IMG/VR virus record: IMGVR_UViG_641522623_000003 | Location: 1 to 11,078 of that record | Direction: 5' to 3' (one strand) | DNA length: 11,078 nt | Source: a virus | Lineage: Duplodnaviria > Heunggongvirae > Uroviricota > Caudoviricetes | Shown here: piece after piece, positions 1 through 11,078 of the stretch | How the letters are laid out: each line of letters begins with the position of its first letter | How positions within the stretch are numbered: the stretch's first letter is position 1 | Notes under the pieces: model-generated | Seen by the model: the letters and a program-made list of their open reading frames with translations, nothing else | Told to the model about the DNA's origin: nothing | The model's database searches: none | Made by a program: the position numbers and the translations under genes

Positions 1-477
1 ATGAAACTCATCAGTAACGATCTGCGCGATGGCGATAAATTGCCGCATCGTCATGTCTTTAACGGCATGGGTTACGATGGCGATAATATTTCACCGCATC
101 TGGCGTGGGATGATGTTCCTGCGGGAACGAAAAGTTTTGTTGTCACCTGCTACGACCCGGATGCGCCAACCGGCTCCGGCTGGTGGCACTGGGTAGTTGT
201 TAACTTACCCGCTGATACCCGCGTATTACCGCAAGGGTTTGGCTCTGGTCTGGTAGCAATGCCAGACGGCGTTTTGCAGACGCGTACCGACTTTGGTAAA
301 ACCGGGTACGATGGCGCAGCACCGCCGAAAGGCGAAACTCATCGCTACATTTTTACCGTTCACGCGCTGGATATAGAACGTATTGATGTCGATGAAGGTG
401 CCAGCGGCGCGATGGTCGGGTTTAACGTTCATTTCCACTCTCTGGCAAGCGCCTCGATTACTGCGATGTTTAGTTAA
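1..477 (+). CDS. ybhB: PEBP/RKIP-family protein YbhB (host gene on the bio side of attB)
   Basis: 158-aa ORF starting at window position 1 and ending TAA 475..477. The translation (…DPDAPTGSGWWHWVVVNLP…HRYIFTVHALD…) is recognised as E. coli YbhB. Recognition is from memory, not a search. Confidence 0.9.
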   Translation: MKLISNDLRDGDKLPHRHVFNGMGYDGDNISPHLAWDDVPAGTKSFVVTCYDPDAPTGSGWWHWVVVNLPADTRVLPQGFGSGLVAMPDGVLQTRTDFGKTGYDGAAPPKGETHRYIFTVHALDIERIDVDEGASGAMVGFNVHFHSLASASITAMFS

Positions 478-485
478 TCACTCTG

Positions 486-508
486 CCAGATGGCGCAATG
501 CCATCTGG
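486..508 (+). terminator. Stem-loop just after ybhB stop (possible ybhB terminator)
   Basis: Perfect 9-bp inverted repeat CCAGATGGC (486..494) / GCCATCTGG (500..508) with a 5-nt loop, 8 nt after the ybhB stop. The downstream U-tract is weak (TATCACTT). Confidence 0.35.
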
Positions 509-567
509 TATCACTTAAAGGTATTAAAAACAACTTTTTGTCTTTTTACCTTCCCGTTTCGCTCAAG

Positions 568-582
568 TTAGTATAAAAAAGC
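568..582 (-). other. attR core (15-bp lambda-type overlap/core sequence)
   Basis: TTAGTATAAAAAAGC is the reverse complement of GCTTTTTTATACTAA. It is flanked on the ybhB side by CGCTCAAG (B' arm) and on the prophage side by CTGAAC... (P arm). Confidence 0.9.
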
Positions 583-728
583 TGAACCAGAAACAGAAAA
601 AATCATTAATATCAATCCCTTACAATACATTTGGCTTAAAAAATAGACTGTATAATACTGCAAAACACATCATATCCAGTCACTATGAATCAACTACTTA
701 GATAGTATTAGTGACCTGTAACAGAGCA
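583..728 (-). promoter_or_regulatory. attR P-arm (Int arm-type, IHF and Xis binding region), lambda-like but divergent
   Basis: Contains an arm-type Int site CAGTCACTAT (677..686) and TTAGTGACCTG (~709..719). The segment 677..728 matches my recollection of lambda P arm closely, whereas 583..676 differs at many positions. Confidence 0.7.
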
Positions 729-768
729 TTAGCGCAAGGTGATTTTTGTCTTCTTGCGCTAATTTTTT
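729..768 (+). terminator. tI / sib-type hairpin (lambda int retroregulation terminator)
   Basis: Perfect 10-bp stem TTAGCGCAAG (729..738) / CTTGCGCTAA (753..762) with a 14-nt loop, followed by TTTTTT (763..768). Sequence GCGCAAGGTGATTTTTGTCTTCTTGCGC is as I recall for lambda tI/sib. Confidence 0.7.
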
Positions 769-832
769 GTCGTAAAATCGGTAACGGCTGGAAATCATTC
801 AATACTCGCACTATCGAACATCCATCAGCCAG

Positions 833-865
833 CCGTGGCACGTTCTTGCATACGACGTGCCACGG
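833..865 (+). terminator. Second stem-loop in b-region remnant
   Basis: Perfect 10-bp stem CCGTGGCACG (833..842) / CGTGCCACGG (856..865) with a 13-nt loop, followed by TTTCATTTAT. Function unknown. Confidence 0.3.
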
Positions 866-1238
866 TTTCATTTATCTCCGCCCGGAAACTTCTTATACAA
901 AGTCGATACGCCAACATCATAGATGATCGCCACCTTCTGGCGAGAAACTCCTGATGCAATTAGTCGTCCAGCCTGCGCTCATTGCTCCGGCGTGAGAGTA
1001 AGACAGTAAACTGTAGAAAAATCTCATTAAACTTAATATAATAATAAGTTACAAAATTATCTTTACTGAATAATAGATATATGAACATTAGTGAACTTAA
1101 AAACTGTATACACTATGAAGTAATAGGTTATAAACGCCCTTTCTCCTGGCGAAAAGCAATTGTTCGCGCAATAAAACACAGAAGATTACGTTATTTATTT
1201 TGGTGGCGCATAGCAAAATATCTGGTAATGACTCCAAC

Positions 1239-1616
1239 TTATTGATAGTGTTTTATGTTCAGATAATGCCCGATGATTTTGTCATGCAGCTCCACCGATT
1301 TTGAGAACGACAGCGACTTCCGTCCCAGCCGTGCCAGGTGCTGCCTCAGATTCAGGTTATGCCGCTCAATGCGCTGAGTGTAACGCTTGCTGATAACGTG
1401 CAGCTTTCCCTTCAGGCGGGATTCATACAGCGGCCAGCCATCCGTCATCCATATCACCACGTCAAAGGGTGACAGCAGGCTCATAAGACGCCCCAGCGTC
1501 GCCATAGTGCGTTCACCGAATACGTGCGCAACAACCGTCTTCCGGAGCCTGTCATACGCGTAAAACAGCCAGCGCTGGCGCGATTTAGCCCCGACGTATC
1601 CCCACTGTTCGTCCAT
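1239..1616 (-). CDS. insB: IS1 insB reading frame (C-terminal catalytic part of InsAB' transposase)
   Basis: 125-aa track [25 protein letters not shown]…HYLNIKHYQ. The insB frame extends upstream to the A6C site. The nominal insB ATG (minus strand 1742..1740) is followed by TAG at codon 11 (1712..1710), where copy B has TGG. Confidence 0.85.
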
Positions 1617-1660
1617 TTCCGCGCAGACGATGACGTCACTGCCCGGCTGTATGCGCGAGG

Positions 1661-1936
1661 TTACCGACTGCGGCCTGAGTTTTTTAAGTGACGTAAAATC
1701 GTGTTGAGGCTAACGCCCATAATGCGTGCAGTTGCCCGGCATCCAACGCCATTCATGGCCATATCAATGATTTTCTGGTGCGTACCGGGTTGAGAAGCGG
1801 TGTAAGTGAACTGCAGTTGCCATGTTTTACGGCAGTGAGAGCAGAGATAGCGCTGATGTCCGGCGGTGCTTTTGCCGTTACGCACCACCCCGTCAGTAGC
1901 TGAACAGGAGGGACAGCTGATAGAAACAGAAGCCAC
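1661..1936 (-). CDS. insA: IS1 InsA (transposition repressor / N-terminal part of InsAB' transposase)
   Basis: 91-aa [42 protein letters not shown]…, the canonical IS1 InsA with its zinc-finger Cys motif. Confidence 0.9.
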
Positions 1937-2024
1937 TGGAGCACCTCAAAAACACCATCATACACTAAATCAGTAAGTTGGCAGCATCACCCGTTTTTCG
2001 TTATGTATAAATAAGGAGCACACC

Positions 2025-2189
2025 ATGCAATATGCCATTGCAGGGTGGCCTGTTGCTGGCTGCCCTTCCGAATCTTTACTTGAACGAATCACCCGTAAAT
2101 TACGTGACGGATGGAAACGCCTTATCGACATACTTAATCAGCCAGGAGTCCCGAAAAATGGATCAAACAATTATGGCTATCCAGACTAA
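2025..2189 (+). CDS. cIII: Lambda cIII (FtsH/HflB protease inhibitor, stabilises CII)
   Basis: ATG 2025, stop TAA 2187..2189. Translation [54 protein letters not shown] (54 aa). Upstream TTATGTATAAATAAGGAGCACACC includes the RBS. The gene is below the ORF-track length cutoff. Confidence 0.85.
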   Translation: MQYAIAGWPVAGCPSESLLERITRKLRDGWKRLIDILNQPGVPKNGSNNYGYPD

Positions 2190-2301
2190 ATTCACTATCG
2201 CCACTTTTATTGGCGATGAAAAGATGTTTCGTGAGGCCGTCGACGCTTATAAAAAATGGATATTAATACAGAAACTGAGATCAAGCAAAAGCATTCACTA
2301 A
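2158..2301 (+). CDS. kil: Lambda Kil (host cell-division inhibitor)
   Basis: 47-aa [50 protein letters not shown]. It overlaps the cIII 3' end by 32 nt as in lambda. The longer track ORF 2032..2301 is an upstream extension of this frame. Confidence 0.8.
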
Positions 2302-2376
2302 CCCCCTTTCCTGTTTTCCTAATCAGCCTGGCATTTCGCGGGCGATATTTTCACAGCCATTTTCAGGAGTTCAGCC

Positions 2377-2673
2377 ATGAACGCTTATTACATTCAGGAT
2401 CGTCTTGAGGCTCAGAGCTGGGCACGTCACTACCAGCAGATCGCCCGTGAAGAGAAAGAGGCAGAACTGGCAGACGACATGGAAAAAGGCCTGCCCCAGC
2501 ACCTGTTTGAATCGCTATGCATCGATCATTTGCAACGCCACGGGGCCAGCAAAAAAGCCATTACCCGTGCGTTTGATGACGATGTTGAGTTTCAGGAGCG
2601 CATGGCAGAACACATCCGGTACATGGTTGAAACCATTGCTCACCACCAGATTGATATTGATTCAGAGGTATAA
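2377..2673 (+). CDS. gam: Lambda Gam, short form (RecBCD inhibitor)
   Basis: 98-aa [63 protein letters not shown]…, recognised as lambda GamS. The upstream long-form start (ATG 2256) is out of frame here. Confidence 0.9.
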
Positions 2674-2678
2674 AACGG

Positions 2679-3464
2679 ATGAGTACAGCACTCGCAACGC
2701 TGGCTGGGAAGCTGGCTGAACGTGTCGGCATGGATTCTGTCGACCCACAGGAACTGATCACAACTCTTCGCCAGACGGCATTTAAATGTGATGCCAGCGA
2801 TGCGCAGTTCATCGCATTGTTGATCGTCGCCAACCAGTACGGCCTTAATCCGTGGACGAAAGAAATCTACGCCTTCCCTGATAAGCAGAACGGCATCGTT
2901 CCGGTGGTGGGCGTTGATGGCTGGTCCCGCATCATCAATGAAAACCAGCAGTTTGATGGCATGGACTTTGAGCAGGACAATGAATCCTGTACATGCCGGA
3001 TTTACCGCAAGGACCGTAATCATCCGATCTGCGTTACCGAATGGATGGATGAATGCCGCCGCGAACCATTCAAAACTCGCGAAGGCAGAGAAATCACGGG
3101 GCCGTGGCAGTCGCATCCCAAACGGATGTTACGGCATAAAGCTATGATTCAGTGTGCCCGTCTCGCCTTCGGATTTGCTGGTATCTATGACAAGGATGAA
3201 GCCGAGCGCATTGTCGAAAATACCGCATACACTGCAGAACGTCAGCCGGAACGCGACATCACTCCGGTTAACGATGAAACCATGCAGGAGATTAACACTC
3301 TGCTGATCGCCCTGGATAAAACATGGGATGACGACTTATTGCCGCTCTGTTCCCAGATATTTCGCCGCGACATTCGCGCATCGTCAGAACTGACACAGGC
3401 CGAAGCAGTGAAAGCTCTTGGATTCCTGAAACAGAAAGCCACTGAGCAGAAGGTGGCAGCATGA
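2679..3464 (+). CDS. bet: Lambda Bet (Red-beta single-strand annealing protein)
   Basis: 261-aa [38 protein letters not shown]…, full length. Start lies 6 nt after the gam stop. Confidence 0.95.
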
Positions 3465-4141
3465 CACCGGACATTATCCTGCAGCGTACCGGGATCGACG
3501 TGAGAGCTGTCGAACAGGGGGATGATGCATGGCACAAATTACGGCTCGGCGTCATCACCGCTTCAGAAGTTCACAACGTGATAGCAAAGCCCCGCTCAGG
3601 AAAGAAGTGGCCTGACATGAAAATGTCCTACTTCCACACCCTGCTGGCTGAGGTTTGCACCGGTGTGGCTCCGGAAGTTAATGCTAAGGCGCTGGCCTGG
3701 GGAAAACAGTACGAGAACGACGCCAGAACCCTGTTTGAATTCACTTCCGGCGTGAATGTTACTGAATCCCCGATCATCTATCGCGACGAAAATATGCGCA
3801 CTGCCTGCTCTCCCGATGGTTTATGCAGTGACGGCAACGGCCTTGAGCTGAAATGCCCGTTTACCTCCCGGGATTTCATGAAGTTCCGGCTCGGTGGTTT
3901 CGAGGCCATAAAGTCGGCTTACATGGCCCAGGTGCAGTACAGCATGTGGGTGACACGTAAAGATGCCTGGTACTTTGCCAACTATGACCCGCGTATGAAG
4001 CGTGAAGGACTGCATTATGTCGTGGTTGAGCGGGATGAAAAGTACATGGCGAGTTTTGACGAGATGGTGCCGGAGTTCATCGAAAAAATGGACGAGGCAC
4101 TGGCTGAAATTGGTTTTGTATTTGGGGAGCAATGGCGATGA
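3461..4141 (+). CDS. exo: Lambda Exo (Red-alpha 5'-3' dsDNA exonuclease)
   Basis: 226-aa [41 protein letters not shown]…, full length. ATGA overlap with the bet stop. Confidence 0.95.
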
Positions 4142-4320
4142 CGCATCCTCACGATAATATCCGGGTAGGCGCAATCACTTTCGTCTACTCCGTTACAAAG
4201 CGAGGCTGGGTATTTCCCGGCCTTTCTGTTATCCGAAATCCACTGAAAGCACAGCGGCTGGCTGAGGAGATAAATAATAAACGAGGGGCTGTATGCACAA
4301 AGCATCTCCTGTTGAGTTAA
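4138..4320 (+). CDS. Lambda exo-xis region protein, orf60a-like
   Basis: 60-aa [63 protein letters not shown], starting in an ATGA overlap with the exo stop. An alternative ATG at 4132 would give 62 aa. Position and length match lambda orf60a. Confidence 0.7.
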
Positions 4321-4484
4321 GAACGAGTATCGAGATGGCACATAGCCTTGCTCAAATTGGAATCAGGTTTGTGCCAATACCAGTAGAAACAGACGAAGAA
4401 TTTCATACGTTAGCCACATCCCTTTCACAAAAACTGGAAATGATGGTGGCGAAAGCAGAAGCAGATGAGAGAGACCAGGTATGA
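4293..4484 (+). CDS. Lambda exo-xis region protein, orf63-like
   Basis: 63-aa [66 protein letters not shown]. It overlaps orf60a by 28 nt, the same arrangement as lambda orf60a/orf63. Confidence 0.65.
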   Translation: MHKASPVELRTSIEMAHSLAQIGIRFVPIPVETDEEFHTLATSLSQKLEMMVAKAEADERDQV

Positions 4485-4494
4485 CAACCACTGA

Positions 4495-4776
4495 ATGCAT
4501 TTTTCTGGCAGCGGGCTTCATATTCTGTGTGCTTATGCTTGCCGACATGGGGCTTGTTCAGTGACACCTCAGCAGGAAAACGCCCTTCGCAGCATTGCCC
4601 GTCAGGCTAATTCTGAAATCAAAAAAGCCAGACAGCAGTTTCCGGATAAAAACGTCGATGACATTTGCCGTAGCGTACTGAAGAAGCACCGCGAAACGGT
4701 AACGCTGATGGGATTCACACCGACTCATTTAAGCCTAGCAATCGGCATGTTAAACGGCGTTTTTAAGGAACGGTGA
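4495..4776 (+). CDS. Hypothetical protein in exo-xis region (occupies the lambda orf61 position but differs in length)
   Basis: 93-aa ORF; start uncertain, with an in-frame GTG at 4561 as an alternative. An ATG at 4465 in the same frame is followed by TGA at 4492..4494. A 27-codon hydrophobic ORF (4481..4564, MTTTECIFLAAGFIFCVLMLADMGLVQ) overlaps in another frame. Confidence 0.45.
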   Translation: MHFSGSGLHILCAYACRHGACSVTPQQENALRSIARQANSEIKKARQQFPDKNVDDICRSVLKKHRETVTLMGFTPTHLSLAIGMLNGVFKER

Positions 4777-4798
4777 ACATGAAAAGCAAAATCATCAG

Positions 4799-4820
4799 GG
4801 AGCTACAGGCTCCTTTTTTA
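4799..4820 (+). terminator. Weak stem-loop plus U-tract
   Basis: GGAGC (4799..4803) / GCTCC (4809..4813) 5-bp stem followed by TTTTTTA. Lies between the hypothetical ORF and the TraR-like ORF. Confidence 0.25.
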
Positions 4821-4874
4821 TTATTCGCATTCACCCTCAAGCGTATTAACCAACAATTCAGGGATTAATGAAAG

Positions 4875-5096
4875 ATGGCAGACATCATTGATTCAGCATC
4901 AGAAATTGAAGAATTACAGCGCAACACAGCAATAAAAATGCGCCGCCTGAACCACCAGGCTATATCTGCCACTCATTGTTGTGAGTGTGGCGATCCGATA
5001 GATGAACGAAGACGCCTGGCCGTTCAGGGTTGTCGGACTTGTGCAAGTTGCCAGGAGGATCTGGAACTTATCAGTAAACAGAGAGGTTCGAAGTGA
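4875..5096 (+). CDS. TraR/DksA-family C4 zinc-finger protein (lambda Orf73-like)
   Basis: 73-aa ORF with CxxC…(17)…CxxC (CCECGDPIDERRRLAVQGCRTCASC). Size and position between orf61 and ea22 fit the lambda TraR homologue. Confidence 0.8.
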   Translation: MADIIDSASEIEELQRNTAIKMRRLNHQAISATHCCECGDPIDERRRLAVQGCRTCASCQEDLELISKQRGSK

Positions 5097-5506
5097 GCGT
5101 AATTCACTCTCAGGCACTGCGTGAAGCGGCAGAGCAGGCAATGCATGACAACTGGGGATTTGACGCGGACCTTTTCCATGAGCTGGTAACACCATCGATT
5201 GTGCTGACACTGCTGGATGAACGGGAAAGAAACCAGCAGTACATCAAACGCCGCGACCAGGAGAACGAGGATATTGCGCTAACGGTGAGGAAACTGCGTG
5301 TTGAGCTGGAGACAGCAAAAATCAAAACTCAACGAGCAGCGTGAGTAGAAGGTGTTATCTCGGATGGAAGTAAGCGTATTGCTGAACTGGAGGCCTGGGT
5401 TGAATACACAAGAGCTGCATACGTAAGAGCAAAAGACAAGGGAGATTTGATCAGAGTTATTACCCGACAACCAACGGGATTTTACGCTTACGTACCATGT
5501 AATTAG
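5093..5506 (+). pseudogene. ea22-like gene, interrupted by in-frame TGA and shortened
   Basis: GTG start 5093 overlaps the upstream stop. 83 codons (MSVIHSQALREAAEQAMHDNWGFDADLF…) run to TGA 5342..5344. The same frame then stays open for 53 more codons (VEGVISDGSKRIAELEAWVEYTRAAYVRAKDKGDL…) to TAG 5504..5506, with no in-frame start. Confidence 0.45.
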
Positions 5507-5590
5507 GAATCCTTGAAGTGGCAGCCTAACTGCGGATACACTGAAATGGCGATTTGGTAACATGTTTCGCACAAGGGTAGTGACTCCAAC

Positions 5591-6094
5591 TTACTGATAG
5601 TGTTTTATGTTCAGATAATGCCCGATGACCTTGTCATGCAGCTCCACCGATTTTGAGAACGACAGCGACTTCCGTCCCAGCCTTGCCAGATGTTGTCTCA
5701 GATTCAGATTATGTCGCTCAATGCGCTGAGTGTAACGCTTGCTGATAACGTGCAGCTTTCCCTTCAGGCGTGATTCATACAGCGGCCAGCCATCCGTCAT
5801 CCATACCACGACCTCAAAGGCCGACAGCAGGCTCAGAAGACGCTCCAGTGTGGCCAGAGTGCGTTCACCGAAAACGTGCGCCACAACTGTCCTCCGTATC
5901 CTGTCATACGCGTAAAACAGCCAGCGCTGACGTGATTTAGCACCGACGTAGCCCCACTGTTCGTCCATTTCCGCGCAGACGATGACGTCACTGCCCGGCT
6001 GTATGCGCGAGGTTACCGACTGCGGCCTGAGTTTTTTAAATGGCGGAAAATCGTGTTGAGGCCAACGCCCATAATGCGGGCGGTTGCCCGGCAT
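5591..6094 (-). CDS. insB: IS1 InsB (full 167-aa insB frame)
   Basis: 167-aa [19 protein letters not shown]…[10 protein letters not shown]6C frameshift motif present (plus-strand GAGTTTTTTAAA, ~6029..6040). Confidence 0.9.
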
Positions 6095-6288
6095 CCAACG
6101 CCATTCATGGCCATATCAATGATTTTCTGGTGCGTACCGGGTTGAGAAGCGGTGTAAGTGAACTGCAGTTGCCATGTTTTACGGCAGTGAGAGCAGAGAT
6201 AGCGCTGATGTCCGGCAGTGCTTTTGCCGTTACGCACCACCCCGTCAGTAGCTGAACAGGAGGGACAGCTGATAGAAACAGAAGCCAC
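6013..6288 (-). CDS. insA: IS1 InsA
   Basis: 91-aa ORF, 2 aa different from copy A (…[19 protein letters not shown]). Confidence 0.9.
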
Positions 6289-6400
6289 TGGAGCACCTCA
6301 AAAACACCATCATACACTAAATCAGTAAGTTGGCAGCATCACCCGCTTAAAGATAATCAGCCATGATTAAACGCTTTGTAAAAAGTAAAAGGAAATTACA

Positions 6401-7015
6401 ATGAAAAAATCAATACTAATTTTAGGGCTTACGTTAATTGTCTCATCTCAAATACCATCGGCAATGGCAAAAAATGAATCAAGACTTTGGGTTGTTGTTG
6501 ATCGAACGGAAAGACATACCTGCCCTTCAAGTAAATGTGGAGTGGCTGGGAAACTATTTTTCAGGGAAGGCGTAGATTTTCTAGAAAAAAAAGGTGAATG
6601 GGTTCGTATAACTGAGCCATATTCAGCCTCATGTGTGGGAGGGGAAAGCGAATATATTAAAGAAGGTAATAAATCCTGCACAAGAAAAAACGGAATCGTC
6701 AATGGCAAGTTTTCAGAATGGGTTAAACTTAGTGATCTTAGCAGTGAAAGGCCATCAGATCCTGCTGAAAATGCGAGCGGAGATGATACTTTAATCAAAG
6801 GATCTGATGACTACCGTATATACAAAAAAGAGTTTTCTTCGGCAGCTAGGAAGTTAATAAACGAAGGGGTCTGCACGGAAAGCGACTTTAAGGAAATCGG
6901 AGGGTGGATGGCATCAAGCAATAAGGGGAAAAACATCTATTTCACATATTGCGGAGGAATGACGTTGTCGAACAGAATATACCTAGACGTTAAAAGTGGA
7001 AAGACTTTTAGATAA
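6401..7015 (+). CDS. Secreted (Sec signal peptide) Cys-containing hypothetical protein, accessory cargo
   Basis: 204-aa ORF with RBS AAGGA 8 nt upstream. N-terminus MKKSILILGLTLIVSSQIPSAMA↓KNE is a typical signal peptide with AxA cleavage site and no lipobox. Mature part has 6 Cys. The gene is visibly AT-rich versus the flanking lambda genes. No family recognised by eye. Confidence 0.7.
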   Translation: MKKSILILGLTLIVSSQIPSAMAKNESRLWVVVDRTERHTCPSSKCGVAGKLFFREGVDFLEKKGEWVRITEPYSASCVGGESEYIKEGNKSCTRKNGIVNGKFSEWVKLSDLSSERPSDPAENASGDDTLIKGSDDYRIYKKEFSSAARKLINEGVCTESDFKEIGGWMASSNKGKNIYFTYCGGMTLSNRIYLDVKSGKTFR

Positions 7016-7086
7016 TATGATATTACCAATGACAGTATTAATTTAATGCCTCCATAGAATTATCTCTAGGAAGTATGTATAAGAAA

Positions 7087-7120
7087 AGCCCGCACAATGA
7101 GCTGCTGCGGGCTTTGTGTT
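7087..7120 (+). terminator. Rho-independent terminator candidate downstream of secreted-protein gene
   Basis: Stem AGCCCGCA (7087..7094) / TGCGGGCT (7106..7113) with an 11-nt loop, followed by TTGTGTT. Confidence 0.5.
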
Positions 7121-7308
7121 ATTCGCCATATTTTATGAAGCAAATACGACACTATAGATAATTAAGCGTTGCTGGTTGTCGATTCCTCACTCACTCCTGT
7201 TGATGGCTCTCTTCTTGTATGTGCCATTGAAGGGTAATATCGAGTAAAAAGATACCGGAAGTATCCGCGCCGCCATGATTGTCTTTCTCCTAATGCAGGA
7301 AAAGCAGA

Positions 7309-7428
7309 ATGGCTAAATCATCAGCAGAGCGCAAAGTCGATCAGAGAGCCAAGCAAGCATCATCCGGTATGCGTAAGCTGGAGCTTGTACTTGATGCTCA
7401 GGAAATTGAAATGCTGGATCGTAACTGA
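7309..7428 (+). CDS. Small hypothetical ORF (39 aa) whose frame continues past its TGA stop
   Basis: ATG 7309 with AGGAAA 10 nt upstream. Translation MAKSSAERKVDQRAKQASSGMRKLELVLDAQEIEMLDRN, stop TGA 7426..7428. The same frame continues 72 codons to TAA 7645..7647 (ATRRFRHAPYEFGEYIALLSRQDDARVRWRIKSISRKRCGKCGERVPVNSCPCNGDSQCWVTKGWHETKLMI) with no ATG. Confidence 0.35.
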   Translation: MAKSSAERKVDQRAKQASSGMRKLELVLDAQEIEMLDRN

Positions 7429-7675
7429 GCCACGCGCCGCTTCAGGCATGCGCCTTACGAGTTTGGTGAGTACATCGCGTTACTGAGCCGCCAGGATGAT
7501 GCACGTGTGCGCTGGCGTATAAAATCGATCAGCAGAAAACGTTGCGGTAAGTGCGGCGAGAGAGTTCCTGTTAATTCATGCCCGTGTAATGGTGACTCAC
7601 AATGCTGGGTGACCAAAGGCTGGCACGAAACAAAATTAATGATATAAATCTCTGTGACATGTCACGGAGGCGGCA

Positions 7676-8104
7676 ATGAAATTAGACCAGCAATATCTAA
7701 AAGATCTACTTATCGCATTCGAAAAAACTCATGGCCCTGACACGATGCTTAGTGAACTAGAGGATAATGGCTTTAATAGATATGACCAAAATTTTATTTT
7801 CCATATGCGATTATTATGCGACTACGAATTAATAGTCAGGGTTGATGGAAAACCTGGGTTCGGTCATATAATGTCCAACGAGTTAGGGGAAGGTGTTGGA
7901 TATAGTTGGATCGAAGTACCACTGAGGTTGACAGCAAGAGGGCATGATTTTATTGCTGACTTGCGTCAAAAGGAGGTCTGGCAAACTATAAAAACAAACT
8001 TTAAGGATGAGGGAATTAGTACACTAATAAGTGTTTCAAAATCACTAGCAAAAGGCTTTGCAAGGAAAAAGATAAAAGATATTACAGGAATAGATATTGA
8101 ATAA
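7676..8104 (+). CDS. DUF2513-like hypothetical protein (putative winged-helix), accessory cargo at the lambda ea8.5 position
   Basis: 142-aa ORF with strong RBS GGAGG (7666..7670) 5 nt before the ATG. AT-rich codon usage. The motif …RLTARGHDFIADLRQKEVWQTIK… and a basic C-terminal tail resemble my memory of DUF2513 proteins (…LTWxGHEFLDAIRD…VW…). Confidence 0.65.
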   Translation: MKLDQQYLKDLLIAFEKTHGPDTMLSELEDNGFNRYDQNFIFHMRLLCDYELIVRVDGKPGFGHIMSNELGEGVGYSWIEVPLRLTARGHDFIADLRQKEVWQTIKTNFKDEGISTLISVSKSLAKGFARKKIKDITGIDIE

Positions 8105-8186
8105 TTCTTAGCATCAGCAACTACTGCCTTTGGTGGAAATTATATCTGAACTCGCTACGGCGAGTTTTGTTTTATGGAGATGATAA

Positions 8187-8354
8187 ATGCACTTCCGAGT
8201 CACAGGTGAATGGAATGGAGAACCATTCAACAGAGTTATCGAAGCAGAGAACATCAATGACTGCTATGACCACTGGATGATATGGGCGCAGATAGCACAT
8301 GCAGACATAACCAATATTCGAATTGAAGAACTGAAAGAACACCAAGCCGCCTGA
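8187..8354 (+). CDS. Small lambda-like ORF upstream of xis (orf55-like)
   Basis: 55-aa ORF MHFRVTGEWNGEPFNRVIEAENINDCYDHWMIWAQIAHADITNIRIEELKEHQAA with RBS GGAGA 7 nt upstream. Length and position match the small ORF lambda carries between ea8.5 and xis. Confidence 0.55.
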   Translation: MHFRVTGEWNGEPFNRVIEAENINDCYDHWMIWAQIAHADITNIRIEELKEHQAA

Positions 8355-8366
8355 TGGCGGTTTTTT
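8346..8366 (+). terminator. Short stem-loop plus U-tract between orf55-like and xis
   Basis: CCGCC (8347..8351) / GGCGG (8356..8360) with loop TGAT, followed by TTTTTT (8361..8366). It overlaps the orf55 stop codon. Confidence 0.4.
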
Positions 8367-8393
8367 CTTGCGTGTAATTGCGGAGACTTTGCG

Positions 8394-8612
8394 ATGTACT
8401 TGACACTTCAGGAGTGGAACGCTCGCCAGCGACGCCCAAGAAGCCTTGAAACAGTTCGTCGATGGGTGCGCGAATGCAGGATATTCCCTCCTCCGGTTAA
8501 GGATGGAAGAGAATATCTGTTCCACGAATCAGCGGTAAAGGTTGACTTAAATCGACCAGTAACAGGTAGCCTTTTGAAGAGGATCAGAAATGGGAAGAAG
8601 GCGAAGTCATGA
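8394..8612 (+). CDS. xis: Lambda excisionase Xis
   Basis: 72-aa ORF MYLTLQEWNARQRRPRSLETVRRWVRECRIFPPPVKDGREYLFHESAVKVDLNRPVTGSLLKRIRNGKKAKS. Its 3' end overlaps int by 23 nt as in lambda. Confidence 0.92.
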   Translation: MYLTLQEWNARQRRPRSLETVRRWVRECRIFPPPVKDGREYLFHESAVKVDLNRPVTGSLLKRIRNGKKAKS

Positions 8613-9660
8613 GCGCCGGGATTTACCCCCTAACCTTTATATAAGAAACAATGGATATTACTGCTACAGGGACCCAAGGACGGGTAAAGAGTTTGGATTA
8701 GGCCGAGACAGGCGAATCGCAATCACTGAAGCTATACAGGCCAACATTGAGTTATTTTCAGGACACAAACACAAGCCTCTGACAGCGAGAATCAACAGTG
8801 ATAATTCCGTTACGTTACATTCATGGCTTGATCGCTACGAAAAAATCCTGGCCAGCAGAGGAATCAAGCAGAAGACACTCATAAATTACATGAGCAAAAT
8901 TAAAGCAATAAGGAGGGGTCTGCCTGATGCTCCACTTGAAGACATCACCACAAAAGAAATTGCGGCAATGCTCAATGGATACATAGACGAGGGAAAGGCG
9001 GCATCAGCCAAGTTAATCAGATCAACACTGAGCGATGCATTCCGAGAGGCTATGGCTGAAGGCCATATAACAACAAACCCGGTCGCAGCCACTCGCGCTG
9101 CAAAATCAGAGGTAAGGAGATCAAGACTTACGGCTGACGAATACCTGAAAATTTATCAAGCAGCAGAATCATCACCATGTTGGCTTAGACTTGCAATGGA
9201 ACTGGCTGTTGTTACCGGGCAGCGAGTTGGTGATTTATGCGAAATGAAGTGGTCTGATATCGTAGATGGATATCTTTATGTCGAGCAAAGCAAAACAGGC
9301 GTAAAAATTGCCATCCCAACAACATTGCATGTTGATGCTCTCGGGATATCAATGAAGGAAACACTTGATAAATGCAAAAAGATTCTTGGCGGAGAAACCA
9401 TAATTGCATCTACTCGTCGTGAACCGCTTTCATCCGGCACAGTATCAAGGTATTTTATGCGCGCACGAAAAGCATCAGGTCTCTCCTTCGAAGGGGATCC
9501 GCCAACCTTTCACGAGTTGCGCAGTTTGTCTGCAAGACTCTATGAGAAGCAGATAAGCGATAAATTTGCTCAACATCTTCTCGGGCATAAGTCGGACACC
9601 ATGGCATCACAGTATCGTGATGACAGAGGCAGGGAGTGGGACAAAATTGAAATCAAATAA
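8590..9660 (+). CDS. int: Lambda integrase Int (tyrosine recombinase)
   Basis: 356-aa ORF MGRRRSHERRDLPPNLYIRNNGYYCYRDPRTGKEFGLGRDRR… ending …HLLGHKSDTMASQYRDDRGREWDKIEIK. It carries the tyrosine-recombinase residues (…HELRSLSARLY…, catalytic Tyr in SQY) and is transcribed toward attL/ybhC. Confidence 0.95.
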   Translation: MGRRRSHERRDLPPNLYIRNNGYYCYRDPRTGKEFGLGRDRRIAITEAIQANIELFSGHKHKPLTARINSDNSVTLHSWLDRYEKILASRGIKQKTLINYMSKIKAIRRGLPDAPLEDITTKEIAAMLNGYIDEGKAASAKLIRSTLSDAFREAMAEGHITTNPVAATRAAKSEVRRSRLTADEYLKIYQAAESSPCWLRLAMELAVVTGQRVGDLCEMKWSDIVDGYLYVEQSKTGVKIAIPTTLHVDALGISMKETLDKCKKILGGETIIASTRREPLSSGTVSRYFMRARKASGLSFEGDPPTFHELRSLSARLYEKQISDKFAQHLLGHKSDTMASQYRDDRGREWDKIEIK

Positions 9661-9733
9661 TGATTTTATTTTGACTGATAGTGACCTGTTCGTTGCAACA
9701 AATTGATAAGCAATGCTTTTTTATAATGCCAAC
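9661..9733 (-). promoter_or_regulatory. attL P'-arm (Int arm-type sites P'1-P'3, IHF H' site)
   Basis: Reverse complement reads …TTGCTTATCAATTTGTTGCAACGAACAGGTCACTATCAGTCAAAATAAAATCA…, matching the lambda P' arm as I recall it. Arm-type repeats AGGTCACTATCAGTCAAAAT correspond to ~9670..9689. Confidence 0.8.
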
Positions 9734-9748
9734 TTAGTATAAAAAAGC
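9734..9748 (-). other. attL core (15-bp lambda-type overlap/core sequence)
   Basis: TTAGTATAAAAAAGC, identical to 568..582. Followed by AGGCTTCA, the reverse complement of the attB B arm TGAAGCCT. Confidence 0.9.
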
Positions 9749-9794
9749 AGGCTTCAACGGATTCATTTTTCTATTTCATAGCCCGGAGCAACCT

Positions 9795-11078
9795 GTGAAC
9801 ACATTTTCAGTTTCCCGTCTGGCGCTGGCATTGGCTTTTGGCGTGACGCTGACCGCCTGTAGCTCAACCCCGCCCGATCAACGTCCTTCTGATCAAACCG
9901 CGCCTGGTACCTCTTCTCGCCCGATTCTGTCGGCAAAAGAAGCGCAGAATTTCGATGCTCAACACTATTTTGCATCCCTGACACCAGGTGCTGCAGCGTG
10001 GAATCCTTCCCCGATTACCCTGCCTGCGCAACCTGAATTTGTTGTCGGCCCGGCGGGCACTCAAGGTGTAACGCATACCACGATTCAGGCGGCGGTAGAT
10101 GCGGCAATTATCAAGCGTACCAACAAGCGCCAGTATATTGCCGTGATGCCTGGTGAGTATCAGGGAACGGTATATGTCCCTGCCGCTCCGGGTGGAATTA
10201 CTCTGTACGGTACAGGTGAAAAACCGATTGATGTGAAGATTGGGCTTTCCCTTGATGGTGGCATGAGCCCTGCCGACTGGCGTCACGACGTCAACCCGCG
10301 CGGCAAATATATGCCAGGTAAACCAGCGTGGTATATGTACGATAGCTGCCAGAGCAAACGCAGCGACAGTATCGGTGTTCTCTGCTCTGCGGTCTTCTGG
10401 TCACAAAACAATGGCCTGCAACTGCAAAATCTGACCATCGAAAACACGCTGGGCGATAGCGTAGATGCAGGTAACCATCCGGCGGTGGCACTGCGTACTG
10501 ATGGTGACCAGGTACAGATTAACAACGTTAACATTCTCGGTCGTCAGAACACCTTCTTTGTCACCAACAGCGGTGTGCAGAACCGTCTGGAAACGAATCG
10601 TCAGCCGCGTACGCTGGTGACCAACAGCTACATTGAAGGGGATGTGGATATCGTTTCTGGTCGCGGCGCAGTGGTGTTCGATAACACCGAATTCCGCGTG
10701 GTGAACTCACGTACTCAGCAAGAAGCGTATGTGTTTGCACCGGCTACGCTGTCCAACATTTACTACGGTTTCCTCGCCGTAAACAGCCGTTTCAATGCTT
10801 TCGGTGATGGTGTGGCGCAACTGGGCCGCTCGCTGGATGTTGATGCCAATACCAACGGTCAGGTGGTGATCCGTGATAGCGCCATCAACGAAGGTTTTAA
10901 CACGGCTAAACCGTGGGCCGATGCGGTGATCTCTAATCGTCCGTTTGCGGGTAATACCGGCAGCGTAGATGATAACGACGAAATACAGCGCAATCTGAAT
11001 GACACTAACTACAACCGCATGTGGGAATACAATAACCGCGGCGTGGGTAGTAAAGTGGTTGCAGAGGCGAAGAAGTAA
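9795..11078 (+). CDS. ybhC: Pectinesterase-family (CE8-like) outer-membrane lipoprotein YbhC
   Basis: 427-aa ORF with GTG start 9795 and lipoprotein signal MNTFSVSRLALALAFGVTLTAC (lipobox LTAC). Mature part has the right-handed beta-helix character of pectin methylesterases; recognised as E. coli YbhC. Stop at window end (TAA 11076..11078). Confidence 0.9.
   Translation: MNTFSVSRLALALAFGVTLTACSSTPPDQRPSDQTAPGTSSRPILSAKEAQNFDAQHYFASLTPGAAAWNPSPITLPAQPEFVVGPAGTQGVTHTTIQAAVDAAIIKRTNKRQYIAVMPGEYQGTVYVPAAPGGITLYGTGEKPIDVKIGLSLDGGMSPADWRHDVNPRGKYMPGKPAWYMYDSCQSKRSDSIGVLCSAVFWSQNNGLQLQNLTIENTLGDSVDAGNHPAVALRTDGDQVQINNVNILGRQNTFFVTNSGVQNRLETNRQPRTLVTNSYIEGDVDIVSGRGAVVFDNTEFRVVNSRTQQEAYVFAPATLSNIYYGFLAVNSRFNAFGDGVAQLGRSLDVDANTNGQVVIRDSAINEGFNTAKPWADAVISNRPFAGNTGSVDDNDEIQRNLNDTNYNRMWEYNNRGVGSKVVAEAKK

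Follow-up and report, generated by a model that had tools for sequence, protein, structure and literature searches.

The stretch of DNA analysed here (the window, 11,078 nucleotides) carries a defective prophage remnant which is very probably what is left of a mosaic lambdoid prophage at the primary lambda attB, reduced in size by an IS1-associated deletion. The window is 100% identical to Escherichia coli ATCC 8739 (Crooks) and is present in four assemblies. The remnant is real but ordinary, and it was already known from a genome paper of 2011: Table 2 of Archer et al. (2011, BMC Genomics 12:9; PMC3032704) gives a lambda-type element '{lambda}Cr' for Crooks at ybhC-ybhB, and strain (ATCC 8739, CP000946), site and lambda-type class identify it with the remnant described here. 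In that table the element is only listed; the att arms, the IS1 breakpoints, the mosaic origin and the state of Int/Xis were worked out in the course of this analysis. All features are compiled in Table 1.

Table 1. Features of the window with position, strand and characteristics
Feature	Position	Strand	Characteristics
ybhB	1-477	+	host flank on bio side of attB, outside the element; RefSeq annotation NZ_CP022959.1
att core copy 1	568-582	-	GCTTTTTTATACTAA; O of attR (P-O-B')
P arm of attP	583-777	-	within attR; window 564-777 vs lambda 27742-27529, 87.9%
Non-lambda b-arm fragment	778-1223
Helix-turn-helix fragment	868-996	-	pseudogenised; annotation
Serine acetyltransferase gene	1081-1224	+	first 144 of 546 nt, cut by IS1
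IS1 copy 1	1224-1991	-	768 bp; deletion joint; without target-site duplication
Distal pL operon	1992-5391	+	97.5% identical to lambda 33496-30094, 77 mismatches
cIII	2025-2189	+
kil	2158-2301	+
gam	2377-2673	+
bet	2679-3464	+
exo	3461-4141	+
orf60a	4138-4320	+
orf63	4293-4484	+
Hypothetical ORF	4561-4776	+
TraR/DksA zinc-finger ORF	4875-5096	+
ea22 N-terminal fragment	5141-5392	+
IS1 copy 2	5576-6343	-	768 bp; 95.1% identical to copy 1, same orientation
Candidate hybrid promoter (speculative)	6330-6357	+	-35 TTGGCA in IS1 end, 16-nt spacer, -10 GATAAT in phage DNA
Non-lambda accessory segment	6344-8138	+
204-aa ORF	6401-7015	+	no family
Pseudogenes	7169-7234 and 7309-7647	+
DUF2513 ORF	7676-8104	+
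Lambda-like segment	8139-9733	+	97.9% identical to lambda 29333-27739
orf55	8187-8354	+
cII box of pI	8368-8381	+	TTGCGTGTAATTGC
xis	8394-8612	+
int	8590-9660	+
P' arm	9661-9733	+	identical to lambda
att core copy 2	9734-9748	-	GCTTTTTTATACTAA; O of attL (B-O-P')
ybhC	9795-11078	+	host flank on gal side of attB, outside the element; annotation

The canonical 15-bp lambda core occurs exactly twice in the window, both times without mismatch and on the minus strand, and the two copies enclose an element of 9,181 bp (core to core). In 200 dinucleotide-preserving shuffles no match with up to one mismatch was obtained, and none is expected by chance; if one mismatch is accepted, the repeat stretches to 19 nt. 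On the host side, core copy 1 is adjoined by CTTGAGCG, the canonical B' of lambda attB. A 600-nt query, in which the outer flanks were fused via a single core, matched many E. coli attB sites in one piece with 100% identity, and the order of attL and attR relative to int is correct. Because the flanks rebuild the canonical attB and the attL/attR order is correct, the element derives from a single integration event. The initial annotation, which had proposed direct core repeats around about 9.2 kb and an insertion in attB between ybhB and ybhC, is thereby confirmed; it had named flanks that fail to reconstitute attB as evidence to the contrary, and the check yielded a rebuilt attB.

At the int end, the 120 nt preceding the core have 100% identity to lambda. 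For the P arm the lambda att map places the predicted sites H2 at about 610-622, X2 at about 642-654, X1 at about 662-674, P2 at 677-686, H1 at 688-700 and P1 at about 707-719, while the position of the sib/tI hairpin (about 719-768) was carried over from the HK97 annotation. Alignment with lambda, Chlobot and HK97 revealed that P1, H1, P2 and sib are conserved and that the consensus letters of H2 are retained; the predicted X1 and X2 sites, 13 positions each, deviate from lambda by one and three mismatches, respectively. Many of the P-arm variants are common to the viable phage HK97. The changes in X1 and X2 are a point against assuming efficient excision, even with Int and Xis supplied.

The gene content between the cores likewise agrees with what had been read from the sequence at the outset. 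Both att arms, int, xis and the recombination end of the pL operon are present, and all eleven lambda-homologous ORFs, including cIII, gam, bet, exo and the potentially toxic kil, are full-length, with zero to four substitutions each in the block 1992-5391. Genes for N, repressor, replication, lysis, head and tail are found between the cores neither in the RefSeq annotation nor in the ORF list, and pL is absent as well, which bears out the asserted loss of N, immunity, replication, lysis and morphogenesis; the modules in question occur in the related prophages of 81EVA and EP91B. The conclusion that the remnant should be unable to form particles or to maintain immunity holds at the sequence level, as the genes needed are absent. 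Int comprises the full 356 aa with R212, K235, H308, R311, H333 and Y342 all present and differs from the lambda protein in five residues, Xis in one of 72, and Pfam domains were recovered in both (Arm-DNA-bind_1, 7e-33, and Phage_integrase, 2.5e-40, in Int; Exc, 4e-41, in Xis). With complete reading frames, catalytic residues, the P' arm and most P-arm sites retained, Int/Xis and the att sites appear intact, as had been proposed.

Intact Int/Xis frames do not imply activity, because the element has lost pL and N, the drivers of xis and int at induction, and contains no cII gene. Judged by its missing promoters and regulators, the remnant is probably almost silent transcriptionally and locked in place, since pL and N are lost and pI, although its cII box persists, lacks the cII gene that would activate it. 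Terminator-like hairpins upstream of xis (8148-8167 and 8344-8363) would limit read-through from farther upstream. If a superinfecting lambda-type phage supplied Int and Xis in trans, the remnant should still be excisable.

The alignment against lambda that the initial annotation had suggested for defining the deletion endpoints yielded three homologous blocks, 564-777 (P arm), 1992-5391 and 8139-9748. Two IS1 copies and about 3.2 kb of non-lambda sequence (778-1223, 5392-8138) had gone unmentioned there. IS1 copy 1 is flanked by different sequences, AAAATATCT on the left and CGTTTTTCG on the right: The left flank is nt 144 of the 546-nt serine acetyltransferase gene, which is full-length in FDAARGOS_1277 and 81EVA, and the right flank lies in the ea10-cIII spacer, 33 nt upstream of cIII. 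In the 81EVA prophage these flanks are 31.3 kb apart, so that at least 31 kb are missing from the remnant; this size was measured on a prophage which is itself depleted of tail genes, the exact parent not being available. An IS1 at the joint, the missing duplication and the wide separation of the flanks in a relative are what an IS1-associated deletion would leave, and it is because of the IS1 at the deletion joint that we attribute the reduction to 9.2 kb to such an event. No target duplication accompanies IS1 copy 2 either, and comparison with IS-free relatives shows a loss of about 10 bp of its target. An independent IS1 with a normal 9-bp duplication is found in EP91B, 54 nt from the position of copy 2.

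The sequence outside the lambda-homologous blocks characterizes the parent. Only 55% of the element is at least 97% identical to lambda, and 45% is not lambda. Positions 1-1223 of the window are 100% identical to FDAARGOS_1277, and in TUM12357 it is pinE that underlies the match to the stretch 778-1223. The accessory segment is collinear with Chlobot and with the PSJ-12, 81EVA and EP91B prophages at about 98%, and phage Chlobot matches the whole stretch from cIII to the core collinearly at about 97.9%. The parent is therefore a mosaic lambdoid phage and not lambda itself.

In the proposed and very probable history, Int-mediated attP x attB recombination inserted a lambdoid phage into E. coli ATCC 8739 at the site flanked by ybhB and ybhC. 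This parent carried lambda-type int, xis and att together with lambda-type Red genes, its b-arm and ea region being different. A later IS1-associated deletion, which may have come about through intramolecular IS1 transposition or through two directly oriented IS1 copies recombining with each other, extended from inside the b-arm serine acetyltransferase gene to 33 nt upstream of cIII and took tail, head, lysis, Q, nin, replication, immunity, N and pL. A single IS1 without target duplication remained at the joint, with a second IS1 downstream of the ea22 fragment. Anatomy, attB reconstitution, intact Int/Xis/Red frames and deletion breakpoints are direct observations, and no evidence contradicts the anatomy. 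The missing duplication at IS1 copy 2 has no detailed account within the proposed history.

Comparison with known elements enables a more precise placement. Compared with the lambda prophage, the remnant has an identical core and P' arm and the common gene order int-xis...exo-bet-gam-kil-cIII, whereas P-arm identity falls to 88%, other genes stand in place of the ea22/ea8.5 region and the b region is not that of lambda. Chlobot (PP925838) and the 81EVA, EP91B and PSJ-12 prophages at attB are collinear with it from cIII to the core at about 98%, including the accessory genes, and 81EVA also has its b-arm; unlike the remnant, they retain all or part of the N, immunity, replication, lysis and structural modules, and they carry neither IS1 insertion at its positions. 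Laboratory 'cryptic' lambda lysogens, which had lost immunity and kept the prophage ends, were reportedly described by Fischer-Fantuzzi and Calef in 1964. They share the deletion class (centre lost, att ends kept), but the remnant's deletion involves IS1 and took place in a natural isolate. IS1-adjacent deletions are said to have been reported by Reif and Saedler in 1975. As in these and in the 'grounded' prophages of Ramisetty and Sudhakari (2019; PMC6379469), an IS stands at the joint without duplication, and the prophage has become immobile and decays where it sits; the remnant is a textbook instance of this class and nothing unusual. The remnant of E. coli B, listed as '{lambda}B' in the same table as '{lambda}Cr' (PMC3032704; REL606, 787.9-800 kb), likewise lies between ybhC and ybhB, has a lambda-type int and the identical Xis WP_001303849.1, and is without immunity, replication and most structural genes. 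Its interior differs, with ASCH, DUF4752, terminase fragments and acyltransferases and no Red genes; it arose by independent decay of another lambdoid phage. In BL21(DE3), DE3 occupies attB and the B remnant is missing.

It is improbable that the remnant has been domesticated, that is, that the host retains expressed useful genes (Red, the 204-aa/DUF2513 ORFs, or low-level Int/Xis via a hybrid promoter made by IS1). The eleven intact lambda-homologous frames, kil among them, would fit such a role, and purifying selection on defective E. coli prophages was reportedly found by Bobay et al. in PNAS in 2014, but a recent deletion predicts intact frames equally well. Moreover, this precise arrangement occurs only in a single strain lineage (four assemblies), so that there is no post-deletion divergence on which selection could be tested. 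The accessory ORFs are without match to any defence family, and two neighbouring genes are pseudogenes. A promoter-like site agreeing with the consensus at 10 of 12 positions spans the junction of IS1 copy 2 with phage DNA and faces the 204-aa ORF and the other accessory genes, then xis and int, and IS1 insertions are said to be able to create functional promoters (Prentki and co-workers, J Mol Biol, in 1986). However, the promoter scan as a whole was at chance, with 15 sites against 13.9 expected, so the site is a lead only, and at the right end of IS1 copy 1 no promoter-like site points toward the Red genes. We hold it for quite improbable that the -35 element of IS1 copy 2 together with the resident -10 constitutively transcribes the accessory genes with some read-through into xis and int, or, separately, that the split attB and the lambda homology redirect lysogeny. 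An active hybrid promoter would mean a host phenotype or a low constitutive excision rate, and redirected lysogeny would mean tandem insertion at attL/attR, replacement or hybrid phage formation. Some rightward transcription to xis/int from the hybrid site could occur, and this counts against silence.

The remaining readings concern the origin of the structure. Two 768-bp IS1 copies of the same orientation and 95% identity bracket 1992-5575 and could be taken for a composite transposon moving the 3.6-kb cIII-kil-gam-bet-exo segment, but this is very unlikely: There is no bracketing target duplication (left AAAATATCT, right CGCTTAAAG), a plasmid search gave no carrier, as none of at least 5000 matching records covers 80% of the unit, and among E. 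coli genomes it is restricted to the ATCC 8739 lineage. In addition, the gene order of the cIII-exo segment is the usual one for a phage, so each IS1 inserted where it now lies. An integrative element or helper-dependent phage satellite that is small by nature and uses lambda-type Int and att would account for the small size, own int and xis, both att sites and missing structural genes, yet it is extremely unlikely, as the IS1 at the joint interrupts a gene at nt 144, prophages and phages of at least 40 kb run collinear with the element on either side of the joint, and similar prophages at the same site are truncated differently in other strains; annotation and Pfam gave no replication module, cos site, capsid or packaging-redirection gene. 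The satellite (PICI-like) reading is refuted by the breakpoints, and truncation explains the structure. That the remnant stems from laboratory lambda itself, or from misassembly, is scarcely conceivable: The int/xis and Red blocks do share 97-98% identity with lambda, but 97.5% identity with 77 mismatches represents natural divergence, and with 45% of the element being non-lambda a laboratory leftover was rejected. Four independent assemblies show an identical structure, and each block recurs in natural isolates.

For the mosaic prophage shortened by IS1, the frequency of occupation gives the context. Among 5,426 complete E. coli genomes, a search with the joined flanks found an uninterrupted attB in 3,492, and the same int-attL-ybhC junction as in the remnant was present in 1,911 (about 35%). 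All of the five relatives inspected carried IS insertions or deletions, mostly both. The lambda attB is heavily used and erosion-prone across E. coli. The significance of the remnant beyond bookkeeping is small. In ATCC 8739, a standard, widely used quality-control and industrial strain, attB is occupied, which matters for lambda-att integration tools or lysogeny, and users of the strain should consider the Red-gene homology and the intact lambda-type Int/Xis encoded at attB. About 5 kb of lambda-homologous DNA at 97-98% identity are available for recombination, and lysogeny by an incoming lambda-type phage could still be established, through homologous recombination or through Int acting on attL/attR.

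The window corresponds to positions 3138477-3149554 of the Escherichia coli ATCC 8739 (Crooks) genome (NZ_CP022959.1) with 100% identity over all 11,078 bases, and three more assemblies share the structure, a second one of ATCC 8739 and those of KCTC 2571 and B-3008. The initial annotation had described a cryptic lambda-type prophage of about 9.2 kb at attB between ybhB and ybhC, bounded by direct 15-bp core repeats. Two exact copies of the lambda core indeed delimit an element of 9,181 bp; shuffled sequences contained no core match (0/200 shuffles), and the repeat stretches to 19 nt with one mismatch. The empty-site query was composed of window positions 283-582 and 9749-10048 (600 nt with a single core left) and gave 100% identical one-piece matches across ybhB-ybhC in many E. 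coli, which represent the empty attB. The flanks therefore rebuild attB, the point on which the proposed single integration event had been made to depend. Moreover, the junction next to ybhB reads P-O-B' and the one next to ybhC B-O-P', the order expected of a lambda prophage with int beside attL. Both the observation and the interpretation of the initial annotation are correct.

Features of the ATCC 8739 element and its flanks (window coordinates)
Feature	Position	Strand	Remark
ybhB	1-477		host flank
core and P arm	564-777		lambda 27742-27529, 87.9% (BLAST)
lambda core GCTTTTTTATACTAA, copy 1	568-582	-	exact match
non-lambda b-arm fragment	778-1223		446 bp
pseudogenised helix-turn-helix fragment	868-996	-	in b-arm
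IS1 copy 1	1224-1991		transposase on minus strand
just upstream of cIII into ea22	1992-5391		lambda 33496-30094, 97.5% (BLAST)
non-lambda accessory DNA	5392-5575 and 6344-8138
IS1 copy 2	5576-6343		same orientation as copy 1
hybrid promoter-like site	6330-6357	+	10/12 consensus match
pseudogene, truncated 'DNA repair protein'	7169-7234	+
pseudogene, ORF with internal stop	7309-7647	+
orf55, xis, int, P' arm, core	8139-9748		lambda 29333-27724, 97.9% (BLAST)
terminator-like hairpin	8148-8167		upstream of xis
terminator-like hairpin	8344-8363		upstream of xis
cII box of pI, TTGCGTGTAATTGC	8368-8381		intact
lambda core GCTTTTTTATACTAA, copy 2	9734-9748	-	exact match
ybhC	9795-11078		host flank

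The alignment against lambda, which had been proposed for defining the deletion endpoints, gave three homologous blocks by BLAST. The two large ones make up 55% of the element and the two IS1 copies 17%. As predicted, int, xis and the recombination end of the pL operon are kept as full-length frames. Int comprises 356 aa with five substitutions compared to lambda and retains the catalytic residues (R212, K235, H308, R311, H333, Y342), Xis carries one substitution (G59S), and cIII, Kil, Gam (98 aa), Bet, Exo, orf60a, orf63 and orf55 are full-length with zero to four substitutions each. Pfam confirmed both domains of lambda Int, arm-binding and catalytic, as well as the Exc family. The postulated loss of N and of the immunity, replication, lysis and morphogenesis genes agrees with the RefSeq annotation, in which no N, repressor, cro, cII, O, P, Q, lysis, head or tail gene occurs between the cores. 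For the non-lambda ORFs, a PADLOC search for a defence or anti-defence role returned nothing meaningful, and DUF2513 and a TraR/DksA zinc finger were the only Pfam matches.

Judged by sequence, both att arms appear to be kept. The int side of the core is identical to lambda over 120 nt, and in the P arm the differences are concentrated between the core and P2. With sites placed after the lambda att map, the segment with the predicted P2, H1 and P1 sites and the sib/tI hairpin shows a single change, between H1 and P1, which is shared with HK97. The predicted H2 IHF site keeps its consensus letters, and the predicted X1 and X2 carry one and three changes, respectively. Many of the variant P-arm positions are common to HK97, a viable phage at the same attB.

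The stretch from cIII to the core, including the non-lambda accessory genes, is collinear with phage Chlobot (PP925838) at about 97.9%, and similarly with the attB prophages of the strains PSJ-12, 81EVA and EP91B. Lambda homology ends inside ea22; the annotation of these three prophages shows the same short fragment of the gene, so that the joint belongs to the mosaicism of the phage lineage and did not arise by decay in the present host. The parent was not lambda itself but a lambdoid mosaic that carried integration and Red modules of lambda type. In strain TUM12357 the stretch matching the helix-turn-helix fragment of the b-arm underlies pinE, a site-specific DNA invertase gene; a switch for tail-fibre inversion probably once lay beside attP in the parent lineage. 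In the interval matching the two plus-strand pseudogenes, a UmuD-like protein and a regulator are annotated in Chlobot; the internal stop is annotated also in PSJ-12, not in 81EVA or EP91B.

The two IS1 copies, which the initial annotation does not mention, are 95.1% identical. The terminal repeats of copy 1 are complete, and no target duplication is found at its flanks, AAAATATCT and CGTTTTTCG. On the left, the copy abuts nt 144 of a serine acetyltransferase gene of 546 nt, which is intact in strains FDAARGOS_1277 and 81EVA; on the right, it adjoins the ea10-cIII spacer at a point 33 nt before the start codon of cIII. Such features are the mark of an IS1-adjacent deletion or IS1-IS1 recombination. 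The attB prophage of 81EVA (about 40 kb) shares with the element its b-arm as well as its early-left arm, and there the points matching the two flanks are 31.3 kb apart (record 1876686-1907979). This interval holds ea10, sieB, repressor, cro, cII, O, P, ren, the nin genes, Q, lysis, terminase, head and tail genes. Since 81EVA itself has no distal tail genes, the original deletion was probably larger than 31.3 kb. The centre of the prophage would have been removed either by a deletion adjacent to one IS1 or by recombination between two directly oriented copies; both routes yield the same product, and the present sequence does not separate them.

A different IS1-truncated remnant occupies the same attB in FDAARGOS_1277 (NZ_CP070103.1, record 8702-16397) and comprises the b-arm, the intact acetyltransferase gene, tail-fibre genes, IS1, Eag, xis and int. 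From ybhB to the acetyltransferase gene it equals window positions 1-1223 with 100% identity over 1,223 nt; int and ybhC differ. The common b-arm reflects either descent or a partial exchange of the site by recombination.

Downstream of the ea22 fragment, IS1 copy 2 likewise has no target duplication in a comparison of its flanks. Relative to the IS-free sequences of PSJ-12, 81EVA and Chlobot, about 10 bp of the target are missing and two adjacent SNPs are present. EP91B carries an independent IS1 54 nt away from this position with a normal 9-bp duplication.

Other origins of the structure were considered. A composite IS1-Red-IS1 transposon was rejected, as the unit is not bracketed by a duplication and recurs in neither plasmids nor other genomes. 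The truncation breakpoints rule out a satellite-like element, divergence and mosaicism rule out laboratory lambda, and an assembly artefact is ruled out by the four assemblies with the same structure. A domestication of the remnant under host selection would be very improbable: nothing speaks positively for it, since one lineage alone has the structure and the intact frames may just reflect a recent deletion.

Several lambda-sized records appeared in the searches. PLSDB 'plasmids' of 48,499-48,502 bp attributed to Salmonella, Stenotrophomonas maltophilia and Paenibacillus sonchi are 97.5% identical to the lambda-homologous block (query 869-4268), the same as lambda, and for 'Campylobacter phage CJLB-4' (48,361 bp) query span, coverage, identity and bit score equal those of lambda. 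They look like carry-over of lambda control DNA in the assemblies.

Among 5,426 complete E. coli genomes, 3,492 have an uninterrupted ybhB-ybhC attB and 1,911 the int-P'-core-ybhC junction as in the element (at least 80% coverage), together 5,403 genomes. About 35% of complete E. coli thus carry an element with a lambda-type int at the primary lambda site. All five relatives opened are eroded by IS insertions, deletions or both, most of them heavily: the attB prophage of REL606 (E. coli B) measures about 12 kb, that of FDAARGOS_1277 is IS1-truncated to about 5.6 kb, PSJ-12 retains about 18 kb with N fused to nin, 81EVA shows IS5 and tail loss, and EP91B three IS insertions. Studier et al. reportedly described the remnant of E. 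coli B in 2009. Apart from Table 2 of Archer et al. (2011; PMC3032704), in which a lambda-type element is entered at 'ybhC-ybhB' for B and another for Crooks, searches of the literature for ATCC 8739 with lambda and attB yielded nothing specific. By this Crooks entry the element is already catalogued; it is known and ordinary, a textbook case of something common.

Lambda expresses xis and int from pL by means of N antitermination, and pI, activated by cII, serves int alone. The element has lost pL and N, no cII gene accompanies the cII box of pI, terminator-like hairpins precede xis, and the transposase genes of both IS1 copies are directed away from the phage genes. Only one promoter-like site is directed towards xis and int. 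It is a hybrid, with the -35 TTGGCA in the terminal repeat of IS1 copy 2, a 16-nt spacer and the -10 GATAAT in phage DNA; it faces a 204-aa ORF, with xis and int further downstream. The promoter scan found 15 sites against 13.9 expected, which is chance level; it therefore carries no statistical weight, and the hybrid is retained as a lead only. On these grounds the element is expected to be largely silent and not self-excising. By their sequence, the att sites and genes would seem competent once Int and Xis were supplied or induced.

With attB split, a lambda-type phage entering the cell would need attL/attR, homology to the remnant or secondary sites. Tandem integration of phages with a common att site is well described (PMC8112680). 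REL606 carries its defective prophage at attB (787.9-800 kb), whereas BL21(DE3) has DE3 at the same site (748-791 kb) and no trace of a REL606-type remnant. By this comparison, a resident remnant at attB would evidently be no barrier to lysogenisation by a lambda derivative, and the remnant of the B lineage may have been replaced in the course of it.

Follow-up and report, generated by a model that had tools for sequence, protein, structure and literature searches.

The analysed stretch of DNA (the window, 11,078 nt) contains two complete copies of IS1 in the same orientation on either side of a cIII-exo-TraR segment, and neither copy has a target-site duplication. The arrangement raises two questions: (i) whether the pair forms a composite transposon with the lambda Red genes as its cargo; and (ii) whether the missing duplications mark places where prophage DNA was lost. 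Our results indicate that this is very probably a cryptic lambda-type prophage at the lambda att site of Escherichia coli ATCC 8739 (Crooks) that was eroded by two separate IS1 events.

The prophage remnant and its two IS1 copies

The window matches the ATCC 8739 chromosome at 100% identity and contains a lambda-type prophage remnant of 9.1 kb between ybhB and ybhC (Table 1), which has already been catalogued for Crooks as "lambda-Cr" at ybhC-ybhB (Archer et al. 2011, PMC3032704). Its assignment follows from its location at the lambda attachment site, from two 15-bp att cores, and from int and xis beside attL. The att-core 15-mer, exact at both ends of the remnant, occurs once in phage Chlobot; the gene order of the left arm matches that of Chlobot and of many prophages at the same site, and positions 1992–5391 are 97.3–97.5% identical to phage lambda.

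Table 1. Features of the prophage remnant and adjoining host genes (window coordinates)
Feature	Position	Strand	Part of	Basis
ybhB, host gene, bio side of lambda att site	1–477	+		RefSeq annotation, identical ATCC 8739 record
attR, lambda att core (TTAGTATAAAAAAGC = complement of GCTTTTTTATACTAA)	568–582	.		direct repeat, exact 15-mer
hexapeptide-repeat 'serine acetyltransferase' 5' fragment, nt 1–143 of 546	1081–1223	+		b region; ended by IS1-A
IS1-A, complete, IS1SD-like isoform	1224–1991	-		RefSeq, Pfam, mapped breakpoints
lambda early-left segment bracketed by IS1-A and IS1-B	1992–5575	+		annotation, Pfam, lambda identity
cIII	2025–2189		early-left segment	annotation; Pfam Lambda_CIII
kil	2158–2301		early-left segment	annotation
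gam	2377–2673		early-left segment	annotation; Pfam Gam
bet	2679–3464		early-left segment	annotation; Pfam RecT
exo	3461–4141		early-left segment	annotation; Pfam YqaJ
DUF1317 gene	4138–4320		early-left segment	annotation
DUF1382 gene	4293–4484		early-left segment	annotation
hypothetical gene	4561–4776		early-left segment	annotation
TraR/DksA-like gene	4875–5096		early-left segment	annotation; Pfam zf-dskA_traR
ea22-like remnant	5141–5392		early-left segment	annotation; Pfam Ead_Ea22
IS1-B, complete, common unnamed IS1 isoform, intergenic	5576–6343	-		Pfam, empty-site alleles
hybrid promoter-like site	6330–6357	+		consensus match
remaining native left arm of prophage	6344–9660	+		annotation; gene order
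204-aa ORF, hydrophobic N-terminus, no Pfam family	6401–7015		left arm	
pseudogene fragments	within 6344–9660		left arm	annotation
DUF2513 gene	7676–8104		left arm	annotation
small ORF	8187–8354		left arm	annotation
xis	8394–8612		left arm	annotation
int	8590–9660		left arm	annotation
attL, lambda att core copy	9734–9748	.		direct repeat, exact 15-mer
ybhC, host gene, gal side of att site	9795–11078	+		annotation

Members of the IS1 family are about 768 bp long, end in imperfect inverted repeats of some 23 bp (GGTGATGCTGCCAACTTACTGAT / GGTAATGACTCCAACTTATTGAT), and usually generate a direct target duplication of 8–10 bp at their two ends. Both copies in the window, IS1-A and IS1-B, are complete at 768 bp. 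Each has IRR (GGTAATGAC / GGTAGTGAC) on the left and IRL (GGTGATGCTGCC, complement) on the right, which puts insA-insB on the minus strand each time and makes the pair direct repeats; the positions and orientation given for them in the first-pass annotation were confirmed, as was their bracketing of the cIII-exo-TraR segment. In either copy, 18 of the 23 positions are the same in IRL and IRR. The -1 frameshift motif (A6C) TTAAAAAAC, which links insA and insB', is at canonical position 305 in both, the InsAB' fusion of 232 aa is an open frame in both, and Zn_ribbon_InsA, HTH_Tnp_IS1 and DDE_Tnp_IS1 score far over the Pfam cut-offs in both transposases. In length, inverted repeats, frameshift site and transposase domains the copies thus resemble IS1A, IS1B and IS1SD of E. 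coli and Shigella, although neither has kept the usual target duplication.

In pairwise alignment the copies are 95.05% identical, with 38 differences over the 768 positions, 37 of them within canonical positions 262–764; InsAB' differs at 11 amino acids, of which the InsA part accounts for 2 and the InsB part for 9, and stretches of 126 and 134 bp are without any difference. IS1-B matches another IS1 at 309 kb in the same genome at 768 of 768 positions, as it does copies in many E. coli. The exact sequence of IS1-A, which RefSeq labels 'IS1-like element IS1SD family transposase, programmed frameshift', was found only at this locus, its nearest counterpart elsewhere being of the IS1SD type (99.2%); identities of the two copies to annotated IS1A and IS1B copies are 95–98.6%. 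The earlier proposal that the copies are different isoforms, acquired independently, is therefore upheld, the two having separate source copies. Our search of the ATCC 8739 genome located IS1 in 19 places, the number of IS1-family copies already recorded for Crooks (PMC3032704). The ATCC 8739 assemblies disagree inside IS1-A, a practical point for users of the strain.

Flanks and junctions

IS1-A is flanked as AAAATATCT / IS1-A / CGTTTTTCG and IS1-B as TCGCACAAG / IS1-B / CGCTTAAAG. Scanning the flanks for repeats of k = 7–14 at offsets of 0–2 revealed no target-site duplication at either copy, and none in the cross pairs A-left/B-right (outer) and B-left/A-right (inner). The first-pass annotation had described both copies as lacking a duplication and had named matching 8–9 bp direct repeats as the observation that would speak for simple insertions; such repeats were absent. 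IS1 insertions elsewhere, used as positive controls, showed clean 9-bp duplications (GGAAATTAC in EP91B, GGTGCTGCG in CFSAN051542). We also considered a decayed or offset duplication at IS1-B, but the partial likeness of CGCACAAG and CGCTTAAAG is native sequence that borders the empty site to left and right. An assembly artefact can be dismissed because four ATCC 8739-lineage assemblies reproduce all four junctions. A target duplication is the mark of a fresh insertion, not of the IS1 element proper, and its absence here is attributable to the deletions mapped at IS1-A and IS1-B. Another IS1 in the same genome that lacks a duplication adjoins a truncated gene.

The left flank of IS1-A is the truncated acetyltransferase gene near attR, and its right flank begins 33 bp upstream of cIII. 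In relatives, native sequence crosses each of these breakpoints uninterrupted: the acetyltransferase gene, which has a Pfam Hexapep match, is intact in 1585m1, FDAARGOS_1277 and 81EVA, and L005 and L006 have the native continuation AAAATATCT followed by TTTTGATAAAGG. In 81EVA the two breakpoints are 31,294 bp apart, with tail, head, lysis, Q, nin, O/P, cII, cro, cI and sieB genes between them. Judged from these relatives, IS1-A is a true deletion junction that replaces at least 31 kb of prophage, bearing out the earlier reading of copy A as the point at which the region from N through the late genes was lost. The loss comprises the DUF2528/ea10-like gene upstream of cIII, sieB, N, and the immunity, replication, nin, Q, lysis, head and tail genes, and ends in the middle of the b-region acetyltransferase gene. 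Since no single reference genome has both the exact acetyltransferase allele and a complete early region, its size is an estimate from relatives, about 31 kb by 81EVA and about 39 kb on a genome the size of Chlobot.

Conversely, IS1-B replaces just 10 bp, GCTGTTACTA, of an empty site that is found as CGCACAAG-GCTGTTACTA-CGCTTAAAG in the allele-matched FORC_081 and, with two SNPs, in PSJ-12, EP91B, 81EVA and Chlobot. The two base differences to the right of IS1-B (CGCTTAAAG versus CACTTAGAG) are not a junction scar, as the same allele is present in IS-free strains such as FORC_081. The first-pass annotation had placed copy B where the ea22-like gene runs out. This proved incorrect: the remnant ends 183 bp before the intergenic IS1-B, lambda homology stops at about 5391, and the same truncation is found in IS-free PSJ-12, PSS-13 and FORC_081 as well as in the isolated phage Chlobot. 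As a deletion junction, IS1-B is not comparable to IS1-A, and the view that flanks without duplications denote deletion junctions held for copy A, with its breakpoints 31,294 bp apart in 81EVA, but not for copy B, where only 10 bp are missing. A missing duplication alone is thus no sign of a large deletion.

How the duplications may have been lost

For both copies, the likeliest route would be ordinary insertion with a duplication, followed by one-sided loss of DNA. At IS1-A, this loss would have joined nt 143 of the acetyltransferase gene to the point 33 bp upstream of cIII, eliminating the genes from immunity to morphogenesis. IS1-B would have landed in an intergenic hot spot for IS1, with the ea22-like remnant on one side and the 204-aa ORF on the other, where a target of 10 bp is now missing instead of 9 bp being duplicated. 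The one-sided loss may have come about by intramolecular IS1 transposition (adjacent deletion), or a second IS1 pointing the same way may have been the partner in homologous recombination; by either mechanism one of the two duplicated sequences disappears, and here the end states of the two are identical. The cIII-kil-gam-bet-exo-TraR segment, which lies in its native position, is then simply what was left between the two events. Order of events and mechanism are what we infer from the end state, because the junctions are confined to four ATCC 8739-lineage records and no intermediate (one breakpoint occupied by an IS1 whose duplication is intact) was detected in 5,426 complete E. coli genomes; 120-bp probes for all four junctions matched in the ATCC 8739 lineage only.

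That transposase catalysed both junctions, by classical IS1 adjacent deletion from an element resident at one breakpoint, is a serious candidate to which we assign slightly less than an even chance. IS1 is reportedly a classical deletion-former, as described by Reif and Saedler for the gal region. Each copy lacks a duplication, abuts both of its breakpoints exactly and encodes an intact InsAB', and small IS-adjacent deletions in the long-term evolution experiment were two-step events (PMC11708052). Two IS1 copies pointing the same way would, however, yield the same product by recombination, the genomes searched contained no intermediate, and at IS1-B the transposition target would have had to be only 19 bp from the IS end. 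A second event of only 19 bp (one duplicated sequence together with the missing 10 bp) is unusually short for intramolecular transposition.

RecA-type recombination between two normally inserted direct IS1 copies would leave a single hybrid IS1 with half of either duplication at its sides, and the structure predicted is the same as for adjacent deletion; we regard this route as possible, if somewhat doubtful. It is consistent with the 19 IS1-family copies of ATCC 8739 (PMC3032704), with the repeated occurrence of IS1 in this prophage (EP91B, OY754443, PSS-16, M171-1, PEC148, FDAARGOS_1277 and SCPM-O-B-12142), and with the visibly mosaic nature of IS1 isoforms. On the other hand, none of the genomes searched carried both parental insertions, and at IS1-B two same-orientation insertions only 19 bp apart would be needed. 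IS1-A also carries no locus-specific crossover signature: when it was considered as a chimera of resident isoforms, the table of variable sites displayed general mosaicism, with no crossover specific to the locus.

A one-step arrival of IS1-B, and possibly of IS1-A, in a pre-existing break or gap, with loss of target bases and no duplication, would account for the replacement of exactly 10 bp at an otherwise unchanged site and has been proposed by Ngan et al. for IS5 and IS481 (PMC11708052). However, all traceable small IS-plus-deletion events in that study were two-step, and in a static genome the outcome of one step looks the same as that of two; we consider such an arrival unlikely. IS1-B also contributes to a promoter-like site that faces the 204-aa ORF; its TTGGCA belongs to the end of IS1-B and is separated by a spacer of 16 nt from GATAAT in the flank. 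It is the best consensus match (10 of 12) within positions 1100–6500, and a candidate by consensus alone. That IS1-B arrived by a single non-canonical step that removed the 10 bp, for example at a break or gap, and thereby created a working hybrid promoter for this ORF seems to us quite improbable.

The bracketed Red segment and known parallels

In composite transposons of the Tn9 type, direct IS1 repeats flank a cargo. The locus has this architecture, with two complete direct IS1 copies, all four ends intact, and 3.6 kb of non-IS DNA between them; their transposases are also intact. Unlike the Tn9 type, it has no flanking duplication, its cargo is native to the surroundings, its two IS1 diverge by 5%, and no other occurrence of the unit was found. 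The flanks at its outer ends, AAAATATCT and CGCTTAAAG, differ, so there is no duplication around the unit as a whole. In every IS-free relative and in Chlobot, the Red segment adjoins the sequence to the right of IS1-B as one contiguous stretch, and the inner segment is therefore native here. The full IS1-Red-IS1 configuration occurs in only four ATCC 8739-lineage records among 5,426 complete E. coli genomes. No plasmid-borne or relocated unit was found, the plasmid matches to the Red segment being lambda- or phage-type records without an IS1 bracket. Transposition of the block as a unit into the prophage remnant is accordingly extremely improbable, and we rejected it, as the sequences inside and outside the bracket are native neighbors. 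The earlier description of the pair as composite-transposon-like is thus apt for its architecture, but not for the origin or distribution of the Red segment. In principle, by analogy with Tn9, the IS1-Red-IS1 block might move as a unit, and recombination between the 768-bp direct repeats could delete the cIII-kil-gam-bet-exo-TraR segment. As ATCC 8739 is a production and test strain with intact-looking gam, bet and exo between these repeats, spontaneous loss of the 4.35-kb block is plausible and relevant to its users.

The locus is a case of ordinary IS-mediated prophage erosion and matters little past bookkeeping. It does provide a clean, well-controlled example of IS1 stripping a lambda prophage to int-xis and a Red/cIII arm, and FDAARGOS_1277 and 1585m1 have independent IS-associated deletions of this prophage. 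The lambda-Cr of Archer et al. 2011 (PMC3032704) is this very element and differs in nothing essential, while that paper does not seem to cover the precise breakpoints, the assignment of the two isoforms or the loss of 10 bp at IS1-B. Missing duplications have previously been ascribed to adjacent deletion or inter-IS recombination, and IS-associated deletions of two-step origin down to 14 bp are known from the long-term evolution experiment (PMC11708052). The elements without duplications described by Ngan et al. 2024 (PMC11708052) likewise adjoin missing DNA, 14 bp for IS150 there compared with 10 bp here, although IS150, IS5 and IS481 were followed in real time, whereas here the IS1 end state alone is available. 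Finally, the locus resembles IS-decayed cryptic lambdoid prophages such as DLP12, Rac and Qin of K-12 in being a defective prophage that retains int and xis along with some of the early-left operon, and in having an IS at a large internal deletion.

Prophage locus and the two IS1 copies

The window is 100% identical over its 11,078 bases to positions 3138477-3149554 of the E. coli ATCC 8739 chromosome (NZ_CP022959.1), and three further ATCC 8739-lineage assemblies are near-identical to it. It contains two lambda att cores, the right one adjoined by annotated xis and int genes of lambda type (Table), which identifies the intervening 9.1 kb as a defective lambda-type prophage inserted at attB(lambda). 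Archer et al. 2011 (PMC3032704) catalogued the prophage at ybhC-ybhB as 'lambda-Cr' and counted 19 IS1-family elements in this strain.

Table. Features of the prophage locus and of the related record L005
Feature	Record	Position	Details
ybhB	window	1-477	annotation
att core, left	window	568-582	15 bp, TTAGTATAAAAAAGC on window strand
Acetyltransferase gene start	window	1081-1223	143 bp
IS1-A	window	1224-1991	complete, 768 bp; insA-insB on minus strand; IRR left, IRL right
ea22-like remnant	window	5141-5392	pseudogene
IS1-B	window	5576-6343	complete, 768 bp; insA-insB on minus strand; IRR left, IRL right
Putative hybrid promoter	window	6330-6357	TTGGCA, 16 nt, GATAAT
204-aa ORF	window	6401-7015	
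att core, right	window	9734-9748	15 bp, as left
ybhC	window	9795-11078	annotation
Intact acetyltransferase gene	L005	20604-21149	

The prophage at attB(lambda) occurs in many differently eroded forms, among them those of FDAARGOS_1277 (L006), 1585m1 (L007), FORC_081 (L009), and SCPM-O-B-12142 (L015). In one form, a deletion running from the tail fibre almost to xis is associated with IS1A; in another, loss of the early region is associated with ISEc52; a third has a ren'-recT' fusion deletion and no IS there. Within the window, a 22-nt inverted match (21/22 complementary) pairs positions 2863-2884, inside bet, with positions 6558-6579, inside the 204-aa ORF, and has no flanking similarity; we roughly estimate that chance would produce about 2e-4 such matches in 11 kb, and this one may be coincidence.

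Both IS1 copies run from IRR on the left to IRL on the right, so that insA-insB is on the minus strand in each and the two form direct repeats; the first-pass annotation, which had reported two non-identical copies in direct orientation, placed them exactly. Pairwise comparison over 768 bp identified 38 differing positions (95.05% identity), 37 of them within canonical positions 262-764 and a single one within 1-261. The two copies share the -1 frameshift motif TTAAAAAAC, and both 232-aa InsAB' fusions are open, with Zn_ribbon_InsA, HTH_Tnp_IS1, and DDE_Tnp_IS1 domains and 11 residues differing between them. In copy A, codon 11 of the annotated insB frame is a TAG stop (window 1709-1711, minus strand), upstream of the frameshift site; the responsible base change also causes G76S in the InsA HTH region and leaves the InsAB' frame unaffected.

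The proposal that these are different isoforms is borne out by their relatives. Copy B matches, at 768 of 768 positions, another ATCC 8739 IS1 at ~309 kb and copies in many other E. coli. Annotated IS1A/IS1B copies match copy A at 98.3-98.6%; its closest matches elsewhere (99.2%) are IS1SD-type copies, and its exact sequence is seen at this locus only. Copy B is therefore the common isoform and copy A IS1SD-like, indicating different source copies. The variable-site table reveals general mosaicism among IS1 isoforms. No target duplication flanks the ~309-kb copy (NZ_CP022959.1, ~309197-309964), which lies against tssD, a type VI secretion gene that is truncated there; IS1 copies lacking duplications beside lost DNA recur in the ATCC 8739 genome. 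In a second ATCC 8739 assembly (NZ_CP033020.1), copy A shows six clustered differences (canonical 262-304, window 1688-1730), at which the window and KCTC 2571 carry IS1SD-type bases and the second assembly B-type bases; this disagreement reflects gene conversion between IS1 copies in a laboratory sub-line, or else an artefact of polishing a multi-copy repeat. In the B-3008 assembly, copy A contains a gap of 4 bp.

Unequal losses at IS1-A and IS1-B

IS1-A is flanked by AAAATATCT (left) and CGTTTTTCG (right), and IS1-B by TCGCACAAG (left) and CGCTTAAAG (right). In agreement with the earlier reading, a scan for 7-14 bp duplications found none at the ends of IS1-A or IS1-B, and none when the outer or the inner flanks of the pair were compared. 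Ordinary IS1 insertions elsewhere have clean 9-bp duplications (GGAAATTAC in EP91B, GGTGCTGCG in CFSAN051542).

IS1-A marks the junction of a large deletion. To its left lies the first part of a 546-nt hexapeptide-repeat 'serine acetyltransferase' gene, which is intact in 1585m1, FDAARGOS_1277, and 81EVA, where tail-fibre assembly, tail-fibre, lom, and J-type genes follow; across the breakpoint the native gene reads ...AAAATATCT then TTTTGATAAAGG. To the right, the sequence resumes 33 bp upstream of cIII, a breakpoint preceded in the PSJ-12, EP91B, and 81EVA prophages and in phage Chlobot by ...CTTCACTCGAGG and a DUF2528 (ea10-like) gene. 81EVA carries both landmarks (L008 42981 and 11686), and relative to it the window lacks 31,294 bp, an interval comprising minor tail, tape-measure, capsid, terminase, lysis, Q, nin, O/P, cII, cro, repressor, and sieB genes; the proposal that copy A marks the loss of everything from N to the late genes is supported. 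On a genome of Chlobot size (46.5 kb), we estimate arithmetically that the equivalent loss would be roughly 39 kb. The interrupted acetyltransferase is a cargo gene beside attR in several lambda-type prophages, its place being taken in Chlobot by a glycosyltransferase; both may be surface-modification morons.

IS1-B is not a comparable junction. It had been thought to sit where the ea22-like gene runs out, but it lies 183 bp past the remnant, between genes and before the 204-aa ORF, and damage by IS1-B is ruled out, as the same truncated, frameshifted pseudogene is annotated in the IS-free PSJ-12, PSS-13, and FORC_081. Since Chlobot, an isolated phage, has a corresponding short ORF and homology to lambda itself ends at ~5391, the truncation is an old mosaic joint. 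The empty site reads CGCACAAG-GCTGTTACTA-CACTTAGAG in PSJ-12, EP91B, 81EVA, and Chlobot, and CGCACAAG-GCTGTTACTA-CGCTTAAAG in FORC_081, which has exactly the window's allele. IS1-B stands in place of the 10 bp GCTGTTACTA in the window, with one G assignable to either the flank or the IS end.

The ~250-bp intergenic stretch from remnant to ORF (window 5393-6400) was also entered by IS1 independently in EP91B, OY754443, and PSS-16. With IS1 in at least four lineages and IS5 in one, 81EVA (window, L003, L008, NZ_OY754443.1, NZ_AP027713.1), these repeated insertions identify it as a hot spot. At the right end of IS1-B, TTGGCA from the element and GATAAT from the flank form the best sigma-70-like match in 1100-6500 (10/12 consensus), a putative hybrid promoter that may, judged by consensus, serve the 204-aa ORF to which it points. 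The product of this ORF is hydrophobic at its N-terminus and matches no Pfam family. Hybrid promoters of this kind have long been known for IS1.

Routes to the junctions and standing of the IS1 pair

Two standard routes to a duplication-less IS beside missing DNA, adjacent deletion and inter-IS recombination, are reviewed by Ngan et al. 2024 (PMC11708052), who show that in the long-term evolution experiment IS-associated deletions down to 14 bp were two-step events and who suggest that some events followed a one-step route. We place intramolecular transposition (adjacent deletion), the mechanism originally suggested, slightly ahead of recombination between two same-orientation IS1 copies, and consider a one-step origin unlikely; as no intermediate state of either deletion was found, the routes are inseparable here. 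The first-pass observation is confirmed, and its interpretation partly supported.

Movement of IS1-Red-IS1 (the pair with the intervening cIII-to-ea22-like segment) as a unit is argued against by three results: in all IS-free relatives the Red segment runs without a break into the DNA right of IS1-B; the whole has no flanking duplication; and, among 5,426 genomes, only four ATCC 8739-lineage records contain the configuration or any of its four junctions, with no plasmid carrying it found. The Red segment is the remainder between two independent events, and its cIII-kil-gam-bet-exo genes have lost pL. Because the copies are identical to each other over stretches of 126 and 134 bp, the expected crossover sites (window 1731-1864 and 1866-1991 in copy A), recombination between them could delete the block, which would remove 4,352 bp; no such variant was seen. 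The biology is ordinary IS-mediated erosion of an already catalogued cryptic prophage. The suggested composite-transposon-like unit holds as architecture: like Tn9, it has direct IS1 copies with intact ends and transposases.

Follow-up and report, generated by a model that had tools for sequence, protein, structure and literature searches.

The cryptic lambdoid prophages Rac (recET, kilR), Qin (dicB), DLP12 and CP-933K, the last at attλ in O157:H7, are deletion remnants in which int/xis are found along with a recombination module and a gene for a division inhibitor. They occupy standard att sites and have decayed through IS elements and deletions. In Rac and Qin a repressor has survived; RacR silences kilR in the former and DicA silences dicB in the latter. 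The DY380-type recombineering prophage is a defective chromosomal lambda at attλ in which int through exo-bet-gam-kil-cIII is kept. It carries cI857, pL, N and gam-bet-exo together with the deletion Δcro-bioA; Red is inducible.

The relic described here, in Escherichia coli ATCC 8739, shares all the features listed above for the cryptic lambdoids, yet differs from Rac and Qin in being repressor-free and, in our view, silenced through promoter loss. The segment from int to cIII is retained as in the DY380-type prophage, whereas cI857, pL and N are lacking in the natural relic and expression is therefore not inducible. With lambda cIII-kil-gam-bet-exo (31348-33463) it shares gene order, overlaps and ORF lengths, 97.5% nucleotide identity over 3.4 kb and an intact cIII thermoregulator RNA. 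In contrast to lambda, pL, nutL, N, ral, sieB and ea10 are missing, IS1 has taken the place of everything upstream of -33, and the frame for the 138-aa GamL is closed, which is the case in many wild lambdoids. We consider it likely that the region is what remains of the early left arm of a lambda-type prophage, i.e., an ordinary cryptic-prophage relic.

The relic between ybhB and ybhC

The window, i.e., the whole analysed stretch of 11,078 nucleotides, is 100% identical to positions 3138477-3149554 of E. coli ATCC 8739, NZ_CP022959.1. The host is the Crooks strain and the order is ybhB, relic, ybhC, which is the lambda attachment site. The relic is already known. Table 2 of the E. coli W genome paper lists λCr at ybhC-ybhB of E. 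coli Crooks, and this is the same element; in that table it is a catalogue entry alone, without discussion of gene content, IS1 junctions or expression (PMC3032704).

The 15-bp lambda att core, TTAGTATAAAAAAGC, is present at both ends of the relic between ybhB and ybhC, at 568-582 on the bio/ybhB side and at 9734-9748 on the right. Such att-flanking at a known locus, full-length int and xis near one end and the absence from the window of all replication, Q, lysis and morphogenesis genes are the marks of a cryptic lambdoid prophage. When lambda 24094-39496 was compared with the window by BLAST, matches were confined to 564-771, 1992-5391 and 8139-9748. N, nutL, pL, rex and cI had no lambda match in the window, and PGAP as well as Pfam and PHROG scans revealed neither a repressor nor an antiterminator among the relic ORFs. 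The absence of pL, N and cI claimed in an earlier note on this DNA is thus borne out; lambda-like elements for expression from pL via N and nutL under CI control do not exist in the window.

At the left end a lambda-like P arm and a stub of the b-region (583-858) follow the att core. Positions 564-771 are 88-89% identical to lambda attP-side DNA and positions 564-858 are 88% identical to phage Chlobot. Next comes a serine acetyltransferase gene of the b-region, of which the 5' part remains (1081-1223, plus strand; 'missing C-terminus' according to PGAP); it is interrupted by a first IS1 copy of 768 bp (1224-1991, with insAB in minus orientation). The acetyltransferase gene is whole (546 bp) and followed by tfa-stf-lom-J in strains 1585m1 and FDAARGOS_1277. 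The IRL end of the IS1 points toward cIII. Of note, this IS1 has no 9-bp target duplication; its flanks are AAAATATCT and CGTTTTTCG. Direct repeats are absent at IS-adjacent deletions (PMC9330008), and IS1-flanking deletions are frequent and readily formed in ATCC 8739 (PMC11960088). We infer that the IS1 marks a deletion of the tail, head, lysis, Q, nin, replication, immunity, N and ea10 genes. By our own estimate it would have comprised roughly 35-40 kb, with its right end 33 bp 5' of cIII. The spacing of 33 bp given in the earlier note is exact: residual lambda DNA with the cIII Shine-Dalgarno sequence and without a convincing promoter occupies 1992-2024 on the plus strand, and the cIII ATG follows at 2025.

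Beyond exo the remainder of the early left arm (4138-5575, plus strand) contains orf60a, orf63, a 71-aa ORF, a TraR/DksA-like ORF and a truncated ea22; the truncation is common to Chlobot and every relative examined. A second IS1 copy, 95% identical to the first, is located at 5576-6343 on the minus strand. As a marker shared with strain EP91B it was rejected because the insertions in the two strains are independent and lie about 50 bp apart. The int-proximal arm (6344-9748, plus strand) includes a 204-aa ORF, DUF2513, xis (8394-8612) and int (8590-9660), the latter two being full length and on the plus strand. The element would thus have decayed through a single deletion next to an IS1 and a single insertion of IS1, not by point mutation.

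The genes cIII to exo and their relatives

The module is 97.5% identical to lambda at the nucleotide level, and cIII, kil, gamS, bet and exo all have the ORF lengths of lambda and no internal stops, as the earlier note had stated. All five are on the plus strand. cIII (2025-2189) codes for an FtsH inhibitor of 54 aa; it is identical to the Chlobot allele and differs from lambda by a single residue, T49N. The cIII mRNA thermoregulator (Rfam Lambda_thermo, 2012-2070) is complete, covering model positions 1-59 of 59 with 88.5 bits at a gathering score of 50. The end of cIII is overlapped by kil (2158-2301, 47 aa), a predicted FtsZ/ZipA-dependent division inhibitor, which matches phrog_3924 (2.4e-35) and shares 45 of its 47 residues with lambda Kil, the differences being L5I and L38Q. 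gam (2377-2673) encodes the 98-aa GamS form of the putative RecBCD inhibitor with three differences from lambda (L22I, S61A, V92I). The sole disrupted frame is that of the 138-aa GamL, with an additional T (+1) at 2360. The name gamS chosen in the earlier note was therefore correct. We rejected this frameshift as a sign of decay because the viable phage Chlobot has the identical allele.

bet (2679-3464, 261 aa) is predicted to encode the single-strand annealing protein. It differs from lambda in G37C and A255T and from the commonest wild allele in G37C alone. exo (3461-4141, 226 aa), the presumptive lambda exonuclease gene, differs from lambda in S111N, N168D, I189V and I202M and from the commonest allele in S111N alone, which strain PSS-13 has, too. 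Full-length Gam, Bet and Exo on one strand in the order gam-bet-exo constitute a Red module, and the PGAP names agree. Alignment to lambda, which figures in the earlier note's refuting condition, yielded no inactivating substitutions. Gam V92I and Exo S111N are present in other strains, and Bet G37C falls into a variable column (G 49, Q 36, V 14, T 10 and others among 150 family representatives).

How much of the sequence is peculiar to this copy? Compared with a panel of nine sequences at most 9 of 2150 positions are private, private indels are nil, and between 1992 and 4141 no private change is a nonsense or frameshift mutation. The probability that nine random substitutions produce no nonsense codon is about 0.69. 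Three of the private changes are non-synonymous and six are synonymous (P = 0.008 under neutrality), on a branch whose phage and relic phases are inseparable and for which phage alleles are undersampled in the 12-member panel. Such a synonymous bias is a signature of purifying selection, which in principle could have acted in the host instead of an unsampled phage lineage. Among the three 'private' amino acid changes two, Kil L38Q and Gam V92I, circulate elsewhere; the exact Kil allele is widespread, and a 61-mer with Kil L38Q has exact matches in 220 complete-genome records. Confirmed as private to the lineage are Bet G37C and one synonymous site close by, and no others. An uncollapsed prophage with Bet C37 was not found among close relatives.

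The arm itself is common property. In the viable phage Chlobot the order from cIII to int, the truncated ea22 and the GamS allele are all as in the relic. About 80 complete E. coli genomes have the cIII-to-int arm at attλ, and the five-gene module is present in 3114 of 5426 genomes. When five cIII-to-int loci were examined upstream, cI, cro, cII, O and P were intact in four; the fifth, PSJ-12, is collapsed at a ninF'|'N junction, with the module retained. We rejected relics of the PSJ-12 type as proof of long-term retention, since four of the five examined carriers are prophages with an intact immunity region and hence uninformative on retention without a repressor. Other relics at the site carry different lesions, often without the genes: in O157:H7 a ninE|'bet junction has cost kil, gam and part of bet, FDAARGOS_1277 shows tail fibre'-IS1-DUF551' and no Red genes, and in E. 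coli B xis-int is the sole remainder of the arm. Among the 5426 genomes the IS1-truncated form is confined to four assemblies, all from the lineage of ATCC 8739. Retention across diverged hosts which share the same lesion was thus not seen.

Transcription into the module

IS1 carries an outward -35 element, TTGGCA, at its end (PMC8764528). In the first IS1 it is located at 1978-1983, and its best partners are TATGTA at 18 bp and TTATGT at 17 bp. The pair TTGGCA/TATGTA matches the consensus in 8 of 12 positions; the final T is absent. The cIII junction thus shares with IS1 fusion promoters, defined by a -35 and a -10 at 16-18 bp, the outward TTGGCA abutting a gene, yet it lacks a properly spaced -10. 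A strong IS1/cIII hybrid promoter was rejected after consensus and relaxed scans since candidates reach at most 8/12 and lack A2 or T6. The candidate hybrid promoter may still have weak activity. On the plus strand no sigma-70-like site of at least 9/12 exists in 1042-5683 (consensus scan), and no 8/12 site with canonical A2/T6 in 1150-2700 (relaxed scan). The second IS1 provides a fusion-type promoter candidate, TTGGCA-16-GATAAT (6330-6357), which serves the direction of another gene. Weak promoter-like sites on the minus strand are found at 2222-2194 and 2197-2170; as they lie within kil, part of an RNA signal there could be antisense.

Two plus-strand hairpins are candidate terminators. Between kil and gamS, a weak one plus T-run (2326-2343; -9.5 kcal/mol, z -1.9) may be an N-sensitive terminator; its position is presumably that of lambda tL2c/d. 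A strong one in orf60a just past exo (4202-4224; -17.6 kcal/mol, z -3.5) is a candidate intrinsic terminator, at a position which we take to be that of lambda tL3.

Published RNA-seq data of ATCC 8739 bear on the question (PMC5307762, Table S3). They comprise four libraries from engineered derivatives, one per condition and unreplicated; strandedness is unstated in the available portion, from which all of the following values are taken. Kil has 103/59 and 64/39 RPKM, around the 43rd percentile and thus near the median of an unselected slice of 107 genes. The probable cIII has 64/32 RPKM. From kil to bet RPKM values drop about 5-fold; Bet, with 18.7/9.8 and 12.9/12.0, resembles the silent flagellar and hof genes (12-18). 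ORFs past exo have 1-5 RPKM (orf60a 1.3, orf63 3.4, xis 4), and ybhC has 113. This pattern fits weak transcription without antitermination which declines along the operon. The supplements of PMC10989795 and PMC13392391 contain zero rows for module genes.

The earlier note had left two possibilities, a silent module or one weakly driven from the IS1 side, and both stand; these RPKM values favour weak transcription of cIII-kil. Its suggestion that the host might gain Red activity receives little support from a Bet signal of 10-19 RPKM, which resembles that of silent genes.

Origin of the configuration and its meaning

The locus is best explained as what is left of a lambda-family prophage which had integrated at attλ, namely the portion of its pL operon distal to the promoter. 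A single IS1-associated deletion would have taken cI, pL, nutL, N, pR, replication, lysis and morphogenesis together, its endpoint being an accident without selection for Red or Kil. The toxic genes would then have lost their strong promoter and antitermination at the very moment at which the repressor was lost. What had looked like a paradox, intact toxic genes without a repressor, dissolves: no repressor is necessary because pL, nutL and N left along with cI. Likewise, the ORFs are intact because inactivation proceeded by deletion and the retained DNA, an arm as in circulating phages with at most nine private changes, has hardly been altered. The claim that intactness is unexpected does not hold, and a hint of selection in it is not supported, considering the P of about 0.69 and the sister relics which lost kil, gam or bet. 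'Heavily decayed' is an apt description of the deleted gene content; for the retained module DNA, free of private nonsense and frameshift changes, it is not. The deletion appears to be recent. Remaining transcription would enter at a modest level from the IS1 side, span cIII and kil, be mostly gone before bet and end after exo, as in a pL segment without N. It would be tolerated, apparently without a phenotype, and useful Red activity is probably absent.

It is improbable that the module has been domesticated, i.e., that purifying selection in the host keeps cIII-kil-gam-bet-exo since low expression is useful, with Red recombination, RecBCD modulation, Kil/CIII stress tolerance and phage exclusion as proposed benefits. 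All five ORFs are intact, the private substitutions are biased toward synonymous changes, RNA from the kil region is measurable, at least in the RNA-seq table above, and Kil and DUF1382 are flagged in one expression component in the available part of a Crooks RNA-seq compendium (iModulon). However, the bias is not assignable to residence in the host given that two of the three amino acid changes circulate, the configuration is restricted to one strain lineage, and relics at the same site in other lineages lack these genes. Moreover, all remaining small ORFs of the arm, where intact in relatives, are just as well preserved here, thus Red or kil are not singled out. The Bet signal in the same table equals that of silent operons, and users of ATCC 8739 still bring Red on pKD46. 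A more active relic is highly doubtful, too: Kil and CIII would be constitutive at sub-toxic levels, with traces of Gam, Bet and Exo, and purifying selection would act on the module in the Crooks lineage. Just as doubtful is the benefit this would confer, modulation of division or of FtsH proteolysis under stress, or more recombination with incoming DNA or phages.

A fully silent relic, in which the cIII-kil counts reflect antisense RNA, IS1-related spill-over or short-gene noise, we consider rather unlikely. The lack of a plus-strand sigma-70-like site of at least 9/12 in 1042-5683 and of an 8/12 site with canonical A2/T6 in 1150-2700, the overlap of the annotated Kil ORF with cIII, the weak minus-strand candidates and RNA-seq data which, in the portion at hand, are unreplicated and of unstated strandedness agree with it. 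Against it, Kil reaches 39-103 RPKM in all four libraries vs. 1-5 for downstream relic genes, and in this portion of the data the gradient is monotonic along the sense direction. Most of kil lies beyond the coverage of the candidate antisense promoters, and the module is single-copy in the genome, which excludes multi-mapping as a cause.

The preferred reading, a deletion relic with modest leftover transcription, has practical sides. ATCC 8739 is a common strain for quality control and metabolic engineering. The region, 2.1 kb with about 97.5% identity to lambda gam-bet-exo, is a possible recombination partner for Red plasmids of the pKD46 type, which matters to users of the strain. In addition, judging from the available part of one dataset, they have to do with a division-inhibitor gene which is apparently transcribed near the median. 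If the more active relic were true, this would be a natural promoter-swapped, repressor-free domestication of the lambda early-left genes. As it stands, the locus is a worked negative: repressor-free, intact toxic and recombination genes in a prophage stub are, by themselves, no sign of selection. A deletion which removes cI would be survivable solely if pL is disconnected as well, and in a young deletion relic intact ORFs are the default.

The prophage remnant and the missing repressor

The window is 100% identical to positions 3138477-3149554 of NZ_CP022959.1 (E. coli ATCC 8739, Crooks). It starts in ybhB, which adjoins bioA, and ends in ybhC, and thus spans the lambda attachment site. Two intact copies of the 15-bp lambda att core, TTAGTATAAAAAAGC, are located at 568-582 and 9734-9748; the element between ybhB and ybhC therefore is a 9.2-kb prophage remnant. 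It is an ordinary cryptic lambdoid relic which was catalogued previously, i.e., as "λCr" at ybhC-ybhB in Table 2 of the E. coli W genome paper (PMC3032704). Full-length xis (8394-8612) and int (8590-9660) differ from lambda by one and five amino acids, respectively, and with both att cores intact excision of the relic may still be possible. In the b-region stub PGAP marks pseudogene fragments of a 'nucleocapsid protein' and a 'helix-turn-helix domain-containing protein' (698-996, minus strand). They have no Pfam match and are identical among strains having the same left arm, i.e., the ybhB-side stub.

The IS1 copy upstream of cIII (1224-1991, 768 bp) carries insAB on the minus strand and faces cIII with its IRL end. 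Its position 33 bp upstream of cIII, as reported in the earlier note, is exact (IS1 end 1991, cIII ATG 2025). The flanks, AAAATATCT and CGTTTTTCG, lack a 9-bp target duplication, an absence which is the signature of IS-adjacent deletions (PMC9330008). In laboratory evolution of ATCC 8739 IS1-flanking deletions appear readily (PMC11960088). At its left the IS1 cuts short a serine acetyltransferase gene, of which 1081-1223 remains. Strains whose left arm is 99.7-100% identical have this gene intact, with tfa, the tail fibre gene, lom and J behind it. Judged by this gene order, the deletion would have removed the b region, morphogenesis, lysis, Q, nin, replication and immunity, then N and ea10, and would end 33 bp before cIII. 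We infer that about 35-40 kb were lost.

That N, pL and a cognate repressor are missing is confirmed. BLAST against lambda 24094-39496 yielded matches confined to 1992-5391, 8139-9748 and 564-771, with N, nutL, pL, rex and cI unmatched, and Pfam, PHROG and PGAP revealed no repressor or antiterminator among the remaining relic ORFs. pL, nutL and N would have been lost simultaneously with cI, which would explain the absence of a repressor. The apparent paradox is resolved because the deletion which removed cI also took pL together with N or at least its start, as it did in PSJ-12 and O157:H7. A cI deletion is survivable solely when these go too.

Five open reading frames and their substitutions

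The five genes of the module cIII-kil-gamS-bet-exo (1992-4141) are indeed full length, with lambda's lengths and no internal stops. From lambda cIII (2025-2189, 54 aa) differs by 3 nt and 1 aa, kil (2158-2301, 47 aa) by 3 nt and 2 aa, gamS (2377-2673, 98 aa) by 4 nt and 3 aa, bet (2679-3464, 261 aa) by 17 nt and 2 aa, and exo (3461-4141, 226 aa) by 19 nt and 4 aa. In bet 14 codon changes are synonymous and 2 non-synonymous, in exo 15 and 4, respectively. Inactivating substitutions, envisaged in the earlier note, did not emerge on alignment to lambda: no change looks inactivating. A complete cIII translational thermoregulator (Rfam Lambda_thermo, 2012-2070, plus strand, 88.5 bits) starts just 21 bp past the IS1 end.

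The 138-aa GamL frame (2256-2408) is closed by an additional T at 2360. This is not decay because the viable phage Chlobot and the prophages of TB354, NMBU-W12E19 and PSS-13 carry the same allele; such natural variation supports the 98-aa GamS as the functional product. The segment 2377-4141 is about 97.5% identical to lambda gam-bet-exo (31348-33232), the genes on pKD46-type Red plasmids. ATCC 8739 is widely engineered, and during strain construction such plasmids might recombine with this chromosomal copy.

Compared with nine relatives, the module has 9 private substitutions over 2150 bp, and private indels are absent. Circulation was looked up for four of these nine sites, namely Kil L38Q, Gam V92I, and Bet G37C together with the synonymous change beside it. 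Of the three private amino-acid changes two circulate elsewhere as alleles: a 61-mer with Kil L38Q is exact in 220 records, and Gam V92I in 8. Bet G37C with its neighbour is exact only in four ATCC 8739-lineage assemblies (3143 segment-bearing genomes); position 37 is variable among 150 family representatives (G 49, Q 36, V 14, T 10, others). None of the private changes looks inactivating from the sequence.

Intactness had been called unexpected for unselected genes. This view is untenable. In the module ORFs 4.1% of random substitutions create a stop codon, and the probability that all five genes stay open after nine random hits is 0.69. Further, the other small ORFs of the retained arm (cIII to int) which are intact in relatives, including orf60a, orf63, xis and int, are all intact here. 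Judged by reading frames, the kil and Red genes are not singled out. Non-synonymous changes make up 3 of the 9 private ones versus 76% expected under neutrality (P = 0.008). This shows that purifying selection acted while the private changes arose, either on phages outside the sample or within the host. Because the IS1 junction is restricted in its distribution, the phage phase is favoured. That the genes are intact is owed to how, and probably how recently, the element decayed rather than to demonstrated selection.

The retained arm in phages and at attλ

The description as a heavily decayed element is only half correct: a large gene block is, we infer, deleted, but the retained arm is undecayed. 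In the plaque-forming isolate Chlobot the cIII-to-int order, the truncated ea22 and a 615-bp ORF are all as in the relic. At least 80% of the arm is present at attλ in about 80 of 5426 complete E. coli genomes, the five-gene module alone in 3114. Four of the five loci examined upstream of cIII (MB46, JNE132847, fEC.1, 025542-1) retain cI, cro, cII, O and P in intact form; PSJ-12, the remaining one, is deleted in this region. A 339-bp ORF (7309-7647, plus strand) has an internal stop here and also, by the same or another mutation, in PSJ-12 and PSS-13; its counterpart is intact in EP91B and the four loci with cI.

At the same ybhB-ybhC site four strains display four different deletion end-points. 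PSJ-12 kept the module (ninF'/'N deletion). O157:H7 ATCC 43890 (ninE/'bet junction, int frameshifted) lost cIII, kil, gam and the bet N-terminus. FDAARGOS_1277, with an identical left arm, lost the entire module (tail fibre'-IS1-DUF551' deletion), as did E. coli B (ATCC 11303), in which xis-int is the sole remainder of the arm and the ybhC protein allele equals that of ATCC 8739. IS1 linkage occurs in at least one strain besides ATCC 8739. As far as sequences can tell, this series argues against selection for the module genes.

A second IS1 (5576-6343) has an outward -35 TTGGCA spaced 16 bp from GATAAT (10/12 match; 6330-6357, plus strand), which makes this the best promoter-like site on the plus strand around the relic. 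It points towards ORF 6401-7015 (204 aa, signal-peptide-like N-terminus, phrog_8310). In EP91B an independent IS1, flanked by the target duplication GGAAATTAC, lies about 50 bp from this position in the same orientation. The locus may be an insertion hot spot, or the 204-aa ORF may have been activated more than once.

Transcription of the module

Between 1042 and 5683 a consensus scan (9/12 or better) detected no plus-strand sigma-70-like site. The IS1 inverted repeat contains an outward -35, and a hybrid promoter forms only with a correctly spaced -10 (PMC8764528). At the cIII-side junction TTGGCA (1978-1983) is paired with TATGTA at 18 bp spacing, an 8/12 match with the final T missing.

RNA-seq values (RPKM) for Suc-T110, an ATCC 8739 derivative, and an rpoB mutant were taken from Table S3 of PMC5307762 (four libraries, one per condition, strandedness unstated; gam and exo rows left out). 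Suc-T110/mutant values were 226/209 for ybhB (EcolC_2870), 64/32 for probable cIII (EcolC_2873), 103/59 (5% glucose) and 64/39 (12% glucose) for Kil (EcolC_2874), 18.7/9.8 and 12.9/12.0 in the same order for Bet (EcolC_2876), 1.3/0.6 for orf60a (EcolC_2878), 3.4/1.1 for orf63 (EcolC_2879), 3.9/3.0 for TraR-like (EcolC_2881), 4.0/3.0 for xis (EcolC_2888), 33/27 and 18/17 for int (EcolC_2889), and 113/72 for ybhC (EcolC_2890). In an unselected 107-gene slice of this sheet Kil ranks at about the 43rd percentile, and the silent operons fli, hof and fix have 12-18 RPKM. Multi-mapping is not the cause of the signal because the module is single-copy. Kil and orf63 (DUF1382) both belong to component 'Unique_1' in supplementary file 4 of a Crooks RNA-seq compendium (PMC13316221); therefore their RNA levels co-vary in some condition.

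In Table S3 expression is near-median for cIII-kil, about 5-fold lower for bet, and almost nothing past exo. Such a gradient is compatible with weak transcription which comes in from the IS1 side and, lacking N, terminates on the way. Candidate terminators are a weak hairpin at 2326-2343 and a strong one at 4202-4224; in lambda, tL2c/d and tL3, respectively, would lie here. Candidate sources of the transcript are a weak junction promoter, or transcription running through IS1 from its far end or from a promoter-like site at 1014-1042; antisense transcription is a candidate contributor to the RNA signal. The earlier note had considered the module either silent or driven at a tolerated level. Near-median kil RNA favours weak drive. 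A strong promoter at the IS1 junction does not come into question (8/12 match). Host Red activity, a candidate consequence, is unlikely because bet RNA is at background. What is left is a mildly interesting residue: the single available dataset suggests transcription of kil at a level which the host tolerates.

Follow-up and report, generated by a model that had tools for sequence, protein, structure and literature searches.

Orf73 of phage lambda is the closest experimentally described relative of the protein studied here. Once purified, it binds RNA polymerase at the site used by DksA, competing with DksA, and needs no ppGpp to inhibit rrnB P1, its IC50 of ~50 nM being equal to that of TraR; rpsT P2 is also inhibited, and the activity is lost or impaired by the D3N or D6N substitution (Gopalkrishnan et al. 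2022, mBio; PMC9239242). When orf73 was driven by pL in vivo, rRNA leader synthesis was 29% of that in the orf73-deleted control, a drop of ~3-fold, and rpsT mRNA was 45% of that in the same control; expression slowed host growth and increased the phage yield after induction 3- to 4-fold (PMC9239242). The thrABC, argI and rpoH P3 promoters were activated in vitro ‘weakly if at all’, which the authors tentatively tied to two extra cysteines that possibly disturb how the globular domain folds, and the dksA null mutant was complemented on minimal medium only with IPTG induction (PMC9239242). In TraR, R48 and R49 contact the rim helices of the secondary channel and β′ Si3 (PMC9239242), and in published work lambda Orf73 was modelled with AlphaFold (pLDDT 93) and the model was put by docking where TraR sits in RNA polymerase (PMC8614690). 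The exo-xis genes of lambda, including orf73, are transcribed from pL (PMC9239242, PMC4195576).

The DNA analysed here (hereafter referred to as the window) is a stretch of 11,078 nucleotides from a virus record, and it is 100% identical to the chromosome of E. coli ATCC 8739 from ybhB to ybhC, the flanks of attLambda. Within it, 9.2 kb lie between two exact att cores (Table 1). The cryptic prophage that had been proposed as the setting of the gene proved to be a decayed lambda remnant bounded by these cores, and orf73 lies, as had also been proposed, in the exo-xis region, between exo and xis. Its reading frame starts with the ATG at 4875, the first start codon past the upstream in-frame stop, ends with TGA and encodes MADIIDSASEIEELQRNTAIKMRRLNHQAISATHCCECGDPIDERRRLAVQGCRTCASCQEDLELISKQRGSK (73 aa, + strand). 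The stop codon overlaps the GTG start of ea22 (GTGA), and the same overlap is found in lambda. The frame is a real gene and not a chance ORF, because its product has Pfam and PHROG matches and is identical to lambda Orf73 at 72 of 73 residues. Neither an Rfam family nor a tRNA was found to overlap orf73, and a PADLOC match of the protein to mREase_II (E = 0.0065) was set aside as zinc-ribbon noise.

Table 1. Features of the window, numbered from its first nucleotide
Feature	Coordinates	Strand	Remarks
ybhB	1–477		
attLambda core GCTTTTTTATACTAA	568–582	-	remnant end on the ybhB side
Short pseudogene fragments	~770–1224		
IS1 copy A	1224–1991	-	transposase reads away from orf73
cIII	2025–2189	+	
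kil	2158–2301	+	
gam	2377–2673	+	98-aa form
bet	2679–3464	+	
exo	3461–4141	+	
orf60a	4138–4320		
Terminator-like stem-loop	4202–4224	+	inside orf60a; fold −17.6 kcal/mol, z = −3.5
orf63	4293–4484		
orf61-like ORF	4495–4776	+	
Predicted promoter p1 (BPROM)	4792–4824	+	−35 TCATCA (4792–4797), −10 TTTTATTAT (4816–4824)
Intrinsic terminator t2	4797–4825	+	orf61-orf73 spacer; 8-bp stem, 3-nt loop, U-rich tail
Putative weak Shine-Dalgarno-like AGGGA	4860–4864	+	10 nt before the orf73 ATG; from reading of the sequence
orf73 CDS	4875–5096	+	73 aa and TGA stop; allele of lambda Orf73, TraR-family regulator predicted to bind RNA polymerase
DxxDxA motif (D3-I-I-D6-S-A8)	4881–4898	+	N-terminal helix; read from the sequence; tip would reach the polymerase active-site region
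C4 zinc-finger globular domain	4977–5051	+	ligands C35, C38, C56, C59
Truncated ea22	5093–5344	+	83-aa N-terminal fragment; Pfam Ead_Ea22
IS1 copy B	5576–6343	-	3′ of the ea22 fragment; oriented like copy A, 95% identical
204-aa ORF	6401–7015	+	
DUF2513	7676–8104	+	
orf55-like	8187–8354	+	55 aa
xis	8394–8612		
int	8590–9660		
attLambda core GCTTTTTTATACTAA	9734–9748	-	remnant end on the int/ybhC side
ybhC	9795–11078		

The sole residue at which the window protein departs from the lambda reference is position 49, a valine in lambda and an alanine here (V49A), whose codon at 5019–5021 falls inside the zinc-finger domain. At the DNA level, positions 4100–5600 (1501 bases) matched lambda (NC_001416) with 97.3% identity across 86% of this query. 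The gene order exo-orf60a-orf63-orf61-orf73-ea22 is that of lambda, with orf73 between orf61 and ea22, and the neighbours of orf73 matched DUF1317, DUF1382 and Ead_Ea22 of Pfam. We conclude that the window gene is almost certainly an intact allele of lambda orf73, whose product would act as lambda Orf73 does. The exact Orf73 sequence was found on at least 1000 contigs, and orf73-like DNA, defined by at least 80% coverage of a 321-nt probe, is carried by 3303 of the 5426 complete E. coli genomes. RefSeq names the exact sequence ‘TraR/DksA family transcriptional regulator’ (WP_000763363.1), an annotation that is already correct; a literature search for this accession gave no match.

Upstream of orf73, the orf61 position is occupied by a single 93-aa ORF matching positions 1–93 of the 101 in phrog_303, within which RefSeq annotates just 4561–4776. 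Reference lambda has at this position (3866–4178 of the lambda stretch compared) the 61-aa orf61, followed by a second ORF of 60 aa whose frame is different; a frameshift in a longer gene may have given rise to lambda orf61.

The original prediction, a TraR/DksA-type zinc-finger protein of 73 residues with two CxxC pairs, is upheld by a profile match above its cut-off, by a full-length alignment with TraR in which both pairs are present, and by the near-identity to lambda Orf73. Pfam PF01258 (zf-dskA_traR) matched residues 33–64 with 35.8 bits (E = 7.7e-9) against a gathering cut-off of 24.9 bits, which is the HMM confirmation that had been proposed as a check, and PHROG phrog_54 (‘DksA-like zinc-finger protein’) matched residues 1–71 (E = 2e-25). 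The score for NCBIfam TIGR02419, the TraR subfamily, was 55.7, narrowly below the cut-off of 59.7; we read this miss as a strict threshold and not as exclusion, because lambda Orf73, one residue different, is experimentally TraR-like. The NCBIfam TraR equivalog model gave 26.3 against a cut-off of 108, and the protein is therefore a TraR homolog, not TraR itself.

Residues 1–64 of Orf73 aligned with residues 1–66 of F-plasmid TraR as found in its RNA polymerase complexes (5W1S, 6N57 and relatives). In this alignment, D3, D6 and A8 are paired with the same residues of TraR, the cysteines C35, C38, C56 and C59 with C37, C40, C58 and C61, and E44, R46 and R47, which sit between the zinc ligands, with E46, R48 and R49. 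Among the alleles and TraR, residues D3, D6, C35, C38, E44, R46, C56 and C59 are invariant; conservation is at least 90% for A8 and for R47, V8 occurring in one allele. Orf73 has six cysteines (C35, C36, C38, C53, C56 and C59). The pairs C35-x2-C38 and C56-x2-C59 are 17 residues apart, and C36 and C53 are the extra cysteines, the latter forming a third CxxC (C53-x2-C56) that overlaps the second pair. The protein has what characterizes the DksA/TraR superfamily, namely PF01258 above threshold and the CxxC-17-CxxC ligands, and what characterizes the TraR family, namely DxxDxA, a length of ~73 aa with a predicted single N-terminal helix where DksA has its coiled coil, and the equivalents of R48 and R49. 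A single-sequence AlphaFold2 model, of low confidence (pLDDT 58.5), placed helices at residues 5–30, 43–47 and 56–70.

By analogy with TraR structures, the N-terminal helix would bring DxxDxA, at its tip, to the active-site region of the polymerase; the C4 zinc domain would contact the secondary-channel rim and β′ Si3, as in TraR cryo-EM structures, and the C-terminal helix would contact β Si1, as in TraR-polymerase structures. Binding of RNA polymerase at the DksA site, without ppGpp, would inhibit rRNA and ribosomal-protein promoters. Given its 72/73 identity to lambda Orf73, the A49 allele is expected to bind RNA polymerase and to inhibit rrnB P1 independently of ppGpp. In a live phage, pL drives orf73 at an early stage of the lytic cycle, and the gene slows the host and raises the phage yield. 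The notion that the protein binds RNA polymerase and mimics DksA plus ppGpp, put forward from the sequence, agrees with what has been shown experimentally for the 72/73-identical lambda Orf73 (PMC9239242). The accompanying suggestion, that it could affect the regulation of host rRNA and amino-acid promoters, stands in its first half: lambda Orf73 inhibits rRNA promoters but barely activates thrABC and argI (PMC9239242). The amino-acid-promoter half is weaker than for TraR because of the weak activation of thrABC, argI and rpoH P3 and the dependence of dksA complementation on IPTG. The rrnB P1 and dksA-mutant experiments that had been suggested are already published for lambda Orf73 (PMC9239242).

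None of N, pL, cI, cro, O, P, Q, the lysis genes or the structural genes is annotated in the remnant, and a search of the remnant for the boxB of nutL did not find it. IS1 copy A occupies the place of everything upstream of cIII, namely ea10, N, nutL, pL and the immunity region. A sister remnant, that of strain PSJ-12, keeps ea10 and a partial N where the window has IS1 copy A. Thus, copy A marks the deletion of the pL operon.

Several features of the block downstream of this copy deserve description. Just 3′ of IS1 copy A, the thermoregulator RNA element of lambda cIII (2012–2070, + strand; Rfam RF01804, 88.5 bits) is intact, its promoter being gone, and cIII, kil, gam, bet and exo (2025–4141, + strand) are all intact ORFs despite the absence of pL; recombination between the Red genes of the remnant and lambdoid phages that enter the cell could still occur. 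The two IS1 copies point the same way and bracket the 3.6-kb cIII-Red-orf73-truncated ea22 block in a layout like that of a composite transposon. A 9-bp target duplication was matched neither for either copy nor for the pair combined, and comparison with PSJ-12 indicated that copy B replaces ~17 bp instead of duplicating its target. A 22-nt inverted repeat, 95% complementary, is formed by 2863–2884 in bet and 6558–6579 in the 204-aa ORF and may be due to chance; its exact 17-nt core in bet belongs to this allele only and is missing from the PSJ-12 bet and from the lambda locus.

Beyond IS1 copy B, the ea8.5 region of lambda is swapped for other cargo (6401–8354, + strand). The 204-aa ORF in it has an N-terminal signal-peptide-like sequence and matches phrog_8310, without a Pfam match. 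It is followed by a pseudogene fragment, ‘DNA repair protein’, at 7169–7234 and by a pseudogene, ‘hypothetical protein, internal stop’, at 7309–7647, whose 46-aa ORF (7507–7647) matches the C-terminal part of phrog_536, labelled ‘transcriptional regulator’. No PADLOC defence match was obtained among this cargo. At the other end of the remnant, before IS1 copy A, positions 478–1223 contain partial pseudogenes that RefSeq annotates as ‘nucleocapsid protein’, ‘helix-turn-helix’ and ‘serine acetyltransferase’; the full 746-bp stretch is present in only 14 complete genomes.

With the lambda promoter gone, we looked at what lies between IS1 copy A and orf73. The terminator-like stem-loop inside orf60a sits at what we take to be the position of lambda tL3. 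In the orf61-orf73 spacer, the stem-loop of t2 (4797–4815) is followed by UUUUUUAUUAUU, has a fold of −10.2 kcal/mol (z = −3.3) and ends 60 nt before the orf73 ATG; this terminator is the one that Bloch et al. 2014 named ‘t2’ (PMC4195576). A promoter scan of 1900–5700 returned no sigma-70 site on the + strand, p1 failing as well, and a relaxed scan gave 8/12 to 9/12 matches at most, none of them convincing. No + strand sigma-70 match of at least 9/12 was found near orf73. The single candidate between t2 and the ATG scored 8/12, and its transcript would start within the ribosome-binding region. At IS1 copy A, a hybrid promoter composed of an outward −35 TTGGCA (1978–1983) and a −10-like TATAAA (2006–2011) was rejected because their 22-bp spacing is too long. 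On the opposite strand, a sigma-70-like site at 4820–4849 (TTAATA, 18-nt spacer, AATAAT; 9/12), a consensus match only, points leftward from within the orf61-orf73 spacer, antisense to orf61.

The gene content of the block bears on its transcription as well. Upstream of orf73 and in the same orientation lies an intact kil, and Kil inhibits host cell division. With this kil intact and unrepressed, we infer that appreciable transcription of the block is unlikely. With pL, N and nutL missing, a pair of intrinsic terminators upstream of the gene and no good promoter directed at it, orf73 of the remnant is probably silent and without effect on the host, as judged from its sequence context. The original prediction had made any host effect depend on expression from the cryptic prophage, which probably does not take place. 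Expression from pL with N antitermination would be expected of an ortholog of lambda Orf73; the absence of pL, N and nutL here concerns the expression context, not the membership of the protein. Overall, the window very likely contains an intact TraR-family allele of lambda orf73 that would ride as a silent passenger in the pL-less remnant of lambda, 9.2 kb long, which E. coli ATCC 8739 carries at attLambda.

A gene inert for the host might still be of use to phages, in that infecting lambdoid phages could acquire it, together with its Red and exo-xis neighbours, by homologous recombination with the remnant. The block from cIII to the truncated ea22 is ~97% identical to lambda and to many Stx phages, and bet and exo are intact; temperate phages are reported to gain DNA from defective prophages (PMC3945230). 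Such a reservoir role is conceivable and, in our estimation, rather unlikely; it is compatible with the silent-passenger reading and is not an alternative to it.

A true alternative would be that orf73 has become a host regulator whose expression, perhaps during oxidative stress, is independent of pL and comes from p1 or from a weak promoter where IS1 joins the remnant. The p1 promoter, just upstream of orf73, was predicted with BPROM by Bloch et al. 2014, and in Phi24B lysogens induced with H2O2 the orf73 and ea22 transcripts were above those of the upstream genes (PMC4195576). Both p1 hexamers are intact in the window; however, they are 21 bp apart, the −35 matches at 3/6 positions, the promoter overlaps t2, and it failed the sigma-70 scans described above. 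Moreover, its −10 is changed from TATTAT to TATTGC in the PSJ-12 remnant, and p1 therefore seems unconserved.

The distribution of the gene could also be taken to speak for such a regulator. The arrangement orf73-truncated ea22-204-aa ORF occurs in 116 complete genomes, and among those listed the TraR/DksA gene is annotated, intact, in 60 of 60. However, these remnants are 99.8–100% identical, so the intact ORF may just mean recent common descent, and their near-uniformity is therefore no evidence for or against selection. Between the window and the PSJ-12 remnant, orf73 differs by six nucleotides and two amino acids (I30V and R45L), and the genes beside it are likewise biased to synonymous changes. 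This bias can stem from the live-phage period, and the synonymous and non-synonymous counts proved uninformative as a selection test because the divergence may predate the decay of the prophage. In addition, lambda Orf73 slows growth, and constitutive expression would therefore be costly. We consider a domesticated regulator improbable. More doubtful still, and indeed very hard to sustain, is the view that the ORF is intact and its protein non-functional through V49A or the two extra cysteines: one residue does differ from the assayed lambda protein, and the extra cysteines may, as its authors suggest, disturb how the globular domain folds (PMC9239242), but most close alleles have A49, V49 of lambda being in the minority, viable phage 434 encodes an identical protein (73/73), lambda Orf73 shares the extra cysteines and yet matches TraR in potency on rrnB P1, and every residue known to matter is kept.

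The silent-passenger reading leaves little that is new about the protein, whose family, mechanism and phage role are already known, having been published in 2022 for a protein one residue different. As an ordinary copy of a lambda gene, probably silent, orf73 in the remnant is of little consequence. If pL-less remnants did express orf73, a widespread prophage relic would alter host growth-rate control without ppGpp, and a domesticated brake on ribosome synthesis, independent of ppGpp, would be present in ATCC 8739 and in ~116 related complete E. coli genomes; the sequence evidence points against such expression.

Among the known systems, DksA, which is about twice as long as Orf73, shares with it the PF01258 C4 zinc finger, the essential aspartate pair and the site at which RNA polymerase is bound. 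To be fully active, DksA requires ppGpp, and it carries its aspartates at the tip of a coiled coil, whereas Orf73 has a single N-terminal helix and acts alone at lower concentration (PMC9239242). Orf82 of phage P2 belongs to the same zinc-finger family and is one of five homologs that act like TraR, but it is without A8 of DxxDxA and is ~5-fold less potent on rrnB P1 (PMC9239242). E. coli YbiI (PDB 2KGO), also of the zinc-finger family, is the best PDB sequence match, covering residues 29–65, the zinc domain only. F-plasmid TraR, compared through PDB 5W1S and 6N57/6N58, resembles Orf73 in its 73 aa, in DxxDxA at residues 3–8, in CxxC-17-CxxC and in E-x-R-R after the first zinc knuckle; it differs in that identity is ~34%, and Orf73 has the two extra cysteines and L48 where TraR has K50. 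TraR acts as an activator on both host promoters and the tra promoters of F, whereas lambda Orf73 barely activates thrABC, argI and rpoH P3. Lambda orf73 itself differs from the window copy, which has V49A and is separated from pL, N and nutL by a deletion and an IS1 insertion, whereas its position between orf61 and ea22, the stop/start overlap with ea22, the upstream terminator and all functional residues of the protein are shared by the two.

Follow-up and report, generated by a model that had tools for sequence, protein, structure and literature searches.

A probable mosaic patch in the ea slot of an IS1-cut cryptic lambda-type prophage

The non-lambda DNA lying between an IS1 copy and the orf55-xis-int module of a lambda-type prophage raises the question of whether its genes form one accessory system. 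The window (the whole stretch of 11,078 nucleotides that was analysed) was an IS1-riddled cryptic lambda-type prophage at att-lambda, between ybhB and ybhC, and was 100% identical to E. coli ATCC 8739. The initial annotation had described a block of three genes at this position and considered it possible cargo for superinfection exclusion or anti-phage activity. The interval is probably a mosaic patch of four independently acquired pieces in the variable ea slot of this IS1-cut prophage, and not one system.

Limits, composition and variability of the substituted interval

The alignment with lambda stopped at 5391 (lambda 30094, inside ea22) and homology was back at 8139 (lambda 29333, 3' of ea8.5). 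Therefore, the 3' part of ea22 and the whole of ea8.5 were replaced, in agreement with the initial annotation. The block had been placed from 6344 onwards, directly after IS1 copy B. The limits of this IS1 copy were right (5576..6343), but the substitution begins at 5392 and contains the IS1. In the IS1-free alleles L002 and L003, 5392..5575 runs straight into 6344 onwards. The features of the interval were as follows:

5392..5575, + strand: start of the substitution, downstream of the truncated, frameshifted ea22 (ORF 5093..5344)
5576..6343, - strand: IS1 copy B, 768 bp, with inverted repeats 5575-5598 and 6321-6344
6330..6357, + strand: promoter-like site TTGGCA-16 nt-GATAAT, a consensus match only (10/12 positions)
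6401..7015, + strand: intact gene for a 204-aa protein, predicted to be exported (WP_000748284.1, phrog_8310)
7085..7120, + strand: GC-rich terminator-like hairpin followed by a U-rich tract (-18.8 kcal/mol, z -2.3)
7166..7271, + strand: dead umuD/humD-like (peptidase S24) fragment, N-terminal half absent, in-frame TAA at 7235-7237
7309..7647, + strand: pseudogene of a 112-aa cysteine-rich protein (p112; phrog_536), Cys40 TGT changed to TGA at 7426-7428
7676..8104, + strand: intact DUF2513 gene, 142 aa (WP_000762730.1, phrog_585)
8148..8167, + strand: terminator-like hairpin after the DUF2513 gene, just inside the resumed lambda homology (8139)

The three ORFs described earlier (6401..7015, 7309..7647 with its in-frame TGA, and 7676..8104) were recovered at these coordinates. 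The block ORFs all lie on the + strand, the same as cIII-kil-gam-bet-exo and xis-int. The ea22 gene was annotated as frameshifted and partial in RefSeq. At IS1 copy B, 9 bp of the IS1-free allele (CTGTTACTA) were replaced and no target-site duplication was present, and a repeat search returned nothing beyond the IS1 ends. The pL/immunity region was deleted, and IS1 copy A abuts cIII. In a Rfam scan of the whole window, only the known cIII thermoregulator was found.

The AT-richness that had been noted for the block applied to part of it. The GC content was 0.376 in 6344-7165 and 0.379 in 7648-8138, but 0.48-0.50 in 7166-7647, while the lambda-like arms had values of 0.494 and 0.445. For the SH3b-like gene at 6401..7015, the GC content was 0.39, compared with 0.45-0.49 in its flanks.

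The position itself proved to be a variable accessory site, as had been suggested. The genes upstream of orf55 differ among phages: ea8.5 in lambda, a 232-aa gene in ev099, a 279-aa gene in HK140 and DUF551/ASCH genes in 933W. Among 5426 complete E. coli genomes, about 130 carried the block; it was also present in one isolated phage (Chlobot). The lambda-type orf55-xis junction was present in 1712 E. coli genomes, only ~131 of which had the block. No block protein matched PF20735 (Lambda_ea8_5), on which lambda Ea8.5 itself scored 164 bits. No characterised gene was recognised among them: an NCBIfam scan of all block proteins returned nothing, and the searches for PDB relatives and in the literature were likewise without a match.

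The interval could also be regarded as decaying cryptic-prophage junk that is functionless for host and phage. The prophage is heavily degraded: target duplications are lacking at both IS1 copies, ea22 is truncated, only a fragment of umuD is left, p112 carries a nonsense mutation, and pL is absent. However, the isolated phage Chlobot has the same block with p112 intact, and the ORFs of the SH3b-like protein and DUF2513 were intact in nearly all copies and conserved across genera. Junk throughout the interval is thus improbable.

The gene of the exported SH3b-like protein

In the 204-aa protein, a predicted signal peptide is followed by an SH3b-like domain, into which a Cys-rich stretch is inserted, and by a conserved C-terminal domain of 80 aa. 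We infer the signal peptide from the segment MKKSILILGLTLIVSSQIPSAMA/K, the low pLDDT of residues 1-25 and the lipoboxes of distant homologues. SH3_3 (PF08239) scored 16.1 bits on the protein, below the gathering score of 27; a precomputed PF08239 match was present in several members of the family, and the SH3b beta-barrel fold was recognised in the protein. Fold searches of BFVD and the PDB yielded only lysin SH3b domains and no exclusion protein. Furthermore, 18 columns were invariant in the family, including three of the six conserved Cys, and the remaining three Cys were at least 90% conserved. The dN/dS of the gene was 0.10-0.18, on few sites.

A Pfam scan of the 80-aa domain returned nothing. 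The domain always lay at the C-terminus, preceded by a signal peptide only, by SH3b, or by ankyrin repeats plus SH3b, and it defines a secreted family of 531 clusters at 50% identity on phages and islands. Searches of PDB sequences with profiles of the 204-aa family and of the C-terminal domain hit nothing but de novo designed TIM barrels, for which no single stretch passed; these were regarded as spurious repeat matches.

Homologues of equal length and 60-69% identity were found in Pseudomonas, with an integrase as neighbour, and in a prophage of Aeromonas, between a Q-like antiterminator and the lysis genes. In other viral contigs, the gene was located before the terminase, between an endolysin and a tail gene, or antisense within a head-gene cluster. 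Among phage records, it was present in Chlobot only. In Pseudomonas, Aeromonas and other phages, it occurred without the other block genes.

Phage morons encode a number of envelope proteins, such as lambda bor and lom, the exclusion lipoproteins T5 Llp and phi80 Cor, and the periplasmic T4 Sp. Two marks of a moron, varied positions in unrelated phages and a deviating base composition, were both found for the SH3b-like gene. As for expression signals, the terminator-like hairpin was present. The promoter-like site at 6330..6357 has its -35 in the IS1 end and its -10 in the flank, ~45 nt upstream of the ATG at 6401; promoter-like sites in the region were as numerous as expected from shuffles, so this IS1-flank hybrid site was not above chance. 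In the IS1-free allele, no sigma-70-like site was found on the + strand upstream of the gene. Judged from these marks, the gene behaves as a moron; its autonomous expression, which the definition of a moron includes, is putative.

These data bear on whether the block serves as an anti-phage or superinfection-exclusion cassette, placed at a cargo hot spot near int and working at the envelope through its exported protein. In favour of this, the slot varies between phages and is filled with non-lambda DNA that is partly of low GC. The 204-aa protein is predicted to be exported with a domain of the cell-wall-binding type, its gene is under purifying selection and carried on many mobile elements, and the envelope is also where known exclusion proteins such as T4 Sp, T5 Llp and phi80 Cor act. 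However, defence profiles, which had been suggested as a check, gave no family for the 204-aa, repaired 112-aa, DUF2513 and orf55 proteins (PADLOC-DB 2.0, E up to 1), and only weak coiled-coil noise was obtained with PADLOC on the neighbours of the Pseudomonas and Aeromonas homologues. The absence of any exclusion protein from the fold matches and of a detectable promoter from the IS1-free allele also speaks against the cassette, as do the inactivation of one of its three genes and the separate occurrence of the genes elsewhere. A cassette of this kind is unlikely. The only form in which the idea survives is the possibility of superinfection exclusion by the predicted exported 204-aa protein.

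A bolder proposal is that the 204-aa protein is the founder of a widely mobile periplasmic family. Its SH3b domain would sit on the wall, and the 80-aa disulfide-containing domain would block the wall-degrading or DNA-injection machinery of an incoming phage, or the peptidoglycan hydrolase of a competitor. We hold this to be a long shot. If true, this would be a novel way for prophages to protect the envelope, and the gene would have spread as a moron across Enterobacterales, Pseudomonas and Aeromonas.

The umuD remnant, the 112-aa pseudogene and the DUF2513 gene

A fourth element of the block, absent from the initial annotation, was observed at 7166..7271. This fragment matched phrog_811 and phrog_10470 and showed 87-91% nucleotide identity to the umuD-like genes of P1-like phages; in RefSeq, it is a partial 'DNA repair protein'. 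Instead of a complete UmuD/S24 domain with N-terminal cleavage site and catalytic residues, it has no start codon and covers only positions 54-88 of the 116 of PF00717, to which the match was weak.

The middle gene had been described as a pair of small ORFs joined across a TGA. The frame 7309..7647 was open apart from that single TGA, the ORF 7507..7647 being the listed part of it, and it matched the phrog_536 profile over its full length (E 7.8e-48). The nucleotide sequence of 7251/7309-7640 was ~90% identical to phages of the phiV10/TL-2011b type. RefSeq remarks on an 'internal stop'. Codon 40 is TGA here, whereas Chlobot, L018/L019 and L027 have TGT, and Cys40 was invariant in 9 diverse homologues of p112. 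In the Cys-rich C-terminal part, copies of the TGA lineage also have Tyr in place of the invariant Cys99. In further copies, independent lesions were found (C79*, 5' frameshifts and a deletion), while p112 was intact in phage Chlobot and other prophages. The dN/dS against close relatives was ~1, on few sites. A profile of the 112-aa family found no relative in the PDB or Pfam, where the PHROG label 'transcriptional regulator' was without support. Homology of p112 to lambda Ea8.5, which has a homeodomain/zinc-finger fold, was considered and rejected (BLASTP E 10, no alignment).

The TGA might instead be recoded, by selenocysteine insertion or read-through, with the 112-aa protein still being made. 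It aligns with an invariant Cys, and a second allele has a TGA at another Cys codon, C79. However, the 50 nt downstream of the TGA folded no better than shuffles (z -0.13), unlike a SECIS-type element, and no Rfam element was found at the TGA. The downstream sequence was essentially identical in the TGT alleles. Moreover, copies of the TGA lineage gather frameshifts and the Cys99 change, and the dN/dS of p112 also speaks against a maintained protein. Recoding was rejected as extremely improbable.

The DUF2513-like assignment of 7676..8104 was borne out, with a PF10711 score of 42.9 bits against a gathering score of 29.6 (E 6.8e-11, profile 1-100 of 100). The domain was also found in all 113 DUF2513 homologues but two short ones (P0193, P0195). 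The AF2 model (pLDDT 92.8) consists of a winged helix-turn-helix and C-terminal helices. With Foldseek, MarR/PadR-type regulators were matched weakly (E ~0.1, TM 0.35-0.46), and a sequence search of solved structures found no relation. DUF2513 was found in the early operons of many prophages. In the literature searched for DUF2513, PF10711, the WP accessions, the PHROG ids and Chlobot, the sole result was an incidental mention of DUF2513.

The p112 gene was directly upstream of DUF2513 in 38/40 E. coli-type viral loci and in 13/40 divergent loci. The spacer was kept at 28-29 nt in E. coli, Cronobacter and other viral contigs, across which the identities of the p112 and DUF2513 proteins were 50-69% and 61-74%, respectively. 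Such constancy, despite ~35% divergence of the proteins, may point to a functional pair and is not explained by the mosaic model. In addition, the 112-aa gene, DUF2513 and orf55 form a recurrent module of the ea region, 95% identical in a prophage with a P22-type integrase, and the unit humD'-112aa-DUF2513 occurred without the SH3b-like gene in L018, L036 and L061-63. The view that these are ordinary ea-region genes, which would have told against the initial annotation, nearly applies to this recurrent module.

The pair might represent a two-component regulatory or toxin-antitoxin-like module that is half-disabled here. Adjacency and a spacer conserved despite the divergence of the proteins favour it, as does the small size of both proteins, one being cysteine-rich and the other of a predicted DNA-binding type. 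However, DUF2513 stood without p112 in 24/40 of the divergent loci and also in prophages of Serratia and Citrobacter, and p112 occurred without DUF2513, with ASCH or NinX genes downstream instead, in roughly 535 E. coli genomes. The obligate co-occurrence of a type II toxin-antitoxin system was thus not seen. Furthermore, p112 was inactivated in at least 22 of the 38 E. coli-type loci with DUF2513 intact; therefore, an essential antitoxin-toxin relation is disfavoured. Such a module is unlikely.

Origin of the patch and comparison with known systems

The claim of a coherent three-gene block had to be given up: the middle 'ORF pair' is a nonsense pseudogene, a dead umuD fragment is added, and the genes are separate elsewhere. 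A mosaic patch remains our preferred reading. Its signs are the GC steps of the interval (0.38 to 0.48-0.50 to 0.38) and the matching of its pieces to different phage groups. The slot would be the non-essential, highly variable 'ea' position at the int-proximal end of the pL operon. Piece 1 would be a moron-type gene for a Sec-exported, disulfide-stabilised periplasmic protein (localisation and fold are predicted), whose SH3b-like domain would most likely attach it to peptidoglycan or another envelope glycan and present the 80-aa C-terminal domain. Piece 2 is probably a functionless umuD/humD remnant. Piece 3 is taken as a 112-aa Cys-rich early gene that is common among epsilon15/phiV10-like and P22/lambda-like phages and has been killed here by the change of Cys40 to a stop. 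Piece 4, DUF2513, frequently but not obligatorily 28 nt downstream of p112, is most likely a small nucleic-acid-binding accessory factor, predicted to be made early in the lytic cycle from the N-antiterminated pL transcript. Because this prophage has lost the pL/immunity region, any expression of the block would come from local promoters, possibly the IS1-flank hybrid before the SH3b-like gene. The presence of the whole block together in about 130 E. coli genomes may simply be due to the clonal spread of one phage lineage, but the combination could also have been selected for.

The outcome is mostly a tidier annotation. What the initial annotation had ranked as its best candidate for an undescribed function is accounted for by ordinary lambdoid mosaicism (a promiscuous moron, two dead remnants and a common early-region DUF gene). 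Two modest leads emerge. The 80-aa C-terminal domain, which is without a Pfam model, defines a sizeable secreted family, and temperate phages of Enterobacterales repeatedly carry the 112-aa/DUF2513 pair at its conserved spacing of 28 nt.

The accessory genes of the lambda exo-xis region are non-essential; their products are small, are expressed early and modulate the development of the phage (PMC7093339, PMC8614690). The block shares its slot and orientation, in the distal pL operon from exo to xis, with lambda ea22, ea8.5, orf61, orf63, orf60a and orf73, but the sequences are unrelated, and a regulatory role for the block would be by analogy. Compared with the envelope morons, the SH3b-like gene is likewise a single gene for an exported protein with deviating GC, a terminator-like hairpin and varied insertion sites, whereas no similarity in sequence or fold to bor, lom, Llp, Cor or Sp was found. 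Its product resembles the SH3b domains (PF08239) of endolysins, lysostaphin and NlpC/P60 hydrolases, but it is without a catalytic domain and differs from lysin SH3b in its Cys-rich insertion, its fusion to the unannotated 80-aa domain and its own Pfam score below gathering. The p112 gene, inactivated here, belongs at full length to the same family as the phrog_536 genes of phiV10/epsilon15-like and TL-2011b-type phages, in which ASCH or NinX genes, not DUF2513, come next. Finally, although the matches were weak (E ~0.1) and DNA binding and dimerisation are only putative, DUF2513 has its best structural neighbours in the winged-helix factors of the MarR/PadR/HxlR type, with which it shares the H-H-H-beta-wing topology followed by helices.

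Prophage setting and extent of the substitution

Between ybhB and ybhC, the window carried cIII, kil, gam, bet, exo, orf60a/63/61-like genes, a TraR/orf73-like gene, a truncated ea22, orf55, xis, int and two IS1 copies. The full window was aligned without mismatch to E. coli ATCC 8739 (100% identity over 6300-8200), and the RefSeq annotation of the region is a degraded lambdoid prophage at att-lambda. The features were as follows.

1..477, ybhB, at the start of the window
1224..1991, IS1 copy A, adjoining cIII
5576..6343, IS1 copy B, inside the substituted DNA
6401..7015, + strand, 204-aa ORF matching phrog_8310 over its full length
7166..7271, umuD/humD-like fragment without a start or N-terminal half, with TAA at 7235-7237
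7309..7647, + strand, frame of the 112-aa gene (p112) with a single TGA (7426-7428)
7676..8104, + strand, DUF2513 gene of 142 aa, Pfam match over threshold
9795.., ybhC, at the end of the window

The two ORFs and the TGA-containing frame of the initial annotation were all found, on the strand of the pL-operon genes. The replacement of the 3' part of ea22 and the entire ea8.5 was borne out as well: the lambda alignment ended at 5391 (lambda 30094, within ea22) and restarted at 8139 (lambda 29333, immediately 3' of ea8.5), which places the start of the substituted DNA at 5392 and includes IS1 copy B. The composition was stepped. The proposed AT-richness held for 6344-7165 and 7648-8138 (GC 0.376 and 0.379), but not for 7166-7271 (0.48) and 7309-7647 (0.496); the lambda-like arms had 0.494 and 0.445. 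The three genes described had to be supplemented with a fourth element, the umuD/humD-like fragment.

As IS1 copy A adjoins cIII, the pL, N, immunity, replication and late regions are missing. The IS1 copies had the same orientation and only about 95% mutual identity, target-site duplication was found at neither, and copy B stood in place of 9 bp (CTGTTACTA) of the IS1-free allele. Together with the lost pL, immunity and late regions, this suggests that the cryptic prophage was shaped by IS1-mediated adjacent deletions. Strain BR1220 and the isolated phage Chlobot (PP925838.1) had the flanks of IS1 copy B in direct continuity. Chlobot possessed the entire block at about 98% identity, flanked by a short ea22-like ORF and orf55-xis-int; therefore, the substitution is part of a viable lambda-like phage and no artefact of prophage decay.

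Several further details of the flanks were recorded. The lambda cIII thermoregulator RNA (RF01804, 88.5 bits) was intact at 2012-2070, 21 nt past the end of IS1 copy A. The att-proximal arm beside ybhB (478-1223) held only scraps, with 88% identity to the lambda attP-side region at 564-777 and partial RefSeq pseudogenes for a "nucleocapsid", an HTH protein and a serine-acetyltransferase. ea22 (5093-5344) was cut down to an 83-aa frameshifted N-terminal remnant, a truncation also present in Chlobot and other block carriers. Upstream of orf55, 8139-8143 looks like a recurrent recombination boundary: the similarity of lambda, 434, 933W, HK140 and Stx phages to the window started within a few bases of it, and these phages differed in upstream cargo and integrases. 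For P22-type phages, the common stretch was shorter and lay further inside (query 170-232).

The predicted exported SH3b-like protein

The 204-aa protein matched SH3_3 weakly (16.1 bits, under the cut-off of 27) and had no match in NCBIfam or PADLOC. Its N-terminus, MKKSILILGLTLIVSSQIPSAMA/K, resembles a Sec signal peptide in form, and some distant homologues had a lipobox instead. The AF2 model (mean pLDDT 90.5) was confident outside residues 1-25. Residues ~122-204 formed a C-terminal domain of two helices and three strands with the motif GGW..S...YFTYCGG...NRIYLD, conserved Cys158 and Cys184, and no match in Pfam or PDB. A profile of this domain retrieved 531 representative clusters. The domain was C-terminal throughout: it was the only one after a signal peptide (~95-130 aa), followed SH3b or ankyrin repeats plus SH3b, or stood in tandem.

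Full-length relatives (60-69% identity) occurred in Pseudomonas and Aeromonas. The family alignment had 18 invariant columns and six conserved Cys positions, three invariant and three at least 90% conserved. One relative adjoined the integrase of a small Pseudomonas island, and another lay between a Q-like antiterminator and the lysis genes of an Aeromonas prophage; others preceded the large terminase gene, separated the endolysin gene from a tail gene, or were placed between head genes on the opposite strand. Given these unrelated contexts, its reduced GC, the hairpin plus U tract downstream and a dN/dS of ~0.1-0.2 (few sites), the gene resembles a moron under selection in its behaviour. A search for a promoter of the gene itself in the IS1-free allele was negative. 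In the window, the end of IS1 copy B that faces outward contributes TTGGCA, with GATAAT following after 16 nt in the flank (6330-6357), about 45 nt upstream of the ATG. This site, which the IS1-free allele lacks, is a possible IS-created hybrid promoter; it only matches the consensus, at a level no higher than chance.

The umuD fragment and the p112-DUF2513 pair

The umuD element, labelled by RefSeq as a partial "DNA repair protein", was a fragment in every copy examined, including Chlobot; umuD-like genes from P1-like phages were 87-91% identical to it in nucleotide sequence. It was kept even in loci free of the SH3b gene (L036, L061-63), and we take it for a scar left by past recombination. 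In GenBank, Chlobot (6824-7302, window 7169-7647) is annotated with a "UmuD-like protein" ORF across this scar and a 46-aa "transcriptional regulator", contrary to the uninterrupted 112-aa phrog_536 ORF at 6964-7302.

The frame 7309..7647 matched phrog_536 (E 7.8e-48), with ~90% nucleotide identity to phiV10, TL-2011b and related phages. It had been described as an ORF pair joined across an in-frame TGA, and a recoded gene was considered here as a rival reading. However, intact ORFs with TGT (Cys) at this position were found in Chlobot, a plasmid copy (L027) and a prophage with a P22-type integrase (L018/L019); Cys40 is invariant with C79, C82, C91 and C99 among nine diverse homologues. Moreover, the 50 nt 3' of the TGA folded no better than shuffles, no Rfam family matched there, and other TGA-lineage copies had lost another invariant cysteine (Cys99 to Tyr). 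These results rule out recoding and, judged from sequence comparison, 7309..7647 is a pseudogene in the window. Other alleles had independent lesions (C79*, 5' frameshifts, a deletion joining the 3' half to the umuD scar), and repeated loss of the gene affected at least 22 of the 38 E. coli-type viral loci. This could be due to relaxed selection or selection for loss. In IMG/VR contigs L029-L066 (3634-3972 of each locus), p112 was inactivated in several independent ways beside an intact DUF2513 ORF, and two of the lesions turned the codon of an invariant Cys (C40, C79) into TGA. The PHROG label "transcriptional regulator" was without support when the family profile was compared with PDB and Pfam, and the protein had no sequence relation to lambda Ea8.5.

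In the AF2 model of the DUF2513 protein (pLDDT 92.8), helices 5-16, 25-30 and 38-49 and a beta wing made up a winged helix-turn-helix core, with three more helices after it. The closest solved structures were MarR/PadR/HxlR-type regulators, weakly (E ~0.1), and no sequence-related solved structure was found. Homologues (46-77% identity) were distributed across prophages of Enterobacterales and were without exception in early operons, for example close to int in Serratia, in a nin-like region in Citrobacter and directly before the small terminase in Cronobacter. In the Cronobacter locus, a p112 homologue of 112 aa with 63% identity and Cys where the window has TGA lay 28 nt upstream, a distance identical to that in the window. 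Among 80 viral contigs, p112 immediately preceded DUF2513 in 38 of the 40 E. coli-type loci; for the 40 divergent loci, it did so in 13, was nearby in 3 and absent from 24. In addition, L018, a prophage whose integrase differs, had the p112-DUF2513-orf55 unit at 95% identity. We conclude that the pair is a recurrent module of the ea region, though a facultative one. A toxin-antitoxin relation is opposed by the frequent loss of p112 with DUF2513 intact.

Distribution of the slot and content of the block

At least 80% of 6300-8200 was present in 131 of 5426 complete E. coli genomes, the 204-aa gene segment in 133, p112 with DUF2513 in 142, and at least p112 in 677, mostly with ASCH or NinX genes next. 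The lambda-type orf55-xis junction occurred in 1712 of these genomes and in 44 of 50,697 phage records; one phage record (Chlobot) had the block. Large E. coli plasmids such as pECO-cbb3 (L027, NZ_CP026206.1) also carried the entire block, at eleven places, together with lambda-like flanking genes and IS26/IS5/IS110 elements. Directly upstream of orf55, lambda has ea8.5, ev099 a 232-aa gene, HK140 a 279-aa gene and 933W DUF551/ASCH genes, so the slot is variable, in agreement with the initial annotation.

The interval is a mosaic and not a three-gene system. The best-supported account of its content is a predicted exported SH3b-type protein, a winged-helix accessory protein and two dead remnants. 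The first would be a moron-carried candidate envelope binder and the second an early product from pL in the intact phage; the remnants are the umuD fragment and the p112 of the window. Nothing was found tying the block to the suggested anti-phage defence, and it is quite unlikely that the exported protein acts by envelope-level exclusion. The block is already in RefSeq under "hypothetical", "DUF2513" and pseudogene labels; the C-terminal domain family, which is without annotation, and the conserved p112-DUF2513 pair are small leads. Previous work described the exo-xis region as a set of diverse non-essential genes modulating the lysis-lysogeny decision, and Stx phages without ea8.5 (PMC7093339). 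Accordingly, the exchange of ea8.5 for other small genes is expected variation, and mosaic cargo of this sort is well known from the variable slots of lambdoid phages.

Follow-up and report, generated by a model that had tools for sequence, protein, structure and literature searches.

A widespread and mobile gene for a predicted exported protein with an SH3b domain and a new C-terminal domain

The locus and its prophage remnant

The window analysed here, which is the whole stretch of 11,078 nucleotides, has 100% identity to Escherichia coli ATCC 8739. A badly decayed lambda-type prophage sits in it between ybhB (1-477) and ybhC (9795 to the end), which are the flanks of the lambda attachment site attB-lambda. 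The remnant contains cIII, kil, gam, bet, exo, two DUF genes, a TraR/DksA-like gene, a truncated ea22, the gene at 6401-7015 that is the subject of this work, pseudogene debris, a DUF2513 gene, an ea8.5-like ORF, xis and int, and no repressor, lysis or structural genes were found in it. Two IS1 copies are present in direct orientation, at 1224-~1991 and at 5576-6345. The first-pass annotation had described the gene as prophage-encoded, which agrees with the lambda-type Int, Xis, Exo, Bet, Gam, Kil and cIII genes around it and with its presence in the isolated lambdoid phage Chlobot, where it likewise lies with the DksA-like/ea22 genes on one side and xis-int on the other. The features of the gene and its surroundings are the following.

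5480-5575, plus strand: displaced native leader, conserved with Chlobot, strain BR1220 and the E. fergusonii plasmid, with TTGAAG (5513-5518), an 18-nt spacer and TACACT (5537-5542)
5576-6345, minus strand: IS1 copy 56 nt upstream of the start codon, a direct repeat of the IS1 at 1224, with annotated transposase; junctions taken from alignment with uninterrupted strains
6330-6357, plus strand: promoter-like site, with a -35 TTGGCA in the IS1 end, a 16-nt spacer and a native -10 GATAAT (10/12 consensus match)
6390-6393, plus strand: putative ribosome-binding site AGGA, 7 nt before the ATG, read from the sequence and kept in Chlobot, BR1220 and the E. fergusonii plasmid
6401-7015, plus strand: coding sequence of the 204-aa, predicted exported protein (WP_000748284.1, phrog_8310), ATG start, stop included, from the ORF list and from RefSeq at the identical ATCC 8739 locus
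6401-6469, plus strand: predicted signal peptide, residues 1-23 (MKK, hydrophobic core, AMA with the cut before K), read from the sequence and of low pLDDT
6476-6730, plus strand: SH3b (bacterial SH3) domain, residues ~26-110, with a cysteine-bearing insertion (C41, C46, C78, C93)
6731-6781, plus strand: linker, residues ~111-127, with the near-invariant R117-P118-x-D120-P121, seen in the alignment and modelled with pLDDT >90
6782-7012, plus strand: C-terminal domain of two helices and three strands, residues ~128-204, with SDD(F/Y), C158, GGW..S, YFTYC184GG and NRIYL
7085-7123, plus strand: hairpin like that of an intrinsic terminator, AAAGCCCGCA ... TGCGGGCTTT, with a fold energy of -22.9 kcal/mol (z -3.6) and a T-rich tail behind it
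7169-7234, plus strand: remnant of an S24 (UmuD/HumD-like) peptidase gene just past the terminator, a 'DNA repair protein' pseudogene in RefSeq

The reading frame at 6401-7015 is under strong purifying selection, with a dN/dS of 0.04-0.25, typically ~0.08, in the pairs with unsaturated dS. The protein has 82 close homologues, and an exhaustive HMM search matched 1463 representatives of 50%-identity clusters at E<=1e-3. The gene is present at 97-100% identity in 132 of 5426 complete E. coli genomes. Judging from this selection and this spread, 6401-7015 is a real gene and no chance ORF. The opposite strand has a shadow ORF of 116 aa.

Every source labels the product 'hypothetical protein'. Its full-length PHROG match is phrog_8310 (E 3.6e-136), a family of unknown function, and it matches neither NCBIfam profiles nor, at E<=1, the PADLOC defence models. 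Literature searches by accession number and PHROG id returned no papers on it. These results agree with the first-pass annotation, in which the function was given as unknown, and two of the findings named there as contrary to it, homology to a housekeeping protein and an ORF not conserved as coding, were both absent.

The gene is intact while the adjoining ea22, the S24 gene and another ORF are pseudogenes. In both the window and Chlobot a C-terminal S24 remnant directly follows the terminator, and the longer 'UmuD-like' ORF of Chlobot has a match (2.5e-15) to the intact S24 gene upstream of the E. fergusonii copy.

Leader, IS1 insertion and terminator

About 150 nt upstream of the gene are common to Chlobot, strain BR1220 and the E. 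fergusonii plasmid and hold TTGAAG-N18-TACACT, which may be taken as a candidate promoter because both hexamers are conserved in all four leader-bearing sequences. In the window, IS1 separates the gene from this leader, which is now 770 bp farther off. The IS1 at 5576-6345 has no target-site duplication in the alignment with uninterrupted strains, and nine bases, CTGTTACTA, which are present in BR1220, are absent at its junction with the native sequence.

Lambdoid phages carry the gene in sense orientation within the pL early operon, downstream of kil. Both pL and N are lost from the remnant in the window, so early-operon transcription cannot reach the gene here. The insertion has possibly created a hybrid promoter, TTGGCA-N16-GATAAT, which is only a candidate because promoter-like sites around the gene are no commoner than in shuffled sequences; both promoter candidates are consensus matches only.

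The hairpin at 7085-7123 is conserved in Chlobot, and an analogous hairpin lies 3' of the E. fergusonii copy. The terminator scan flagged the hairpin of the window on the minus strand. Rfam models searched over 5300-7700 gave no RNA element in the conserved leader. A Thr-leader match in the same interval was rejected, being below threshold and produced by the terminator hairpin.

Domain architecture of the protein

The 204-aa protein was modelled with AlphaFold2 from a 41-sequence alignment, with a pLDDT of 90.7, a pTM of 0.71 and low confidence in the signal peptide only. Since pLDDT stays above 90 through the linker, both domains are modelled as one rigid unit. The loose resemblance of the N-terminal region to a small SH3-like domain, proposed in the first-pass annotation, is borne out by the model, in which this domain has an SH3-type beta-barrel fold, and by the relatives of the protein. 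The protein of the window itself scores 16.1 bits against SH3_3 (PF08239; E 0.013, residues 40-72), below the Pfam gathering threshold of 27 bits, and 82 of the 117 family members match the same model at E<=1e-3, the best with 4.2e-25.

The C-terminal domain carries the most conserved motifs of the family. It has no Pfam match even at E<=10 and no sequence relatives in the PDB apart from a designed-TIM-barrel artefact. These designed TIM barrels, which were hit with the profiles of both the full protein and the C-terminal domain, were rejected because their score is that of a short chance motif summed over four repeats; in the search with the C-terminal domain no single stretch passes.

None of the 117 relatives has a catalytic domain fused to it, and the only extra modules are more SH3b copies, zinc ribbon/transmembrane anchors and, in one case, an ankyrin array. 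The C-terminal domain is also found alone behind a signal peptide, in proteins of 102 aa, or in tandem. Because it can stand alone or in tandem, it is the C-terminal domain, and not the SH3 part, that makes up the conserved and family-defining part, and the SH3b domain looks like a targeting device. This domain of ~80 residues, which has no catalytic signature, is new and undescribed as judged against Pfam 2025, PDB 2026 and BFVD. No member of the family has a name or a solved structure, and Pfam has no domain for the half that is conserved.

Export signal and cysteines

The N-terminus, MKKSILILGLTLIVSSQIPSAMA followed by K, has on manual reading the n/h/c layout of a signal for Sec and signal peptidase I. 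It is made of a charged n-region (MKK), a hydrophobic core of 13 residues (SILILGLTLIVSS), within the usual 10-15 for an h-region, and QIPSAMA before K, with A-x-A at -3/-1 providing the small residues at these positions. It holds no lipobox cysteine, and the first cysteine of the protein is residue 41. The low pLDDT at residues 1-23 is as expected of a signal peptide. Homologues place an A-x-A signal, a lipobox, or a cytoplasmic zinc ribbon with a transmembrane anchor ahead of the same two domains, and most members of the family have an equivalent hydrophobic N-terminus, lipobox or transmembrane anchor. With these starts the two-domain body would be extracytoplasmic in every arrangement seen. 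The evidence supports export of the product by Sec and cleavage by signal peptidase I; a Sec signal with the same cleavage after AMA had been suggested in the first-pass annotation.

The six cysteines of the mature part, also pointed out in the first-pass annotation, are C41, C46, C78, C93, C158 and C184, and all are invariant or at least 90% conserved in the 41 homologues. In the 117-member alignment, 66 proteins have all six and ~40 have only C158 and C184, 37 of the latter also being devoid of the insertion at 78-97. Across these relatives the four cysteines of the N-terminal domain come or go as a block with the loop insertion, and C158 and C184 are nearly always kept. This pattern fits three disulfides, two in the N-terminal domain and one in the C-terminal domain, and such a pattern points to an oxidising, extracytoplasmic location, where the disulfides probably stabilise the product in the periplasm. 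Peptidoglycan binding, periplasmic location and disulfides of the 204-aa protein are predictions.

Distribution and mobility

The exact protein is found on at least 1000 public contigs. Chlobot is the only one of 50,697 phage records with the gene, and ~40 E. coli-type prophage contigs in IMG/VR carry it. IncA and other large plasmids of Citrobacter, Klebsiella and Enterobacter have it at 99% identity in a transplanted lambdoid fragment, and it is also carried by an 88-kb, P1-like phage-plasmid of E. fergusonii. On a 5.3-kb ColE1-type plasmid of Citrobacter it is the only evident non-backbone gene. A reading of this last copy as colicin immunity was dropped, as no recognisable bacteriocin gene was seen by eye among the ORFs of the plasmid.

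Relatives with 60-70% identity lie directly after a tyrosine integrase in ~5-kb islands of Pseudomonas, in an Aeromonas prophage between the late antiterminator and the holin, and in a Pseudomonas prophage on the opposite strand to an adjoining endolysin-like gene. The proteins of the Pseudomonas mini-islands gave a weak KilA-N match only. Relatives with 30-50% identity are found in alpha-, beta-, gamma- and epsilon-proteobacteria, Acidobacteria, Vampirovibrionales and Bacteroidota, many of them in ordinary chromosomal neighbourhoods, such as one between metW and pheT, and the copies of Vibrio have conserved synteny. All 77 genome loci belong to diderm (two-membrane) lineages. Most carriers come from the environment, among them soil and marine Pseudomonas, Rhodobacteraceae and Vibrio, and the carriers in E. 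coli are commensals and isolates from animals and the environment. The gene is not restricted to prophages, being also found on plasmids, in mini-islands and in ordinary chromosomal contexts of many diderm bacteria.

The 135 non-redundant immediate neighbours of the gene belong to 97 Pfam families, none of which occurs more than three times, the commonest being integrases (3), S24 peptidases (2), UmuC-type proteins (2) and transposases (2). This census gave no obligate partner gene. DUF2513, which adjoins the gene in the window, does so only in the E. coli lambdoid lineage and in one weak case from Marinobacter. The position of the gene differs among lambdoid, Aeromonas, Pseudomonas and P1-like elements, and its presence is patchy. 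The GC content is 0.39-0.41 over 6400-7200 and 0.47-0.55 in the exo/bet/IS1 flanks. Low GC, a strong terminator and intactness amid pseudogenes are hallmarks of a moron kept for its own usefulness, and the gene behaves as one, an accessory gene that stands alone and moves horizontally. We hold the anatomy and the mobility described so far with high confidence.

Possible functions

Protection of the cell wall—In the mechanism that is preferred here, the SH3b domain would dock the protein on peptidoglycan in the periplasm and the C-terminal domain would act at the cell wall as a module for binding or blocking. The docked protein could shield the wall from wall-degrading enzymes or inhibit them. 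Candidate targets would be tail lysins brought in by infecting phages, endolysins that escape from lysing neighbours, and also lysozymes or lytic bacteriocins, and the carrier cell or lysogen would thereby be protected. That a non-catalytic periplasmic protein protects the wall against wall-degrading enzymes is a tentative proposal, which may well prove wrong. It is preferred because the gene acts singly, has spread on multiple kinds of element across genera and is retained in decaying prophages, and also because of its very low dN/dS, the existence of soluble and lipid-anchored forms and the occasional endolysin-like neighbours. Strong purifying selection is in keeping with a target that does not vary, for instance peptidoglycan or the conserved fold of an enzyme.

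The neighbouring lysis genes come from several phage lineages. In the Pseudomonas prophage the adjoining protein on the opposite strand reads by eye as a GH19-type endolysin, and a variant that has only the C-terminal domain is flanked by a holin-like protein on one side and a GH24-type lysozyme on the other, both likewise labelled by eye. Copies beside endolysin-like or holin-like genes are usually on the opposite strand to them. This adjacency is suggestive of a link to wall-degrading enzymes and is weak evidence, since such positions are generic sites of moron insertion. Several observations count against protection of the wall: the protein resembles no known inhibitor of lysozymes or hydrolases and no exclusion protein, no PADLOC model matches it, many members of the family are chromosomal with no phage nearby, so that a general envelope role fits equally, and the copies linked to LexA and umuDC find no obvious explanation in it.

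A general envelope protein—The same two domains could belong to a peptidoglycan-associated periplasmic factor or lipoprotein with a role in wall organisation or stress tolerance, which would travel as mobile fitness cargo and have no phage-directed activity. The breadth of a family with 1463 representatives, the restriction of all 77 loci to diderm lineages, many of them non-mobile as in the metW/pheT example, the synteny kept in Vibrio, the strong purifying selection and the lack of any defence-model match all speak for this reading. However, the relatives of 60-100% identity, which come from Escherichia, Citrobacter, Klebsiella, Enterobacter, Aeromonas and Pseudomonas, are nearly all on mobile elements, and this is typical of an immediate, host-independent benefit. 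We regard a general envelope protein as somewhat unlikely.

A modulator timed by SOS or prophage induction—A minority of the gene copies are, as read from their loci, wired into LexA-controlled umuD/umuC operons. A metagenomic locus of alphaproteobacterium type has, in this order, an alpha-type LexA box (GTTC-N7-GTTC), umuD, the gene and umuC, with gaps of 45 and 10 nt. On the E. fergusonii phage-plasmid the order is a perfect gamma-type LexA box (TACTGTATATAAACACAGTA), a humD-like S24 gene, a 158-nt leader and the gene. These are the only convincing cases in a LexA-box scan upstream of all loci, and umuDC genes or fragments lie within ~2 kb of the gene in three further lineages. A 2013 paper on SOS-related domains (PMC3765255) was set aside, as it mentions SH3 for ImuB-C only.

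Such loci raise the possibility of a protein made upon LexA cleavage or from pL or late transcription, which, once bound to peptidoglycan, would hold back septation or the turnover of the wall. The logic would be that of the exported LysM protein YneA of Bacillus, of ChiZ of Mycobacterium, or of phage Kil or DicB. The S24 remnant that directly follows the gene both in the window and in Chlobot, and the place of the gene behind kil in lambdoid early operons, point the same way. Among the non-redundant immediate neighbours, however, S24 and UmuC-like proteins account for only 2 of 135 each, and the 600 nt upstream of 6401 contain no LexA box (CTGT-N8-ACAG, one mismatch allowed). As mobile elements commonly carry umuDC, the linkage may reflect hitch-hiking. 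In other phages, placement on the opposite strand and an own terminator suggest expression in lysogens, and the likeness to YneA, ChiZ or SosA does not go beyond the idea itself. A modulator of this kind is judged unlikely. Both the SOS and the lysis associations serve as leads only, because both positions are generic cargo sites of mobile elements.

Superinfection exclusion and other alternatives—An exported prophage moron that acts as a single gene could also be a classical exclusion factor, a role that the first-pass annotation had suggested along with host interaction. Such a factor would block a receptor or the periplasmic passage of DNA, as Cor/Llp, SieA, Imm or Ltp do, and would leave wall-degrading enzymes alone. 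Some loci place the gene in accessory regions with Abi-like, Druantia (DruA) and restriction-modification genes, as would suit such a function. Against it, no homology to known exclusion proteins was found in PHROGs or, at E<=1, in PADLOC, and homologues occur in chromosomal contexts without phages. The very low dN/dS and the conservation across hosts with differing receptors, from E. coli to Pseudomonas and Aeromonas, argue against the recognition of a specific receptor or phage protein. Exclusion of this type is quite unlikely.

An auxiliary role in the lysis module, in which the protein would help, target or time the endolysin of its own phage, would account for the holin-like and endolysin-like neighbours in several phage lineages and for the Aeromonas copy between late antiterminator and holin, and a role of this kind has been published as a concept for Drexlerviridae (PMC13164509). 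It is made very unlikely by the usual placement opposite to the lysis genes, by the distance from the lysis cassette in lambdoid phages and by the persistence of the gene where lysis genes are missing altogether, as on plasmids, in islands and in remnants such as that of the window. A factor for host interaction or virulence that leaves the periplasm, which the occurrence of an exported protein on enterobacterial prophages and plasmids and the single fusion to ankyrin repeats might suggest, is hardly credible, given that no secretion-system signal or partner gene was found, that the carriers are mostly environmental, with commensal, animal and environmental isolates in E. coli, and that the SH3b domain points to the bacterial wall.

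Protection of the wall by a docked, non-catalytic protein thus stays the preferred reading. Movement across genera on phages, plasmids and mini-islands, together with survival amid prophage decay, usually means a direct benefit from a single gene. If wall protection against lysins is true, it would bear on phage therapy, on endolysin-based antibacterials and on the ecology of lysogens, and a functional umuDC linkage would give the SOS response of Gram-negative bacteria an envelope arm. More speculatively, and with considerable doubt, the 'YFTYCGG' C-terminal domain might found a new family of diderm periplasmic effectors, either a new structural class of inhibitors of wall-degrading enzymes that phages and plasmids would spread as portable wall armour, or the first exported, peptidoglycan-docked SOS checkpoint of Gram-negative bacteria, with a umuD-X-umuC arrangement and a logic like that of YneA and ChiZ. 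The gene encodes in any case a widespread, mobile and uncharacterised protein, exported as far as its N-terminus tells, whose conserved half is a new domain.

Comparison with known systems

The SH3b (SH3_3) domain type is shared with endolysins, lysostaphin and NlpC/P60 hydrolases. Unlike these enzymes, the 204-aa protein has no catalytic domain and adds a cysteine-rich insertion, with two probable disulfides, and the undescribed partner domain of 80 residues. Its hosts are diderm, and the domain would act in the periplasm.

A standalone SH3 protein, DUF7244, is found in the lysis module of T1-like phages (Drexlerviridae), and an auxiliary role was hypothesised for it in 2026 (PMC13164509). 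Both proteins have an SH3 fold, carry no enzyme, are encoded by phages of Gram-negative bacteria, lie sometimes beside lysis genes and have a function that is only hypothesised. The 204-aa protein appears to belong to another family and differs in having a signal peptide and a second conserved domain, in not being tied to a lysis cassette and in being widespread outside phages. The pinholin and SAR endolysin that form the setting of DUF7244 are absent from the window, and DUF7244 is not among the Pfam matches of the protein at E<=1, the inclusion of its model in the Pfam copy used being unconfirmed.

The morons of the lambda family, such as bor, lom and HK97 gp15, resemble the present gene in low GC, an own terminator, patchy presence and a single exported or membrane product. 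Their proteins are unrelated to it, and the present gene differs also by its occurrence on plasmids, in mini-islands and on chromosomes far beyond the enterobacteria.

PliC/MliC lysozyme inhibitors come in soluble and lipoprotein versions. Together with Ivy, PliG and T4 Spackle they offer an analogy only, being small, stand-alone, exported and disulfide-containing proteins of diderm bacteria or phages, with soluble and lipid-anchored versions and a proposed action at the wall, as in the present family. These inhibitors have no SH3b domains, and no similarity in sequence, fold or structure was found between the 204-aa protein and any of them, or between it and immunity proteins.

The extracellular subdomain 2 of MapZ binds peptidoglycan. 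This subdomain (PDB 2nda), along with cystatin-like alpha+beta folds, is the best structural match of the C-terminal domain, and both MapZ subdomain 2 and the C-terminal domain, as predicted from its export signal, are extracytoplasmic.

Linkage to SOS mutagenesis genes

Genes of SOS mutagenesis are repeatedly linked to the family of the exported protein, in about six independent contexts. Relatives of the gene occur in two orders, which are LexA box, umuD, target homologue and umuC, or LexA box, humD and target homologue. In the window, the remnant of such a gene lies 3' of the terminator of the target, and S24/umuD-type linkage is found at three other loci:

7169-7234, window, S24 (UmuD/HumD-like) gene remnant
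6769-7086, lambdoid phage Chlobot (L002)
2323-2751, E. fergusonii phage-plasmid (L019)
4019-6411, metagenomic alphaproteobacterium-type locus (L014)

In a Pseudomonas prophage (L139), a LexA box (TAACTGTACAAATACACAGTAT, 2860-2880) precedes a divergent umuDC pair, and the target homologue is 2.2 kb away from them. This homologue is head-to-head with an endolysin-like gene, assigned to the GH19 type by reading. Three phage contigs (L141-L143, 4917-5225) encode a 102-aa variant formed by a signal peptide and the C-domain only, which has a small two-TM ORF directly upstream and is flanked by holin-like and lysozyme-like genes on the opposite strand, typed by eye as holin and GH24.

DUF2513 gene

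In the E. coli lambdoid lineage the target is invariably accompanied by a DUF2513 gene, and a weak DUF2513-like ORF (6347-6709) is also found 3' of a C-domain-only relative in Marinobacter (L074).

7676-8104, window, DUF2513 gene (phrog_585, function unknown)

The near-palindrome CTGTGACATGTCACGG (7652-7667), which differs from the LexA consensus by one mismatch, ends 9 nt 5' of this gene, touches its ribosome-binding site and may be an operator.

IS1 copies and the promoter of the target

Two IS1 copies in direct orientation flank the cIII-kil-gam-bet-exo-...-ea22' block, a layout that resembles a composite transposon:

1224-~1991, first IS1 copy
5576-6345, second IS1 copy

The second copy lacks the 9-bp target duplication, and the 9-nt CTGTTACTA, found in strain BR1220, is absent from its junction; together these features suggest a later IS1-mediated rearrangement. 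The interval from ybhB to the first copy (478-1223) contains nothing but fragments, which carry the annotations partial nucleocapsid, HTH and serine acetyltransferase pseudogene; the left arm of the prophage is deleted or replaced.

The outward-facing IS1 end provides TTGGCA, separated by 16 nt from a native GATAAT (6330-6357). Because the insertion displaced the conserved native leader (5480-5575) from the target, this pair is a candidate hybrid promoter that may now drive the gene.

Pseudomonas mini-islands

Relatives of the target are also carried by integrative mini-islands of about 5 kb in Pseudomonas:

6402-11660, L003
369-6065, L008
further islands, L009, L010, L020, L022 and L023

In these islands the target homologue is accompanied by a tyrosine integrase and by a protein that weakly resembles KilA-N. 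They also encode three proteins, 105, 130 and 337 aa long, that match no family. They may represent an uncharacterised satellite or mobilisable element.

Follow-up and report, generated by a model that had tools for sequence, protein, structure and literature searches.

The open frame at positions 7309-7647 (+) of the 11,078-nucleotide stretch of viral DNA analyzed here (the window) is very probably a nonsense pseudogene, a 112-codon frame of the phrog_536 / epsilon15 gp49-like type that is cut at codon 40. This designation is based on the stop itself, the intact homologues, the distribution of the TGA allele, and the damage found downstream of the stop on TGA alleles. Since the TGA interrupts a frame of ~112 codons, the window copy is regarded as a pseudogene of the phrog_536 family and not as a functional member of it. 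The original prediction, which was made from the sequence alone, had listed a ~112-aa gene inactivated by a nonsense mutation as the first of its alternatives, and consistent with this the homologues keep the frame open past that point and share its end at 112 aa.

The window matches E. coli ATCC 8739 (NZ_CP022959.1) at 100% identity and represents the left arm of a lambdoid prophage beside ybhC, with bet, exo and further genes up to xis and int. The RefSeq/PGAP annotation has a pseudogene with precisely the coordinates 7309-7647 ("hypothetical protein", internal stop), so the broken gene is real but already on record, and with the break flagged there the overall importance of the finding is small. 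No literature on the gene was found under the topics of epsilon15 gp49 and of ATCC 8739 prophage pseudogenes.

Layout of the frame at 7309-7647

Re-reading of the sequence bore out the coordinates that had been given for the frame. The ATG is at 7309-7311 and, as predicted, is preceded by a plausible ribosome-binding site, a Shine-Dalgarno-like AGGA at 7297-7300 (+) with an 8-nt spacer to the ATG, which is also present in the 97%-identical intact allele of fEC.1. The 39 codons that are still translatable (7309-7425, +) encode MAKSSAERKVDQRAKQASSGMRKLELVLDAQEIEMLDRN and correspond to a basic helix at the N-terminus, the beta-strand segment of the RHH domain and the greater part of RHH helix A, after which the frame reaches the premature TGA at 7426-7428 (+). 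Past the stop, the same frame does stay open for 72 further codons, encoding ATRRFRHAPYEFGEYIALLSRQDDARVRWRIKSISRKRCGKCGERVPVNSCPCNGDSQCWVTKGWHETKLMI, up to the TAA at 7645-7647. These codons (41-112; 7429-7644, +) are colinear with the intact homologues and were assigned as an untranslated remnant comprising RHH helix B and the C-terminal Cys-rich module. The prediction that this segment has no ATG start of its own also held, as the sole Met past the stop is codon 111, which leaves no usable start.

The Cys-rich string that had drawn attention to the segment, CGKCGERVPVNSCPCNGDSQC, was found to be codons 79-99 (7543-7605, +), a module that includes C79, C82, C91, C93 and C99 and is presumed to form a four-Cys metal site. 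Codon 47 (7447-7449, +) is CAT (His) in the window, whereas it is Arg in ≥90% of close homologues. In the same frame, a mechanical list of open reading frames contains a GTG-started 46-aa sub-ORF (codons 67-112; 7507-7647, +), and nothing was found in the analysis pointing to its use.

The length of the downstream open frame is in itself only suggestive, since runs of ≥72 open codons follow a stop in ~2.4% of the intervals between stops when the window sequence is shuffled, and in 4.8% of those in the real window. Homology was therefore needed to decide on the nature of the frame, and does decide it.

Codon 40 in the homologues

A database search with the repaired protein identified 299 homologues, nearly all of them 112 aa in length, in Escherichia, Salmonella, Citrobacter, Klebsiella, Enterobacter, Raoultella and Edwardsiella hosts. 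It had been suggested that homologues might have a sense codon, for example TGG, at the position of the TGA; a sense codon is indeed found there, but it is TGT (Cys) and not the TGG that had been guessed. In DNA alignments the window TGA aligns with TGT in fEC.1 and strain 2/0, and in Chlobot, phiV10 and epsilon15 the translated copies have Cys at codon 40; all five copies are uninterrupted over 112 codons. Cys40 is invariant in the alignment of close homologues from several genera (39/39) and is present in 41/61 diverse relatives. The alignment of the homologues indicates that the TGA is the derived state and that one T>A substitution at 7428 produced it from TGT (Cys40). When the 30-mer of the window haplotype was restored to TGT it had no match in the complete E. 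coli genomes, and as such the immediate ancestor of the allele was not recovered.

Between intact alleles from different hosts (relative to epsilon15), dN/dS was 0.08-0.26 for codons 1-39 and 0.11-0.13 for codons 41-112. These ratios indicate that both halves of the gene are under purifying selection between intact alleles, and the values of 0.11-0.13 for the second half argue that the downstream frame is genuine coding sequence in the family. The proposal of a 39-aa protein followed by a non-coding open frame is disfavored, as no homologue was found to end at codon 39 with an unrelated downstream sequence; every 39-aa database entry that was examined at the DNA level was the same TGA allele.

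The exact alignment of the TGA with a conserved Cys codon is what is classically seen for a Sec/Cys pair and would fit with recoding, in which the TGA is decoded as selenocysteine by SelB and tRNA-Sec. In E. coli, however, Sec insertion requires a SECIS hairpin just 3' of the UGA, as established for fdhF. For the 60 nt past the window TGA the minimum free energy was -14.6 kcal/mol versus a shuffle mean of -17.0 kcal/mol (z=+0.84), nothing but a 4-bp hairpin persisted as a structural element downstream, and a permissive Rfam scan returned nothing relevant. Furthermore, the TGA alleles are 97-100% identical to TGT alleles, and the second stops and the C99Y change on TGA alleles, described below, are incompatible with a translated selenoprotein. 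Selenocysteine insertion is thus extremely improbable, and the Cys-to-TGA change need not be pursued as a selenoprotein or recoding site.

In the deposit of phage Chlobot (PP925838.1, region 1061-1539), the intact 112-codon gene is left unannotated. In its place are an out-of-frame CDS for a "UmuD-like protein" (1061-1378) and a 46-aa "transcriptional regulator" CDS (1399-1539), the latter of which is the GTG sub-ORF, despite the full 112-codon frame being intact. This annotation is probably a gene-calling error in the deposit.

Predicted architecture of the parent protein

The repaired translation (codon 40 = Cys) matched phrog_536 "transcriptional regulator" (E=6.7e-49, residues 1-111, profile 2-114/115), a label that is an annotation and not a tested function. 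The repaired protein had no match in Pfam at E≤1, including to any RHH model, and none in PADLOC; in the PDB there was no phmmer match and a profile search gave noise only (E>2). The sole NCBIfam match was sub-threshold (YbfE, 14 bits versus a cutoff of 62). A second PHROG family, phrog_34005 (40 positions, unknown function), matched only the N-terminal 40 residues of the repaired protein (E=2e-28), and it appears to have been built from truncated or mis-called N-terminal fragments of phrog_536 and not to be a separate family.

The fold was modeled twice. The first AlphaFold model was derived from a shallow alignment of 39 sequences, all ≥67% identical, and had a pLDDT of 60, so that a Foldseek-PDB search with it was meaningless. 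The second AF2 model was of a homologue that is 94% identical, with 178 representative clusters added down to ~25% identity, and had a pLDDT of 88. In this second model there are helices at residues 5-19, 30-43, 52-74 and 100-108, an extended segment at residues 20-29 and a Cys-rich loop at residues 75-99, and the order of beta-strand, helix and helix is that of the RHH superfamily. Conservation follows the Cys-rich loop closely: C79 and C82 are present in 61/61 diverse relatives and C99 in 60/61, with a fourth Cys within positions 90-93. The suggestion that the segment is a zinc ribbon was broadly right, with four conserved Cys (CxxC...C...C), although in the AF2 model, which does not include metals, residues 75-99 are a Cys-rich loop with no beta-strands and not a classical beta ribbon.

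Based on the predicted fold together with conservation, the parent protein is predicted with good confidence to consist of a basic N-terminal helix, an RHH domain (residues ~20-74) and a four-Cys module (residues 79-99). The four-Cys module probably binds zinc, and the parent is predicted to be a small DNA-binding regulator. The RHH and four-Cys prediction provides a structural rationale for the phrog_536 label and a function that can be tested in the intact homologues.

Distribution of the TGA allele

An exact 30-mer around the TGA was identified in 33 complete E. coli genomes, among them two separate ATCC 8739 assemblies and five NCTC strains, and the origins of these genomes include chickens, cattle, pigs, an opossum, a goose, humans and old NCTC strains. 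The idea that the TGA is private to the ATCC 8739 laboratory lineage was ruled out by these matches. A second TGA haplotype, which reads MTKSAAERKADQ...ERN and then a stop and differs at 9/339 positions, was found by looking up the 39-aa product in a large protein collection and is present in 29 more complete genomes; a group of gene copies at 97.3% identity corresponds to this second haplotype and is not intact. Strain PK6 also carries the TGA together with an extra R43H, and it was because of this change that it was missed by the 30-mer search. Overall, the TGA allele is present in at least 63 of the 5,426 complete E. coli genomes, on two haplotypes and only on alleles that are 97-100% identical to the window. 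The TGT 30-mer was found in 315 complete E. coli genomes and ≥80% of the gene in 526, and the TGA allele makes up ~12% of the gene copies in this set. The 39-aa product has been called on >1,700 contigs. An assembly or sequencing error in the record has a practically negligible probability, given that the 33 genomes with the same allele were assembled independently, by many laboratories and on many platforms, and that the same TGA recurs on the second haplotype in the 29 others.

The prophage module that carries the TGA was found at no fewer than four chromosomal sites (ybhC, next to mdtA, torI/dsdC and the sbmC-sbcB region) in different phage backgrounds. Among 50,697 phage records there were 56 with a match to the gene, none of which had the TGA allele, the best match being the intact copy of Chlobot (93.8%). 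The allele is, however, present in NZ_CP174001.1 (43,337 bp, circular), deposited as "plasmid" pOHT76-1_1 of E. coli SZQ1, which is a nearly complete lambdoid phage genome with terminase, portal, capsid, tail, int/xis, Red, O/P, Q and lysis genes. Next to its int is part of a gene for a diguanylate cyclase. This molecule is probably an excised or replicating prophage that was assembled as a circle. Since a near-complete phage genome carries the TGA allele, the gene seems to be dispensable, and the wide spread of the TGA likewise implies that it is dispensable for prophage persistence and apparently also for the excised circular phage genome.

Changes downstream of the stop

Other genomes with the exact window haplotype showed no further mutations except two independent stops at W69: TGG>TGA in FDAARGOS_1248 and strain 200112, and TGG>TAG in SCPM-O-B-12142. 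W69 is at window positions 7513-7515 and is the third codon of the 46-aa sub-ORF at 7507-7647. Outside the TGA background, no W69 stop was found elsewhere among the 136 genomes sharing the native 30-mer at that site. The second TGA haplotype has G80R and C99Y, the latter at a position that is Cys in all but one of the 61 diverse relatives, and other TGA copies have R43H, A48S and R66H, with R66 being invariant and R43 nearly invariant among close homologues. In the window allele R47H is the only conspicuous downstream change and there is no frameshift. All four of the singleton mutations that were seen are G>A. Together these changes indicate that constraint downstream of the stop is relaxed on TGA alleles, although with only ~8 independent post-TGA mutations this is not statistically proven. 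The database protein P0010 (112 aa, 8 member sequences) combines an intact Cys40 with R80 and Y99, and it looks like a recombinant in which a good N-terminal half was rejoined to a decayed C-terminal half.

Stop-codon readthrough, which had been raised as a second explanation for the long frame, fares poorly in view of these changes. In its programmed form it was rejected, as no homologue other than the closely related TGA alleles has the stop, and on those alleles the extension is accumulating damage. A different case is that of a leaky stop, in which near-cognate readthrough of the UGA (likely by Trp) would give some full-length protein and the allele would be a hypomorph and not a null. UGA is the leakiest (least efficient) stop codon in E. 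coli, so that a trace of full-length protein may be made. The allele persists at appreciable frequency, and in the window haplotype the frame past the stop has stayed open and the C-terminal module retains all four of its Cys, which would fit with some residual product. Basal readthrough is typically <1%, though, and no stimulatory structure was found downstream of the TGA. In addition, Trp at codon 40 would probably be damaging, as this position is invariantly Cys in the close homologues, and the tolerance of second stops at W69 and of the loss of C99 implies that there is no selection on a readthrough product. We consider a leaky stop with a useful full-length product to be very unlikely.

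It is also conceivable that the break created new small products, with the 39-aa peptide, the 46-aa Cys-rich ORF (7507-7647) or both being functional and the split being maintained. The 39-codon ORF and its ribosome-binding site were undisrupted in 21/21 TGA copies examined at the DNA level, and the two W69 stops in the 46-aa ORF might point to a tail that is expressed and under negative selection. Yet neither piece shows independent conservation, and the 46-aa frame itself has acquired stops and C99Y. Half of an RHH domain without helix B is, judging from the fold, not expected to fold or dimerize, and the AGGA at 7493-7496 sits 10 nt before the GTG at 7507, a longer spacing than is usual for a ribosome-binding site. 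The W69 pair was, moreover, noticed post hoc at a Trp codon that offers two G>A routes to a stop. Maintenance of such products is accordingly rated as highly unlikely.

The high frequency of the TGA allele might in principle be due to some benefit and not to neutral hitch-hiking, and selection in lysogens is entertained here because the allele accounts for the noted ~12% of copies and occupies several integration sites. Selection might have acted in either of two ways. In the first, a full-length RHH-Cys4 regulator would be costly to the host or the prophage, and readthrough of the UGA or initiation at GTG 7507 would still produce the Cys-rich tail in amounts on which counter-selection could act, and such selection would explain the two independent W69 stops. 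In the second, the 39-aa basic peptide would be a new small regulator or a dominant-negative fragment. That the allele is kept by selection, whether against the tail or for the peptide, appears very unlikely. The W69 double stop itself is most likely due to chance, since a Trp codon can become a stop by two G>A routes, all of the singletons are G>A and the observation was made post hoc. Nonsense inactivation followed by decay remains the preferred reading of the downstream changes.

Neighboring genes

A remnant of a UmuD/HumD-like S24 peptidase gene is located at window positions 7169-7234 (+) and runs out of frame into 7309-7486. It has an in-frame TAA after "IEG", and RefSeq lists it as a pseudogene, a partial "DNA repair protein". 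Strains 13C1065T, PK6 and 97.3 have a longer version of the remnant (246 nt). With this remnant beside it, the broken regulator gene adjoins another decayed gene. An IS1 element (transposase with a programmed frameshift; 5591-6288, -) lies downstream of an ead/Ea22-like gene (5141-5392, +) that is frameshifted and C-terminally truncated, and the related prophages of strains A14 and CE0007a have the same truncated ead/Ea22 remnant without the IS1.

The genes that travel with the pseudogene encode a 204-aa protein with an N-terminal signal-like sequence (6401-7015, +), a DUF2513 protein (7676-8104, +) and a 55-aa protein (8187-8354, +), for none of which was there an NCBIfam or PADLOC match. They were intact in nearly all copies that were inspected, and the DUF2513 gene is frameshifted in PK6. 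The intact gene of epsilon15-like phages, and of some prophages, is either the last gene before the genome-end terminator or is two genes upstream of the small terminase subunit, a placement that differs from the position of the window gene near xis/int. The gene moves between phage types as an independent unit.

Proposed history of the allele

We propose that the ancestor was an accessory gene, encoding 112 aa and conserved among lambdoid and epsilon15-like (Uetakevirus) phages, in which a single T>A would have converted Cys codon 40 from TGT to TGA. Translation from the ATG at 7309 would since then stop after 39 residues, inside RHH helix A. The resulting 39-aa peptide should be non-functional as the original protein, as it would be without helix B, which the core of the RHH dimer requires, and without the Cys module, and on the basis of the model it could not do the original job. 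The 72-codon downstream frame would be the remainder of the gene that has not yet eroded, and the mutation would be old enough to have been spread by prophage recombination into the genomes in which it is now found, at least 63 of 5,426. The locus is a small natural case of an accessory phage gene decaying after a first hit.

Comparison with known systems

The window resembles bacterial selenoprotein genes of the E. coli fdhF type in having an in-frame TGA where homologues have Cys, but it differs from them in that it has no SECIS-like hairpin and in that the downstream frame decays on TGA alleles. The closest intact counterparts are the alleles of fEC.1 (WP_001129736.1) and phage Chlobot, which have 97% DNA identity to the window across the gene and differ from it by TGT in place of TGA at codon 40 and by nine other substitutions. 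Their flanks are those of the window: the 204-aa hypothetical gene, the UmuD-like remnant, the gene itself, the DUF2513 gene, xis and int. More distant are epsilon15 gp49 (NP_848257) and phiV10 p55 (AAZ95941), with 71-86% amino acid identity to the window gene over 112 positions; they share the length and Cys pattern of the window family, and both genes are intact where the window has its TGA at codon 40.

At the level of the predicted fold, the parent family was compared with the RHH proteins MazE7 (6a6x), TacA1 (7zg6), ParD2 (7b22), the RHH domain of PutA (2rbf) and the Arc repressor (1arq). The matches to RHH antitoxins suggested a toxin-antitoxin system, but this reading was set aside because the downstream neighbor is not constant and PADLOC gave no match: the gene is followed by DUF2513 in the window, by a hypothetical gene and then terminase in strain 2/0, and by the genome end in epsilon15 and phiV10. 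Unlike the toxin-paired RHH proteins, the parent gene thus has no consistently adjacent toxin partner, and its neighbors vary by phage type. Sequence identity of the parent family to the compared RHH proteins is only 5-21%, and beyond their fold the family has a basic helix at the N-terminus and a four-Cys module at the C-terminus, both of which are absent from those proteins.

What the first reader, a model, noticed from the sequence alone, without database searches (positions are those of the whole stretch)
7676..8104. DUF2513-like putative winged-helix protein at the ea8.5 position
This 142-aa ORF has a strong RBS and ends 6 nt from where lambda ea8.5 would end under my coordinate mapping, but is longer and unrelated in sequence. 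The central RLTARGHDFIADLRQKEVWQTIK motif and basic C-terminal tail resemble DUF2513 as I remember it, a family of unknown function frequent in prophages.
Basis: partly seen in the sequence, partly recalled or inferred. Interest (0 to 1): 0.45.

Follow-up and report, generated by a model that had tools for sequence, protein, structure and literature searches.

The report
DUF2513 winged-helix cargo gene, prophage remnant
This is a real, intact gene for a small winged-helix protein of the uncharacterised DUF2513 family, carried as swappable cargo where phage lambda has ea8.5; RefSeq already annotates it that way, so it is ordinary, though its function is untested.

Summary
The observation and the family call both hold. 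The ORF at 7676-8104 (142 aa, GGAGG 5 nt before the ATG) scores above Pfam's DUF2513 cut-off over the whole profile. It matches PHROG 585 and is named "DUF2513 domain-containing protein" in RefSeq. It lies in a 2.7-kb non-lambda block that replaces ea8.5 and the end of ea22, inside a decayed lambda-like prophage at att-lambda. Its stop is 6 nt from the extrapolated ea8.5 stop.

The N-domain is acidic, with invariant H43/R84/T86. In rare relatives it is fused to TIR, DUF4062 or AbiTi-like modules. My best reading, which is inferred and not shown, is a self-expressed binding or sensor protein acting in phage-host conflict. A classical transcription factor is the main rival.

Upstream lies a pseudogenised epsilon15-gp49-like regulator gene. 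A conserved palindrome, GTGACATGTCAC, sits at that gene's 3' end.

The parts
7676..8104 (+). CDS of the 142-aa DUF2513-family protein, stop codon included
   Evidence: ORF list. Pfam PF10711 above the gathering score. PHROG 585. RefSeq WP_000762730.1. Purifying selection.
7676..7969 (+). Residues 1-98, the winged-helix N-domain: H1 5-16, H2 25-30, H3 38-49, wing strands 53-55 and 83-85. This is the part retained in the TIR, DUF4062 and AbiTi-like fusion proteins.
7847..7915 (+). Residues 58-80, the long beta-hairpin inserted in the wing. It is the most variable segment and contains indels.
   Evidence: Strands 64-69 and 72-78. Column entropy is 2.39 bits here, against 0.65 for residues 81-98.
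7925..7951 (+). Residues 84-92, the RLTARGHDF family signature. R84 and T86 are invariant, as is H43; L85, G89, H90 and F92 are nearly invariant across 35 sequences down to 25% identity.
   Evidence: Alignments A1 and A2. It aligns with the 'LTxxG' wing/helix junction of a MarR protein in a marginal profile hit (E=0.055).
7970..8086 (+). Residues 99-137, two C-terminal helices (99-108 and 114-137) forming a basic tail. I infer that this is an oligomerisation or output module.
   Evidence: helices, pLDDT 90-94. (pI 9.5). The tail is replaced by effector-like domains in some fusions.
7666..7670 (+). Shine-Dalgarno GGAGG, 5 nt before the ATG
   Evidence: Sequence.
7620..7648 (+). Promoter-like element: CTGGCA, 17-nt spacer, TGaTATAAA (extended -10). 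It overlaps the last codons of the upstream pseudogene.
   Evidence: Read from the sequence; the consensus scan missed it because it requires T at position 6 of the -10 hexamer. A near-consensus or extended -10 is present upstream of 17 of 35 distinct homologue loci, against 3.8% of control ORFs and 6.4% of shuffles. Consensus evidence only.
7654..7665 (.). Perfect 12-bp palindrome GTGACATGTCAC, directly abutting the RBS. It belongs to the 3' end of the upstream gene family, not to the DUF2513 gene.
   Evidence: Within about 12 nt of the 3' end of the upstream gene family in 59 of 62 loci, including phages TL-2011b, epsilon15 and ZF40 that lack DUF2513.
7309..7647 (+). Pseudogene of a 112-aa PHROG 536 'transcriptional regulator' (similar to epsilon15 gp49), with an in-frame TGA at 7426-7428 (codon 40)
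   Evidence: Translation. PHROG 536 at E=1e-47 for the intact homologue. RefSeq notes 'internal stop'. The same stop is present in 21 of 62 loci.
8148..8177 (+). Terminator-like hairpin plus T-run, 44 nt after the stop codon. It lies inside the resumed lambda homology.
   Evidence: the homology boundary at 8139 is.
5392..8138 (+). Non-lambda block replacing lambda 29,333-30,094 (ea8.5 plus the 3' part of ea22). It contains IS1 (5576-6343), a 204-aa signal-peptide protein gene, the regulator pseudogene and the DUF2513 gene.
   Evidence: blastn against lambda, phage Chlobot and strain NCTC9040. Annotations. GC content drops to 0.37-0.41 over the DUF2513 gene.

Best explanation
SHOWN. This is an intact, selected gene for a DUF2513-family protein. 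The protein has a winged-helix core with a long hypervariable wing hairpin and a basic C-terminal helical tail. The gene is mobile single-gene cargo. In this decayed lambda-like prophage it occupies the exo-xis accessory region in place of ea8.5. In other temperate phages, close relatives sit in the nin region or just before the small terminase gene. More distant relatives sit in the P2 S/V slot and in P2- and P4-like variable regions. No partner gene is conserved across phyla.

INFERRED (about 40% for this mechanism). The gene is transcribed from its own promoter-like element, so it would also be expressed in the lysogen. I infer, by analogy with PadR-type proteins, that the protein self-associates through the C-terminal helices. 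It would then act as a stand-alone binding or sensor module in phage-phage or phage-host conflict, such as superinfection control. In this model the invariant residues H43, R84, T86 and H90 contact a target common to the whole family: a nucleic-acid feature, a nucleotide, or a conserved host or phage component. The variable hairpin would tune specificity. Under this reading the protein is not an operator-specific repressor. The family assignment and the cargo status are held at >=95%; only the mechanism is uncertain.
For: Family and fold.
Real gene under selection.
Cargo status: non-lambda block of low GC. The gene sits at the same position in the viable phage Chlobot, and between the lysis and terminase genes in a Klebsiella phage. 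It occupies at least three slots in viral contigs. More distant relatives lie in the P2-like S/V slot, after P2 gpA next to HD-CE/AAA_13 genes, and in a Vibrio P4-like island next to AbiEii or AAA_15/21 genes.
No conserved neighbour in 65 genomes from many phyla.
Own promoter-like -10 in 49% of distinct loci, against 4-6% in controls.
Not operator-like: the N-domain is acidic family-wide (mean pI 5.1; H3 net charge -1.6). H3 and the RLTxxGHxF motif stay nearly constant across sequences as low as 25% identical, while the hairpin varies.
Conflict link: the same N-domain is fused to CAP12/Pycsar-type TIR, ThsB-like TIR, a DUF4062/PDC-S60 module, or an AbiTi-like module in rare relatives.
Against: No experiment exists for any family member; one literature hit only names the family. 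The protein has no PADLOC hit. Its nearest neighbours in 60-odd species are heterogeneous and not visibly enriched in defence genes. The free-standing form has no recognisable effector. Fusions were seen in only about 7 of the 150 best family representatives, and their own function is untested; the PDC entries are candidate systems only. The promoter is a consensus match that overlaps coding sequence. I could not inspect the model's coordinates, so I do not know whether the invariant residues cluster. A winged helix with MarR/PadR-like architecture is by default a DNA-binding regulator.
Confidence: 0.4

Rival explanations
1. It is a classical small dimeric winged-helix transcription factor of the PadR/MarR type. 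It binds a specific operator in phage or host DNA and biases the lysis-lysogeny decision or host physiology, as proposed for other exo-xis region proteins.
Against: No MarR or PadR Pfam model matches, even at E<=10. The winged-helix domain is acidic, and the presumed recognition helix is hydrophobic with negative net charge. That helix is nearly invariant across very distant members, which is unusual if each reads a different operator. There is no conserved adjacent or divergent target gene. The one conserved palindrome nearby belongs to the upstream gene family and occurs without DUF2513.
Confidence: 0.3
2. It is an anti-defence decoy or sponge. Under this reading the free-standing module copies the sensor domain of DUF2513-TIR or DUF2513-AbiTi-type host proteins. 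It either poisons their assembly or sequesters their trigger or signal, protecting the phage.
For: The N-domain is shared with TIR, DUF4062 and AbiTi-like fusion proteins, and most signature residues are retained in them. The protein is small, self-contained and phage-borne, with an invariant polar set of residues.
Against: The free-standing form is by far the commonest (about 90% of the top 150 representatives). It is also widespread in bacterial chromosomes outside recognisable phages. Only 2 of 50,697 deposited phage genomes carry a close relative, and both are temperate. No co-occurrence data were obtained.
Confidence: 0.1
3. It is a functionless passenger, an ORF surviving by chance in a dead prophage.
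For: The prophage is a 9-kb remnant with two IS1 copies and an inactivated upstream gene. Sequence variation within the E. coli lineage is too low to measure selection there (dN/dS 0.25-0.68 on a handful of changes).
Against: The ORF is intact in all 21 fetched loci where the upstream gene carries the stop. It is 94% identical in the viable phage Chlobot. Full length is conserved across 113 homologues. pN is far below a saturated pS. The family has 1,482 representatives at 50% identity.
Confidence: 0.03

Closest known systems
Pfam PF10711 (DUF2513) / PHROG 585
   Same: Full-length match above the curated cut-off, the same RLTxxGHxF signature, the same 130-150-aa single-domain architecture, and prophage association.
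   Different: Nothing: it is a typical member. The family has no known function.
Pfam PF09639 (YjcQ, Bacillus subtilis prophage-type winged-helix family)
   Same: Some close relatives of this protein score on both the DUF2513 and YjcQ models (P0126 at 26.9 bits; P0261 carries both precomputed domains). This suggests a sister winged-helix family.
   Different: The window protein has no YjcQ hit at E<=10. YjcQ also has no known function, and a literature search gave nothing usable.
Short PadR (LmrR-type) and MarR family transcription regulators
   Different: No sequence-family membership. The protein has an acidic N-domain, a long extra hairpin in the wing, and no adjacent regulated gene. Foldseek TM-scores are only 0.35-0.5.
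Lambda Ea8.5 (hybrid homeodomain/zinc-finger protein, PDB 2M7A)
   Same: Same slot: the last variable gene of the exo-xis region before orf55-xis-int, ending within 6 nt of the same point. Ea8.5 is likewise of unknown function and is proposed to bind DNA or protein (PMC8614690).
   Different: Unrelated in sequence and length, and a different fold class. This is a positional analogue, not a homologue.
Candidate single-gene TIR defence proteins (PADLOC PDC-S35, PDC-S66, PDC-S60; ThsB-like) and lactococcal AbiTi
   Same: Rare relatives carry the DUF2513 N-domain fused to these effector-type modules.
   Different: The window protein has no such module and no PADLOC hit. The PADLOC profiles match only the C-terminal parts of the fusions, and the PDC entries are untested candidates.

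Membership tests
DUF2513 (PF10711) | Score at or above Pfam's gathering threshold on the family HMM | tested here: met
   42.9 bits against 29.6, E=6.8e-11.
DUF2513 (PF10711) | Match covers the whole domain model | tested here: met
   Profile positions 1-100 of 100 on residues 2-115. Precomputed PF10711 on nearly all homologues.
DUF2513 (PF10711) | Conserved signature, F-H in helix 3 and RLTxxGHxF after the wing. I derived this signature here from the family alignment; it is not a published definition. | tested here: met
   F42, H43, R84, L85, T86, G89, H90 and F92 are all present.
Winged helix-turn-helix fold | Three-helix bundle followed by a beta-hairpin wing | tested here: met
MarR / PadR transcription regulator families | Match to the family HMMs | tested here: not met
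   No MarR or PadR Pfam model is reported at E<=10. The only signal is a marginal family-profile hit to a MarR chain, E=0.055.
MarR / PadR transcription regulator families | Sequence-specific DNA binding as a dimer | not testable with these tools
   Needs EMSA, ChIP and SEC-MALS. The charge pattern argues weakly against it.
Lambda Ea8.5 family | Sequence similarity to Ea8.5 | tested here: not met
   BLASTP E=13.
Known or candidate anti-phage defence systems (PADLOC-DB 2.0) | Match to any defence-protein model | tested here: not met
   0 families at E<=10. Only distant fusion relatives match, and only through their C-terminal TIR or AbiTi-like parts.
Moron (autonomously expressed prophage cargo gene) | Own promoter and terminator, composition unlike the flanks, presence or absence between related phages | tested here: inconclusive
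   Low GC. Absent from lambda but present in Chlobot. Promoter-like -10 enriched upstream and a terminator-like hairpin downstream. No transcript data are available.

The most novel reading that the evidence does not exclude
The free-standing DUF2513 protein may be a prophage-expressed immunity factor, or the decoy of one. The same winged-helix module that other bacteria fuse to TIR NADase-type, DUF4062 or AbiTi-like effectors would be a trigger-sensing domain. The ea8.5 slot of lambda-like phages, together with the nin, pre-terminase and P2 S/V slots, would then be a defence or counter-defence cargo site carrying a previously unrecognised single-gene system.
Probability: 0.2. Interest if true: 0.65.

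Novelty: already known. Interest (0 to 1): 0.27.

Why it matters
As a finding it adds little. The gene is already annotated as DUF2513 in RefSeq, and the 1.3-kb segment that carries it is covered at 80% or more in 141 of 5,426 complete E. coli genomes.

It matters in two modest ways. [quoted passage not shown]

Second, it gives a widespread domain of unknown function (1,482 clusters at 50% identity, many phyla) a testable lead. The supporting features are stand-alone cargo status, an own promoter-like element, an invariant polar signature, a variable hairpin, and rare fusions to TIR and Abi-type modules. If a phage-challenge phenotype were found, it would assign a role to the whole family.

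Tried and rejected
- NCBIfam and PADLOC scans of the protein gave no hits.
- PDB sequence searches found nothing with the single protein and only marginal MarR hits with the family profile.
- Foldseek against PDB and against viral BFVD models gave nothing better than E about 1e-3, all generic or uncharacterised winged-helix proteins. The AFDB library was not available.
- Literature searches: 'DUF2513' gave one irrelevant marker-gene paper. 'YjcQ' gave nothing usable. No supplementary files are held for the P2/P4 hotspot paper.
- I looked for a conserved partner gene. The upstream PHROG 536 gene accompanies the closest subfamily, but it is present in 54 phage records against 2 for DUF2513. It is absent from more distant loci and is a pseudogene here, so it is not an obligate partner.
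- The genes downstream of marine homologues (a 100-aa membrane protein and a 106-aa acidic protein) are unrelated to each other.
- No neighbour cluster recurs in 65 genomes, and nearest-neighbour Pfam content is heterogeneous.
- I first took the palindrome GTGACATGTCAC for an operator of the DUF2513 gene. I rejected that because it follows the upstream gene even in phages without DUF2513.
- A broad-alignment scan of genome contigs failed for lack of a conserved stretch, so the closer alignment was used.
- A homodimer prediction was not attempted, because only window or database sequences can be submitted and model coordinates are not returned.

Full report
**The observation.** The ORF at 7676-8104 (+) is present exactly as described: ATG start, 142 aa. 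GGAGG lies at 7666-7670, five bases before the start codon. blastn of the window against lambda shows two homologous blocks of about 97.5-98% identity. The first is window 1992-5391, running from cIII into ea22. The second is window 8139-9748, covering orf55, xis, int and the att core. Between them the window is not lambda. The replaced lambda segment is 29,333-30,094, that is ea8.5 (29,374-29,655) and the 3' part of ea22. Extrapolating from the right-hand junction puts the ea8.5 stop at window 8098, 6 nt from the ORF's end at 8104. BLASTP against Ea8.5 finds no similarity (E=13).

**Is it a gene?** A search of 5.8 billion proteins returned 113 homologues. Almost all are 134-151 aa with the same N-terminus, and all are from Enterobacterales. 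Against 12 homologues of 53-76% amino-acid identity, synonymous sites are saturated (pS 0.75-0.98). Non-synonymous differences are only 0.14-0.33 per site. This indicates long-term purifying selection. No Rfam family overlaps the ORF; the only Rfam hit in the window is the lambda cIII thermoregulator at 2012-2070.

**The host element.** The window is a 9.2-kb remnant of a lambda-like prophage at att-lambda. It lies between ybhB (1-477) and ybhC (9795 onwards), with att-derived sequence at 564-777 and a boundary at 9748. One IS1 (1224-1992) stands where everything from the b region to cIII should be. A second IS1 (5576-6343) splits an ea22-like gene. The same non-lambda block, 98% identical and without the IS1, is present at the same position in the isolated phage Chlobot. 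The 1.3-kb segment around the gene is covered at 80% or more in 141 of 5,426 complete E. coli genomes. GC content falls to 0.37-0.41 over the gene, against 0.45-0.50 in the flanks.

**Genomic contexts elsewhere.** In 80 viral contigs the gene occupies several slots, always co-oriented with the surrounding operon. These are the exo-xis region next to at least three different integration modules, the nin region before NinB and Q, and the position immediately before the small terminase gene. In a Klebsiella phage it sits between the lysis and terminase genes. More distant relatives (24-32% identity) occur in other settings:
- in a P2-like prophage between tail gene S and baseplate gene V;
- after P2 gpA, next to HD-CE and AAA_13 genes;
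- in Vibrio parahaemolyticus P4-like islands beside either AbiEii/DUF6088 or AAA_15/21 genes;
- in a Plesiomonas array of unrelated small genes near a reverse transcriptase;
- in a three-gene integrase islet.

A scan of one genome per species found relatives in Gamma-, Alpha- and Betaproteobacteria, Planctomycetota, Flavobacteriales, Gemmatimonadota, Bacillota, Binatia, Verrucomicrobiota and Acidobacteriota. No neighbour cluster recurs next to the gene beyond a handful of closely related Enterobacterales prophages. The Pfam content of the nearest neighbours is heterogeneous, ranging from housekeeping to phage genes. The gene therefore works, or at least travels, alone.

**The upstream gene and the palindrome.** In the subfamily closest to the window protein, the gene is usually preceded by a 112-124-aa gene of PHROG 536 ('transcriptional regulator'). 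That gene is 70% identical to epsilon15 gp49, which GenBank annotates as similar to N15 gp46. Its N-terminus weakly resembles the ribbon-helix-helix protein YbfE (E=0.006, below cut-off), and its C-terminus is cysteine-rich. In the window this gene (7309-7647) carries an in-frame TGA at codon 40. The same stop is present in 21 of 62 loci, and the DUF2513 ORF is intact in all of them. Between the two genes lies a perfect palindrome, GTGACATGTCAC (7654-7665), which abuts the Shine-Dalgarno sequence. I first read it as an operator of the DUF2513 gene. That reading fails: the palindrome follows or overlaps the stop codon of the PHROG 536 gene in 59 of 62 loci. These include TL-2011b, epsilon15 and ZF40, which have no DUF2513 gene. 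The palindrome therefore belongs to the upstream gene's 3' end, and DUF2513 is cargo placed directly after it. PHROG 536 occurs in 54 deposited phage genomes, against 2 for DUF2513, so it is not an obligate partner.

**Expression.** The last codons of the pseudogene form CTGGCA, a 17-nt spacer, and TGaTATAAA (7620-7648), which is an extended -10-type promoter match. A start from it would fall inside the palindrome. Across 35 distinct upstream sequences of homologues, 17 carry a near-consensus or extended -10 between -55 and -11. The figure is 3.8% for 286 control ORFs from the same loci and 6.4% for shuffles. The 17 fall into at least four unrelated sequence types. A terminator-like hairpin follows 44 nt after the stop codon. 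This is the anatomy of a moron, but it rests on consensus matches only.

**Clues to mechanism.** A profile search of 1.84 billion cluster representatives finds 1,482 family members. About 90% of the best 150 are free-standing proteins of 120-150 aa. Across 35 members down to 25% identity, H43, R84 and T86 are invariant. Y7, L12, F42, G63, L85, G89, H90 and F92 are nearly invariant. Within the close set, the wing hairpin (58-80) is the most variable segment, and the strand-motif-helix region (81-98) is the least variable (2.39 against 0.65 bits). The N-domain is acidic throughout the family (mean pI 5.1). The helix that would be the recognition helix has a mean net charge of -1.6, and the tail is basic (mean pI 8.3). 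Ten of the best 150 representatives exceed 180 aa, and seven carry a recognisable extra C-terminal module. Their C-terminal domains are a CAP12/Pycsar-type TIR (PADLOC PDC-S35), a ThsB-like TIR (PDC-S66, E=2e-57), a DUF4062/PDC-S60 module, and in three proteins an almost complete AbiTi-like module. Several fusions keep only residues 1 to about 95-105 of the family profile. This shows that the N-domain is an independent module and that the tail occupies the place taken by effector-type domains.

**Interpretation.** A conserved N-domain joined to interchangeable effector-type domains, a hypervariable surface element, residence in cargo slots of temperate elements, and apparent autonomous expression together point to a role in phage-host or phage-phage conflict. 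In that model the winged helix is a binding or sensing module for a target common to the family. I rate this about 0.4. The main rival, at about 0.3, is the default reading of such a fold: a dimeric operator-binding regulator that modulates lysis-lysogeny or host transcription, as proposed for other exo-xis proteins (PMC8614690, PMC3824215). The charge pattern, the invariance of helix 3 and the lack of any linked target gene count against this rival, but none of them is decisive. A decoy or sponge role is possible (about 0.1). A functionless passenger is unlikely (about 0.03). Nothing here was tested experimentally, and PADLOC does not recognise the protein.

**Verdict.** The finding is correct and ordinary: a known, already annotated family member in a known variable region. 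The function of the family remains open. The fusions, the promoter-like element and the invariant signature give concrete experiments to run.

Noticed in passing
window 7309-7647 (stop codon at 7426-7428): The gene upstream of the finding is a PHROG 536 'transcriptional regulator' similar to epsilon15 gp49. An in-frame TGA at codon 40 has made it a pseudogene. The same stop is present in 21 of 62 related loci, and the DUF2513 ORF stays intact in all of them. Phage Chlobot's annotation splits the intact gene into a 'UmuD-like protein' and a 46-aa 'transcriptional regulator'.
   Followed up: yes
window 7654-7665; also L095 2835-2846, L096 2835-2846, L097 2788-2799: The perfect 12-bp palindrome GTGACATGTCAC lies at or overlapping the stop codon of PHROG 536 genes in 59 of 62 loci from E. 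coli, Salmonella, Pectobacterium and other hosts, including phages without DUF2513. In epsilon15 it lies about 25 nt from the right end of the deposited genome. Its role is unknown; it could be a binding site of the gene's own product, or a packaging- or junction-related site.
   Followed up: partly
L047 396-407, L076 2027-2038, L056 446-457, L064 297-308: Further exact copies of the same palindrome lie inside two unrelated conserved phage coding regions, about 4-5.7 kb upstream of the DUF2513 gene. This is more than chance predicts for a 12-mer in under 1 Mb. They may be secondary sites or coincidence.
   Followed up: no
window 564-9748: The whole element is a 9.2-kb lambda-like prophage remnant at att-lambda between ybhB and ybhC. 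IS1 at 1224-1992 replaces everything from the b region to cIII. IS1 at 5576-6343 interrupts an ea22-like gene. gam, bet, exo, orf60a/63/61, an orf73-like TraR/DksA-family gene, xis and int remain as open reading frames.
   Followed up: partly
window 6401-7015: This is a 204-aa protein with an N-terminal signal peptide and several cysteines. It matches PHROG 8310 (unknown function, E=2e-136), has no Pfam hit, and has low GC (0.36-0.41). It is another cargo gene in the same non-lambda block and is conserved in phage Chlobot.
   Followed up: partly
window 8148-8177 and 8344-8373: Two terminator-like hairpins with T-runs bracket the lambda orf55 homologue (8187-8354), inside sequence shared with lambda. 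The region holds six terminator-like sites, against 1.3 expected from shuffles.
   Followed up: no
proteins P0140, P0242, P0210, P0127, P0217, P0209 (metagenomic relatives): The DUF2513 N-domain occurs fused to a CAP12/Pycsar-type TIR, a ThsB-like TIR, a DUF4062/PDC-S60 module, or an AbiTi-like C-terminal module ending in a hydrophobic segment. The one context retrieved (P0242) was a 2.3-kb contig and was uninformative.
   Followed up: partly
L068 176-613: In one viral contig a different 145-aa gene sits between the PHROG 536 gene with its palindrome and the DUF2513 gene. L060 shows a similar arrangement. The site after the palindrome can therefore hold more than one cargo gene.
   Followed up: no
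L003, L075, L078, L080 (about 40-70 nt upstream of the DUF2513 start): In the loci where DUF2513 lies before the terminase genes, a different conserved upstream element appears. It is an inverted repeat CAGGCAttcactgaGTGCCTG followed by TGtGATAAT, which looks like a promoter with an operator.
   Followed up: no
window 2012-2070: An Rfam Lambda_thermo (cIII thermoregulator) match at 88.5 bits lies immediately after the IS1 junction. The cIII leader therefore survives in the remnant.
   Followed up: no
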